Shown here: piece by piece, positions 1 to 64,000 of the stretch
Layout of the letters: every line of letters begins with the position of its first letter
Numbering within the stretch: the stretch's first letter is position 1
Origin: Octopus vulgaris
Lineage: Eukaryota
Assembly: GCA_951406725.2 (NCBI GenBank)
Contig: OX597823.1
Span: forward strand, 85,622,001-85,686,000
Direction: 5' to 3'
Length of the DNA stretch: 64,000 nucleotides
Notes under the pieces: model-generated
The model's database searches: none
What the model saw: the letters and a program-made list of their open reading frames with translations, nothing else
What the model was told of the DNA's origin: nothing
Translations under genes and position numbers: made by a program

Positions 1-784
1 ACACGAAAAACAGGTACGCTAGGAGAAAGCGTTTAAGAATACACGACTTAAATTTTTTTTTTTGTTAAAAAAACTGACGTCCTAGCTCCATGTGTAAGGA
101 TCTTTGCAATATCCTTCACAAAACAATGGTAACACAGCACCTTACAGGAATCTTAAAAGCAGCTTGAGTCTTATATAGATATCACAGAATCCTCACGAAG
201 TTAGCGGCAACTCACAAACAATGAAACTAAAAATATACAAACTAATTCAACTACAGTAAATCAAACAACTTTAGTCCAGAATCTCACCTATTGTACATCA
301 CATAAAAACATAACAGACAAGAATTAGACGCATTGACTTTGTAAGCGTTATAAAAATCTCTCGTGGTTCGTACGAATATTTTTCCATAGTAATTTTGCTG
401 TTGTTCATAACATCTGATATTTTTTCTTCCTTTCTTCCAACCTTGTTTCCTTCTTTTCTTCTTTTTTCGATTCATTTATGTATGTATTGTGGTATCAATT
501 CGTAAGTATGATTATATAAGACCTTTTCAGCAAAGATCATTTCTATTTTCATCGAATATAAGACACAAAAGATAAATAAATAAACACTAAGCCTTCAATT
601 AAAGCCAAAAGATTCATTCTTTGTTCTCTCTCGCCAACTTTAAATATATATAAACACACACACACAAAAGCACACAAAAATTGCAACACACAAACACGTA
701 TACAAACGTTACCACACAACACACACACTCACTTGTGTGTGTGTGTGTGTAACTCTTTCAAGCGACCTATTACTGTATCTCTGT

Positions 785-811
785 CACTCTATCTGTCTAT
801 CTATCTATCTG

Positions 812-908
<97 letters not shown>

Positions 909-926
909 ATATATATATATATATAT
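785..926. repeat. (ATCT)n then (TA)n microsatellite
   Basis: Direct reading; source of the SIYL-repeat ORFs. Confidence 0.95.
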
Positions 927-1064
927 GTCCGTCTATGTATGTATATATATCATATATATCGGTCTGTCTGTCTATCCGTCTACCTACCTCTCCTTCTACC
1001 TACCTCTCCCTTCTCTCTTTCTCTTTTGTCCATCTATAAATCTATGTGCATATATCTGTATGTA

Positions 1065-1100
<36 letters not shown>

Positions 1101-1627
1101 AATATCTATGTACACATAATCGCATTATGCTTAAACACATAAATACACACATTCTGACTCATATAACCAAATATTTCCGAATATACACACACACACACAC
1201 ACATACACACACATACACACATACATACACACACACATATATATAAGGATATACACATACGTAGGTGTGTACCTGCGTGTGCATATATACACGCATGTAT
1301 ATATATGAGTCTAAGCGCTTGAAAGTGTATATTTGCAAATGGTTCCAATACGTGCTAATATTAATAGTGTTTGAGATACGCGTTTAAATTTGCTGTAAGT
1401 ATGTATTTTCCTTGGTGTCTGTAATTATATCTCAGTAACTCTGTGTTGTGTGCGCATAAACTGCGAATATACACCTTCAAAACCATTCTATATATAGACA
1501 AGTTTGAAGTGGTACAAAAGCGGTAAAAAAATGAGACACTTTGATAGATTTTAATGCTCTATACATACATACATAACTCTCTCTCTCTTTCTCCTTCTGT
1601 ATATATATTTATATATATATATATGTA

Positions 1628-1674
<47 letters not shown>

Positions 1675-2890
1675 TTGTGTGTGTGTGCATGAGTGTGTGT
1701 GTGTGGTTTCATATTTATATATACTAACAAAAAAGCACATTTGTGTTTGTTCATATATTCGTGTACGGTGAGTTGGATAAAAAGTATAGAACAAAAGAAA
1801 AACATAGACATACGTTCATACACTCAGAGACAGATACACACAAACACACGCACACAGATACACACGCATATATACATTCATAAGCATATATATGTATGCG
1901 CACTCATACATATATACCTACAAAAGGCATTCTTATATACATATGTATATAGTATTTTCTGAATAAGAAGATATCATTCGTATAGAAGTTAGACCGGTAC
2001 AATGGTCGTAGCATGTGATGAAGACACTCATGGACAATAAGAATATTATGTAGCTAATGCAACCAGATGAAACTAACAGATATGTCACAAAATTAAATAG
2101 CATTATAAGATTCCCTCCATATATATGACATTATCTGTAGTCAATCTGTCATTTAATTCTGTCATTAATACTCTGTATTATACGTGTGTGTGTACGTTAT
2201 GATGGAGAAATGTATGCAAACTTAATACCAATGTAATTAGGTTTGAACTTGTAAAGGCTTTTCATTGCAGTTTGTCATGGGGAACACCTTCTTGCTTAAG
2301 ACACACACATGTTGAAAGAAGCACTATAGTTAACTCCGATGGCCCTTTATTGCACTGAAGGCTGTATTTCGAACGTATTATTTCTCGTCAACACCAGATA
2401 CCAAGAAAGATAACTCTAAGTTGATTAGAGACCAATGCTTCCTTTACTGTAAATTAGTAAATATTTAATGATTGCGCTTATTGGGCCCTCTCGTAATTGT
2501 TGCGGATTTGCAGCAAATATGTAGAATCGGTAAAAAGTATTTACTGATTAGGGAGCTCCGTTGTTCGAAAGTAGGGTCCCAGTTATTTGATTTAATTTGT
2601 AAGTAACTAAGCACTCCACAAACAGATGTACACTTAATATAATTTGCGTGCGTAATCAGCATAGCCCAGCGTCTAACAACGCCGTACGTCTCAATTACAG
2701 AGAAAATTCATCCGACACAATCCTATGCATTTTCCATGTATCTAGTTCCTTTCACAACTTTCGACTTGATTTCAGATTATATGAAATTACATTTTCCCCG
2801 CAGTCATACATAACACAGAACCTCGTTGCTGAGAAGTAAACTTCTTGAGCATTTAGCCACAGCGTGCCTTCATTGTATATTTAGCATATT

Positions 2891-3102
2891 CTTTTATTCT
2901 TTTATTTGTTTCAGTCATTTGGCTGTGACCATGCTGGATCGCCGCCTTTTGTCGAGCAAATCGACACCCAGGACTTATTCTTTGTAAGCCTGGTACTTAT
3001 TCTATCGGTCTCTCTTGCAGAACCGCTAGGTGACGGGGACATAAACGCACCAGCATCGGTTGTCAAGCGATGTTGGGGGGAAAACACAGAAACACAGCAT
3101 AT

Positions 3103-3118
<16 letters not shown>
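2891..3118 (-). mobile_element. SINE family B, 3' half (split copy)
   Basis: Reverse complement matches 41870-42056 (acatcgcttgacaa...ggcgg...ccagcatgg...cag...tgactgaaaca); the 5' half is at 7488-7639. Confidence 0.85.
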
Positions 3119-3143
<25 letters not shown>

Positions 3144-3241
3144 ACGGGAAGCTTTATGAAAATAAACAAAAGACGAAGGCAGGTGGAAAACAAACGAACA
3201 ATTGTATTAGTATGGCGCTCAGGAAATATAAATAAAACAAG

Positions 3242-3279
3242 TCTTTAACGTTTCGAGCCTACGCTCTTCAACAGAAAGA
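3242..3279 (-). ncRNA. Minimal type I hammerhead-like motif in PLE1 3' end
   Basis: UCUUU-CUGUUGA-A-GAGC(GUAG)GCUC-GAA-ACGU-U-AAAGA: 5-bp stem I, 4-bp stem II, palindromic ACGU stem III; core has U in place of A6. Confidence 0.65.
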
Positions 3280-3454
3280 TACACAGAGAGAGAAAAACAC
3301 AGAAAGAAGGAGAGAAAAAAAAATGCGTGCAGTAGCTAACGAATCAACATGGCGATCTGATTTCGGCCAGAGGTCAAAGATCAAACATGAGACGCGAGAG
3401 CGAAATAAGGGGAGATAATAGGGTTGATAAAAGGGTTGAGGGACCAGCTAAAAG

Positions 3455-3765
3455 TGCGTGGGAGGGGTCTGGATGTGTGTATGTATAGGGTTGGTGTATG
3501 TATTAGTATGTATAAGGGTGTGTGTGTGTGTGTGTATGAGAGAGTATTAGTGCGTAAGATTGGTCTGGACGTGCGTATGTATGGGGTTGGTGTATGTATT
3601 AGTATGTATTAGTATGTATTAGTACGTATTGGTATGTATAGGTGTGTGTGTGTGTGTGTGAGAGAGTATAAGTGCGTATGCGGGGTCTGGACGTGTGTAT
3701 GTATAGGGTTGGTGTAAGTATTAGTATGTACTGGTATGTATTAGTACGTATTAGTATGTATTAGT
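3455..3765. repeat. About 3 tandem units of 95-120 bp in the PLE1 3' UTR, with an internal GTATTAGTAT decamer
   Basis: ggtctgga(t/c)gtg...gggttggtgta recurs three times. Confidence 0.8.
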
Positions 3766-3776
3766 TGGTGTGTGTA

Positions 3777-5450
3777 TTAGTATGGCACATCATATGTGAT
3801 GTGATGTGTAAAGTCATGTGGTGTAGTGAGGAGAAGAGGGGGAGGGGGAGAAGAGGGGGAGAGAAGGCGAGGGGAAGAAGAGGGGGAGGAGAAGGGGGAA
3901 TAGGAGAGGATGGGAGAGAGAGAGGAAGGGGAGGAGGGGGAGGAGGAAAGAGGGAGAGAGGGAGTGAGGGAGCAGAGGGAAGGGGAAGAGGGAGGGAGAA
4001 AGAGGGAAGAAGGGAAGGGGAGTAGGGGTGAAAGGATGAAGGACTGTAGAAGTAGGGGTCGGGGGGAGAAAGGATAGGTGAGGAGGGGAGAGAGGGGGGT
4101 TAGATGAGGAGGGGGAGAGTTGAGACCAAATGGCGTATAAGAGCGAAGAGAGAAGATTAATTCCTGTTCACGGCGCAAACGGGAATCCGGATGGCCTCTG
4201 TGTAAGGACAAACCGAACACAGATAGGTGTTGCAAGGAGTGACCGGTGGAGCGGAAATGGCGTGAGACCGGTGTGTCGTTCGCAAGGTGGATGTCACGAA
4301 GGTGTTCCGCGAACCGGTCAGCCAAGCGGCGTCCCGTTTGTCCGATATACAAGGAATTGCAGAGAGAGCAAGAGATGCAATAGATAATATTGCTGGAGGT
4401 GCAGGTGAAGGAGTGGATGATGGGATAGGGTCGATGGTGGGTGCTAGTGAGGCGGGTGGTGTTGGAGAGGTAAGGGCAAGTGCGGCAACGTGGGCGGGAG
4501 CAGGGGAACGAGCCGGGTTGGGAGGTAGGGTCAGGGAAGGAGCTATGGACCAAAAGGTCTCGAAGGTTGTGGGCTCGTTTGAAAGAGGGGAGGGGTCGGT
4601 TAGGGAAGAGGTGTGAAGTGGACGGGTCGGACTGGAGATGACGGAAAGCTCGAAGAATGGTGCGTTGGAGACGTAGGGTCGTGGGGTGGTAAGTGAGGGG
4701 AAAAGGGAGGCGGGAGACTACAGGGCGGGTTCGGGGAGAGAGAGCAGATACACGGTCCACGGACCGTGCTCTGGCAAGGGCGGTGTGGATAGTGGTGAGG
4801 GGGTATCCACGTAGGGTGAAGTGGTGAGCCATACGTTGAGACTGAGTCTCAAAGTCATGGTCGTCACTACAGAGCCTACGTAGACGGAGGAATTGGGAAT
4901 AGGGGATGGAAAGCTTGGTGTGTTCTGGGTGGGAGGAAGAGAAGTTGAGGTATGAGTGTGAGTCTGTGTGTTTGTAGTGAATGGAGGTGGTAAGAGTGGA
5001 GTGAAGAATGCTAACCGAAATGTCGAGGAAGGAGACAGAGGTGTTGGAGATAGTGGAAGTGAAGTGGAGGGCTGGATGGAAAGATTGGACGAAAGAGAGG
5101 AAGGAATCTAGATGTTCGCGGGAGAGTGAGGTGGCACCGATAATGTCGTCAATATAACGACCATATAGTTCAGGAGTGGGACCAGTGAAATTAGAGAATA
5201 TTTGGGCCTCAACATAGCCAACGAACAGGTTCGCATAGTTGGGGCCCATTCGCGTTCCCATGGCCACTCCCGAGACCTGATGGTAGAACTCGCCCGCGAA
5301 CGAGAAGCAGTTCAGAGTAAGGACAAGTTCGGCCAGACGAATGAGTGTGGAGGTGTCAGGTACAGGGTTAGAGCGGAGGTCAAGAAAGTGTCGAAGGGCC
5401 TGCAGTCCTTCGTGGTGAGGGATAACAGTATAGAGGCTTTGGATGTCCAT
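3777..5450 (-). CDS. PLE reverse transcriptase plus GIY-YIG endonuclease (partial; frame open back to about 5537)
   Basis: MDIQSLYT (RT motif A), GVAMGTRMGP, RYIDD, FLD, YKHTDSHSYL; linker CSRPRCRTC...FTC; IYCISCSLCNSLYIGQT...RFAEH...REQELI...GLN; low-complexity run-on after GLN. Confidence 0.93.
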   Translation of the reverse strand: MDIQSLYTVIPHHEGLQALRHFLDLRSNPVPDTSTLIRLAELVLTLNCFSFAGEFYHQVSGVAMGTRMGPNYANLFVGYVEAQIFSNFTGPTPELYGRYIDDIIGATSLSREHLDSFLSFVQSFHPALHFTSTISNTSVSFLDISVSILHSTLTTSIHYKHTDSHSYLNFSSSHPEHTKLSIPYSQFLRLRRLCSDDHDFETQSQRMAHHFTLRGYPLTTIHTALARARSVDRVSALSPRTRPVVSRLPFPLTYHPTTLRLQRTILRAFRHLQSDPSTSHLFPNRPLPSFKRAHNLRDLLVHSSFPDPTSQPGSFPCSRPRCRTCPYLSNTTRLTSTHHRPYPIIHSFTCTSSNIIYCISCSLCNSLYIGQTGRRLADRFAEHLRDIHLANDTPVSRHFRSTGHSLQHLSVFGLSLHRGHPDSRLRREQELIFSLRSYTPFGLNSPPPHLTPLSPLLTYPFSPRPLLLQSFILSPLLPFPSSLFLPPSSPSLCSLTPSLPLSSSPSSPSSLSPILSYSPFSSPSSSPRLLSPSSPPPPLLLTTPHDFTHHITYDVPY

Positions 5451-5535
5451 AGTAAAAAGGATTTTGGAGGAGCCGGGAGGAAAGGAGAAAGAGTTGAAAA
5501 GCCGGAGAGCATGGTTGGTATCGTGGATGTGGGAG

Positions 5536-7469
5536 TAGCAGTATCGCCCGGCGTTGCTCGGGTTTGTAAGGGAAATAACTATATAAGCATTTTTAGTGAG
5601 TTATAGCAAAAAAATAGCAAAAAATGCATTAAAAATGGAATCAAAAATTATGGTAAATTTTTTTTTAAATCGTTGACTCATCGTAGACATTTTTAGAGAG
5701 TTACTTCCCGTATATAATAGCGAAAAATGAATTAAAATGGAATAAAAAAATGATGGTAAATTTTTTTTAAATCGTAGACTCATCGTAGACGCGCGCTAAT
5801 ACCCAGAAGGGCTCGATATGAATCACGACTATAAGATACCCGGTTTTGGTTAAACTGCACCGCAAAATGTGGGAGTAGTTAGGAATCTAAATCGTAGGAG
5901 ACAGACACACAACTTCACTTTTATATATAAATATTTGCGCAACAACTAAAACATTCGGTTGTGCAAATTGTTTGCACAGGAAACCTTCCCTGTGTGGCGG
6001 TTTTTGCCGCTTTTTGTGGATCTGTTTCAGCTTTTTTAGCGATTTCTGTTTTGGCGACTTCAAGCCATGAAGTCGTTGTTCTAAAAGAACGCTGGTCTCC
6101 TTGACAACGCATTACGACGTTGATTTCATTACACTCCCTTCCCCATAGCTTCACGAGGGAGGGAAGAAGGGGGAGAAACAACACAGGTGCAGATGTGAGC
6201 ATGGACGCCAACTCCGCCGCCATCGACACACGAAAAAATATGCATTAAAATGGAATAAAAAATGATGTTAAATTATTTTTAAAATCGTAGACTCATCGTA
6301 GACGCGCGCTAATAGCCAGACGGGCTCGATATGAATCCCGACTATAAGATACCCGAATTTGATTAAACTGCACCGCAAAATGTGGGAGTAGTTAGGAATC
6401 TAAATCGAAGGGGACAGACACTCACACAACTACAGTTTTATATATATACTAGCAGTATCGCCCGGCGTTGCTCGGGTTTGTAAGGGAAATAACTATATAA
6501 GCATTTTTAGAGAGTTACTTCCTTTATAGATGCCAATTCGGGCTTTCTTAGCCATTTCTGTTTTGGTGTCTTCAAGCCATGAAGTCGTTGTTCTAAAAGA
6601 ACGCTGGTCTCCTTGACAACGCATTACGACGTTGATTTCCCTAAACTCCCTTCCCCACAGCTTCACGAGGGAGGGAAGAAGGGGGAGAAGCAAACACAGG
6701 TGCAGGTGTTTGAGCTTGGACGCCAACTCCGCCGCCATCGACACACGAAAAATTATGCATTAAAATGGAATAAAAAATGATGTTAAATTATTTTTAAAAT
6801 CGTAGACTCATCGTAGACGCGCGCTAATAGCCAGACGGGCTTGATATTATTCCCGACTATAAGACACCCGAATTTGGTTAAACTGCACCGCAAAATGTGG
6901 GAGGAGTTAGGAATCTAAATCGTAGGAGACAGACACTCACACAACTACAATTTTATATATATACTAGCAGTATCGCCCGGCGTTGCTCGGGTTTGTAAGG
7001 GAAATAACTATATAAGCATTTTTAGAGAGTTACTTCCCTTATAAATTCGGGCTTTCTTAGCCATTTTTGTTTTGGTGTCTTCAAGCCATGAAGTCATTGT
7101 TCTAAACGAACGCTGGTTTCCTTCACAACGCATTACGACGTTGATTTCTTTACACTCCCTTCCCCACAGCTTCACGAGGGAGGGAAGGGGGAGAAGCAAA
7201 CAGGTGCAGGTGTGAGCGTGGACGCCAACTCCGCCGCCATCGACACACGATGCATTTTATGCATTAAAATGGAATAAAAAATGATGTTAAATTATTTTTA
7301 AAATCGTAGACTCATCGTTGACGCGCGCTAATAGTCAGACGGGCTCGATATGAATCACGACTATAAGATACCCGAATTTGGTTAAACTGCACCGCAAAAT
7401 GTGGGAGGAGTTAGGAATCTAAATCGAAGGGGACAGACACTCACACAACTAGAGTTTTATATATATAGA
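5536..7469 (-). mobile_element. Head-to-tail array of about 4 non-autonomous Helitrons (full unit about 510 bp)
   Basis: Minus strand starts A|TCTATATATATAAAA at 7469; units end cccgagcaacgccggg hairpin plus CTAG at 6964, 6449 and (clipped) 5536; unit bodies are homologous. Confidence 0.85.
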
Positions 7470-7487
7470 TATATATATACATATATA

Positions 7488-7639
7488 CGACGGGCTTCTT
7501 TCAATTTCCATCTACAAAGTCCACTCACAAGGCTTTGGTCAGCCCGAGGCTAGATTAGAATACACTTTCTCAAGGTGCTACGCAGTGGGACTGAACCCGG
7601 AACCATGTGGTTGGTAAGCAAGTTATTTACCACAAAGCC
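7488..7639 (-). mobile_element. SINE family B, 5' half (tRNA-like head) of the split copy
   Basis: Reverse complement matches 41643-41795, with A-box and B-box-like ggttcagtccc. Confidence 0.85.
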
Positions 7640-7794
7640 CAAGGAAAGTTTGATATTTTACTTTGCTTTTGTATCAGGTTTGCAATAATCTTTATGGAAT
7701 TCGTGTGTTGAATTCTGCAACTCTGTTAATTCTATTATGTATGTTTGCAAATATACAAATAAAGGTTTAGATGCTGCAGCATACTTTCTTATGT

Positions 7795-8620
7795 AGAATG
7801 CGAACGACGAGAATGGCAGAGGAAGATAAATCAGTACCACTGAAGTTTTTGGCGCATCTTCAATTCTCCCATTCTTGAGAGACACCTAGCCACCATTCAT
7901 CTGAGAGTCCATCTAGAGAATGGCCACAGGGTTATCTTTACAAAACAAACAGCCTTCCAACAAGCATTTTCTCCAAATGAAACTACCCTTACTGCCTTTC
8001 TTAAGTTGCTTCAAGTAGATGACGATGCAAGAAAACTCCTTTTTCCTCAATTACCCAAGTATTACACCTGGAGAAACAATAAGTAACACAAGAGGAAACC
8101 GGCTTGCATGAAGTAAGTAGTCCCAAATCATTCCAAGATTCAAGGAAGATAAATGTTCTAGTATGTGAAACTTATAGGGAAGCCTGCTATCGACAAGGAT
8201 TTTTAGAAAATGATGCGCATTGGAAATTTGCATTTACTGAAGCATCAGTACCAGATTCTCCAAGGAAATTCCGTACCCTTTTTACAATTATACTCAAGAT
8301 GTATCAACTTGGCCGTCTCCTAAAGTTTGGGATAAAACATTGTGAGAACGTGGTTGAGGACTTAAAGTATGCAGTTCAACAGGCAAACCCAGGTATCAAT
8401 ATTCAGTTCCCTGAAGCAATTTTTAACCGAACACGGATTGAAATTGTGGATCAAGTTTTGGCCACAGGAGGCACAAATTTGCAAGGGTCTGGTTCTGGTC
8501 TGACGGAAGCAATCTTCAAATTAGTGATTTAACTGCAAGAGACAGCAAGAGAGGTAAATTATGACATCACAGACCTGGGTGTATTTCTTAATGAACATGA
8601 ACCTATACTTCTTCCAGAGA
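7795..8620 (+). pseudogene. Helitron RepHel relic (region between Rep and helicase)
   Basis: Across frameshifts: WRIFNSPILERHLATIHLRVHLENGHRVIFT...TTLTAFLKLLQVDDDARKLLFPQLPKYYTW...PKSFQDSRKINVLVCETYREACYRQGFLENDAHW; stops and frameshifts present. Confidence 0.85.
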
Positions 8621-8661
8621 GAAGTTGTGCATATGATAACATTTTTCGTGTTTTATTATAA

Positions 8662-8696
8662 TTATTATTATTATTATTGTTATTATTATTATTATG

Positions 8697-8785
<89 letters not shown>

Positions 8786-8790
8786 CATTA
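8662..8790. repeat. (ATT)n microsatellite
   Basis: Direct reading. Confidence 0.95.
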
Positions 8791-8915
8791 TTTTGTTTTG
8801 TGAATTGATTTCTCAACCTAGAAATAATCTGTATGCCAATTGAAGAAAAAATTAAATTTAGAATAATAAAATATATTTTGCTTTCTGCTTTCAATATACG
8901 AGGAACAATATTATT

Positions 8916-8943
8916 CTCGAGCAACGCCAGGTGCCTCTGCTAG
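8916..8943 (+). mobile_element. Helitron 3' terminus closing the RepHel relic
   Basis: ctcgagcaacgccagg...gCTAG|T, same hairpin family as the array. Confidence 0.7.
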
Positions 8944-8951
8944 TATATATA

Positions 8952-9023
<72 letters not shown>

Positions 9024-9028
9024 TATAT

Positions 9029-9211
9029 CGTTGGCGATTTTCTTTCTCCGTTTTCCCTTCCTTGGACCTTTCCTTTTCCTATGTTTCTGACGAAGAGCTC
9101 CGCTCGAAACATTAAATCCTCCTTCTTTCTTTCCTTTCATGAGCGTCCAATAACACTATAGTGCTCCACGTCCTTGAGTTGTGTTTTGTTTTTGTACATG
9201 TTTGGAGTAAC
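9029..9211 (+). mobile_element. Solo PLE 3' end/pLTR inside (TA)n
   Basis: Flanked by (TA)n on both sides; homologous to 26766-26930 and 16084-16186, related to the PLE1 3' end. Confidence 0.75.
9083..9117 (+). ncRNA. Minimal hammerhead-like motif
   Basis: GUUU-CUGACGA-A-GAGC(UCC)GCUC-GAAAC-AU-U-AAAU; canonical core, one stem III mismatch. Confidence 0.7.
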
Positions 9212-9696
9212 TATATATATATAGATAGATATGGATATACAGGCATGCACAGATATGTACTTATATATATATAAATACGCACGCGTATACATATATACAC
9301 TCATATTTTCTTATCCTCCTCTCTCTTTCTCTCATTCTTTTTCTCTTCTCTCTCTCTCTCTATCTCTTTAGACGCACATAAACACACATCCATACATAGA
9401 CATGGAGAGGCTCTTATATATATATATATATAAGTATTATACATTTCAGTCTTGCTACCTATTGACAAAACCGATTACAGGCTATTGAATGATATCACCG
9501 AGAATTCAGTTAAACAATTCAGGGCAACTTTTTTTAAAATTTATTTTTTATTGTTTACTTAGCTGTCTGAAATATTTGAATCAGTACTTTCTCTGTATTA
9601 CCCATCCCTCACCTTCTCTGTTTTTCTGTCTGTCTGTCTCTCTTTCCCTTTCACTATCCCCCTTTTATTTCATTTATATATATATATATATATGTA

Positions 9697-9748
<52 letters not shown>

Positions 9749-10690
9749 GAGAGAGATGGATATAGATATATATACATATATATATACACTTATGTGTATT
9801 TATTCATATATATATATACATACAAACATATATATGTATATATATATATGTATATATATATATATGCACATGCAAACATATATATGTGCATACATCTATA
9901 TTCACACACACACGTATATACTAATAGATATATTTATATTTTGGTATATGTGTGTGCGTGTATATTTATAAATATATACTTATGCATGCATGTATGCATT
10001 TGTGTGTGCGTGTATGTGTATGCGTGTCTGTGTTTCTATATATAATGTTGTGTATTGTTTTCCCTCCTCTTATATTATTTACACTTTGAACCGATGTTTT
10101 CAAAGGAACTGTTAGCATCTCTTACTCAACGCATCCTACAAACCACAAACATGCTGCTGCCTTCACTTAAACTAGCAATCAATTGCACCAATTCTTTTCA
10201 TTCTAAAACACTTCTCTTCGCCCCCGCAACGTTTCGCCGCTTTCAGTTCTTTTCTCCTTTTTTTCTATTGAAGTCAATTTCGGAGATATTAAAAGTATTT
10301 TCATTCTTCCTCTATCTTTCAAAAATATTTTAACCATTTGTCATGAAGTTATATTCCATTATGTTTCTTGTCTAGAAAACTGATATGAAAGTTTCATTTA
10401 GTTTTATTTATTTTGTATATTTTAATTTTTTTTTTCTTTTCTCATATGTGTATTTTTTGTTTTGAAGTTTTTTTCATTTTCATATGAAATCAAAATATCA
10501 TCTTTAAATCATTTAGTAACAAAATATTGTCCTCACGCATGCGTTTGTGAGTTCATATATATATGTGTATGCATGCATACATATATAAATACACAGACAC
10601 ACATAATTGTATATACATATATGTGCAAAATATATTCTATTTGATATATATGCGTATATATACATATATAAGCAATTTTATGTTTATTAT

Positions 10691-10741
<51 letters not shown>

Positions 10742-10772
10742 TATAGATTATATATGATATAGATTATATATG

Positions 10773-10817
<45 letters not shown>

Positions 10818-10820
10818 TGG

Positions 10821-10901
<81 letters not shown>

Positions 10902-11250
10902 ATATTTACTTACGTACATATATTTATGTATATGTGTTCCTAAGCATGTATGTATGTATGTATGTGTGTAACCAAGTATGTATACAAGCATGTATGTATG
11001 TATGTATGTATGTATGTATGTATGTACGTATGTGTGTATGTATGTATAACGTGTACCCTTAACAAAGAACCTTGTAGCGAAAGACATTGATACATCAATG
11101 TTTACCGTCTTCGAAATAATCAACAATACAACCCTCAATGGTTTGTGTTAAGTGGATATTTTCCCCGCATTCACTATTTATAAACTTAATAAAAATCATA
11201 ATAAAAATATACAGAGACAGAGAGAAACACATACCTGCCTATATACATAT

Positions 11251-11310
<60 letters not shown>

Positions 11311-11452
11311 CTACGCATATATTTTTTTTCTACAGTAACTGTATCACTTTCTATTTGCTTTACGATTTCTCATTTCTTTCTTCATTTACATTTATACATA
11401 TATATATTTCATATATATATGTGTATATATACATATAAAAATATGTATGTAT

Positions 11453-11498
<46 letters not shown>

Positions 11499-11510
11499 GC
11501 ATACATACAT

Positions 11511-11586
<76 letters not shown>

Positions 11587-11939
11587 GCATATATATATAT
11601 GATGTATATAAAAACTTTCAATTGGTATGTGAATGAATATCGTATTATATTTATCTGAAATTATGTTTTAAGAAATTTCCAGTATGAATGGAAAAAAAAT
11701 TCTTTTAAACTGTTTCAAAAACATTTGCGCTTTTCATCGTTCAATTTATTGGTAGCTTGTTGTTGCTAATATGTATGTTATATCGTCGTTTTTTGCTATT
11801 ATTAGGATTACTATAGGCCACTTTGTCACCAGTAGGACCAACGCCATCAACACCAAAATCCCATGATAAATAGCAGCACTATATTCACAAAGACAGGTCC
11901 CGCCATTTCCACCGTAGCCAACCATACACATGTCCTCCT

Positions 11940-11982
11940 CCACCAACACCACCACAACAATTATCATCATCATCATCACCAC

Positions 11983-12026
<44 letters not shown>

Positions 12027-12156
12027 GTATTGTCACCGTTATGAACGTCGTTATCATCATCGTTACTTTCATAGACATCTTCATCGGAGTGTCTTCATCG
12101 TTGACATCATTATCGTGATCATTATCATCATCATCATCACCACAACCACAACCACC

Positions 12157-12190
<34 letters not shown>

Positions 12191-12350
12191 TCATCACCAC
12201 CATCATCATCACCACCACCATCATCAGCATCAGTATCTTCTTCTTCTTCCTCTTGCTTTTCGTCCTCTTCTTCAACAACATCATCGTCATAATAACAACA
12301 ACAGCAACAACAACAACAACGACGACGACGACGATGATGATGATGATGTT
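11940..12350. repeat. Compound trinucleotide microsatellite (CAT/CAC/CTT/AAC/GAC/GAT)
   Basis: Direct reading. Confidence 0.9.
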
Positions 12351-12351
12351 G

Positions 12352-13190
12352 ATTTTATTTATTTGCCACAAGGGCAAAGGATGAGGGGGACAATACGAAG
12401 ACAGACTTAAAGTGTTGGGGTTTACATATAATGAAATGATAAAAAAAAATGAAAGAAACACAGATATTAAGTATACACGGTACACACTTAAAAATGATAG
12501 CGATATAGCCCTCTTGATACTGGAATACCTCTGAGGATAATCGAGGAACCCTACTGTCCGAGATATCTCTGAAGCCCTAAGAACAAGTGCCCTTTCCAAT
12601 TCCTTCTTTCCGACTCACAAGTCTACACTTAGAGAGGTCCTATCCACTCTTGCCATCTTCACAACTTTCACCCACCTTTCAATAAACTCACTCGAGGACA
12701 GCACTTCCCTCTCCACTCTCAATTTCCTTTTCATGTGAATCTTGAAGAAGTCAATCAGAGGTCCATCAAAGAGGAACGTATTTGTTCTCATACGTTTCAG
12801 TGTTGTCCACCAAGCAACCTCTTTCGCCACAACCACCAGGCAAACGAGGAAAACTGCCTTGCATACCCGATTGAAGGAAGGCAGCGGTGCGATCATCACT
12901 ACAGACTCGGCCGACAGATGGATCCGTCCCACACATTACAGCAGCTGTTCAACTTAACCCCACAAGTCAGCAATGCCTAGACACTGAACGAGGGCGTGGA
13001 GAACGGTTACATCACTCTGCGTGCACCTCGGACAACCCGTCTGAAAACACATCCATGCCTGCAGAGATTATTCCGAACCGGTAGCGCCTCTCAGTAGCAC
13101 TGCTAAGCCAAGGACATCTAGAAATTACCCATGATAGCTCCCGACTAAGCCCCTCCAGATGTAATGGACTAAGTCCCTTTTTGATTTGTG
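12352..13190 (-). mobile_element. L1/Tx1-like LINE 3' fragment
   Basis: CPRCTQSDVTVLHALVQC (C-X2-C-X8-H-X4-C) then AKEVAWW...FFKIHMKRKLRVEREVL...FIERW; internal stops; 3' end abuts (GAT)n. Confidence 0.75.
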
Positions 13191-13222
13191 CCAAAATTTG
13201 AAACCATTATTACAATATCACC

Positions 13223-13660
13223 AAAGCGGCGAGTTGGCAGAATCATTAGCACGCCGGGCAAAATGCTTAGCGGAATTTCGTCCATCTTTACGTTCTGAGT
13301 TCAAATTCTGGCGAGGTCGATTTTGTCTTTTTTCCTTTTGGGGTCGATAAAATAAGCAACAGTTTCGCACTGGAGTCAATGTAATCGACTGGCCAACATT
13401 CCCCCACCAAAATTTCAGGCCTTGTGCCTATAATAGAAAGGATTATTACAAACAGCACCAATAGGGCGAGCTGGCAGAATAGTTAGTACGCCGAACAAAA
13501 TATCTAGCGGCATTTCATCCGTCTTTACGTTCTGGATTCAATTTTCAAGGAGATTGACATTGCCTTTCATCCTCTTGGGGTCGATAAAATAAGTACCAGT
13601 TGAGCAGCGGGGTCGATGTAATCGACTAGCAAAACCCTGTCCAAAAATTTCAAAAATTTC
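13223..13660 (+). mobile_element. Two tandem SINE family A copies
   Basis: gcggcgag(c/t)tggcagaa...gagttcaaattc...ggggtcgataaaataagtaccag consensus, seen many times in the window. Confidence 0.9.
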
Positions 13661-13873
13661 AAAAATTTCAAAAATTTCAAAGGGTAGTGCAAACAGACAC
13701 ACTCATTCGTTTCTTCGCAAACACTATATCCACCTCCACCACAAACAACAACAACAACAACATTAACAACATCATGCCATCACTACCACCACCACTGACA
13801 CCACCACCAACACCACCACCACCAACAACAACAGCAACAACATCAAAGCATCACTACCATCAACACGTCCACT

Positions 13874-14050
13874 ATGATGGGATGCTGAAAAGTTCCTCGT
13901 TTTGAGTAAAAAAAAAATACGGGAGGATCAGTTATATATCACACACTTGTTGCAGCGGTCATTCACTGTAGTATAAGAGCTCAGAAGGTCAAGCCTCCAT
14001 CCAGGCCCTTCACGATACCCTTAAAGCCAGAAACGTTTCAGCACCCCCCA
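13874..14050. mobile_element. Mariner-derived MITE (decayed)
   Basis: Imperfect TIRs gggatgctgaaaagttcc / gaaacgtttcagcacccc; internal minus-strand DRCNKCV resembles a mariner C-terminus. Confidence 0.5.
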
Positions 14051-14790
14051 CATAGGCTATATCAGAAACAAACATGACAATCTCTGCGCTCAACATTCTC
14101 CACTGCAGATCATAGACTTCACCATCACTATAACCATCTTTATCTTTTCTATCAGCGTGGCCATCACAAGTGCTTTAATCACCAAGCTCTGTATATTCAT
14201 TTCCTCTGTACAGCTTACTGTCACCACCTCCACCATCACTTGTACTACCACGCCAACCTAACCACAAACTCTATTGTCGATGGCTCTCACCACTTCCAAC
14301 ACCAACCCTACTACCTTTTTAAATATAGAATGTGCAGCGACCTTCCACGATCTTCCACGGTCTTCCACACTACTCAGACCTTTTTTACAAATCACAATGA
14401 TCACCGCTAAAAATGAAACTACAACAATGAACATCAGAACTACCCTTCTACAGTTCTCATCCTCTTAACTCCACCATTCCACAATACTGCCATTCTTCAA
14501 AGAACACCACCACACCATCACATCGCCACAGCCCCTACTTCTCATCAAAAGCATCGCTTCACATAAGCTCTCCTCACTTCACCGTCTCCGTCATTCAACA
14601 ATTCTGAATCAGATCGCTGCCATCATTTTCCTATTCGTATTCAAAAGAATTTTGTTTGTTTTACTGTTTTAATCTTTTTTTAACTCATTGAAGTGATTTT
14701 AAACGTATTCATGATTTCCTATGTGGTTTCTCTGTTACTTCCATATACTCTTCCCTTTATCATTGTGAAGGTTATTATTCCAAGTGTTAG

Positions 14791-15370
14791 TAAGGCGGCG
14801 AGCTGGCAGAAACGTTAGCATGCCGGGCGAAATGCGTAGCCGTATTTCGTCTGCCGTTACGTTGTGAGTTCAAATTCCGCCGAGGTCGACATTGCCTTTC
14901 ATCCCTGCGGGGTGGATAAATTAAGTACCAGTTACGCACTGGGGTCGATATAATCGATTTAATCCGTTTGTCCGTCCTTGTTTGTCCTCTCTGAGTTTAG
15001 CCCCTTTTGGGTAGTAAAGAAATAGGTATTTCGCCCGTCTCTACCTCTCGAGTTCAAATTCTGCTGAAGTCAACTTTGCCTTTCATCCTTTCGGGGTCGA
15101 TAAATTAAGCACCAGTTGCGTACTGGGGTAGATATAATCGACTGGATCCCTCCTCCAAAATTTCAGGCCTTGTGCCTATAATAGAAAGAATTATTATTCT
15201 AGCGTTAGTAAGGCGGTGAGTTGGCAGAATCGTTAGCTCGCTGGACGAAAGGCTTAGCGGCATTTCTCCCGTCGCTACGTTCTGAGTTCAAATTCCGTCG
15301 AGGTCGCCTTTGCCTATCATCTTTTAGGGGCCTATAAATTAAATACCATGCCAATAGTAGAAAGGATTAT
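14791..15370 (+). mobile_element. SINE family A cluster (two headed copies plus one headless)
   Basis: Family A consensus from 14791, 15025 and 15209. Confidence 0.9.
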
Positions 15371-15464
15371 TACTAGTGTTAGTATATGTATGCATATGTA
15401 TATGAACTGTAGTGGCAAAGAGAAAATTATATTATTATTTGGTACCATAAGTACCAGTTGAGCA

Positions 15465-15690
15465 CTGAGACGGATACTGTTCCGATAGAGGCGATAAGAA
15501 CTGCCAGGGAAGAGTGGTCCGTGGTCGACCTGAAGACGCTTCTCCAGATCAGACCCGAAAACATTAAAAAATCCCGGACCGCATCCATCTCCAGAACGGG
15601 ACGGGGATACATATCATGACCGAGGGCAAAAGGCCTCATCGTTTTGCGTGTGTAAATGCGACTCACTTCCGAACTCGGTCCCCTGGCAGG
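15465..15690 (+). pseudogene. Possible LINE ORF1 (gag-like) relic
   Basis: IPDRIHLQNGTGIHIMTEGKRPHRFACVNATHFRTRSP has CX2CX4HX4C spacing, with two Cys codons each one substitution away (cgt, tcc). Confidence 0.4.
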
Positions 15691-15942
15691 AAAAAAGTGC
15701 AAGGGTTCAAAGGCCTCAATTGCTGCCTACACCGGGATGAGGATCACAAACAACACTACCACTGGCAAAGCCACCAGCAACGACAGCATATGTATTAACC
15801 ACTCTAGAGGGGAACAAGGAAATATCCCCCACACACTTACACCAAGGAAACATACACACATAAACAAGATTGTAAATATTTTTATTTAGGTACTGAATAC
15901 CTGGTAAAATTAGTACTGATTTTATCCTATATCACTATAACA

Positions 15943-15990
<48 letters not shown>

Positions 15991-16027
15991 TACATATATA
16001 CATATATATACATACATATATATATAT

Positions 16028-16078
<51 letters not shown>

Positions 16079-16083
16079 TATAA

Positions 16084-16186
16084 AGTTAATCCAAACATGA
16101 AAACACAAAGAGAAAACACAACAAGCGTGAGGCCGTGGAATAAGTATAGTGTTATTGGACGCTCAGGAAAGAAGGAAAGAAGAGGG
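16084..16186 (-). mobile_element. PLE1-related 3' tail lacking its hammerhead, fused to PLE2
   Basis: Reverse complement ccctcttctttccttctttcctgagcgtccaataacactata...tggattaact matches 26831-26930. Confidence 0.8.
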
Positions 16187-16476
16187 TGCAGAATGCTCAA
16201 ATGAAAGAAAATTTATAATAAATATGAGAAATTGATAAATGAAAGAAAGTATATAAAATTGATAAAATATATATTTATTCAACCGGTTTTCGTCATTGTA
16301 TGACTTGTCAAGAATATTTATGTTTTAAAAAGTTTTTTTTTTAAAATTAGAAAGGGGAAAAAAAGAAAATTGCATTGTTTTTTGTAAAAGAATAATGATA
16401 AAAATGTACAAAAATTAAAAAATAGTTCTCCGATACATTGTGAGTTCGTTGTGTATCTTGAGTTTTATGATTGTTT
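16187..16476 (-). repeat. PLE2 3' pLTR
   Basis: Near-identical reverse complement of 20630-20898. Confidence 0.92.
16276..16316 (-). ncRNA. Hammerhead-like motif, U3-A8 core variant
   Basis: UAUUC-UUGACAA-GUCAU(ACA)AUGAC-GAA-AACCGGUU-GAAUA. Confidence 0.6.
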
Positions 16477-16946
16477 ACGAAAAAATTACCTTGAGGTGTT
16501 AAGATCCAAAGGGATTAAGAGCATGTGTTGTGTGGTGTTAAATTCAGCATGTTGCAGGACAGGAAGTAGTAGTAATTGTGGTCCTGGTTCTTCAATTCCT
16601 GTGTTGTGAGTAAGGGGAGACAACTCTTTTGAGTTCTTCAATAAAACCCAAATTATAAAATTATCATTTTAGCTTCATTTGCGTTATCTTTTTTATATAA
16701 TTGCTTGTTAACTTAACTTTCAGATTTTAACACTTTATTTATATTATTTTCTAATTATATAAATCTGCATAGACAATTGCATTTCAAATTGTCATATCAT
16801 TTATAATAAAAATGATAGTAATAACAACAATAGTAAAAATGATATTTAAAGAATATAAGTTTTAGCTTGAAGTGATGAATGCATGGTATCTTTATATATT
16901 TGTGTTAGTCCATCCATGAAGAGTGAGGTAGAGAATGGAAGTTTGA

Positions 16947-19250
16947 TCAACGAGGAGTTTGCATATTAAGTTGTGTTTGGAATTTTTCAATAAAGAGATT
17001 CTCCTTGTTAATTCTCTCCTGTGTGGTGATCCCGTCTTTACATTGGTAGAAGGGGAATATATAGAATTTGGGGTTTAAGTCTTTAGCACATGAGTCTAAG
17101 TGGTCACTCAGTGGAATTTGTCGGTATTCCGGGAGATTTATTTGTTCTTTATGCACCGTTACTCGTTTACGTAACGGGAGACTCGTTTGTCCAACATAAT
17201 TATGTTGGCAACCAGCGCATGTGAGAACGTAGATAAGGTTCTCGGAGGAACAGGAGAAGTTAGTCTTGATTTTAAACTTCGTACCTTGTTTGAAGGTAAA
17301 TTCAGAGCCTTCAAGTAGAAAGGGGCAGGTACCACAGTTTGAGCGTGCACATTTTTTTACTGTTGGGGGTGGATGTGGTGTGTGAAGTTTGGCATTTGTC
17401 AAGAGTTTTTTTAAAGATTTGTGTTGCCTTTTGCATTTGAGGATTTTGTGTGTATTTATAATGTTTTTCATTTTTGGGTCTGTTGACAGTAGACTGAGGT
17501 TTTGTATGATTGTGGTGTATGCTTCGATATTTTTGGGGTTGTGGGTGGAAATGTATGGAAGTATTTTGAGGTTGTGTGTGGTGTTAGGTTGGGTGATTTT
17601 CAGTGTAGTGTTGTCTAGTTCTTTGGCGCGTTTTATTCCATACTCTATAAGGGTGGAGGGATATTGACGTTGTAATAGTGTTTTTTTGAGGTCTTGAAGG
17701 CGTATTTCTCGTGTTTTTGGATCCGAGACAATGGTGCATACCCTTTTAGCTAAATTGAAAGGGATATTTGTCTTGGTGTGTTTTGGGTGGCATGAACTAA
17801 AGAGGAGGTATTGTTGTGAGTCTGTAGGTTTGTGGTAGATGTCTGTTATGATTTGGTTCTTAGGTGTTTTTATAATTAGGAGATCAAGGAATGGGAGATG
17901 ATGTTTGCTTAATTCCATAGTGAATTGGATGTTGGGATGTATGTTGTTTAGTATGGTTTTGAATTCCAGGAGTTTTTCATAAGGTTCTTTCCATATGATG
18001 AAACAATCATCTAAATACCTTTTCCAGTTTTCCATTAGGTAGGTGTGGAAAACATGTCCAAATTTCTGGCTTGATATTTCATAGAGTGACAGTTCGAAGT
18101 AACCCATTATGAGGTTCGCAAGGACTGGTGCAGCCTTGGTACCCATCGCAATACCACATTTTTGACGGTAGTATGTGTCGTTGAAGAGAAAAAATTGTTT
18201 GTCAGAATGAACTTCTGTAATAAAAGACTTGTTAATGCGGTCAGGGAATGTCTCTGGGTGTTTTTCTAGCCAGAAGTCAATTACCTCTATACCATACTCA
18301 TGTGGATGTTGGTGTAGAGGTTGATGACATCAAAGGATACTTGCCTCCTCGTTAACTGTTTTCGGGAGGTGTTTGAGCATGTCCAGATCATCCCTAATGA
18401 AACTTTTGATGTGGGTAAGGAAAGGTTTCAAAAGGATGTCTAGGAAGTTACTCAGGCGGTGTGTTTCACAGGAGGTACCAGCCACGATGGGCCTTAGTTT
18501 TAGGTCCTCCGGTGCTTTGATGTTGATGTGGATGTCAGTGGAGAGTTTGCAGGCTTCGGTGATGTATTTGTTTTTATGGATTTTAGGAAGGCCATAAAAA
18601 AGGCTGGGCTTGCATTTGAAAATGGTGATATAATCCCTTTCTTTTTCTGTGAGTCCCTGACCGTGTTGGCGTATGAGTGTGGTGAGGTTTCTGATTGTTT
18701 TTTGCTGTTTGTAGTTGTTAATAACCTCATAGAAAATGTTATTGTTAAGCATGGAAAACACTAGGTGTTTATAAAATTCCGTGTCCATAAGGACCACAGC
18801 ACTCCCTTTGTCCGCTTCTTTGATGGTGAGGTTTTTATCCAGTTGTATGTCACGTAGGTTTTCCCATTCTTCCTTACTGAAATTGGATTTTACCTTGGTT
18901 TTGCTTGGGGTAAAGGGGAGACTCTGGATGTGTTTGCAGAAATCGTCCAGTGTTTTATTTCTCCCTTTTGGTGGTAGGAAGTTGCTTTTATTTCTGATCA
19001 ATGAATCGTCCCCATTGTTGATATCTGTCAAAGCTTCTGTTAGGCGAAGTTTTCTGCAGAATTCAGAAACGTCATCCTTGACCTCCGGGGGGTTGGGTGT
19101 TCTTGGGGTGGGTGTGAATTTCAAACCTCTTGCTAGGATGTTGATTTGGGTTGGTGTCAGTGTTTTGCTGGAGAGGTTTATAATTTTTGTTTTCTTATTT
19201 TGGGTCTGTGTTAGCGGTGGTGTTTGTATTTTTCCCCTCTGTCTAAAAAA
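16947..19250 (-). pseudogene. PLE2 RT plus GIY-YIG, frameshifted near 18150-18345
   Basis: IINLSSKTLT...ARGLKFTPTP, IKEADKG, FYGLPKIHK, LRPIV, SFDVINLYTNI, GIAMGT, RYLDD, LPFLD, CARSNCGTC, IYVLTCAGCQHNYVGQT. Confidence 0.92.
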
Positions 19251-20629
19251 TGGTTGTTGAGGTAAGGGGTTTATTCTTTGTTAAAGTTCTGGTTGTATGT
19301 GTAGGAGTGTTTTTGGGTGGGGAGGTTGGAGGGGGTAGGTAGTTGTCGTATTTGTGTTGGTATGGGATGCGATGGTGTAAGGATTTGTGAGAAATGCGAT
19401 GGGTTTGTGGGTGTGTGTCTGGTAGATTGTATGGGGTGATGTAGGGGGGTATGTAGTTGTGGTGATTGGGTTCGTGTGGGATGTGAGGGTTTGGAGATCT
19501 GTAGGAGATGTGGTAGGAATGTGGTTGTTGGATGGGTGGACTATAGGGGGTTCGTTGGGTGGGTATTATATGTATCGGTGTGGGTAGGATGCCTTGTTTG
19601 TTATTAGTGTGAGGGAGGGGAGCCTTGAGGGGGGATAATTTCTAGTGTATGGGAGGTTCTTGAAGGTTCTAATCGGTGGGGGAGGGGTGTTAGAGTGATT
19701 GGAAAACCAGGTTTTGTGGTGGGTCTTGTTTGAGATGTTTCGGGGGGGAAAAGGTTTTTTATATGGTTGGGGGAGGTTGTGTCCTGTTAGGAGGGGGTTT
19801 GGAGAGTATGTGTATTTGAGGTGCGGTTTGGAATGGTGTTTATGGGGTACAGTGGAAGTCTGTGTTGTGGGTACTTTTATGAATGGGTTTTTGGATTTAT
19901 GGTTTAATATGAATTGTGTTTCATAGTTGAGGAAGAAATCTTTCCCAGCGTTTAAGGGAGGTTCGTTCTTCCTTTTCACATTCATCTTTCCATAGTTTAA
20001 TAACAAGTTCGAGGGGCTGTTCGTTGGTGTGTGAGGTTAGTTCTAGAAGTATCTCATCGTCTATTTTTGTGTATTTTTGTTCGTGGTTTTGTGCTCTGAG
20101 TTTTAGAAGTTCTACTTCAGTTTTCATTTTTTCCAATGTTAGTTTTTCTCTTAGGGAGCGTTGTTTTTCAGGTTCGTCTGGGATGTGTTTGATTTGGAAT
20201 TTTCGGGGTAGTATGATAGGGGAGGAGTTTAACCATTTGTCGAAAATTTCAGCTTTGTTTTGGTTTTTGAGCATGTTCCAGAAGAGAAGTTTTCTGTTGT
20301 GTAGTTTCTTAGTCCAAGTAGTGATGATCTGGTTTTTAATGCGTTGTGCTGGGGTTGAAGTGTGTTCCTTCTGTGTGTTGAGTGGTGTCTGAGGTCTCTT
20401 TGGCATTGAATTGGTAAGTAGAGTTTTCAGTGTAGTGTTGATTTCATTTAGGTTTACATCTATCTTTTCCGAAAGTAGAGTTTTCAGTGTAGTGTTGATT
20501 TCGTTTAGGTTTACATCAATTTTATCCGAAAGTTGTTGATGATGGTTGTTTTCTGAGTTGTCCCGGGATTGATGGAGAAGTTCGTCAATTTTTTTTGAGA
20601 ATGTAAGTAGATGTGTATTGAGTACTTTG
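19211..20629 (-). pseudogene. PLE2 upstream ORF1-like region (coiled-coil then Pro/His-rich), 5'-truncated
   Basis: Track ORFs 19921-20655 and 19566-20006 overlap in different frames; E/K/L-rich helical pattern; 57-bp in-frame duplication. Confidence 0.65.
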
Positions 20630-20898
20630 AAACAATCATAAAACTCAAGATACACAACGAACTCACAATGTATCGGAGTACTTATTTTTTAATTTTTGTA
20701 CATTTTTATCATTATTCTTTTGCAAAAAACAATGCAATTTTCTTTTTTTCCCCTTTCTAATTTAAAAAAAAAACTTTTTACAACATAAATATTCTTGACA
20801 AGTCATACAATGACGAAAACCGGTTGAATAAATATATATTTATATGTTTTATCAATTTCTCATTTTATTAAAATTTTCTTTCATTTGAGCATTCTGCA
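20630..20898 (+). repeat. PLE2 inverted 5' pLTR copy
   Basis: Reverse complement of 16187-16476. Confidence 0.92.
20790..20830 (+). ncRNA. Hammerhead-like motif in the inverted pLTR
   Basis: Identical to 16276-16316. Confidence 0.6.
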
Positions 20899-20967
20899 TT
20901 TAAAAAAAAATTTTTCCTTACTTATCATTTCTCCACGTGCGGTCAACACAACCCCACCATTTATTGA

Positions 20968-21015
<48 letters not shown>

Positions 21016-21036
21016 CACACACACCCTAAAGTTTGA

Positions 21037-21092
<56 letters not shown>

Positions 21093-21869
21093 ACATATAT
21101 ATACATATAGTATATATGTTTATATGTTTATACATACAGAGATATACATATATCTATATATATGAATGTATGTATGCATTTCTGTATGTGTGTATATATG
21201 TATATATCAACATACATACAGGAATACACACACATATTTGTGTAAATATATGTGTGTATTTGTGGGTGTCTACAATTCAATGACGAACTGAACGATTTTT
21301 TTTATTCTTCTGTCATTCATCTTTTGTGTACAAACAAATACAACAAAAGGACGCACGTATGATCAGGGTGGGGATCAGAAACATTCAGATTTATTTTACC
21401 TTCACGTGTTTACTTTAAACTTCAGCAATTGTCATTACGAGCATTTCTCATTAATTGGACACTGAACTGCAGATAATGAAAACGACTATGAAGAGTGTTA
21501 CGCGTCACCAACATGTTAGAAATAACTGCCAACTGTGCCTCAAACCAAACTTTATCATTTAAAATAACAACTTTACAACTGTCAATGTAGTCCATGATAC
21601 ATCAATATGCTGGATAGTCATGACTGGAACGCCTTTCATAGCAGATCTGCCTGAGTTGATACCACCTGGAAGGAAGACTTAAATTTTATCAACTACTTTA
21701 AACGAAAACTTTACTGGGCCATTAACCTATTAGAATTATTAACTAAATATCATACATGACACGCTACTGTTTTTAAAGAATGATTAGGGTCCCTTAATTT
21801 AGTTCAAACATCTACAGGCCTATTTAACTGAAGATGCGAAACTTAAGATATTCTGCAATGTTCAAAGTG

Positions 21870-22177
21870 GAGGCACATGGCCTAGTGGTTAGAGCAGCGG
21901 ACTCACGGTCGAGGGATCGCGGGTTCGAATCTCAGACCGGGTTATGCGTGTATTTATGAACGAAATACCTAAGCTCCACGCGGATCCGGCAGAAGGTAAT
22001 GGCGAACTTCTGCTTACACTTTCGCCACAACTTTCTCTCACTCTTCCCTCCAGCATCTTGCAGCTCACCCGAGACGGACCGGCGTCCCGTCCAGGTGGGG
22101 AACCTATACGCCAAGGAAACCGGGAAACCGGCCCTTATGAGCCAGGCGTGGCTCGAGAAGAAACAAAACAACAAAAA
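21870..22177 (+). mobile_element. tRNA-derived SINE family C
   Basis: A box tggcctagtggt, B box ggttcgaatct, A/CAA tail, 14-bp TSD caatgttcaaagtg at 21856 and 22178. Confidence 0.9.
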
Positions 22178-22677
22178 CAATGTTCAAAGTGTTCTTTTCT
22201 CTCCTTCAGTCGACTGCTTTCGGATCATGGTTTTGTAGCAACACAACCCTCAGTAGTATCGTCGATCCTAACAAAGCCGGGATACGATTCAGGTCAGTAT
22301 GTTTTTTATCGATTACTATTAATCGGAAATCTAGATCACGCTTTGAGAATGGATAAAGTAAGTCAACTTTTGGTATTACTTTAAACCAGTAATCCAAAGC
22401 ATTAACGTACACAAAACATATATATATACACACACACATACATACACGCACACAAATATATCCATATATATTTGCGTGTGTGTGTGCGCGCGCGTAAGGT
22501 CTTTGCGCGTGCGTACAAGCGTGCGTGTGTCTGGGCACGTTAATGCATATGCTTCAGCGTTAAGTTTCAGATGAGTGCAACGTTTATTTATTTGGGTAAA
22601 CAATTTGTTCTGAACCATTTGTACATTGAATTGTAACAGCAGGTTATTAGTATCGCTAGGCCGCGACGAAACATTAG

Positions 22678-22791
<114 letters not shown>

Positions 22792-22952
22792 TATACGTAC
22801 GTATAGGTATATATGTGTGCATACATAATATATATAAGGGTTACGTAAGATATTTGAGGACAGGTTTATGCTTATTAAAAAGCAGTTATATAACAGATAA
22901 TTTTATTTATCAATAAATGCTATGAGGATAAAAATAAACCTTCTTTTCTATA

Positions 22953-23125
22953 TTATTCAATAAAGTCACCTTCAGTTTCAACAACTGCTTCTATATGAGA
23001 TCTAAATCATCTACATGCTTGAATCAAGTGGTCCTGGTTCATTTTGGACATTACTCTGACTATGGCGGCTTTCAAACAATCTTTGGTGTTATGGGCGTGT
23101 TCATTGACCTCTCTCTCAACCAATC
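22953..23125 (-). pseudogene. Tc1/mariner (maT/DD37D-like) transposase C-terminus
   Basis: LVEREVNEHAHNTKDCLKAAIVRVMSKMNQDHLIQACR*FRSHIEAVVETEGDFIE*. Confidence 0.75.
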
Positions 23126-23656
23126 GCAGCAAAGGGCTCAAAAAGTGTTTAAATCGCACCTAATTGGTAAAATGACCAATCATTACAGATTAAGGCGCTG
23201 AGCCTTTAAAAGATAATTGTCAAATTGGTCTCACGACATATTCAAATGAAGCTACTAGCCAGTGGACAGGGAAACATCAGCTTCATAGTCAGCAACAAGA
23301 ACAGAGGAGACTTCGGCATACAGTTTGACTAAATGTTCAGATGATGCATTCACCGTGGTGAAGGTTGTGTAGGGTCAGCCTCAATTTGGGGAAATGCTGA
23401 CAGCAGAAAGTGTGATATTTGCAGCAAACTCAATGATCAACATACTTTAGGGTTTTTTTATTAGTGTTTTCCATCTTCCACAGAATAGAGTCAACCAACC
23501 CCCTCCCCATATATGTATATAAAGTTCGGGCAACAGTCTAGCAGTATGTTGTGCAAAGCACGTCCAGAGTTATTGGATACCTGATGTCATCTTATAGTGC
23601 AAATGTTCCTGCGACTGGATATATATCAGGATCGAACGAAGGCCTCTTTTAATCAC

Positions 23657-23760
23657 TCACCTGAAGGGGTGAATTTTACATCTTGACTGTATGATAAACA
23701 TTACACAGCATCTCACCATTGTACTACAGGTGTAAAAATGTATCGAAACACTTGTAGTGA
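23657..23760 (+). ncRNA. Hammerhead-like motif with long stem II
   Basis: UCAC-CUGAAGG-GGU..uuuuacauc..gguguaaaa..AUC-GAAAC-ACUU-GU-A-GUGA; G in place of A9. Confidence 0.55.
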
Positions 23761-24253
23761 TTTAAGATTTTCTATCATTTATCTGTTTGCGTGTGTGCTT
23801 GTGTGTGCTTGTGTTTTTTTGCGTGCGTGTGTGTGTGTGTGTACGTGTGCGCGCACGAAGAGCGTATAATTTTGTGTGCATGAGTGTGTTTACGTATGTG
23901 TGCTAGTCTCATTTAACAATTAGTATAGGTAAAATAGGAAGCAAAAATAAAAAAGAATAATATAACTCTGTTACAATTGAAGAAGCGAAAGAAAACAATA
24001 CTTGTCATTTATCCTTTCACAGTCAAACATTAAATAAAGTTGGAGAACATTATTTCGTTGTCTTTTCAAATGTATATTTTATCAGATTCATTTTTTTCAA
24101 CATTTTGCTATTTATATTTGTAAACTTCTAATGATTCACTTCACCTTGTAACTAATGTCTTTTTTCTCAATTGTTATAAGACATTAATAACAAAAGTAAC
24201 GGATGGGTTTTAAACATAAGTTATGAATTACACAAATTCCGTTTGCTTATATA

Positions 24254-24464
24254 CAGTGTTCAAAAAGTCTCCCCGCAGTGATTTTTTTTTTTTAGACGAG
24301 TCAACTTATGTATTGAGAATGAAGAACATCACTTTCAACACCTCTTATAAAGTTTTTTTAAAGTCTTCTAAAGTCTAATATATTCTTTTGTAGTCTTATA
24401 CCATCTTATAAATATTTATTTTGCAATAAAATACTTACTGCGGAGAGACTCTTTAAACGCCCTG
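24254..24464. mobile_element. Tc1/mariner-type MITE
   Basis: TIRs cagtgttcaaaaagtctccccgcagt / actgcggagagactctttaaacgccctg, TA on both flanks. Confidence 0.75.
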
Positions 24465-25095
24465 TATATGTGTGTGCTTAATAATTCTTTAACATGCTTT
24501 CAAGATAACTTATCTTTCTACTGAGTGAGAAAAGGAAAATGAGAATCTTGCTCAATAAAAAATAAATTGGTTTTATTTTTGTGTTATTCATCTATTTTAA
24601 CTCTATTTTTATTACATATTCTCTTTATTATCAAAAATTCGTATTTCATTTCAATGAATCAAAGAAACAGCTCACTTCTTAAAAGTCCCTATACATTTAC
24701 TAAAACACACAGCTTCTAATATGAAAGTATTTATCTGCAGCAATCATTATTTTTTATTGCCAACCGTTAAAAATATCAGATGTTGGCACAGGAAATTGAT
24801 CATATGAAGCCGTATTGCTACGATACTCCAGAAATTACATTCATATATATATATATTTGGATTTTTTTGGTATATTTATCTTATTTTATTTATTGATATA
24901 TTTACACTTCTTTTTATCTTTCAATTCCTAATTGCTTGGAGTGTTTAAATTTCGTAAAATGCCGTACTTTCTATATTGTACTTAGCTGCTCTTGTCATTA
25001 GTTGGAAATACACTATCTTCAAATATTTGTTCTGTCATATATCGGTTCCGGTAGAGAATATGTTATAGCTATTATAATTAATATTAGATAACGAT

Positions 25096-25397
25096 GTGGA
25101 GGCGCAATGGCCCAGTGGTTAGATCAGCAAACTCGCGGTTGTAGGATCACCATTTCGAATTCCAGACCGGGCGTTGCGAGAGTTTATTGAGTGAAAGCAC
25201 CTAAAGCTCCACGAAGCTCCGGCAGAGGGTGGTGGTGATCCCTTCTGTACTCTTTCGCCACAGCTTTCTTTCACTCTTTCTTTTGTTGGCCTGCTCGCTT
25301 AGCCAGCGGGGTGGCGTCATTTGCAGTCTAAAACAATGCGAAGCGCATTGTGACCAGTGATGAGTAGCAACATCTGATAGCCTGGTCGGTCACGGTG
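25096..25397 (+). mobile_element. tRNA-derived SINE family D (head shared with family C, different tail)
   Basis: A and B boxes; TSD attagataa(c/t)gat at 25083 and 25398. Confidence 0.85.
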
Positions 25398-25412
25398 ATT
25401 AGATAATGATAC

Positions 25413-25620
25413 AAGGTACGAGCTGGCAGAAACGTTAGCACGGCGAGCGAAACGTTTAGCGTCATTTCGTCTGTCTTTACGTCCTGAGTTCAACTGTCAC
25501 CGAGGTCGACATTGCCTTTCGGGATCGATAAATTAAGTACCAATTGCGTACTGGGTCAGTCTAATCTACTGGCCCCCTCCTCCAAAATGTTGGATCTTGG
25601 TGTCTAGAGTAGAAAAGAAT
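25413..25620 (+). mobile_element. SINE family A
   Basis: Consensus match. Confidence 0.85.
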
Positions 25621-25666
25621 ATTAGGTAATGATATCCCAGTAAAATTATAATAACTTATATTTTTA

Positions 25667-26505
25667 TATTGGTTTCAAATTTTGACACAATGCCGGCAAT
25701 TTATGGAGAGGGGTAAATCGATTACATCGACTCCATTTCGCAGATGGTAGTTATTTTGTTGACTCCAAAATGATAAAAGGCAAAGTCGACCTCGGTAGAA
25801 TTTGAACTCAGAACGTAAGGACGGACGAAATGCCACTAAATATTTTACCCAGTATGCTAACGCTTCTGCCAGCTCACCGCCTTGTACTGAATGGAAATAT
25901 TGGATTCAAATTTTGAAGGCCAGCAATTTCAAGGAAAGGAGTAAGTCGATTACATCGACCCCAGTTTTCAAATGGTGCGTCTTTTATCGACCCCAAAATG
26001 ATAAAAGGCAAAGTCGACCTCGGTGGAATTTGAACTCAGAACGTAAAGTTCGCACAAAATGCCGTAAAACATTTTGCCCAGCATGCTAACGTTTCTGTCA
26101 GCTCACTTATATGAAATACGCTCTTCTTATTTTGGTACGAGGCCAGCAATGTTGCAGAGGGTAGTCATTTACATCGAACCCACTCAACGAATTGGGTTGG
26201 TGCATAATTATTGCGTTTTTTATTTTTTCAACGAATTTTATTCAACAAAAACAATAACAATATTTAACAAAAATATCTTTAAATGATGGTCTGCCCGCCT
26301 GCCAAGCAAATGGGCAGCAGTAATTGAAGTAGATGGTGAATAGGCTCCGGATTAATCATTTAAAGATGTTTTTGTTACATGTTGCTTTTGTTTTTGTTGA
26401 ATAAAATTTGTTGAAAAAATGCTGCAATAATAATGCACCAATCCAAACCTTAGTTTATTGATCGCGAAAAGATGAAAGGCAAAGTCACCCTCCGCGGAAT
26501 TTCGG
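25667..26505 (-). mobile_element. Three tandem minus-strand SINE A copies, the third split by a MITE
   Basis: aaaggcaaagtcgacctcgg...ctgccagctc recurs. Confidence 0.85.
26192..26446. mobile_element. Mariner MITE with long palindromic arms
   Basis: TIR ttgggttggtgcataattattgc resembles Hsmar1/MADE1 ends; arms about 95 bp; centre encodes RLPSKWAAVIEVDGE. Confidence 0.85.
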
Positions 26506-26765
26506 AATTTGCGAGAGGAATGATGTGAAAGAGGGGAAGAGCTTGGGGGATGAATGAGGGCGCAGATAAAGGGCAAGAACAAGGATAGAGAGAATAGAAA
26601 GGACATTACCAGAGGGCGAGTATGGTACATTGACAATTTTGCCCTCGAGGAAGTTGACATATAGTCGCCGAACCTGCTGAACATTACAGTAAAAATTCCC
26701 AGAAATGACATCCGTTTTAAATGGAGGCTATATTGAGCATTATACCTCGTAATATTCCAAAATAT

Positions 26766-26930
26766 CTTCCCTTCTCTGGATCTTTCCTTCTCCTATGTTT
26801 CCGACGAAGAGCTCCGCTCGAAACGTTAAACCCTCCTTCTTTCCTTCTTTCCTGAGCGTCCAATAATACTATATTTGTTCCATATCCTTGCGTTGTTGTG
26901 TTTTTTTTGTGCTTTCTTGTTTGGATTAAC
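26766..26930 (+). mobile_element. Solo PLE 3' end/pLTR ending at (TA)n
   Basis: Homologous to 9053-9211. Confidence 0.75.
26797..26831 (+). ncRNA. Minimal hammerhead-like motif
   Basis: GUUU-CCGACGA-A-GAGC(UCC)GCUC-GAA-ACGU-U-AAAC; C in place of U4. Confidence 0.65.
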
Positions 26931-26988
26931 TATATATATGTATGTGTGTGTGTATGTACGTATGTATGTATGTATGAATATATATGTA

Positions 26989-27110
<122 letters not shown>

Positions 27111-28124
27111 TTCAGAACATGTGATAGGGTTACATCTTTTACTTAATAACAGTTTCATTTGGATCAGTGCAACATAAAGTTTCGTTTGCTCGTGAAACGA
27201 ACCTATGCAAACGGATAAGAAAATACGTGCACGCGCTACCATGTCTGTGAATGTCTTGTGTGTGTGCGTGTGTGTGCACGTGCTTGTGTGTGTGCGCGTG
27301 TGAATGTATGTGTGCGCGTGACCACGTGTGTGCGTGACCACGTGTGTGCGTGACCACGTGTTTACGCACGTGTGTGTATGTGCGTTTGTGTACTTACATA
27401 TACATGACATCGAATAATATATCCTTCATTAAAACGGCTGGAAGCTTCACAGATTGAATGCCTTGATCACTAGTTTGCTCAGCCAGGACGGATCTGTTCA
27501 TAAACAACAAGGATTTGGTAAATCATAAGCATATGAATATGCTGCTGTTGTTTTATGACAATGATGTTTATTCCAAGACAACATTTATCCTGAAAAGATT
27601 TTATAGACAATCCAGTTGTTCATTAGACACTGGTTTTAAAGTGTATTCTTTGTCATTTTACTTTCATTAAAGGCAGAGATTCAATGAAGAATAAGCTGCT
27701 ATTTATAACGGGACCAAAACCCTAAATATCAGAGACAGCGGAGAAGTGTTCCCGTTGGATCTGGTCGAGGAGGAACAAAAAGGACATTTTGTATATTAAT
27801 GCTAAGGGAAGTAACTCTGAGTGAATTATTGTCGTAGCGATGACGTTTCACTGCTACGATGACAACCAACGTTATTTCCTCATTAAGCATAAGTTTGGAA
27901 GCTGAGTCAACGGAGAGGACATGCGGCTAGATGAAATCACCAAACGGTTTATAAACCCTAGTCTCCACTTACCAAGTGGCTAAAAAGTGTCAGTAGAAAA
28001 GCACCCAGTGAAAGAAGTTAAGGGTCCAAACACTTGTCTCTGGAGGGTTACTCATCCTAAGACCTGCTGTTCAGCTCTGTTAAGAATTTCTTACCACCAA
28101 CGGGTCAAACAAACTCAAAAACTT

Positions 28125-28511
28125 ACTTCCCCAAAGTCCATCCCCTCCTCACCGTGATGGGGACGTTGGTAACGGGTAGTGTCAGAGCTATGCCGCCGTC
28201 GGGAACTTCAGTTCCTGGTAGGGCCACCCAAAGCGGATTGGTCTGATACTGAGTGGTATTAGGACCACAACCCGGCAGACGGGTCTCTGGTGAAAATCCT
28301 AGGAGTGTATGTTTCGGCAACCGGCAGCTCCTCGGTCATTCTGTCCCTGCGTTTCCAGACAATCTGCGGCAAACAGGATGTCTCTACATGCGGGATTGTT
28401 GGGGACCGCTTGTGAAATCCACATATTCCAACGAAACTTCTTCCATGAGTAGAAGAAGCCGACTCAACCCGCCCAGGGTGTATGTCGCCACAAGTACCAG
28501 TAAGTAAGTAA
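28125..28511 (+). mobile_element. Non-autonomous RTE-like element
   Basis: agagctatgcc...cctggtagggccacccaa resembles an RTE 5' UTR; (TAAG)n tail; second copy at 57195-57395. Confidence 0.55.
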
Positions 28512-29028
28512 AAGCTTGCCTGTTAGATTAATATAAACAGGCCAGAAACATTCATGAAGGATATTTCATACACTATGTCATCAAGTTCCTTGCCCAAAGA
28601 TGCTTAATATTTGTATAGCTCTTTTCCATATATATTTACAATATTACACAGATGTATTAATGATTTACTCAGTAACTCTGAAGTCTGTAAAATTCATAGC
28701 TTTACTATGCATATGGCGTTTTGTCTGCATTATTATCGCATTCATTCAAGTGTAAGATATGCGGCACTGGATCTTCTAATGAAGCTTGGTCGGCAAGTAC
28801 TGCAGAAGAGAAATCTGTTAATATTTGTTTCATTCTTTAGAAAAAAAAATAGGCGTGTTTTTTTATTATTATATATGTATATATGGTTATAGAATAGACA
28901 TTTAAAATGCAATATCCAAGCTGGTTTGACATCACAAGCGTAACCAATATCAATTATGAGACAATCTATTACTTCTAGAATGACATAAACTCAGTGCACG
29001 CACCTGAAGACAAGCACACACAGACACA

Positions 29029-29059
<31 letters not shown>

Positions 29060-29414
29060 GCACGCACTCACGTATGTATTTATGCATACATATCTATCTA
29101 TCTATCTATTTATCTATCTCTATGTGTTCGTGTGTATGTACCTATATATTAGTTATTAGCAACAGACACAATATTAGTAATGAATAGCAATCTGTGCATT
29201 CAACTTAACATGAATATAATGTAAGAATGCTACTCCGGTATTTTTCTTGAAAAAGCATCTTGTGTAGATATTATGCTTAAAATCACCAAAGTATCACCAG
29301 GGGGTGTAGAAATCAAATGATATAGTAGTGTGATTTCTACGTGCTTGAACATCATCATCAGCAAGCATTATCACTTTCGCTGCATACTACCGAAACTTCG
29401 TCTATATTGTGTGC

Positions 29415-29452
<38 letters not shown>

Positions 29453-29499
29453 CAAAGTATGGAGTTAACTCCAGATAGGCATAATGTAAGTTTCATAAT

Positions 29500-29549
<50 letters not shown>

Positions 29550-30000
29550 AAGCATTGGGTATGTACCTAATTGTTAGCCTGTGCAGCACGTTCACTGCTT
29601 ATGACTACCTGACGTCATCCACGGTATCTTTACAATTGTTGCTGGATCTACCTCAGGGATTTCTCAGTTTTCTTAGAGTATACACCACATGATTGAGACG
29701 GAAATGGAATATACGAGAAACTTTATTGCTCAGAACGATCGTTTCGACCCATCATGCATAAAAAACTGTAAAGAATACTGTAAGGCCGTTTGTTATGTAT
29801 CCTTCGGTGCAGAATTATGACGTCGTGTAACTTTTGAAGGGGTGTCTCTTTAAATAAACCCTGTTTTGTTGTGTTTTAATTCTGCTTGTTTTAGTGGTCG
29901 TAGGCTTTACCGTTTGGGTAGGATAAATGAGTGACAAATTCTGTTGCAATCAATTTTCTCGTGAATTCCATTTTTCGTCCCATTCATTTGTTTTATATAC
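29550..30000 (-). mobile_element. Family F: ORF-less insert with an inverted terminal duplication
   Basis: Similar to 44660-44840; 29679-29730 inverted at 29946-30000; minus strand has CGAAACGATCGT. Confidence 0.55.
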
Positions 30001-30001
30001 A

Positions 30002-30085
<84 letters not shown>

Positions 30086-30949
30086 TATGTGTGTGTGTGT
30101 GTAATGTGCATATACATAGTGGGATATTATTTGCACATATTTAATATGAGGACCCTCATGTTAGAAATCTATCCATTCTTACTTATCTTTTTACGAAGGT
30201 ATCTCAAGTTCTGTGATCTGCTCTTATCCACTTCAACAGAATTCTTAACAAGGCCTTGCAGGTAGGACCAATAAAGTCTGAGGGACGATAGTCCGAGCTA
30301 AATATTCGAGGAATATTTACGAACTTATTAGCAGTTTTTACTGGTCACATTATTCTTACAGGACATATGAACGGAGTTTTGTGACGATAAATGTCTATAT
30401 TTGATAGTCAGTCTAGGAGAGATTATCGATCAAATTAGGAATTTGGATACCAACGTTCTACAGTCTCTCCTGTCTTTAGTGAATAATGGTGCAAACAGCT
30501 CGCAATCGGCAAGAATACTGCAAACGTTGGTGTCGTTATTAAAGCAAGTGTGACAAAAGTATTAAGTAAACTTTGTAAGGTAAGAAGTCAGAACTGTATG
30601 CATTCAGAAATACATTGTCCCAGTTATATCATAATGTCAGAGCTGAAACCAACATTTAGGCTATCAGATTGAGCACTTCAAGAAACCAAGAATAGGAAGT
30701 AACTAACTACTGGCAACGTAAACGCCTGCAGCAATAGTGTTAAATGGGTGGATGGAGACAGAGGCATAATGTCAGTCCTGTCGGAATGTGGCGTCATTTT
30801 CAGTTAGAATACACTGACTGAATATCAAAGTGAGAAATGAATACAGAGAAAAGTAATAACATCATGAGATTAGACAAACTCCTGAAGAGGTACCGTCAGT
30901 GAGTACTATTTCATATGAAGCAAGAATAACAGAACTGAAGGAGAAATAC

Positions 30950-31300
30950 TCATCATACTGTGCTGTCCCCACCGTGCCGACTGCTTCATCTCGGACAAGG
31001 ATGATGTACTGCAATAGCTTGGCTTTCAAGGGCCCACAGCTGTTTAACTGTCTGCCGAAGCATCTGAGGGGCCTCTATGGAGTGGATGTAGACGTTTTCA
31101 AACGTGAACTTGACTTCTGGCTCACCGAGATCCCGGATGAGCCAATATCTAAGCAAGAAACTCAAAAGAGGGCAGTAGCATCGAAATCCATCCTTCACCA
31201 AAAGCCGCTCCGACAAAGGTGGAAGGTAGAAAGATGATTACAATGGCGGTGCTCCAGCATGGCCACAGTCATTGGACTGAGACATATAAAATAGTAAAAG
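30950..31300 (+). mobile_element. CR1-like LINE 3' end
   Basis: NSLAFKGPQLFNCLPKHLRGLYGVDVDVFKRELDFWLTEIPDEP, a typical CR1-group ORF2 C-terminus; short 3' UTR with hairpin. Confidence 0.8.
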
Positions 31301-33042
31301 AATTGCAGCAGAAAGTTTTAATCATGCGTACATATGAAGCAAACCATTTAAATAGAGAATAACCTCTGCTGGACCTATCATAGTTAGAGAACATTTCATC
31401 TAGAACACAACGTCTTTGCTATCCAAAAGCAGGAGATACTTATTAAATAGCTGGTCAAAAAGAAGAAATGGATATCACTGTATATTTAAGTTGGGATAAA
31501 AAAGATATCGATGGTGCAGTTCCAGTGTAGAATATATCATTCGTATCATCCACTCTCGTATAACACAATTAACAGGTGGTGTGTTTTAATGAAAACTGCT
31601 CCATTATGAAAACTGCCCAATTAATAAAAACTGCTCCATAGAATAATATCTGGCCAGATATTGTTCTATAAATCAGGAAACAAATGTCATACACTGCTGG
31701 AGAGATCAGCTCGTCAGCAGATCTGAATGCTTCGGTGAAAACTGTAGGGGACGGGTGGGTGTTGGAAGAGAACATCAACATTGAATGACAGAGAAACTCC
31801 TCTTCTAGCCAGGCTGTATATTTTCACTTGTACTTATTATTATAGATGCGCTCTGTTATGAAACAATAGATATGCGTAAAAGCCTAGAAATGGTGCGGCT
31901 CTTCGAAAGAGAGCGAAACAAACTGATTCATATTCCACCTGTACAATCGAAAAACATTCCAAGAGAAAATCTATAAACTGGACATCGGAGCTATAAATTT
32001 CTTATTAGAACACAATAGATGTTGTTACTCTAATATTAAATAAGACATTCACATCCGCCGAGCAACTTGGTCTCTGCAACGGCGTATAGGTTTAGTTCTG
32101 TCACATAGAACAATATTAATACAGCCTATTATACATTTGCATCGCATTGCTGTTTTTTTATTGGGATACTCAATAAGCGTTCCTTATTTTTAAAGGTGTT
32201 CATACATCCTAGTTCCATTGTATCTTCGGCATAGCCATCGGGGAAAACCAGCTTACAGATATATTGTGAATAATTTTAGCAACAATGTCATATCTAGTTA
32301 CATTGAGAGTATTTTTAGGCAACTGCTATGACACAATCGTTATTTTCTATCTCAATGTGGTGGTTTACATGTATCCTAATATCTCTTATTAACCAGACAT
32401 TTAACAGTTACAGAGGGAAGCAAACAGATAGAAAAAAAAAAAAATTGCCACCCTTCTTTTTACGCGAGTGACGTTAAGCAGATAGTCACGTTGACTTCAA
32501 AAAGGTGATGTTCTACGTTAATTTATTCATTGATTTATTTATTTCGAATTTCCATCATGATTTGCACTGTTTGAGTTTTGATTTAGCGTGTATCAACTAC
32601 ACTGTGTGGGTGGGTGTTTTTCTCCTGTCACACTATATATTTCCTGCCCCAGAATAGTGAATTGTATTCATCTAGATGTGACAGATCCAAAAGAGCTTAC
32701 TTCATCTGTCAGCATTGAAGATAAATACCTCTACACTGAAATTTTGAAAATCTATAGGATAAAAATTGAGCAGCTCTAGAATACTTTATCCAAATAAACT
32801 TCATATTTATAGATTTATAAATGACGTTAATAATGCGCTTGGTCTTTTTTTTTTCGCTGGTTTATTTTAAATGCTTTAAACGCTTCCAGATTGTTATGAC
32901 TTTCAAAACTTCTGAAAATTTCCTTTATCTATGTGTCGAATAGAGTAGAATTAAAAATAACTTTCTTTCTTACATATGTATGATACGTGGCGGGGATACA
33001 TGTATGTGCTTGTGTATGTGTGTTGAGTTGTATGTATATAGG

Positions 33043-33095
<53 letters not shown>

Positions 33096-33236
33096 AATAT
33101 ATAAATTAACAGGTAGGGTGAGTACACTAGGTAACTATGTACTACATTAGCTTTACACCATTAAGATATATAGATGCTCAGTATTCCTTGTGGTGGGTAC
33201 TTTTTACTTGTTGTTTAAAAGTTGATTTTTCGACAG

Positions 33237-33299
<63 letters not shown>

Positions 33300-33361
33300 A
33301 GTACACATACACATGTACACACGTACACATGTACACACGTACACACACATGTATATATGTA

Positions 33362-34682
33362 CTAGCAGGATTGCCCGGAGTTGCTCGGTGCTGAATTGCT
33401 TGAAATTACTGTTAATGATTGCACTGAATTATGATGATTATTCAGGCAAATATTGATATAAGTTTACGGCGAATGAATGTATTTGTAAGTGTATAGAAAG
33501 CCGTGTAAAGGGGTTCCTACCCCCTCGTAGAATGGTGTAAGAATTGAATGCGGGTTGCCTTGAAAAGAGCCATGTTATTGTTCTCATAATTGTAAGAATT
33601 TGATAGTCGTGGAAGGCGGTGTAAAACGTTCGCAGGTGAATAGGGTCTCTTCATTTTCCACGAACGGCAGCGGATGTGCTGTTACAAAACTTCATGCTGT
33701 GTTAAAAGAGAATGGATGCCCTATGTAGGCAAGAGGGGAATGAACCATGGGTAAGTAAATATGGGTAAGTTATAAAATATAGAACAATAGCATCTACTCA
33801 TCATATGTCAGACCGGCAAGACTGTAGTGGTGCTGAATAGATGAATCACAACACAGTGGTGGAGATGTTTTCATTGATGGGCGTTATGATTAAATTTGTT
33901 GTATAAAATGATCTGTTGCTTAGTTTCCAAAGTGTAGGATCAATGAGTTTTTGACAGGATAAAGAAAAATGTTGTTGTGGTGGTATGAGGTTGATAGTGT
34001 TATGTTGTCTGTACGGAAATAAAATTGAATTGTTGGTGTGTGTTTGCAAATGTGTTCGATTGAGAAAGTGAATTGTGTTTGGCGCCTTTTTTACTAATAA
34101 CAAACACACACGCGTGTGTGTGTGTTTGAGTGTTTGTATGTAGTTGTTTGAAACGTTTGTGTTTGTCACTGTCATATATGTATATGTTTGCGTGTCTATG
34201 TGTGTGTGTGAGGAGTAAATCGTTATGTATTTATTTTTTCTGTTTCCTCTGTCTTTTTTTAGGAGTGGTTTGCAAAGAGAAAGTAGATCTATATGTTTGC
34301 GTGTCTATGTGTGTGTGTGAGGAGTAAATCGTAATGTATTTATTTTTTTTCTCTGTTTCCTCTCTGTCTTTTTCTTTTGAGGAGTGGTTTAAGCATTAAT
34401 AAGAGAAAGTGGCAGAATGTGTGATGTTGAATGTATTTTTAAGAGTGATAGAAAGAGGATATAAGAGTGGTATACACTTGCAAAGAGAAAGTAGCAGAAA
34501 GAGCTTTATCGAATTTTTGCTTAATTGGGGGTCAAATTGGAAAAAATTATATGCCATGACCCAATCGAATCTACTTCGAAAAATCATAGCTAAATTCCAA
34601 TTGAAGAAATTCTATATTGTACAATCGTATAGCAAACAAACATAGTCACAGACAGAGAAAATCTGCCTTTTATAGTATATGA
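33362..34682 (-). mobile_element. Non-autonomous Helitron
   Basis: Minus strand A|TCATATACTATAAAA ... ccgagcaactccggg...gCTAG|T; internal duplication of about 110 bp at 34180-34390. Confidence 0.75.
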
Positions 34683-34685
34683 TAC

Positions 34686-34729
<44 letters not shown>

Positions 34730-34951
34730 GGGTAGGAAAAATTATAGAAATTTCTTCTACCAATGGCCTAGTATGTATACAAAGTCAATAGACATATTTT
34801 TCATATAAAAATTAGTGTACATTAAAGTAAAAAGATGTGAGCCTTAACAGGTTGCCTAACATACTAGAAAGAACAATCAAAAGGTCCAAACTACAGTTTA
34901 AGAGCAATTTGGAAGGCAATGAAAAATAAAAACATTTACCATATTTTACAG

Positions 34952-35019
34952 CCGGACCTCAGATTTCGAACTTCAATTAGCAAATAAAATAATTTACAAG
35001 GCGAAGTCCTCGTCAGCGG
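34952..35019 (-). ncRNA. Type I hammerhead motif, fully canonical core
   Basis: CCG-CUGACGA-GGACUUC(28 nt)GAAGUUC-GAA-AUCU(G)AGGU-C-CGG; GUC triplet; lies in a 420-bp insert (34727-35147) flanked by (TA)n. Confidence 0.78.
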
Positions 35020-35146
35020 ATACGCCAAAACATTAATATATAAATTAGAGACCGTTTAATTGGAATTTTTATTCGCTGCCGATTGAATCTGCGCTTGTGC
35101 GGAGAATTTGAAGTTCAGAGAGTGTAAGAAGATCAGAGGGCTTATT

Positions 35147-35193
<47 letters not shown>

Positions 35194-35217
35194 TCATATA
35201 TGTATATATATATATAT

Positions 35218-35274
<57 letters not shown>

Positions 35275-35453
35275 TATACATATATATACAGATATACATA
35301 CACGTATGTACACACATACAACAGTATCAGTTATTCGTAGGTGCAGTACAGTATTCTTATTAGAGAACGTATAAGAAAAGAAATAAGAGTAGAATCGAAG
35401 TAAGCAACAGAGTTTGAGAGGAGTAGTTTTGTAGAAATGAAAAGGTATATATA

Positions 35454-35804
35454 TTCTGTGTCCTTATATTTTCGAATAAAGTAGATCAGCTCTACCCAGC
35501 ACAACTTCGCATCCACGGACCGATTTCTGGGTTATTGAGCTTTATCATCGTTTACTGAGTTGACGTTGATTAGATGTCGCTACTGAATTGCTGTCGATTT
35601 TTAAAGTGACACCCAGTCACTGATCTACAGAATAGAAATATTATTATTTCTAAATCTCTTAAAGAGCAGTTTAGTGGCATCATCTAGACGACCAAGCGAC
35701 TACATGCTGATAGAGAGCAATAACCCAGAAATTGCTCTGTGGATACGAGGCTGTGCTGGGTGGAGGTGCTGATCTCCACCGTTCGAAAATATAAGTACAC
35801 AGAA
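35454..35804. repeat. Diverged fold-back (inverted repeat)
   Basis: ttctgtgtccttatattttcgaa...atttctgggttattg at 35454-35537 is inverted at 35718-35804. Confidence 0.8.
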
Positions 35805-36030
35805 CTTTTTGTGTCGTATAGCCAGCTGGAAACCATGTTTCCTGGGGCTAAATATCAGTAACATTTGTCCCGTCCTGGGACCGCTACATTATGTTCCCAA
35901 AAAACCATTAACTTATGACGCTGCTACTGAATGTCTCTCTTTGAGAGATTTAGAAATAATGTTTCTATTTTATATATATATGTATATATATTCTTTTATT
36001 GTTATTATCATTAAAATATTTTATTCTAGT

Positions 36031-36247
36031 AAAGTGGCGAGCTGACTGAATCGTTAGCACGCCGGCCAAAATGCTTAGCAGTATTTCACCCGTCGCTAAA
36101 TGCCGAGTTCAAATTCTGCCGATGTCGATTTTGCCTTTCATCATTTCGGGGGCGATAAATTAAGTACCAGTGAAATACTGGGGACGATGTAATCGAGTTG
36201 CCCCTTCCCACAAAATTTCAGGTCTTGTGTCTATAATGAAAGGATTA
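36031..36247 (+). mobile_element. SINE family A
   Basis: Consensus match. Confidence 0.85.
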
Positions 36248-37306
36248 TTTTTATTCTATTATATCACGCTTCTATAGTAGAAGACACTTGCCCAAATTGC
36301 CGCACAGTAGGTCTGAACCCAAGACCCCGTGATTGCAAAGCAAGCTTTTTAACCATGCAGCCATTTATCCTTTTGTTTATATATGCATGTATGTGTACAT
36401 GTATATTTGTTTATGCGTTTGTGTGTTTATGTGTGTGTTATCTTATCACATAATGATTTAGTGATAAAGATATTGACTTGATATGTATCGGCAAAACAAC
36501 GCACTTCACCGATAACTCAATTGGCTTCGTAAACGCCTTCTTGGCAAGTACATTCTCTCAGCGGAATAGAATATATATTATTATCTATTTATGTAGTTAA
36601 TGTTTAACACTTTAGTACAGTAGTAATAAAATAACTATATCAATGTACACACAACTAAATATTGATACAGCAGTAAATAACAGGATCATTGTTTTTTATT
36701 TCGCCCCCTGTAGACGCTCATCAAACAGTCGATTGATAAAAGGCGTTCTGGTTGTGGCCATTTTTATACGTAATTTTACGAGAATATTAACTAATATAAG
36801 CTATCATTTCTTTACTCGATCTTTTCTAGTTTTAATTATTAGTATCCATTCTTGCGGGGCTTCGCTTGCCACGGTAAGCTGTGCCAATTCGCAAATTTTT
36901 TGGCGCTTGTTTTTCTGGATAATGAAACACTAGTACCTATATAGGGATAACTCCTGTAAAGTACCTTTGTTATTTAATTCAAAGTTGACGATGTCCCTGA
37001 CCGGCATCCTATAAATTAGTACCATATGAGTCCGTTTTGTTTTTCACCTTGTTTTCCTTGACCCCTAGGATCCATAAGGACAGCTATCCAGTTCCCATTG
37101 CGTATACATGATCGAGATCACAACCTCATGCTCATCCAGAACGTGATGCCAATCTGTTGTAGGAATCGAGGCAAACAATTTTAAGAAAAGTGAACAAATC
37201 GATTAAAATCACCGAAGTACTTGACGGGCACCGTATTTATTTAACCCCGAAAGGAGGAAAGGCGAAATTCACCTCGGCGGGATTTGAATTCAGAACTTCA
37301 AATGTA

Positions 37307-38566
37307 TTGGGTTGTCCGGAAATTTCGTGCCGATATTTAAAGGAAACAAAAAGGTCAATAAATACTTGCCATTACTTTTTTAATCAACCAAATATCAAAC
37401 ATTTTGTTGCATAATGCATCTCCATCTTTCCTTGTAAATACTCTCTTCTCAGAATTGAGGTGGATTCATGGCAAAGAATTCATCAAGGTATCTTTTTAGG
37501 TCGTCAAAGGAATTGAAATTTTTACCATTAAGACTATTCTGCAGAGACCTGAATAAGTGGAAATCCGAAGGAGCAATATCTGGTGAATATAGAGGGTGGG
37601 GTAACACATCCCAGCCGAGTTACAGCAATTTTTGTCTGGTTCCCAAAGAAACGTGCGGTCTTGCATTATCATGTTGGAAAGCAACACCCTTCTGTTGGCC
37701 AATTCTGGACGTTTCTCTTGAATTACTTGTCCAGTTGTGTGTAGTATTTCTCAGAATTAATTGTCTAATTACTTGGGAGAAGCTCATAGTACAGAATTCC
37801 TTTCCAGTTCCACCAGACACAAATCAAGACTTTTTTAGGGTGAAGACCCGCTTTTTGGGTGGCTAAGGGTGTCGCTTACTCCAGGATCGCTTTCTCTGAA
37901 CATTGCGGTAGCTAATCCGTTTCTCATCAACTGTCACAATTTGCTTTAAAAAAGGTGCGTTTTCATTCCGTTTATAAAGCGAATCACTGATGGAAATGCG
38001 ATCCAAAAGGTTCTTCTCATTCAACTTATGTGGTACTCAAACATCGTAGTGATTTGTGTACCCACGTTTTACCAGGTGCTCATGAACGACGGATATTGAG
38101 AGGTTGAGGCTTTCTGCCAATTCTCGGGTTGTGGAATGTGGGTTATTCTCAATTAATGACTTGATTTGGTCATCATCTGTAGTGGTTGGTCTGCCTGAAC
38201 GCTCTTTATCAATAAGGCTACAATCTTCAGGTCTGAACCTTGCGAATGACTTCCGTACGGTTCTTTCGGATAATGAAACATCACCGTAAACTGCGCATAT
38301 TTCTTTGGTTGCTTGTCAGGCATTTTTCTCTTTACGGAAAAAGAAAAGCATCAAGTACTGAAAATGAACTTTCTTATCTTCCATTTTAAAGGATTACAGA
38401 ATTAATACAGTTTATAGGAACATAAACCTTCTTCCACGAAAAGATAGCTTAAACTGTGCTTTAAATGGAGGTGTAGTCAGATTCTATTTTATGGACTCAA
38501 CCATGTTCTAAAATAAGTCGAATGGTAAGCTACTGTAAATCTGCACGAACATTCAGGACAACCCTA
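37307..38566 (-). mobile_element. Full-length decayed mariner inserted in a SINE A
   Basis: TIRs of about 28 bp, ttgggttgtccggaaatttcgtgccgat / atctgcacgaacattcaggacaacccta; TA TSD; SINE A halves at 37165-37300 and 38570-38630. Confidence 0.92.
37380..38384 (-). pseudogene. Mariner transposase
   Basis: MEDKKVHFQYLMLFFFRK...ERSGRP..., FQHDNARPH, PHPLYSPDIAPSDFHLFRSLQN; stops and frameshifts. Confidence 0.92.
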
Positions 38567-38897
38567 TAGGAAGAATTTATGCTAATCGTTTTGCCAGAAT
38601 TGCTAACGATTGCACCATCCGGGCACCTTGTACCTCATAAGAGATGTAATATGTAGTTATAATTCTAATTCGCAGGATTACAGTATAATTAACGTGCGCT
38701 TCAATTTGCTTATAATATCAATTACTTTAGACGCTTTCCTCTCAAAACGGGAAAGTGTACGCATAATCAAAATTGTCTCTCGATCCCAATTAGAATAAAA
38801 TACATATACAAAGAATAATGAAACGACTGATTTCGTTATGACATCTTTAGTACGAATACATGCAAACTAATATGAGCTGAAACACGCACGTCCACAT

Positions 38898-38973
<76 letters not shown>

Positions 38974-38974
38974 G

Positions 38975-39290
38975 CTGGCACTCCTGTCGTTACGACAACG
39001 AGTGTTCCAGTTGATCCGCTAAACGGAACAGCCTGACCGTGAAATTAACGTGCAAGTAGTTGCGAACTCCACAGACAAACGTAACTCTTAATGTCGTTCC
39101 CAGGGAGCTTCAGCGTGACACGAAATGTGATAAGGCTGGCCCTTTGAATTACAGATATGACACCTTTTTTTTTGCCAGCTGAGTAGTCTGGAGCAACAAG
39201 AAATAGAGTTTCTTGCTGAAGGACACAACGAGCCACCAGGAATCAAATTCATGATCTTTCGATCGTTAGCCGAATACTCTAACCGCTAAG
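38975..39290 (-). mobile_element. SINE family E
   Basis: Reverse complement similar to 62810-63061; degenerate tRNA-like head. Confidence 0.65.
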
Positions 39291-39389
39291 TCGAACAAAT
39301 CGACCCCAGTACTGTCATGGAGACAAAGCAACACTACTAACGGGGTACGAACGCACACACAAAGTCACACAAATACAAATATACACATA

Positions 39390-39819
39390 CAGTAATCTCT
39401 CACCATATCGTGGTCCACTTATCGCGGTTTATTATTTAAGCTTACGTTAGGCGGGCGGTGAACTGGCAGAATCGTTAGCACGCCGGTTGAAATGCTTAGC
39501 GGTGTTTCGTCTGCCACGACGTTCTCACTTCAAATTACACTGAGATCGACTTTGTCTTTCATCCTTTCGGGGTCGATGTAATCGACTAGCCCGCTTCCCC
39601 ACAAAAATTTTGAAGGCCTTATGCCCAAAGTAGAAATAATTCTTTAAGCTTACGTCGATTACTATGTGGTATTATTTTGCATTTATAATAAAATAAATGT
39701 ATACAAATTATAAAAATAATGGAAAAAATACACAGTACACTACTGTTTCTACTTCGCGGATTTTCACCGATCGCGGAGGGTTTTCGAATGTAACACCCGC
39801 AATAGTCGAGGGATTACTG
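39390..39819. mobile_element. Tigger/pogo-type MITE containing a SINE A (39448-39642)
   Basis: TA|cagtaatctctc ... gagggattactg|TA; SINE TSD tttaagcttacgt at 39435 and 39643. Confidence 0.85.
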
Positions 39820-40038
39820 TATACACAGACAAACATATTTACATTCATATTTACATTCCTTCTATCAAGTTCTCTCACAATGGATTGATTGACCCAAGAA
39901 ACCGTTCGCCCAAGGTTCCGTGCAGTGGAACCGAACCAAAAATTATGTGGTTAGAAAACAAGCTATTCAACCATACAGTCGCTCATGCGTCTATATATTG
40001 TATAATTAATTCTTTCATATTAATCGTTAATCATTAAT

Positions 40039-40645
40039 AAAGCGGCAAGCTGGCGGAATCGTTAGCACGCAGGGTAAAATGCTTGGTGGCATTGCGTTTC
40101 TCTACATTCAAATTTCAACGAGGTCGCCTTTGCCTTTCATCCTTTCGGACTTGATCAATTAAGTACCAGTTGTGTACTGGGTCGATCCAATCGATTGGCC
40201 CTTTCCCCAAAACATTTCAGGCCTTGTGCCTATTGTAGAAAGGATTAATAAGGCGGCAATTTGGCACCATTCCGCTTGTCTGCACGTTCTGGGCTCAAAT
40301 TTCAGCGAGGTCGACTTTGCCTTTCATCTTGTCGGAGATCGCTAAATTAAGTACTAATTGAACACTGAGGTCGACTTAATCGACTAGCACACTTCCTCGA
40401 CATACCCGGCATTTAGCCAAGAAATGAAACCAATTTTAATCACTAATAACACGACGAACTGGCACACCGGGTAAAAAGTTCAGTGGTTATTTCGTCTGCC
40501 TTTACGTTCTGAGTTCAAATTCCACCAAGGTCGACTTTTCCTTTTATCATTTCGGGGGCAATAAAATAAGTACCAGTTAAGGGTTGATGTAATTCACTTA
40601 CACCCTTAACCGAAATTGCTGGCCTTGTGCCAAAACTGGAAACCT
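40039..40645 (+). mobile_element. Three tandem SINE A copies
   Basis: Consensus recurs at about 40039, 40249 and 40450. Confidence 0.85.
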
Positions 40646-40675
40646 ATGTTATTTATTAATATACTTTATTCCATT

Positions 40676-40966
40676 GTGGTTAGAGCAGCAGACTCGCGGT
40701 CGAGGGATCGTGGGTTCGTGGGTTCGAATCTCAGACCGGGCGATGAGTGTGTTTATGAGTGAAACACCTAAACTTCACGCGGCTCCGGCAGAAGGTAATG
40801 GCGAACTTCTGCTGACTCTTTCGTTACAACTTTCTCTCATTCTTTCCTCCTGCATCTTGCAGCTCACCTGCGACGGACCGGCGTCCCGTCCAGGTGGGGA
40901 ACCTATACGTTAAGGAAACCGGGAAACCGACCCTTAAGAGCCATGCATGGCTGGGGAAGGAACAAG
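40676..40966 (+). mobile_element. SINE family C
   Basis: Highly similar to 21885-22165. Confidence 0.9.
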
Positions 40967-41642
40967 CATTATAATAATAAGAGCAATGATCTGAACCATA
41001 AAATGATAATTACATGCTATTCAATTAATAGGGAGAAAGACGCAATTGTTAATCGAAGTAAAAAATTTATAATGTTGAAAATTTAAGTATGACAGAGTGT
41101 AACATATACAACATAGTTAGATGAATAACGGTGATAAAATGGATTATCCAAGCACTTAATAGAATATATCTACCTCTAGGAATATTTGAATTAAAAAACA
41201 AAACATCTAAATACATAAGAGCAGTAAGATCACTGACTAAAAACTGATGGAAAAGATTTCAATGTATATTGGAGTGGATCTAATTTTAAGGCAACAGGTT
41301 TTTTCAGGCCTTATTAGGCCTCTTCAGCTTGTCCCCGAAAGTAAGAGGGAAGAAGAAAGAAGGAGACAGATAGGAGGAGAGAGAGAAAGAGAGAGAGAGA
41401 ATGAAGTGATGGAGATTGATTTTGTTGTGTTTCCATTTCTTTTTCCTTGAGTTCAATAGACGTCACTATTGACTTGTTGCCTTTTAGAAAAAACGTTAAA
41501 TATATTAACAAAAATTTGCACCAGTGTTATTCAATTCCATCGACTATACTCCTCGTCATGTAACAGTACACTTTGTAGTAATATCACAAATAAAACTAAT
41601 ATTTATTTATTATAAATGGGTTGAAATAGTTGTAGAAAATGT

Positions 41643-41797
41643 TGGCTGTGTGGTAAGAAGCTTGCTTACCAACCACATGATTCCGGGTTCAGTCCCACTG
41701 CGTAGCACCTTGAGACAAGTCTCTTCTACTATAGCCTCGGGCCGACCAAACCCTTCTGAGTGGATTTGTAGACGGAAACTGAAAGAAGCCCGTCGTA

Positions 41798-41840
<43 letters not shown>

Positions 41841-42056
41841 GTGTGCGTTTGTGTGCCTGTGATTGTTCCCCCAACATCGCTTGACAATCGATGCTGGTGT
41901 GTTTACGTCCCCGTAATCTAGCGGTTCAGCAAAAGATCTCGATAGAATAAGTACTAGGCTTACAAAGAACAAGTCCTGGGGTCGATTCCCTCGACTAAAG
42001 GCGGTGTTCCAGCATGGCTGCAGTCGAATGACTGAAACAAGTAAAAGAGTAAAAGA
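41643..42056 (+). mobile_element. SINE family B, intact copy with internal (TA)n(TG)n
   Basis: tRNA-like head, internal microsatellite 41796-41857, CR1-like tail ending gtaaaaga repeats. Confidence 0.88.
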
Positions 42057-43503
42057 GGCAACTCATAGAAATTACGAAATGAATAAAAGGGCAGGATTAA
42101 ATGTCTTTAAATAAGTTTGAGGCAAAATAAATAAGGTCAACTGAACAGAGTCCACTGCAGTAGGAACACCATTGGAAAGGAGATTAAATACTGTTTGACG
42201 GTGTTACACTCATCGCTGTGTCTTTCTCTGGGAAGACTTAAAATAGACAAATAGTATGTGACTTCGACACGTGTGTTTGTGTGTCTGTTGCTCGTGTCTA
42301 AAGATCGTGGACAGCGTCGTCGGTAGTTAAAAACGTTTGAGTAGATTAATTAGTTGTATCGAAGGTGCTTTACTGCTTTCCGTTATGAGACTAAATCAAC
42401 ATGGAGAACTATAGATATGTGTCCATTCTATTATATAACATCCATTTATCATCGCTCTCCAAGTGTATTGGTCGAACAACTACTAAGGACTCCATATAAT
42501 TTCTTCCATCGCTGTGTTTTATGACACATCGAAAGTGGGAAGCCGAATAATGTGTGATTGATCGGTTTACTATTGCCGTCCCATTATTCTTCATTGTAAT
42601 TTTCCTTTAGACTTCCTTCTCTTAAACAGCTTATCATCTAAACACAGCTCATTTAACTTAATGTTCGTTTGTTGCTTACGTTCAATATTCTATACGATTC
42701 ACACTTCCGTTCAAAACCCCGATGATGATACACGCTTGGCTGCTTCCTTTTTATCGATGTCATATACGTTCTGCTTGCTTAGTTCTGACGTATTAAACCA
42801 TGTGTTCATGTCGTCATTACACCTGCCTCCTGCACGGATGAAAATAAGTTCAAATCTTGCACGGATATACGAAAAAAAGTTGTTTTGTATTCAATGCTGA
42901 AGTTAACGGTTAGATCATTATCTTGCCCCATTTTATATCTTATTGTATCCGTGTGTTTTGTTTTTACATTATTTGTACCTCGTCTTGCATTGTGTATATG
43001 TGAATGCAAGATAGATTTGTTAATTGCTCTCTGCATTATTTACGACAAAGCAATTGTTTGACTAGTAGCGTAGGTTTATAAGGAAGACAAGACTCAACCA
43101 GTATGTAATGTCGATTTTCATATGAACAGCAAAACGAATTCAGAAACTGGCTTGTTCCGAGAGAGTTAACATCAACTGGCATAATTAGCTGAGGCCATTA
43201 TGTTTCAGTTAAATATGTTTATTGAGATACTATAATCACGATGCACTACTCAGATTATTTAGGCTTTCTGTTTTCTTCTTTCCTCTTAATTATAGCAATA
43301 CAAATATATAAAGGATTTTTTTGAAATGAACAAATAAAAAGGTGGGGCAACTCTCCAACGGTCCATTATTGATTTCAAAATAAACTAACTAGTTATTAGC
43401 ATGGGAGGAATTGATAGAAAATAACTGATCCATGACATTTCATATATATATATATATATATATGTCTGTGTATCTGTATACATATATATGTATGTATATC
43501 TGC

Positions 43504-43549
<46 letters not shown>

Positions 43550-44113
43550 GCATACATACATACATATATGTATTTGTGGGTGTCAATGGGTGTGTCTGCG
43601 CTTATATGTATACGTTATGCATACAAATCTCCCTACATACATATACAAACATGTAATTATATACGTCCGTATATATTCATAAATCTATGCATGTATATAT
43701 CCATACATACATACATACATACATAAAAATATATGCATAGGCTTACAGAAACACACAAAAGCACACACACGCATGCACACGTACACACACTCACACACGC
43801 ACAGCGCATACATGGAGGCGCCTGGGTTTGTGGTAAGGGTGTCACACTCATAATCGTATCACTGTCGTTTCGTGTCCTGCACAGGGATGTGCATTGTGCT
43901 TTTGAGGAAAACACTCTACATTTTTTCGCTTCTCTACTGGCAAACGTGAGTAATTCTGCGACAGTCACGTCCATTGGGGGTTGTATATATGCCTCAGAAT
44001 CCGAGAAACCGGCATTATGAGCCTATGACTTGGGACGGATCAAAGACCCTTTGTGATATATATGTACAGACATACATTCACATATACTCATATGCATACA
44101 TACATCCGTATGC

Positions 44114-44145
<32 letters not shown>

Positions 44146-44146
44146 G

Positions 44147-44345
44147 GCGTGAGATGAAAATTTTATGGAAAGTATCCCATAGAAACTCAACAAACTGTTA
44201 AGGAAGGAGAAGAGATGTTGAAAATTTTTAAAAGAAGAATTGTAAAAAATTTTGGAAATTTTGATATCTTCCCTTCTCCAACTTTAACAGTCTGTTGGGT
44301 TTCTCTGGGATACCTTTCCATAAATTCTCATTTTATATCTTACGC
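44147..44345. repeat. Fold-back of about 200 bp next to (TA)n
   Basis: tttatggaaagtatcccatagaaactcaacaaactgttaa is inverted as ttaacagtctgttgggtttctctgggatacctttccataaa. Confidence 0.85.
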
Positions 44346-44475
44346 ATGTAATAATTTCATATTTGCAAAAATCTTACGCCAGTAAGCTACCAACGAAATA
44401 TGAAGAATCTTTCTTAGAAATCGCCCCTTTGGAAAGCTCCAAAGTAAAGGATAAATTTAACTTTACCTTTCCACA

Positions 44476-44562
<87 letters not shown>

Positions 44563-44569
44563 GTATATA

Positions 44570-45140
44570 AAATTTAAATATATAATTAAAGAATTAAAGT
44601 TTAGAAAGGAGACATGAAATACAGTATCCAAACCTTGTTTCAGGGTGAGTCTCAGGTAGTGCCCCTGCAGAGCACGTTTACCACCTGTGGCTACCAGGCG
44701 TCATCGGTCATCGGCATTACTGCGCGTTCATCATTTGATCTACGTCTGGAATTCCAAGGTGCATGTAGGGTGTTTTGAAATGACTGATACTGCAGACGGA
44801 GTGTAACCAGAAGCTTTATTAGCATAACAATCGTTTCGGCTTCATTTGCACTGCTCCCCAGGAGATGTGAAACGATGTAATGATATCAGATGCAACACAC
44901 CATGCAGTATAGCTTCATCAGGTGATATAACATGCTTCAAAAGTTACCAGATTTACATTTCGTTTTTGCTCCCAGCAAATCACGTCACCTGATAAGACTT
45001 ACTGCAAAATGCGTTGCACCTGATGCCATGACATCTTTCCACATCTTCTAGGGATAAGTGCAGAGTGAAGCGGAAACGATTGTTGTTGCTAATAAAGCTT
45101 CTACTTACACTCCGTCTTCCGTATAAATCATTTAATATAC
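44570..45140 (-). mobile_element. Family F insert with inverted arms 44770-44925 and 44985-45140
   Basis: Arms align along about 155 bp; each carries a CUGAU(G/A)A...GAAACGAUUGU hammerhead-like frame. Confidence 0.65.
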
Positions 45141-46842
45141 ATGCGCGCACACAATCATTCATACACTAGTTCTTTCAATTTTTAAAGTCCTATATTTCAT
45201 TGTAGTGAAGGTTGCTGCAATTATGCATTAGTGTTTACTATATTGTTTGAATGTTGATCAGAGCTAGGTGCAGATAAATAACAATCATAGCGCTGTGATC
45301 GAGTTCATTACACCTACACTTGCCTATTCTGTTGGTCACTTCAGATCTTTGATAAATACAAACTAATCACCATGGGAGCGACTACGACTTTACTCGATCT
45401 GCTAGATATAGCAGTTATACATTCCTCAATTCACACCCCTACTACTTTAGCAAAAATACATTCCATGATGTTGTCCTTCGCTCTCTTTACTTAAGACAAA
45501 GACGGGATAGTCACATATGGAATGCTCAATCAGGACTGACCTAACGTAACACAATATGAACATAGACAACAAATGAGCAACAACACGGTCTCTCGGCTTG
45601 TTAGAAGTTGCAGCTACCTTCTCTAAAATACATTCTAGGACTTTAAAAATGAAGGAACTGGCATTCTATGTAGACCTTAATGCAAAGGAAGGCGGAATAG
45701 TCAGGATGGAATGTGTTTAACCATAGGTATAGCTGTAGGTGCAAGCTGGATCCAAACAACACCTGGAGAACAGTCATAGCAGAGACAGCACTCGGTATCG
45801 AACTACGCATGATGATGCTGCACTTGACTCTGGATATTTTTAAAGCAGTAGGTGGATGGATAGAAATTAGTTGTTTTACCGATTATCTGTTACATTGCTT
45901 GTCCCTTCAGATCCGTTTTGAGTCTAAATAACAAGAACAATAACTTCAACTACAACACAAAATAGTTTTTTCTACTCCATCTCGGCTGCATGTAGCGACT
46001 TTTGCTTAATGTAGATACATTATTGAATTAAAAGTTTCAAATTAGCAGTATTAAAAAAAAAACTATTTCTCAGGAGGGAAATCTTTGCACATGACTCGTT
46101 AGAGGACTTAGGAGACTCGGTGAATAGGAAGGGAGGAAGAAAGGTATCCTAAAACCTCAGATCTGGTTTGTATATTAGCAACAAAATGGATTCCACTAAA
46201 TGCTGTTACGATACCGTTTAAAACAATATGACGGATTAGATTTATCTTTAAGGCTGGATTTGGACCCAGAGTGCAAAGAGGAAGAACAAATATCGCAAAG
46301 AAGATGCAGTACTACGTTCTTAAAGATCCACCGTTCCACTACACTGGATTGAAGCACTTTCATAGGCCCAGAAACGCAAGAGTAGCTTCGGCTAGATTTG
46401 AACTCAACAAGCTGAATGTCGGAATAAATATCACGAAACATGGCGAACATGAAAGATGTAAAATGTTTGGTACTACAGATGTCTTCTCTCTGCTAAAACT
46501 AGAACCAGTACCTACCACGATAACCAACCAATAAGAGATTTTCAACGAGAAGCCTTTATCTTTTTGAAAAAGCAGGCAAACCCCGCTTAAGGAACATAAA
46601 ACCGTCTTTAAAAAACACGTTCTGTAATATCCTTTTCAAACATTCTCAGTTTAAATACGAAAGTCTATGATTTCACCTCTGACAAGACCAAACCAGGTCG
46701 AAACATCTTGACTGGCAATCTACCCGTATTCTCAGCTAAGTCTAATGTTTTTAACAAATTATTATACCTAATACTGTTCCTCGTCTGTATATACATTATA
46801 TATATTATGCATACCAGTATTTTCACGTAAGTCTGTTTCAGT

Positions 46843-46875
<33 letters not shown>

Positions 46876-46886
46876 GTGTGTGTATG

Positions 46887-46917
<31 letters not shown>

Positions 46918-47689
46918 GCATGTATACATACATACATGCATTAATGATAACGCTGTCTCGGGCAGCAGTCACGATTCTTAAACTCAACGATTGTAATATG
47001 GTTTGTTCTTGTCTGTTGACATGAAACCCAGGGTTCCAATATGTTCTCTCACAAACCAGACACACACTAACACACTTATATATACACGGGCGCGCATGTA
47101 AGAGTGACTGTGTGTGTGTGTGTGTAGTTAAACCCGCTCATTCTCTTTTAATGTTTCACTTTCAGATCGACCAGCTGTTCATTGTCTATATTTATCCACC
47201 TCATCATCTCAGCATTCATAATTAATGATCCTCTTATATTCAGTCATTGCTCTCTCTCTAAGTAGTTAAATCCCAACTGTTAGATGTTGCGTGACATCAA
47301 TATAACAGTATAGTATTCACACATATTTTTGCTCACTTGTACATGTCGCTACACTCTGTCTATTTGGCTTCGAAATTTATTGATGTGTACCGTAATGACA
47401 AAGAGTATAGCTTTTTTATATTTTTGCAAATTACCGGTTTGCCAATTGTATGTAATCATACATACATATATACATTATAATTATTAACCCCTTCCCCGAT
47501 ATTTCAAGCCTTGTGGTGATTATTATTATTATTATCATTATTATTGAGTCTGAGAGCAGTGCATGCTATCAAAGTTATTCTGGGGTAATATATACGAAGC
47601 CCAGTATGCCCGTCTGATAAGAATACACTACGTACATGCATCGCAACCATATGTGCGCGACATGGTGACTTTCGCGATACTTTTAATAT

Positions 47690-47918
47690 GTATTTCTTTA
47701 CTACCCACAAGGGGCAAAACACAGAGGGGACAAACAAGTACAGACAAACGGATTAAGTCCATTACATCGACCCCAGTGCGTAAATGGCACTTATTTAATC
47801 GACCCTGAAAGGATGAAAGGCAAAGTCGACCTCGGCGGAATTAGAACTCAGAACGTAACGGCTACGTAACGTAACTCAGAACGTAACGGCGCTCCAATGT
47901 TTCTGCCAGCTCGCCGCC
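47690..47918 (-). mobile_element. SINE family A
   Basis: Reverse complement of 14791-15025. Confidence 0.88.
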
Positions 47919-48260
47919 TATCGATACTTTTAAAATATATCAACGAACCATTCTTGTGTAGCAAGTAAGAAAACCACCGAGGAAATTTAATAGATGTAAC
48001 ACGAGCGTAAAATAAACGTTTAGAACTTGCCCCCTTCCCCCTGTAATAAACGCATTACGACAGCTGCAGAACGATGGCGGAAAATCGGATAATGTCAGAT
48101 CCTATGCTACCAAAAAGCTCAGAGTCATATATATTGTATATGTTCTTTTTAATTTCTTATTATTTTCAGCTAAACCCTACATAAATAGACCTCTGATCAA
48201 AGAAGGTTTGCCCGTAAGGAGCACATGCTGGAGCATCATCGTCAAAGGTTTTAATATATT

Positions 48261-48762
48261 CTACCACTATGACCCGGCGTTGCTGGGTCTAGTGCTAATG
48301 CTTGTTGTTCGTTGCCGGTTCGCAGTAAAAATTTCTCACTAAATCAAGTGCTAAGTTTCTTATCACATTTCAGCCCGGACCAGTTTTGTTGTTTATGAGC
48401 TAGATGGAGCTTTTTATGAGAGTAATTAATATTCATTGGACTTCGGTTTCCACAGCCGGAACGGCATAATCATGGGAAATTAGCAGGACTGTGCACATGC
48501 CATTAGTCGGACAAAAAAGGAGGCAGAAGAAAGCGAAAATCTCCAATTTGGCCGCAAAATAACTTATGGGCATAAGGGGTCGGTTTATCGATCTTTTTAA
48601 TGGCTTTCTAGGGTGACTGGGGAAATGAAAATATCACGATGACCCTCAGTCAGTTTTGAAAGCCCATACGAAATGCGAGCCTTTTACGTGAAAAACTGGA
48701 TTTTATAAAGGACACACAGACACACAAATACACTGACATTTTGCCATATGTAGATATAGAGA
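48261..48762 (-). mobile_element. Decayed non-autonomous Helitron
   Basis: gacccggcgttgctggg hairpin at one end; ...cacacagacacac...tatagaga at the other. Confidence 0.5.
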
Positions 48763-48769
48763 TTGCTCT

Positions 48770-49170
48770 GTAAGGTGACAGATTGGCAGAATGGATAGCA
48801 CACCGGGCAAAATGCTTATCTGCATTCTGATCAGTTCAAATTCCGCCGATGTCAAATTTGCCTCAAGGTCAATAAATTACGTACTAGTTGAGTACTAGGA
48901 TTTAAGTAACTGGCTTACACTCTTTCCCCAAAATGCTGGTCTTGTGCCAAAATTTGATACTAATATATATAGTTCACCGTAAGGTGGCGAGTTCGCAGAA
49001 TCGTTAGCAAGACAGGCAAAATGCTTAGACACATTTCCTCCGTTTTTTTACGTTCTGAATTCAAATTCCACCGAGGAGATCTTTGTCTTGATGAAATATG
49101 TACCAGTTATGCACTGGGGTCGATATAGTCGATTTACGTTTTCCAGTGCAATTACTGGCCTTGTGCGAAT
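48770..49170 (+). mobile_element. Two tandem SINE A copies
   Basis: Consensus match. Confidence 0.8.
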
Positions 49171-49370
49171 TTGCTCCATCGCTTTTATCCTCTATTGAAG
49201 AATACTATAAAGCACTAAACAGTAACGTGCTTATTATAAGTAAGCCAAACCATGAGAATGGATGAAAATCAAATATTTGTGAAGTAGGTAAGTTATTGTC
49301 TTAGTAATTAACTGTAACCGAAAACAGAAATGAAAAAGGGAGACAACTGCAGAATTTGAATTAACAAGTA

Positions 49371-50958
49371 CAGTGATACCTTGCAGAACGAGTTTAATTC
49401 ATTCTATGGCCGAGCACGTTTTACGATCTACTCGTTTTACAAATCAGTTTTCCCCATTGAAATTAATTAAAATAAAATTCATCCGTTCCAGACCCCCAAA
49501 ATTACCCCGAAATCATTTTTTATGGGTTTTAAAACAGAAAAGGTACAGTTACAAGGAACATGACAATTATAAAAACATAATAAAAGAGAATGCAAAAGAA
49601 ATATGAAAACTGGTTTTATTCAATGAATTACCTTAAAGATGGGATGATTTGTGCACGAGGAAGACGATGCAGCGTTGAGAAAGAGGAGGGGGATTACTGT
49701 TTGGAAGGAGATTCTGTTTTCATTAAGACTTCAGGAAGAAAGACTTCTAGCGATTTCTCTCACACTTCGCTTAATGTAAGCTTTTTGGAATCTTTCTTCA
49801 CTGTTCACACTAGCTTTTTGGTGGAAAAACATATCAAGAGGAGTCTGCTTTTTCCTGCCTTTCAAATGTTACGAAAATGCGTCAGAGCAGAGTTATTAAA
49901 TAAAGCAGTTGTATGACCTGTAAATACTTGTTTATGATGATTTTTTTGCTACAAATTCAGAAACATACTGCCACATTACCAACACTGCCTTTGTGTCACG
50001 CGTAGAGATAACCTCCGCTACACTGTTCTCTTCCGGGGAGCCAATCTCTTCCACCGCATCCGAATGTTGCTGCTCCTGAACCTGCAGGAGTTCATCTGTC
50101 GTCATTTCCTCTGAGTGTTCCTCGACGTGATCGTTAATGTCCTCGTCATCAACCTCGTTGCCCATGGACTTGCCAAGAGACACTATCTCCTCGACTAGAG
50201 GTGTCTCAGATTCAAAACTCTCGAAGTCTGTTTCGGAAACGCAGTTAGGCCATAGTTTCCTCCTTGCAGAATCCAGCGTTCTCCTCGTTCCACCCTGCCA
50301 GGCTATTTCAATGATTTACAGGTTCTAACAATGCTGTAGGGCTCCTTCCAAAACTCACGAAGAGTTAGATTTGTATTTTCAGTGACTTCAATGCACCGAT
50401 GAAACAGGTGCTTGGTGTACAATTTCTTAAAATTAGACATCACTAGAGAGCCTGGAGACAACCTTTGGTTGTTGAAACGGCTTTGATCTCATCCTTTTTC
50501 TTCAGGATGGTTCAGATCGTCGATACTTCGGCCATATTGACGTGATATGTCCACCACACATATACCTCTCTCAGGTTTATTGATGATTTCCTTCTTTAAT
50601 TCTATCGTAACCAGCTTTTTCTTCTCGGTTCTGACCTTTGCACTAATCTTCTGAAGACCCATGGCTAATACAACTAATTATTATAAAATTATAGTAAAAG
50701 CACACAACACTAAAAACTAAAATTTGGAAAACACAATAGGGATGCTGCAACAACGAGATAAACACGTGAACTGAGCGAGCGGAGGCTGCACTTGTTGGCA
50801 GAGCGAGTGCGAGCTCTGTGCCAACTAGCGGTCGCTTGTATGAAACTCGCTCGTACTGTGGATTTCCGTTCGTATTTCAAGACAAAAATTCGCACGAGCC
50901 TCGGCTCGTACAGCAAATTGCTCGAACTGTGGTGCACTCGCACTACGAGATTCTACTG
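49371..50958 (-). mobile_element. Internally deleted Tigger/pogo transposon
   Basis: TA|CAGT...ACTG|TA; N-terminal MGLQKISAK...TIELKKEII (HTH, ATG at 50662) and C-terminal SNFKKLYTKHLF...LREFWKE, SLGKSMGNEVDDEDINDHVEEHSEEMTTDEL. Confidence 0.88.
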
Positions 50959-51714
50959 TATATCATAAACAGGATCGGCTTTAATAGCCAGATGTACAAT
51001 ATCGTTAATATAATAGTATTCTAAACATCGAATCCAAATTATGTTACATGTTAAGAATATTTGTCATCAAAGGTAAGATTTAAGCATCCATTATGTTGCT
51101 TTCTTAATCCCAAAATGTCAAAATCAAAGTTTCTTAGCAATTATTTCTACCGTTTAGATTACTTTGCATCAAACAATCTTATTTATTGATCATTGAATCA
51201 GTATATAATCAGTTTTCTCAGAGGATAAGATATAAATATGCGGTAATTTTAATATTATAGTACAAATAGTCAATTATAATCTGAGATTAAAATCATATCA
51301 TAGAATTCAATAAATAAAAGATACGTACTACCCAGTGTGTGTGTGTGTGTGTGTGTATCTGTCTGTCTATCTGACTGTCTGCCTGCCTTTGTCCCTCATC
51401 ACCACTCCACAAACGGTGCTGGTGTTTATGTCTGTAACATAATGATTTGGCGAAAGAGACCGATAGATAAATACCAGGTTTTAAAAAACAAGGAATGGGG
51501 TCGATTCTTTCGACTAGAGATTCTCTGATGTAGTACCCTAGCATGGCCGCAGTCTAATTACTAAAATAAGACAAAGGGTAATATATATATAGCAAAAATT
51601 TAAATTCAGATGAATTAGATACTTCTTTGTCTATCTCCTTACCTTCTTGGAGGTTTTAGGTAAAATTATAATAATGTGTCCATCTGTTTTAATTTAATTC
51701 AATTCTATGTCTTT

Positions 51715-51802
51715 ATGCACCTGAGGATTGCTCTGCATTTAAGTTAATGTAGTGATTGCATTGTTCAGTTAAATGGAGTTGCTTGAAACGATCGTACTGC
51801 AT
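51715..51802 (+). ncRNA. Type I hammerhead-like motif with long stem II
   Basis: AUGCAc-CUGAGGA-..cauuuaa..uuaaaug..-GAA-ACGAUCGU-A-cUGCAU; lies in a 240-bp insert (51592-51830) between (TA)n tracts. Confidence 0.65.
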
Positions 51803-52774
51803 TACCTATGGATATCCTCGTTGCTTATTCATATATATATATATATGTGCGTGTGTGTGTGTGTGTGTGTCTGTGTGTGTGCATGTATCTATCGCTTTAG
51901 GAAAATATACTTCTTTCAGTCATTAAACTGCAGAAATCTTAAAGGGTGTAACGCTGCTGTCTTGAATAGTTTAGTCGAACAAATCACCCTCTCTATATAT
52001 TTTAACTTAGTGTATCTCGGAGCCCATTACTGATTGTATCATTCCTTCTTTTGAAATGGCACGCTGTGATTTGTGATCTACTCGGCTGCTAACTCTAATA
52101 GATCAAGCAATTACACGCATGTTCTCTTGTAAGCACAAATCCGTAAAGTAAGTGGGGAAAAATGTATCATTTATGCAGGTAGGTAAAAAAAAATGACGTC
52201 ATATTATCATATAATCTCGTGTCTGTTTATCATAATATGAGAAAAAATTGGTTTAAATACTTGATTCCAGCAAAATGTTATCCAAGAAAACAAATTGACA
52301 TTTACAAATATTTTTTTGGGAATCCTCCTTATTGATCACGTTCAATCATTTTCAATTATATTTATTTTCTTTCTTTTTATTGTGCTTAAACCTGGTGTAC
52401 TAACACTGAACCCTGTATCCAACTTTAAAATATATTACATCAATTTTGTTAGCAATCAATTAGAGATGGCAATGGTATTTGGTGACAAAAAACTAGAGTG
52501 AGTTTGGTTTGACATAAAATCTGAGTGTCTGGTCAACCTGCTGCACTTAACGACATTTCGAAGACAGAAATTATTTGTTCATGCGTGGAAGGCAATGAAC
52601 TGCACGTAAACGCATAATAGTTAGACTCAGGTGTCATGTTAGTCAGGTAAATGCAGAAATGCGTGTTGGGGGAAAAGGTGAAAGTTTCGAGTTACTAAAA
52701 TAATCCAGTTCTCTGTTACATGTGTATGCACGTGTGTAGTTATATAGTCATGCATATATACATATATATATAAA

Positions 52775-52807
<33 letters not shown>

Positions 52808-52810
52808 GAA

Positions 52811-52872
<62 letters not shown>

Positions 52873-53059
52873 CATATATATACGTAAAGCTTGGAAGGTG
52901 ATTGCAAGAATGAATAAGGAATAAAGAATAAAGATAGATGTGTATTTTATAATTTATGTATTTATTTATGCTCTATCATGTAAGAACGATCTGTTTATAT
53001 TCAGGTCTTCCGCCTTCATTATTAGAAGGAATACACACGGTCTGTCCATAGAGAGAGAT

Positions 53060-53190
53060 ATTTATCGACCTCGAAAGGATGAAAGGCAAAGTCGATCTCG
53101 GTGGAATTTGAACTCAGAACGCACCGACAGACGAAATATTGCTAAGCATTTCACCCGACGTGCTAATGATTCTGCCAGCTCGCCACCTTA
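53060..53190 (-). mobile_element. SINE family A (partial)
   Basis: Consensus match. Confidence 0.85.
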
Positions 53191-53239
53191 CCGTAAAGTT
53201 TATTATTTTATTTCTAAACAAATGTGGATTTCTCTTTGA

Positions 53240-53488
53240 TTTTCCTTGTTTCTCTTCACATTTGACTGAGGCCATGCTAGAGCAGTCACAGGATTTTAGT
53301 CGAAGAAATCGACTTATTCTTTGTAAGCCTAGTATTTATTCTACTATCCTTCTGTTTTTGGCGAAGCTCTAAGTTAGGGGACGTAAAGACACCAACATCT
53401 GTTGGCAAGCGATGGCAGGAGGACAAACACACGCATAAATATATTCATATATTTATGTGTGTGTGTATTTATGTGTGTATGTGCATGT

Positions 53489-53524
<36 letters not shown>

Positions 53525-53642
53525 CGATGGGCTTCTTTCAGTTTCCGTCTGCCAAATCCACTCACAAGGCTTTGGCTGGCCCAAGGCTATGGTAGAAAAC
53601 CCAGAACATGTGGTTGGTAAGCAAGCTTCTTATCACTCAGCC
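53240..53642 (-). mobile_element. SINE family B with internal microsatellite
   Basis: Reverse complement of 41643-42056. Confidence 0.8.
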
Positions 53643-54641
53643 ATGTGTGTATCTATTTATAAATTGCGTTTATCGATAGATAGATAGATACGTATGTGTG
53701 TGTGTGTGTGTGTACGTTTTGGCGTTGTGTTGGCACCGTTCGTCACTTGACTGGCGTGTGTTCTTGTAAGTAACCGTAAACTAGCGGTTCGGCAAAAGAT
53801 ATAAGAATAAGTAATGAACTCTAAAATTAAGTAGCGGGAGTCGATTTATTCAGACTGATGCCTCTGCATGACCGTAATCCAGTGATTGAAAATATGTGTA
53901 AAGTAGGGTGTATTTTAGAATACTGAAGAGATAGTCAGTAGGATACATTTCATATATGTGTGCTTGTGTAATTGCAAATGTCGTGTGAAATTTCCAACCC
54001 ATTGTTCGTTAACTGCTTGAACAAGGGAGAAAACTCAACGTCAACTCAGTCACTGGAGGATCAGTTACTAATAACATCAGAAATCATACTAGGAACGCGT
54101 TAATTTGAATAAATTCATGAATTTAACCCTTATTGTTGAAAATTATCCAAAAATAAAAGAAAACCTCTGACTCTTGTCTATAACATCTTATATATCGGAA
54201 ATACTTTACCCGTTGTTTTCTTCATTTTCTTTGAAATGGCAAGGTTTGATTGGTGGAAGATTCGGTTAGTATTCTAAAAGAACGCTTGCCAGTCGTTAAA
54301 ATGCTTTCTTTCAATTAATATCTTAAAATGCTTTCTTTCAATTAATATCAGATTTTTTTTCAGTTTTTGTTCTTATTAGTTATAAACAAAAAATAGTAAG
54401 ATAAAGTGAAACGGCCATGATAAATAGGCAATTTTTCTTTACTGTAAGATAAGTATCATAGTAAAAAGGAAAATAATAGTACACAATAATTCAAGGAAAA
54501 AGAATTTACACAGGCTGTGAAAGATTTCAGAACCTTTACAAATAGGTCTTACAGCTGGAGCTTAACTATAGTCTGTCCATAGCACTTACTCAGCATTACC
54601 TGACACCTTTTGGTCTTATTGACACCATTACCTGTCATAAC

Positions 54642-54672
<31 letters not shown>

Positions 54673-54673
54673 C

Positions 54674-54927
<254 letters not shown>

Positions 54928-54976
54928 TTATATATACATAAACATATATATATATGTATATATGCATATATATATT

Positions 54977-55024
<48 letters not shown>

Positions 55025-55770
55025 TGTATGTATATATGTATATATGTATATATGTATGTATGTGTGTCTTTGTGTGCGTATGTATGTGCGTATGTATGTA
55101 TAATATTTTATCCTGTTGCCAGTAATAACCTTACACCGTATTCTTAAATGCGTCGTATAGTGTCTTACAGTCGCATGAGACAGAAGACAACAGAAAAAGC
55201 AATGAATGAAAAGATTTCTGAAACACAAACGTAGAATGCATGTTTATACATTAGCTTGACACAATGTCGTTTGTGTCAATGTATCCATTCATGTTTGCAG
55301 ATGGCAATTCTTGTCCATGTCATTTATTAGCAACTGTGAATGAGAACGTTGACAACTACGATGATGACATTAGCAACAACGTCAAAAGCGTCAGAAGTAA
55401 AAGTTGGAAAACTACAACTAAATACAATAAGAAACCGAGAAATGTAATACTGAAGTTAAAGGAACGAAATTGCTATTATAATAGACAGTAATTCGCGATT
55501 ATGACAATGCGTAGGACATGAGGTCTGACAAAAGATAATAATAAAACTAACAGAAATAAAGAGAAGAGGAAAATGTCATACAGAATATAGGGTTTAGGAC
55601 AACAAGTTAATTGAGATAAGACATTTGTTAAGAAAGAGCCTTAATGAAAAATAAATAAATAAAAGTTAGAAATCACTTCAGCAACAATAAAAACAACAAG
55701 GAAGGAATATATAAAACATAGATTAGGGTTCCTGAGTGCGAAGGTGTAGATACAAACACACACACGCACG

Positions 55771-55806
<36 letters not shown>

Positions 55807-55814
55807 AGCGCACG

Positions 55815-55881
<67 letters not shown>

Positions 55882-56018
55882 ATGTATGTATGTATGTATG
55901 TATGTATGTATAATGGTCAGGTGCAGATAATCTTGTATATCTTGTACGGGTTGACAGTGGGGTGCAGATCAAACCTTAACCGTGAATCCAGCTAACAAAT
56001 AGCGAATACACAGAGAAT

Positions 56019-56093
<75 letters not shown>

Positions 56094-56274
56094 GGAGTGA
56101 GGACATGAGGCGAAAGCAGGGACAGAAACAGAGAGAGAGTGAGAGAAGGTGAGAGGGAGAAAGGGAAGGAAGGAGGAAGGGAGTTGCACTAACTTGATGT
56201 AAGTGCAACTAAATGTACATATGTATATATATATATATATGTATATACGTATAGGAATGTACGCATTGCTCTCT

Positions 56275-56316
<42 letters not shown>

Positions 56317-56880
56317 ACACTGAATGTACATATATACACACACATACTCTCACATATATATATTGGTATATAGACAGGGGTAGATAGATACGTATACGTA
56401 CATACATGTTTATGAATGTACACAGACACAAACACATTCACGCACGCACGTGTCTGTGTGCGTGTGCTTGTGTGTGTGTGTGTTTGTGTGTATGTGCATG
56501 TGTGTATGTCTATGTGTGTATGTGTATGTGTGTGAGGTTAGATACCCGGATACCTGCTACAGGTAATCATGTAAGCCAGTACAAGTTGTACATGATCTGG
56601 CCGTCGCTAACTAAATCACTAAACCTGTAACCTCATCAAACCTGTTTGGTGAAAAGAGTGCTATTTTTGACACCCTGTACGATAAAAAGCAAGCCTGCCA
56701 AACCTTAGATGAACTCGGTCGCTTCAACTGCCAGCCAGTAAATGGGCATATTTGGACGTGTATATGTATTTGTATGTGTATATGTATGTATATATTTTCG
56801 TCGGTTATTTGAAACAAATCTTTCGGAAACCAAAGTGGCCCACACTTTAACTATATATCATCTCTCTTTTCAGCTCTAAC

Positions 56881-57730
56881 ATGGAAGCTTCGAATCTAAC
56901 GCAGAAGATGAAAAGGCGTGCGATTCTTGTCGCCTTAGCCACCAGCCACAATGTTTCTGAGATTGCAACCTTAAATAAGGTTGTCAGGTCCTTTGTCTTT
57001 AAGATCAGAAACGAATATCTCGCCTGCTGCAAGAATCTGTGTCCTGTGGCCAGAAGAAAAATAAAAGAAACATTTTTTACGATCATACATTGTTAAAAGA
57101 GTCGAGTTTGAGCAACAAGTCCAGGGCATCAAGAACAGGTATCCTTGCAAGTCAATGAGAGCCATTGTCAATCATCTCTATGCGTCAGTGTTGGCTCCCT
57201 AAAGTCCAACTCCTCCTCAAAGTGGTAAGGTAGTGTAAACGGGCAGTATCAGAGCTATGCCGTCGGGAACTTTGGTTCCTGGTAGGACCACCCAAGGCGG
57301 ATTGGTCTGGCACCGAGCGGTATTAGGGCCGCAGCCTGGCCAACGGGGCTCTGGTTAAAATTCCAAGAGGAGTCTGATCGGCAACTGGCTCTGACGGGCC
57401 CGAGATGATTTAGCTCTTTTTAGATTAAAAGAACTTTGTCAAAGAACAAAAGAATGAAGGGGTGGAAGGACAGATAGCATGCACCGACCGAAATGAAGTC
57501 CCCACTGTTATACACACAAACATTCCATTATCTGTGACAGAAAAATGAAGGCCGTGTCATACCTCCTGACATTCGTCCAGCAAAGTCTTAAGGTCAATGC
57601 GTTAGCTTACATTGATCAATGGAGACTATTATCAAACCTGAGTCCAGATGTTTGCTCGAGGGAGGCCATATATATTCCACAAAATCTCTGTTCCATTATA
57701 TATAAAGTCTGCACAGCCCAGCAGTAGAAG
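56881..57730 (+). pseudogene. maT/DD37D-like transposase relic interrupted by an RTE-like fragment (57195-57395)
   Basis: MKRRAILVALATSHNVSEIATLNKVVRSFVFKIR..., PCKSMRAI, EVPTVIHT, LKVNALAYI, GRPYIF. Confidence 0.7.
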
Positions 57731-57990
57731 GCCGAATGTTTTCCTTTTCCCTATATGTATATATCGGCATATGCGTACCAAATTATATAAAAAATGTATT
57801 GGTGTTGTTAATAAATACTTTTATTTTCCTTAAACTAAAAATTTATTTTCAGATGCTGACGCAATCTCTTACATACCGGTTTGTGTGTACTTGTGTGAGT
57901 ATGTGTGTGTATGTATATATATGTATACACATGCACGCACACACACACAAATACATACACACGCGCGCGCTCGCGCGCACACCCATACGC

Positions 57991-58023
<33 letters not shown>

Positions 58024-58093
58024 CATATATATATATATATATACATATATATATAGGCGAGTTCAGCACCCTCACCCAACAGAAAACGGTATC

Positions 58094-58136
58094 TGTGGAC
58101 CGCACGGTTTCATGGCTATTTCCCTTCGTCAGCACA
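58094..58136 (-). ncRNA. Type I hammerhead motif
   Basis: UGUG-CUGACGA-AGGGAAAUAGCCAU-GAA-ACCG(UG)CGGU-C-CACA; canonical core, GUC triplet, weak stem II. Confidence 0.7.
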
Positions 58137-58158
58137 CAACAACTGTTTGGATATCTAT

Positions 58159-58734
58159 TTATAACTAAGGTACTAAGAAGCACCAGATTTGCTAACAATA
58201 GGAGTCATAAAAACTCCGAACCCACAAGATTTAAGAGTAAATTTTATAGGCATGGTTGGAAAAAAACTAAGTGAATTAAGATTTTGCCTTACTTTCTGCA
58301 AAAGTGAAGGAAAGAATGTCAGTTAACCTGGTATAATGATTTCAAATTTAGCACCAAATACACTTGATTATCTGCAGTCAAATCTACTCACAATAATGTT
58401 CTTTATATATTTGTATGTTAATTCACTTAGTTCGTTTTCTCAATGCGGTTGAGGCCCTGAAACGAACACAGACATAGGTTGAAGTGAAGTATAGTAATTG
58501 TCATGAGTTGACTTGGCTGAAGAGAATCAAGTACTTTTGGCACTAAATTAAAAATCATGGTACCAGGTTAACAGACATTCCTTCTTTCAATTTTGCAGAG
58601 GTAAGGCGCAATTTTTATTCACTTGTTTTTTTCTAATACTGACTGTAAAAATTTAGTGTTAATACTTGTGGCTTCGGAGTATTTTTGTCTCCTATTTGTT
58701 AGCAAAGTTGGTGCGTCATAGCGCCCTTGTTATA
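58159..58734. repeat. Diverged fold-back of about 575 bp
   Basis: 58159-58395 aligns to the reverse complement of 58500-58734; central gttcgttt...aaacgaac hairpin. Confidence 0.88.
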
Positions 58735-58913
58735 TGCAATTCTTATATATATATATCTATTAATTTTACCTATACAGTTTTAAGCTTACAGCCACTAACA
58801 TTGTTATCTCTTATTAGTAACAATGTTCTTTATAACTTTACAAAAGAATATTGAGTAATCCGTCTGTTTATTATTAAATTGTTTGTCTTACAATTTTGCA
58901 TGAAGACAAATAA

Positions 58914-58997
<84 letters not shown>

Positions 58998-59130
58998 TGA
59001 TAATAATGAAAATAATTCATATGGAATTTATAGATATTTTAATGCACAGCTAGTGCGTCACCACAAATCACATATTTGTGGCTTTAGTTCGTATACCTGA
59101 GATGATTACAGTCCAATATATAATATCCAT

Positions 59131-59199
<69 letters not shown>

Positions 59200-59249
59200 C
59201 ACACATATATATAAATATACATACATACATACATACAAATAAATACAGC

Positions 59250-59405
59250 CGTGGCTGTGTGGTAAGAAATTTGTTCCCCAATCACATGGTTCTGGGTTCA
59301 GTCCCACTGCATGACACATTGGGCAAGTGTCTTCTACGAAAGCCTCGGGCCGACCAAAGCCTTTTCAGTGGATTTGGTAGATGGAAACCGAAAGATGCCC
59401 GTCGT
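59250..59405 (+). mobile_element. SINE family B 5' half
   Basis: Matches 41643-41795. Confidence 0.85.
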
Positions 59406-61019
59406 ATGTATGTACGTATGTAAACTGAGACTTGTATTGCTTTATTTATAAGGAACATGGGTTGAAGAACTCGATACATAATGCAGAGTATAATTATTTG
59501 TATATAAATATTGTCTTTGTTGTTACCTTAAATTTTTCCTATATACACCTTGACTGACAGTCATACTAAATTATCAAAATATGCCATGAGTCAAAATACC
59601 ACAAGGAACTTCATTAATTCTTTAGTTTACACAGATTGTGAACGCTCTTTGTATTGAGCGCTGTTTTCTTTAACAATCATCACCCTTTAATTTCTTCGCG
59701 AAATTGTAGTGATTTAGAGGATGTTTGTTGATTAAGAATTAGCTACACATTTTCCGCTTGTTATATTTATTTTTTTTTTGTTCTGTTAAATTTTCTGTTT
59801 GCTGTGTTTTTGTTAAATATTTAAAATTAATTTCATATTGAAATTTACCGGTTAACTCGTCCCTTAACTATTCAAATATTTAAACAATCCAGAACCGATC
59901 AAAATATTCCATACCTTTTATTGGTCAAACCTGACAGATTCAGTCTCTCACGCCCACTCTACAATGTCCAAAAATAGACTGCCACATGATCGAATTATGA
60001 AAATTGGGTGATTAATTCAAAACAATCTGATAAAATAAACATTACCTATGATAGAGTAATCAGGATGGTAAAAAGATCGGTTGGCATGTTGCGTTTCGTA
60101 TCTTAGTTTAATTTGTTTTTCTGTGGAATTTTCTTTTACTGCGTGTGATGTCTGTAAATTTAGTGTCTTTGCAAGTTCGAGCTCCTCCTGTATAAGAAGA
60201 AGAACTTTTTAAATGCTGACTCATATATTTCTTTGCACGGAAGAAAGAAAGAATGATTGAAGCCACGATGTGAAGGTTTCTTTATTCTAGCTTAAAACGT
60301 GGAAGAATAGGGTCAGAATCTAGATTTTTTTCTGCTTCACAATTTTACAGTGTCTACAGCGATTGCTGTATTCATACGTAGATATATTCTACTTTATCGT
60401 GGGGTTGCATATTTCAACAGACTCTTGTGGGCAAAGCGTATTATTAAAGGCGCATTGCCTTATATGAATATTTTAAAAGTAAATGAACAGTTGTGCAGTG
60501 TTAATTCTAATTTTAAAGGAATTCTTTGTTCACCTAATGCATCTCAGGCATTGGGATATGTAACACACTGCCTAAATACCAATCTGGAGAAATTAGGCTT
60601 TTCAAACCAGAAAGGAGAAAGCTGATTAGAAGACTACACATTCAAGTCGTCACTGGAACAGAAAAATTTGTAAAACTTCCCAGAAGTTTATCATTTATGT
60701 ATATATAACCATGATTAATAGGCAAGTATATGCATAAGATGACATACATAAAATAAAACACACAAATCTGTTCATATACATACATACGTACATGCATACA
60801 TATATACAAAAATACTCTGTTGATGTCGAAATTCCAATAAAGGAGCCTTGGATTTAGGTTAGGAACCGGCTTTCTCTCTATTGGCGAGAAAACTTGAAAT
60901 AAAACTAAACAATGACATACATACAAACATATATACACACAGATACATACATACATACATACATACATACGTACACACATACATATATGCATACATACAT
61001 ACATACATACATACATACA

Positions 61020-61050
<31 letters not shown>

Positions 61051-61523
61051 TTACTGAAAGTCAGTTAATAAGTGAATAAGACCGCTTCCAAAATTCAGTA
61101 GGTCGATGAAAAGTATTTCAAAGGTCTAAGAATTTCCTGTGTACGGATTTGTGTTGAGTGGATATAGTTTTACACAGTACTACTTTTCTTCTACAATGAA
61201 GTTCTAACGAGAACTGGGGGTCGTCCATCCTCATTAATTCGTATGCTAACTAACCCATTCCTGGCACCCTAATACGTGCTACTATTCGGGGCCAAATGAG
61301 ACCTGAGAACAATATTGGCTAAGACGTGATTCCACAACCCCTCATGTCCCCTGGAACTCCCATAAAAGAGCACATTATTGATGCACTTTAAAGTTATACC
61401 CACGAGATGCACACATACGTGTGTATGTGTGCAAGTGTGAAGTGTTGTACACTTACCTAAAATGATTGAAACCTCGGTTACTAGTAGACAATTTAAATGA
61501 TTCAAGCAAGAACAAGAAGCAAC

Positions 61524-61591
<68 letters not shown>

Positions 61592-61610
61592 AAGCAGCAG
61601 CAGCAGCAGC
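61524..61610. repeat. (AGT)n(AGC)n microsatellite
   Basis: Direct reading. Confidence 0.95.
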
Positions 61611-62138
61611 CAAGTGTATGGCAAAGTAAAGCGAACACCTGTCCTTTTGGATTTTTCCCCTGTCACCTTATTTTGTGCATTTGATTGAAAGAATTACAGA
61701 GCGTCCAATAAAAGGTGACTTAATTACCTTTTGTCGTAATTGTACCACACAAAACAACATTCACGTGTGCGCACGTGTGTAATGTTAGTTGCCTTCCTCC
61801 TTCTCTCCTTTCTCTTTCTTGTTAACGCTACATACATACATCCATACATCCATCCATCCATACATACATACATACATATATATATATACATATGTATGTA
61901 CATGCATACGTATAATTGAATGTATGCATGTATATATACACATACATATATATAAATATATACAAAGGTATAATAAAGTGTGTATATATATATATATGCA
62001 TTCATATATAGATATAATTACATATACACATGTGTGATGGTGTGTCTGCGTGCACACCCACACATATATACAGATATATATATATATATATCTATATGTA
62101 TATATTTATTTCTCTCTCTCTATATATCTCTCTGTATG

Positions 62139-62187
<49 letters not shown>

Positions 62188-62809
62188 TGTATAGATAGAT
62201 AGATAGATAGATAGATAGATGATAGATAGATAGATAGATATGCACACACAACTTTGTATATGTATGTATGATTATACATACTTACATATGTGTGAATTAA
62301 GATATATTCATGCAGGGGGTATGTATGTACATAGCCATGTATCATCTGGACTAACCGTAGGAAAGGCAGAATATAAGCAATAGCTGACAAAGACTTCCTA
62401 CCTATGGGTGTTTTACATAAATTACCGTTAATCGTTATAATTTCTGTTGTTTTAACCGTCAGCGTTATACTAAATAACAGTGTAGAGTGTTTGAATATTA
62501 TTTTCACTACTTATTTTCATCTCAATAATTTATCGCTTCAGATATGATAGCCCTTATTTTTCTCTTTTAATTCTGTGTTAGTTGTTATAAAATTAACTAC
62601 TCTACTTTGGGGACATCTACTTTTTATGTTAACTGTCTATAATACAATGTTTTGGTCCAATAATACCACTGTTGAAAGGAAACAGACAGTGCCTATTATG
62701 CACAAGTATTTTCGACTTGCATTGGACAATTCTGTGGTAAACGATGAGAGGTTATCAAAGCCATCATGTATGATATACATACCATATGTACGTGAAGGTA
62801 CGTGGATAA

Positions 62810-63061
62810 GTAGGTTGGGTTTTTATCGGACGATCGTAACGTCGTGAGTTCAATACTGGCAGTGCTTTACTTTATATCACTCTCGTTCTATTGGCTGGCA
62901 CAAATGAATAATACCTGTATTTCAAAGAGCCAGCTTTGTCACATTCCGTTTCAATCTGAATCTCTTTGAAAACTACGTTAAGTGTATGCGTGTCTATGGA
63001 ATGCTCAGCCACCTGCACGTCAATATCACCAGTAGGTTGTTCCATAGATCGAATCAACTGG
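62810..63061 (+). mobile_element. SINE family E
   Basis: Similar to the reverse complement of 39005-39290. Confidence 0.6.
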
Positions 63062-63400
63062 TTCATCCAAGGCTGGGACCACGGGCCATACGTTCCCTAC
63101 CCAATTCAAGATCACAACATATAAGTACACTGCTACATAATTTCTTTTCCCAACAGGCCCTGCTCTGTTCAACATTGTCCCAATACTGATTAAAGAAGAA
63201 AAGGATCCCAGCATATTTAAACGGAGTCGGGACAGATTTCTCCAAGGAATACCAGATAAGCCACACAACTCACTCAACAAGAACTCACTACTTGAATGAA
63301 CAATAAACAAAACTTGACTTTAAAAAGATTTAGATAATCCTATCTGGTGGTACTATTAAGTTAGACATGGCCAGGACCAATCTTTGGTCGAAACATATTT
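63062..63400 (+). mobile_element. CR1-like LINE 3' end (second family)
   Basis: HPRLGPRAIR...LHNFFS / GPALFNIVPILIKEEKDPSIFKRSRDRFLQGIPDKP...NSLLE*; 3' UTR hairpin gaccaa...ttggtc. Confidence 0.7.
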
Positions 63401-63739
63401 AAGTTTTATCTAAGTTATGTATATATATATAAGGTTTATCCTCGTAAAAATTGATTGAAAAATAAATATTGCAAACTGAGTGTGATATATTATAGACCAA
63501 AGTCATGTGAGTAAATTTCGCTGACGGAAAGTGAAAGAAGCCTCTTTTGTATGCGCGTATATCTATGTATATGAACTTCAGCTTAGTTAAAATAAGTTTG
63601 TTACATATTTTAACTTCTCGAGGCAAATTCACTGCAGATACTGTGGAGAAAAAATATCTCTTTTATGATGTGAAACAAACACTGTATCTGCTCAGTGTTG
63701 CCATCTGTCGGATTACCAAATGCAGCGTTTCTAGCTCTT

Positions 63740-64000
63740 TAGCAGAATCGTTAGCACGCCGGGCAAAATGCTTAGCGGTGTTTCGTTTTCAAGCGGTGTT
63801 GAAGGAAAGGTGGCGAGCTGGCAGAGACGTTAGCACGCCAGGCGAAATGCTTAGCGGTATTTCGTCTGCCGCTACGTTCTGAGTTCAAATTCCGCCGAGG
63901 TCGAATTTGCCTTTCATCCTTTCGTGGTCGATTAAATAAGTGCCAGTTACGCACTGGGGTCGATATAATCGACTTAATTCGTTTGTCTGTCCTTGTTTGT
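63740..64000 (+). mobile_element. SINE family A (partial head plus a copy running off the window)
   Basis: Consensus match. Confidence 0.9.

Follow-up and report, generated by a model that had tools for sequence, protein, structure and literature searches.

Endonuclease-bearing (EN+) Penelope-like elements (PLEs) of the Neptune clade encode a reverse transcriptase (RT), a CX2-5CxxC linker and, at the C-terminus, a GIY-YIG endonuclease, carry direct or inverted pseudo-LTRs (pLTRs) and lie in (TA)n neighbourhoods, according to the consulted portion of PMC8557442. Canonical EN+ PLEs are described as single-ORF elements in the consulted sections of PMC8557442, PMC6431247 and PMC11167929, as an initial sequence-only reading of the locus reported here had stated. 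Esterase ORFs are known in Neptune-like PLEs of fish and molluscs (PMC5408684, consulted in part), and a killifish Neptune element has two non-overlapping ORFs (PMC12602865, likewise in part). In the available part of PMC8557442, the legend of Fig. 1 lists a coiled-coil and states that in PLEs a frameshift (#) with a pseudoknot can set ORF1 apart; the supplementary file holds two matches to 'frameshift' and two to 'ORF1', and none of these is a note on a Neptune frameshift. Mentions of ORF1/RT frameshifts in PLEs thus already exist, as do printed mentions of extra ORFs in Neptune-like PLEs. The frameshift mark in that figure presumably denotes Athena/Terminon elements. A frameshift between a coiled-coil ORF and the RT was earlier attributed to Athena PLEs, which are telomeric and have no endonuclease. 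No description of such a frameshift in EN+ PLEs was found in the literature searched, a scope that left subscription journals, Repbase and Dfam notes outside. Beyond PLEs, U_UUU_UUA is named as the HIV shift site in the consulted portion of PMC5009743, which mentions neither Penelope nor Athena, and the HIV-1 site has a downstream stem-loop (PMC8915115, consulted in part).

The window is a 64,000-nucleotide stretch of Octopus vulgaris DNA, and all coordinates refer to it. It contains an element on the minus strand from about 16187 to 20630 that is classified as a damaged copy of a Neptune-like, GIY-YIG-bearing PLE; the Neptune-like assignment uses a linker compared by eye, and the RT tree holds no reference Neptune elements. 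ORF2 (16947..19280, minus strand) lies in the −1 frame and encodes an RT and, at the C-terminus, a GIY-YIG endonuclease. Pfam matches to RVT_1 and then GIY-YIG occur in that order in the window copy, both under cut-off, and GIY-YIG is above cut-off in F2, another family of the same genome. A linker motif, CX4CxxC, is found upstream of GIY-YIG (17325..17351, minus strand) and is of Neptune/Nematis type by visual comparison with Fig. S2 in the consulted part of PMC8557442. With a spacer of about 24 residues before GIY-YIG, the arrangement resembles the Neptune clade, in which this spacer is long; it is short in Nematis. The 3′ UTR and pLTR (16187..16946, minus strand) include a splice donor that is used in RNA (AAG|GT at 16490/16489, minus strand). 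ORF1 (19211..20630, minus strand) comprises a predicted helical core and a low-complexity tail. Its start is absent in the window copy: the first ~21 codons are swapped for an inverted 5′ pLTR segment (20630..20973, plus strand) that adjoins a (TA)n tract. Both direct (tandem) and inverted pLTRs are present. ORF1 is further damaged by a deletion of 8 nt (19941), by short C-runs at 19629 and 19331 and by a private stop (19271..19273), and ORF2 is disrupted by deletions near 18341, 18306, 18213 and 18191. No Rfam hammerhead ribozyme match was found in four loci, and a relaxed core-like match occurs in F1 (the family of the window copy) and F3 only; the Rfam matches in the same four loci were all microsatellite-driven miRNA matches.

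The frame geometry claimed in the sequence-only reading was recovered when the minus strand was re-read. A TAA (19281..19283, minus strand) shuts the RT frame 33 nt 5′ of the heptamer and is kept in 28/29 other copies of the family. The RT frame then opens and reads FFR at 19250, while the overlapping ORF1 frame reads HFLD across the slippery heptamer U UUU UUA (19244..19250, minus strand; ORF1 phase CAT TTT TTA) and stops 10 codons later (19211..19213, minus strand). As claimed, ORF2 has no start codon 5′ of its conserved INLS..GLKFTP motif (19181), the first Met of the RT frame lying 462 nt past the heptamer. An X_XXY_YYZ heptamer in the phase of the upstream ORF is thus present within a −1 overlap. 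The identification of heptamer and phase with those of HIV-1 gag-pol also holds, the likeness extending to an upstream ORF that ends soon after the heptamer and a polymerase in the −1 frame.

The family of the window copy, F1, was sampled by a DNA search in which 40 of 461 candidates were scored and yielded 41 matches. Thirty loci, the window copy and 29 others, were fetched; copies are spread over many interior positions of the genome. The heptamer is intact in 28/29 other copies. The TAA at 19271..19273 in the ORF1 frame, listed earlier as a caveat, is present and private to the window copy: the codon is TAC in all 29 others, and the stop is missing in 4/4 sequencing runs. An unbroken ORF1 from ATG to stop is found in 0/30 assembled loci. 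C-runs between ORF1 and RT differ in length among assembled copies, and a short C-run at 19087 breaks the RT frame in 20/29 of them. Short-read contigs of every public run covering these C-runs restored them. Because the short-read contigs disagree with the assembly, the variation is interpreted as long-read homopolymer error, and the assembled lengths were rejected as real family lesions. Once the listed differences are applied, the ~1,350 nt before the heptamer are free of ORF1-frame stops in contigs X10 and X20, and ORF1 is open through the heptamer in these contigs. In both, the ORF1 stop lies at +37 from the heptamer, and the RT frame has 24–25 stops before the heptamer and none after it; X14 agrees, save for one ORF1-frame stop at −878. 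Of 15 F1 copies that could be adjusted, 9 have the ATG 1,454 nt from the heptamer, and by this length bookkeeping ORF1 would be about 496 aa and the predicted fusion about 1,260 aa.

The frame break could be a lesion fixed in a formerly single-ORF, non-autonomous family. Such an origin would fit the other breaks carried by the window copy and by every assembled F1 copy, a single copy (L012) that reads through by private changes, and most of the distant PLEs in the metagenome set, whose RT frame is open over a long stretch and has an upstream Met. Break and heptamer recur, however, in four families of this genome with RTs 50–62% identical, and in other hosts. The genome was searched for the pattern INLS..GLKF.P with F1 excluded and the heptamer ignored, which gave 532 sites. 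Three young families share the two-ORF layout and have unbroken ORFs in the assembly: F2 (L075), F3 (L049 and L056) and F4 (L074). F2 is represented by two tandem copies in which both ORFs are unbroken, against a fixed lesion; its ORF1 has 454 aa from stop to stop, its ORF2 has 775 aa, and its first RT-frame Met lies at +312 from INLS. Also at odds with a fixed lesion, ORF1 homologues are standalone proteins that end soon after the residues FL. Conservation has already refuted the fixed-lesion explanation, which is given a minimal probability.

RT identity to F1 is 50, 57 and 58% for F2, F3 and F4, respectively, and ORF1 identity to F2 is 23–28%. In contrast to canonical EN+ PLEs, families F1–F4 have a separate ORF1 of ~450–500 aa, with RT-EN overlapping it in the −1 frame. 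Relative to INLS, the start of the heptamer is at −69, −90, −69 and −78 in F1–F4, each a multiple of 3. In these families the RT frame is shut 15–108 nt before the heptamer, and ORF1 ends 37–76 nt after it. A run of at least six Ts occurs upstream of the RT in F1 and F3 at the junction only, and F2 and F4 have no other such run across their entire ~3.5-kb coding span. Since these runs are unique in their spans and the four metagenome matches described below are all in phase, the junction heptamer is more than a chance occurrence. Among the first 30 of the 532 pattern loci, the heptamer is in phase in 20, offset in 4 and absent in 6 that are truncated or mutated. Among 12 picked singletons it is in phase in 3, offset in 2 and absent in 7; in these counts L050 is entered by its −78 match. 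Two gene models named Octopus vulgaris open with a sequence nearly identical to the N-terminus of ORF1 from F3.

Pattern scans of other sources gave 120 metagenome and 9 viral loci. An RT match was obtained for 80 of these 129, and the other 49 were dropped. No relative was found among viral contigs, and 0/9 viral pattern loci have an RT match. The pattern also matched three prokaryote-genome loci. Of 77 metagenome PLE loci whose upstream DNA extends for 110 nt or more, only 4 (L123, L207, L169 and L143) have TTTTTT[AT] 30–110 nt before INLS, and heptamer and phase match in 4/4. L143 carries an ORF1 homologue (E 9e-19) and L169 ends GIY-YIG-like. An RT tree places L123 and L169 together with F1–F4 and database RTs, some of them named from bivalves, in a single clade (support 99, FastTree); four poorly filled rows were dropped from this tree, and L143 and L207 were too short to enter it. 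An EN-less metagenome group has U_UUA_AA[CU] with a stop immediately after it, and its ORF1 is unrelated. The expectation that heptamer and phase would be conserved in relatives is thus borne out in three further families of the genome and four metagenome loci; of the outcomes named in advance as refuting, neither a single-ORF family, a conserved stop at 19273 nor an unconserved heptamer was seen.

The ORF1 protein was used in a profile search, which matched 1,032 clusters at E<=0.001. From 150 matches, 65 shorter than 330 aa were left out, and 75 of the 85 remaining homologues have F[LF] within the last 45 aa, a count read from the proteins and not from their DNA. The motif occurs in 5 when the preceding 45 aa are used, and shuffled sequences give a mean of 12. 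In a set of at least 250 aa it is found in 92/118, and one tail is shorter than 10 codons. The residue before F[LF] is one that NNT cannot encode (K, E, Q, M or W) in 1/75 homologues (expected 15, P 7e-7); the NNT-codable residue in the other 74/75 is read as the mark that T TTT TTA leaves in the protein. The predicted ORF1 fold is all-helical with four long helices (pLDDT 78). Foldseek against the PDB gave no match at E<=0.001, generic long helices being all that was found, and an ESM Atlas search gave a single 0.75 match. No Pfam family was above cut-off in the ORF1 members scanned; a match of F4 ORF1 to Adcy_cons_dom was rejected as below cut-off. Compared with the esterase and killifish Neptune ORFs, this ORF1 overlaps RT-EN, has no Pfam family above cut-off and is predicted to be all-helical. 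No ORF1-RT fusion protein was found among the best 120 RT relatives (517–803 aa, in a search range to 1,357), and an ORF1 search at longer lengths, which is weak evidence, returned just one host chimera and no ORF1-RT fusion.

Expression across the junction was followed in contigs, not raw reads, of five RNA-type runs from four studies (X5, X10, X14, X19 and X20). None of the listed runs is recorded as RNA; X14 and X19 are RNA, as shown by canonical splice joints, and the RNA nature of X5, X10 and X20 is guessed. The sequence-only reading had allowed that TTTTTTAG could be a splice acceptor. As an alternative 3′ splice site, it would compete for the pLTR donor and a short ATG-bearing exon, which would be joined either to the acceptor of ORF1 or to this AG, the latter giving an RT-EN mRNA. 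The pLTR donor is real, being joined in X19 to a host exon with TTTCAG|G, and in F1 the ATGs 5′ of the pLTR donor would be in frame with the RT, as would those 5′ of a comparable donor in F4. In F1, F3, F4, L068, L072, L066, L123, L169 and L143 the T-run is followed by an AG in one and the same RT phase, and the AG of F2 comes six bases later. Against this, F2 and L052 have no AG at the T-run itself. For 23/75 homologues, no codon of the residue that follows FL begins with G, which leaves no AG at that place. The fixed single phase of ORF1 across the site is also left unexplained by splicing. The contigs of all five runs span the site with no joint, although contigs drop rare isoforms. In one of them, X14, a host exon that lies 33 kb upstream and has a GTGAGT donor is linked to an acceptor before the ORF1 ATG, and the contig continues through TTTTTTAG unspliced. 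The splice caveat is weakened to this extent, rare isoforms being lost from contigs, and splicing is considered an improbable source of RT-EN.

RT-EN might also arise if transcriptional slippage added one U in the T6/T7 run, or if ribosomes reinitiated after ORF1 or used a non-AUG start. The T-run is a homopolymer, and an RT-frame AUG occurs near the end of ORF1, 27–42 nt before INLS, in F4, L068, L031 and L123. Against these routes, an RT-frame AUG ahead of the conserved motif is missing from F1, F2, F3, L169 and L143. No added T was seen in eight runs (contigs only), and slippage would not require the fixed xxT TTT TTA phase found in 74/75 homologues. These routes are together judged very unlikely.

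A two-ORF layout with a constant phase is conserved at this site, and RNA-type contigs cross it unspliced. The site very probably works as a programmed −1 ribosomal frameshift through which the start-less RT-EN ORF downstream of ORF1 is translated, and the frameshift interpretation of the sequence-only reading is supported. Most ribosomes would start at the ORF1 ATG, read about 496 aa and end 10 codons past the heptamer. A minority would slip by −1 on UUU UUA and produce the ORF1-RT-EN fusion of about 1,260 aa. The rate of slipping would then set a ratio of structural protein to enzyme like that of gag to gag-pol. No gag zinc knuckle, protease or integrase was detected in the element, and, in contrast to HIV-1, it is not a virus.

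The stimulatory stem or pseudoknot that accompanies X_XXY_YYZ-type cassettes was not found in F1–F4. Structure z scores downstream of the heptamer are −0.8 to +0.5 in these families, and −1.56 over 144 nt, from nested folding only, with pseudoknots outside the method. No stem common to F1–F4 was found downstream of the heptamer, in agreement with the earlier remark that no strong stem is visible there. A downstream stem is present in L123 (z −4.1) and weakly in L169. The families thus differ from HIV-1 in lacking a predicted stem, and from Athena/Terminon in having GIY-YIG and no predicted stimulator. One candidate stimulus is the slippery site alone, for example through slow decoding of UUA. 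Another, hypothetical, candidate is a ribosome terminating one footprint downstream.

The distance from FL to the ORF1 stop is less than 10 codons in 0/75 homologues and exactly 10 in 21/75, and the tails of the latter are unalignable. F1, L123, L169 and L143 also have the 10-codon stop. Of arbitrary start points in the same frame, 38–71% encounter a stop in the first 10 codons. Collided ribosomes are spaced about 10 codons apart. Given this spacing and the floor on stop distance, a terminating ribosome could act as the roadblock, and it is conceivable, if rather doubtful, that a large, unannotated clade of two-ORF EN+ PLEs uses a structure-free −1 frameshift stimulated by a ribosome terminating 10 codons on. 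Several observations count against this roadblock. Few Ts occur in the 30 nt past the heptamer, and this by itself would make stops scarcer. On the tree the 10-codon state forms clusters, with 8 changes compared with 16–20 in five shuffles. The ORF1 stop lies at 20 codons in F3 and F4 and at 23 in F2. A universal 10-codon stop was rejected, as F3, F4 and L068 have TGG at that codon.

If the programmed frameshift is real, the single-ORF picture would be overturned for a large branch of EN+ PLEs, and these elements would balance structural protein against enzyme as retroviruses do. More than 1,000 clusters make up the ORF1 family, none of whose scanned members has a Pfam match above cut-off, and annotation of such elements by RT only misses half of their coding sequence. 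The many natural HIV-type heptamers that have no predicted stem, together with the strict floor on stop distance, would make a role of ribosome queuing in −1 frameshifting testable.

Flanking the Neptune-like Penelope-like element (PLE) are short interspersed repeats, present in several copies, together with numerous microsatellites (window 13200-15450, 21877-22045 and 25100-26500). A second PLE on the minus strand (window 3777-5600) encodes an RT with GIY-YIG, has only about 31% identity to family F2, and is 5′-truncated, with the junction region missing.

A PLE group apart from the U_UUU_UUA families carries an in-phase U_UUA_AA[CU] heptamer 54-60 nt upstream of the conserved RT-frame motif INLS (metagenome loci L159, L166, L164, L211, L197 and L181). 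A long ORF1 terminates directly after the heptamer; it measures 696 aa in L159 and L166 and 519 aa in L164. The L166 ORF1 includes an SGNH-like stretch, as judged by eye, and the RT ORF of L166 lacks a GIY-YIG domain at its end. This group may represent the type of frameshift that published drawings of PLEs already show. Four of the 10 long ORF1 homologues without FL, the F[LF] pair that marks the U_UUU_UUA heptamer in protein, encode [YD]FR 9-11 codons from the end (P0144, P0182, P0191 and P0257), possibly another shift site.

RTs of the F1-F4 clade also occur under bacterial names. P0015, P0017, P0074, P0100 and P0123 are labeled as Solemya velum gill symbiont or Ca. Thiodiazotropha, and are probably host DNA inside metagenome bins. 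Annotated Octopus vulgaris gene models P0006, P0007 and P0129, named as receptor tyrosine phosphatase and DGCR6-like, open with ~55-60 residues of F3-type ORF1, reflecting either exonization or annotation error.

The 3′ pseudo-LTR (pLTR) of F4 (L074, INLS +2785..+2865 region) resembles a Pol II promoter: CCAAT- and CRE-like boxes recur in it, alongside a TATA box and a short exon that carries an ATG and has a terminal donor. In spliced RNA run X14, an F1 copy has its ORF1 acceptor joined to a host exon ~33 kb upstream (L088:1979, L097:1531), and the chimeric transcript covers both ORFs. In spliced RNA run X19, a host exon is spliced onto a pLTR donor (L088:1597, L098:1500); pLTRs may therefore serve as first exons of host genes.

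What the first reader, a model, noticed from the sequence alone, without database searches (positions are those of the whole stretch)
58056..58744. 690-bp (TA)n-bounded element: one long rod-like fold-back plus a hammerhead
Seen: between TA tracts ending at 58055 and starting at 58745, the minus strand has a ~575-nt imperfect palindrome paired nearly to its centre, then a canonical-core GUC hammerhead (58136-58094) and a 38-nt tail. There is no credible ORF. Inference: a non-coding, highly paired RNA with a ribozyme resembles a retrozyme-like unit mobilised by a PLE RT; alternatively it is a decayed inverted PLE UTR. The arms are quite diverged from each other.
Basis: partly seen in the sequence, partly recalled or inferred. 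Interest (0 to 1): 0.72.

Follow-up and report, generated by a model that had tools for sequence, protein, structure and literature searches.

The report
Inverted repeat pair beside hammerhead fragment
What looked like one rod-shaped ribozyme RNA gene is a pile-up of decayed copies of two unrelated repeat families, an arrangement that Penelope-like jumping genes likely produce routinely in this genome, so it is ordinary.

Summary
The rod and the hammerhead core are both in the sequence (fold z = -17; CUGACGA...GAAA...GUC). They do not form one element.

**The rod.** It is a full copy (58395-58837, +) and an inverted, 5'-truncated copy (58396-58156, -) of a ~440-nt interspersed repeat, "family A", joined head to head. 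The TA tract at 58745 lies inside that repeat and is not a boundary.

**The hammerhead.** It sits in a ~95-105-nt fragment of a separate repeat, "family B". Elsewhere B occurs as 331-387-nt tandem units with a conserved type-I hammerhead, which is retrozyme-like.

**No shared unit.**
- 0 of 25 A loci carry the hammerhead, and 0 of 27 B places carry the arms.
- 0 of 41 other genome matches cross the A|B junction.

**No selection on the rod.**
- The arms are 76.9% identical, against a family mean of 80.4%.
- They share no excess of derived changes.
- An allelic or orthologous contig has a 34-nt deletion in one arm and uncompensated substitutions.

**Likely origin.** Across family A, 16 of 16 adjacent inverted pairs are head to head. 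That is the published insertion signature of Penelope-like elements.

**State of the hammerhead.** It is alone and has mismatches in helices I and II, so it is predicted to be inactive.

Earlier notes of this scan describe similar head-to-head Penelope-type palindromes elsewhere in this genome. Verdict: ordinary.

The parts
57991..58055 (.). (AT)n microsatellite, part of a compound TG/CG/TA tract from about 57892. It forms the left border of the block and is the likely target or tail tract.
   Evidence: TRF: period 2, 32.5 copies, 90% matches. Sequence read.
58056..58160 (-). Fragment of repeat family B, cut on both sides. It holds the hammerhead and the 38-nt 'tail', which is also family B sequence.
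   Evidence: 41 genome matches at 76-87% identity to this stretch. An alignment of 47 other copies shows the family running on both upstream and downstream, where the window copy stops. The inner edge is firm to 58150 and weaker to about 58160.
58094..58136 (-). Type-I hammerhead motif: core CUGACGA / GAAA, palindromic helix III ACCGUGCGGU, predicted cut after C58098. Helices I and II each carry a mismatch relative to the family majority.
   Evidence: No Rfam hammerhead hit.
58156..58396 (-). Arm 2: an inverted copy of repeat family A. It is 5'-truncated (unit positions about 115-355) and ends at the family's internal TA tract.
   Evidence: BLAST of a reference unit from L002: 78.9% over 242 nt. 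Genome matches.
58395..58837 (+). Arm 1: a full-length copy of repeat family A (about 443 nt). An internal (TA)6-7 lies at 58745-58757. The same 16-nt motif stands at both ends (58395-58410 and 58822-58837).
   Evidence: 83.4% identity over 441 nt to the L002 unit. Terminal motif. Direct repeat D7 with spacing 427.
58914..58997 (.). (AC)n(AT)n microsatellite to the right of the block.
   Evidence: TRF.

Best explanation
The 690-base stretch is three pieces of two unrelated repeat families lying side by side: a full copy and an inverted, 5'-truncated copy of a ~440-nt interspersed repeat (family A) joined head to head, which makes the rod, and a ~100-nt fragment of a hammerhead-bearing tandem repeat (family B); the head-to-head pair was probably laid down by a Penelope-type insertion into a TA tract, and the lone, weakened hammerhead is predicted to be inactive.

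**Shown**
- The family assignments of the three pieces.
- The A|B junction occurs nowhere else among the scored genome matches.
- The arms show no compensatory evolution.
- Family A has a head-to-head bias.
- Family B keeps the hammerhead fold.

**Inferred**
- A Penelope-like reverse transcriptase/endonuclease mobilised family A. This rests on insertion architecture only.
- The two arms arose in one insertion event.
- The ribozyme no longer cuts.
For: **1. Two families, not one unit**
- Arm sequence matches many genome places as single ~350-nt units at 76-84% identity, and no match runs past q594 (99 matches; 40 of 276 candidates scored).
- The last 95 nt match a different set of places (41 matches; 40 of 58 candidates scored).
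- 0 of 29 B loci (27 distinct places) hold arm sequence within 1.5 kb.
- 0 of 29 A loci (25 distinct places plus window duplicates) hold the hammerhead piece.
- With a 121-nt query centred on the junction, 0 of 41 non-self matches cross it.

**2. The right-hand TA tract is internal to family A**
- The A copy runs to about 58837.

**3. No selection for the rod**
- The arms are 76.9% identical, against a family mean of 80.4%. Each arm has many closer relatives elsewhere: the other arm ranks 29th of 32 for arm 1 and 21st of 32 for arm 2.
- The arms differ from the family majority at 27 and 33 sites, against a family mean of 24.7.
- They share 5 derived sites, against a background mean of 2.3 and a 95th percentile of 6. 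The young fold-back at L006 shares 25.
- Contigs from two DNA-like runs of one study bridge the whole block at about 97% identity. They carry a 34-nt deletion in one arm, which removes 29 paired positions.
- The same contigs carry 18 substitutions. 8 lie in paired positions; 5 break the pair, 3 keep it, and 0 are compensated.

**4. Penelope-type architecture in family A**
- In 25 loci, 16 adjacent inverted pairs are all head to head and 0 are tail to tail. There are also 12 partial tandems.
- The far end of the unit is variably truncated.
- Copies often adjoin (TA)n (19 of 60 pieces).
- Craig et al. 2021 (PMC8557442, passages read) describe exactly these features for PLEs: partial tandems, an inverted 5'-truncated copy immediately at the 5' end, and (TA)n targets.

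**5. Family B is retrozyme-like**
- Same-strand hammerheads lie 331-387 nt apart (one pair 522) in 7 of 27 places.
- The fold is kept in 88.8% of cells, against 25-46% when the partners are slid.
- Helix III is palindromic in two versions.
- A 337-nt cut-to-cut monomer is self-paired, z = -4.2.

**6. The window's hammerhead is degraded**
- It is a single copy. The next B copy is 22 kb away and degenerate.
- Its hammerhead fold scores +2.5 kcal/mol against an alternative MFE of -11.5. The best family copy reaches -11.3.
- Metazoan type-I hammerheads with a short palindromic helix III are reported to need a second copy nearby (PMC4209133, passages read).
Against: - No sequence link between family A or B and any PLE ORF was found. 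The two PLE ORFs in the window lie 38 kb or more away. 30 loci each of two young PLE families hold no A or B sequence within 1.5 kb.
- The Penelope link therefore rests on insertion architecture alone.
- The A loci were picked with a head-to-head palindromic query. That could favour the three or four full-length head-to-head loci (L006, L007, L008, L017) among the top hits.
- Only 40 of 276 candidates were scored, so a rare second composite copy cannot be strictly excluded.
- The arms do not group together in the tree and differ at the tail. That is neutral to slightly against a single-event origin.
- Loss of ribozyme activity is predicted from the structure and was not measured.
- One 168-nt contig from a run guessed to be RNA covers the palindrome centre, so transcription is not excluded.
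Confidence: 0.8

Rival explanations
1. The same composite arose differently: the two arms are two independent family A insertions, the second landing at the TA-rich 5' end of the first, rather than one complex Penelope-type event.
For: - The arms are no closer to each other than to unrelated copies (76.9% against a mean of 80.4%) and fall in different parts of the tree.
- Their tails differ at two or three linked sites.
- The unit starts with a TA-rich motif that could itself be a target.
Against: - The copies abut with no spacer at 58395/58396.
- All 16 adjacent inverted pairs in the family are head to head and none is tail to tail. Independent insertions should give both orientations.
- In a star-like family of one age, co-born arms are expected to look as diverged as any other pair. 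The divergence therefore does not discriminate between the two origins.
Confidence: 0.25
2. One reading: the rod plus hammerhead is one retrozyme-like or viroid-like non-coding RNA unit that replicates through an RNA intermediate.
For: - The fold is very stable (z = -17).
- The hammerhead core is intact.
- TA tracts lie nearby.
- PLE ORFs are present in the same window.
Against: - No other copy of the composite or of its junction was found.
- There is a single hammerhead where excision of a unit needs two.
- The size of 689 nt lies outside the 170-400 nt reported for animal retrozymes.
- The arms decay neutrally, with no compensation and a 34-nt one-arm deletion in another individual or species.
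- The right boundary is not a boundary.
Confidence: 0.03
3. Arm 2 and the family B fragment are one chimeric retrocopy. Reverse transcription would have started on a family B RNA at the TA tract and switched template to a family A RNA.
For: - Arm 2 and the B fragment are on the same strand, in sense order A then B then (TA)n.
- The junction falls at TA-rich microhomology: family A's internal TA tract meets 'ATAT' of B.
- 3 of 47 other B copies also end near the same 3' point next to other sequence.
Against: - The junction is unique, so it has no replication.
- The B piece is cut at both ends relative to the family. Decay or deletion next to an expanding microsatellite explains that equally well.
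- Nothing here tests the order of events.
Confidence: 0.1
4. The inverted pair arose after insertion as a DNA-level fold-back duplication (replication or repair at a TA tract), unrelated to any retroelement mechanism.
For: - Palindromes next to AT microsatellites are prone to such events (general knowledge, not tested here).
- Young pairs with near-identical arms exist (L006, 96.2%).
Against: - The inner end of the short arm differs from locus to locus while the outer 3' ends are constant. That is the pattern of 5' truncation during reverse transcription.
- The strict head-to-head polarity fits the retroelement mechanism.
Confidence: 0.05

Closest known systems
Insertion units of endonuclease-bearing Penelope-like elements, with pseudo-LTRs and an inverted 5'-truncated copy at the 5' end (Craig et al. 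2021, PMC8557442; passages read)
   Same: - A full copy is preceded directly by an inverted 5'-truncated copy.
- Partial tandems occur in the family.
- 5' truncation is frequent.
- Copies are associated with (TA)n.
The family-wide polarity is 16 head-to-head and 0 tail-to-tail.
   Different: - There is no RT or GIY-YIG ORF; the unit is only ~440 nt.
- Family A has no hammerhead of its own.
- No shared 3' end with the PLE families tested was found.
Metazoan non-LTR retrozymes (Cervera and de la Pena 2020, PMC7229834, passages read; Li et al. 2026, 10.64898/2026.07.22.740005, abstract only)
   Same: Family B as a whole fits:
- type-I hammerhead;
- tandem units of 331-387 nt;
- a self-paired monomer.
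GC content was not measured for family B.
   Different: - The window holds only a ~100-nt piece with one hammerhead.
- The 690-nt block is neither tandem nor repeated.
- It is outside the reported size range.
- Circular RNA was not shown for either.
Canonical metazoan type-I hammerheads that act as dimers through a short palindromic helix III (Cervera and de la Pena 2014, PMC4209133; passages read)
   Same: - In the family majority, helix I has 6 bp and helix II has 4 bp.
- Helix III is palindromic (ACCGUACGGU or AUCGCGAU).
- The cut triplet is GUC or AUA.
   Different: - The window copy has mismatches in helices I and II and no partner copy nearby.
- The commonest core in the sampled family reads CCGACGA (11 of 40), which departs from the consensus U4.
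Viroid-like and HDV-like rod-shaped circular RNAs with hammerheads (PMC7936874; search listing only)
   Same: A long, nearly unbranched rod lies beside a hammerhead on the same strand.
   Different: - The rod here is a DNA palindrome of two decayed repeat copies.
- The ribozyme lies outside the rod.
- There is no second copy, no covariation and no RNA evidence.

Membership tests
Metazoan non-LTR retrozyme (the 690-nt block as a unit) | Two or more type-I hammerheads in tandem that flank a monomer | tested here: not met
   There is one hammerhead pattern in the 64-kb window. The only other family B copy lies at 35705-35990 and has a degenerate core.
Metazoan non-LTR retrozyme (the 690-nt block as a unit) | Monomer of about 150-450 bp, repeated as the same unit at many loci | tested here: not met
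   The block is 689 nt. No other locus joins arm and hammerhead sequence. 0 of 41 matches cross the junction.
Metazoan non-LTR retrozyme (the 690-nt block as a unit) | Expressed as linear and circular RNA | not testable with these tools
   No listed run is on record as RNA. Contigs cannot show circles.
Metazoan non-LTR retrozyme (the 690-nt block as a unit) | Low GC (below 45-50%) | tested here: met
   GC is 36.0%, but the whole window is 37.0%, so this does not discriminate.
Metazoan non-LTR retrozyme (family B as a whole) | Tandem units with a conserved type-I hammerhead and a self-paired monomer | tested here: met
   - Same-strand spacing is 331-387 nt (one pair 522) in 7 of 27 places.
- 88.8% of cells are paired, against 25-46% when slid.
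- The monomer folds with z = -4.2.
- Circular RNA was not tested.
Hammerhead ribozyme, type I | Conserved core C3 U4 G5 A6 N7 G8 A9, G12 A13 A14, and N-U-H at the cut site | tested here: met
   The window copy reads CUGACGA / GAAA / GUC. It is one of the 10 intact cores among the 40 aligned copies.
Hammerhead ribozyme, type I | Three helices able to form around the core | tested here: inconclusive
   - Helix I has 4 bp and then a G.G mismatch.
- Helix II has a G.A mismatch at 10.2/11.2.
- Helix III has 3 bp, or is palindromic for pairing in a dimer.
- The hammerhead fold scores +2.5 kcal/mol against an MFE of -11.5.
Hammerhead ribozyme, type I | A match to a curated Rfam hammerhead model | tested here: not met
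   - There is no hit in the window at gathering score, or at E <= 10 in 1 kb or in 106 nt.
- The best family copy scores only 21.4 bits against RAGATH-1-hammerhead, whose gathering score is 56.3.
- None of 14 B loci gives a hit at E <= 0.1.
Penelope-like element insertion unit (family A pair) | An inverted 5'-truncated copy immediately adjacent to the 5' end of a full copy | tested here: met
   Arm 2 (unit positions 115-355) abuts the start of arm 1 at 58395/58396. In the family, 16 of 16 adjacent inverted pairs are head to head.
Penelope-like element insertion unit (family A pair) | Partial tandem (pseudo-LTR) | tested here: inconclusive
   There are 12 partial tandems in 25 family loci. The window copy shows only a 16-nt motif at both ends.
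Penelope-like element insertion unit (family A pair) | Insertion bias for microsatellites such as (TA)n | tested here: inconclusive
   (AT)32 flanks the block. 19 of 60 family pieces have (TA)5 or more within 60 nt of the 3' end. The family carries TA tracts of its own, so target and tail cannot be told apart.
Penelope-like element insertion unit (family A pair) | An ORF with reverse transcriptase and GIY-YIG endonuclease, or a 3' end shared with such an element | tested here: not met
   - No ORF lies in the block.
- The weak RVT_1 + GIY-YIG ORFs in the window lie at 3777-5600 and 16947-18329.
- Nothing similar to family A lies beside those ORFs.
- No A or B sequence lies in 30 loci each of two PLE families.
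Viroid-like / HDV-like rod-shaped circular RNA | A rod conserved by compensatory change, and a ribozyme that is part of the replicating unit | tested here: not met
   0 compensated changes, and a 34-nt one-arm deletion in other DNA. The arms share 5 derived sites, which is within background. The composite is unique.

The most novel reading that the evidence does not exclude
The whole block was written in one Penelope-type reverse-transcription event that used more than one RNA. Synthesis began on a hammerhead-bearing retrozyme RNA at a TA tract, jumped to a family A RNA, and then produced the inverted second arm. The locus would then be a fossil of template switching between a retrozyme and a ribozyme-less non-autonomous element that share the same mobilising enzyme.
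Probability: 0.08. Interest if true: 0.4.

Novelty: new member of a known kind. Interest (0 to 1): 0.15.

Why it matters
The result removes a false lead. A very stable rod next to an intact hammerhead core looks like a new viroid-like or retrozyme-like RNA, but here it is a by-product of how two repeat families landed beside each other.

Two modest points remain:
1. **Family A.** It shows the full Penelope-type insertion signature: strict head-to-head pairs, partial tandems, 5' truncation and TA tracts. It has no hammerhead and no identified autonomous partner. It may be useful for asking whether the ribozyme is needed for that mode of insertion.
2. **Family B.** It adds a cephalopod-like retrozyme-type family. 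Its commonest sampled core departs from the consensus at U4.

Neither point changes current understanding.

Tried and rejected
- **Rfam.** Four kinds of scan gave no usable hammerhead hit: the whole window at gathering score, 1 kb at E <= 10, 106 nt at E <= 10, and 14 B loci at E <= 0.1. The hits were microRNA models laid on microsatellites.
- **RNA evidence.** No RNA holder is listed. One 168-nt contig from a run only guessed to be RNA covers 58239-58406. This cannot be used either way.
- **Autonomous partner, PLE ORFs near repeat loci.** A tblastn of the window's PLE ORFs against all A and B loci gave scattered PLE fragments 0.6-1.2 kb away, in L015, L023, L024 and L047. Extending L047 to 5 kb showed no B copy downstream of the ORF.
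- **Autonomous partner, PLE family loci.** 30 loci each of two young PLE families hold no A or B sequence within 1.5 kb.
- **Subfamily markers to separate the arms.** There are 14 polymorphic sites, mostly C/T or G/A with weak linkage, so the test is inconclusive.
- **ADAR-type hyper-editing of the hairpin.** There is no excess: A>G plus T>C is 5 of 27 in arm 1 and 2 of 33 in arm 2.
- **tRNA-like head in family A.** ARAGORN found none, and Rfam gave no tRNA hit.
- **Missing upstream part of family B on the far side of the A pair.** The matches at 59125-59422 fall on an unrelated repeat far from the hammerheads in the B loci.
- **Earlier-notes look-ups.** Look-ups by place (near) and by three sequences gave nothing.
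- **Not seen.** Supplements of the cited papers were not read. bioRxiv supplements are closed. Repeat libraries such as Repbase or Dfam were not available, so whether families A and B already have names is unknown.

Full report
**What is in the sequence**

Read on the minus strand, 58744 to 58056 (q1-q689) folds into a long hairpin. MFE is -256.1 kcal/mol, against -147.2 +/- 6.3 for 20 dinucleotide-preserving shuffles (z = -17.2, none as good). 213 pairs span the centre, from q11-q585 inward.

A hammerhead pattern, CUGACGA ... GAAA ... GUC, lies at 58132-58098 (-). On its own it is not beyond chance: 0.43 are expected per window, and 36 of 100 shuffles give at least one. No Rfam hammerhead model reports it at gathering score, at E <= 10 in 1 kb, or at E <= 10 in 106 nt.

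An (AT)32 tract ends at 58055. The only ATG ORF of 40 aa or more that lies wholly inside is 43 aa. The observation therefore holds, apart from the right boundary and the idea that this is one element.

**The arms belong to an interspersed repeat, family A**

The window lies in a 2.8-Gb genome of 227 contigs. Earlier notes of this scan call it octopus-like; I did not test that.
- A search with the 689 nt gave 99 matches (40 of 276 candidates scored).
- The best non-self match is 83% over q2-q350, and no match runs past q594.
- Most places hold a single unit.
- The q1 end is constant and the q350 end varies. That is the pattern of 5' truncation, so the sense strand of arm 1 is the window's plus strand.

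A reference unit taken from locus L002 aligns to 58395-58834 (+) at 83.4% and to 58396-58156 (-) at 78.9%.
- Arm 1 is therefore a full unit of about 443 nt.
- It begins and ends with the same 16-nt motif, at 58395-58410 and 58822-58837.
- Arm 2 is an inverted copy covering unit positions about 115-355. It abuts the start of arm 1 without a spacer.
- The central ~100 nt of the 'rod' belongs to arm 1 alone.
- ARAGORN finds no tRNA-like head.

**The hammerhead belongs to a different repeat, family B**

The last 105 nt match 41 other places at 76-87% (40 of 58 candidates scored). An alignment of 47 such copies with 60-nt flanks shows the family running on both upstream and downstream of the part kept in the window. 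The window therefore holds a fragment of about 95-105 nt.

Features of family B:
- Same-strand hammerheads lie 331-387 nt apart (one pair 522) in 7 of 27 distinct places. Inverted pairs occur as well.
- On a 40-sequence alignment the three-helix fold is kept in 88.8% of cells, against 25-46% when the partners are slid. Covariation exceeds the shuffles (3 of 500 reach the score). The double changes are concentrated in helix III. Six of those cells may be one inherited event.
- Helix III is palindromic in two versions (ACCGUACGGU with GUC, AUCGCGAU with AUA).
- The family majority has helix I of 6 bp and helix II of 4 bp. That is the architecture given for canonical metazoan type-I hammerheads that work as dimers (PMC4209133, passages).
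- A 337-nt cut-to-cut monomer is self-paired (z = -4.2).

Family B thus fits the description of animal non-LTR retrozymes (PMC7229834, passages). Circular RNA was not tested.

Only 10 of the 40 aligned cores are intact. The commonest form is CCGACGA (11 of 40).

**The two families are joined only here**
- None of the 29 B loci (27 places) holds arm sequence within 1.5 kb.
- None of the 29 A loci holds the hammerhead piece.
- A 121-nt query centred on the junction gave 41 non-self matches. Each stops at the junction, on the A side by position 64 and on the B side from position 54 (40 of 49 candidates scored).

They do not, because there is no second composite copy.

**The rod is not under selection**
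- The arms are 76.9% identical, below the family mean of 80.4%. Each has many closer relatives elsewhere.
- They differ from the family majority at 27 and 33 sites, against a family mean of 24.7. There is no A>G excess. Their mutual divergence is simply the sum of two ordinary decays.
- They share 5 derived sites. Unrelated pairs share 2.3 on average, with a 95th percentile of 6. The young fold-back at L006 shares 25.
- Contigs of two runs from one study bridge 58056-58760 at about 97%, which also shows the arrangement is not an assembly artefact. They carry a 34-nt deletion in one arm (29 of its 34 positions are paired).
- They also carry 18 substitutions. 8 lie in paired positions; 5 break the pair, 3 keep it, and none is compensated.

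**Why a head-to-head pair**

In 25 family A loci, every one of the 16 adjacent inverted pairs (gap under 1.2 kb) is head to head and none is tail to tail. There are 12 partial tandems. 19 of 60 pieces have (TA)5 or more just beyond the 3' end.

Craig et al. 2021 (PMC8557442, passages) describe this for Penelope-like elements:
- strong 5' truncation;
- partial tandems forming pseudo-LTRs;
- an inverted 5'-truncated copy immediately at the 5' end;
- (TA)n as a preferred target of one clade.

I therefore read the rod as the DNA footprint of such an insertion by a non-autonomous element.

Caveats:
- The loci were chosen with a palindromic query, which may favour a few full-length head-to-head loci.
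- The link to Penelope-like enzymes is by architecture only.
- The window's weak RT + GIY-YIG ORFs (3777-5600 and 16947-18329, minus strand, both below Pfam cut-offs) lie far away and have no A-like sequence beside them.
- 30 loci each of two young PLE families hold no A or B sequence within 1.5 kb.

Whether the two arms were born in one event or two cannot be settled. In a star-like family, co-born arms look as diverged as any other pair, and the subfamily markers are weak.

**State of the hammerhead here**

The core is intact. Relative to the family majority, helix I has a G.G mismatch after four pairs and helix II has a G.A mismatch. With contiguous helices only, the hammerhead fold scores +2.5 kcal/mol against an alternative MFE of -11.5. 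The best family copy (L036) reaches -11.3. There is no second copy nearby: the only other B copy in the window, at 35705-35990, is 22 kb away and has a degenerate core. Loss of activity is a prediction, not a measurement.

**Comparison and verdict**

The block fails the defining tests for a retrozyme unit: no tandem hammerheads, wrong size, not repeated. It also fails the tests for a viroid-like rod: no covariation, and the ribozyme lies outside the rod. It matches the insertion architecture of Penelope-like elements, with a decayed retrozyme-type fragment beside it.

Earlier notes of this scan on other parts of this genome describe the same head-to-head Penelope-type palindromes. I reached the reading from my own calls and from the published passages before seeing them.

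The finding is ordinary. The families themselves may be unnamed members of known kinds.

Noticed in passing
window 16947-18329 (-), with upstream open frames to about 20688; genome loci L062-L091: This ORF has weak RT and GIY-YIG matches and belongs to a very young, very abundant family. All 150 scored genome matches to its C-terminal 200 aa are 97-100% identical, and many sit in 753-aa open frames. The first look gave 20714 candidates. Several neighbouring matches lie as (-)(+) pairs a few kb apart.
   Followed up: partly
L047 2171-3046 and loci L092-L121: A second Penelope-like family, 56% aa identity to the first, is equally young. All 150 scored matches are about 100% identical, and many sit in 784-aa open frames.
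   Followed up: partly
window 3777-5600 (-): A third ORF has weak RT and GIY-YIG matches, 27% aa identity to the L047 family element over 288 aa. A fragment at locus L024 is 100% identical to it over 156 aa.
   Followed up: no
window 35705-35990 (+): A second copy of the hammerhead-bearing family B, about 285 nt long. Its core is degenerate (CUGAUAG...) and the copy ends in a TA tract.
   Followed up: partly
Alignment A1 of family B copies (loci L032-L060): The commonest core reads CCGACGA (11 of 40) rather than CUGAYGA. The variants (CUGACGA, CCAACGA, CCGAUGA, CCGACAA and double forms) look like CpG decay products. Some apparently intact cores may therefore be secondary, or a U4C lineage may have amplified.
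   Followed up: partly
window 13228-13627, 14792-15348 and 36036-36227: Another abundant interspersed repeat stands in several adjacent copies. It also occurs in the flanks of many family B loci and is unrelated to the finding.
   Followed up: no
window 58289-58322: Contigs of runs X2 and X3 (two organism labels, one study) lack these 34 nt of arm 2 and differ at about 3% of sites. The locus is therefore shared between individuals or close species.
   Followed up: partly
L006 (G000:C26:21601475-21602113): A young head-to-head pair of family A. Its arms are 96.2% identical and share 25 derived sites. It is a good specimen for studying how the inverted copy arises.
   Followed up: partly
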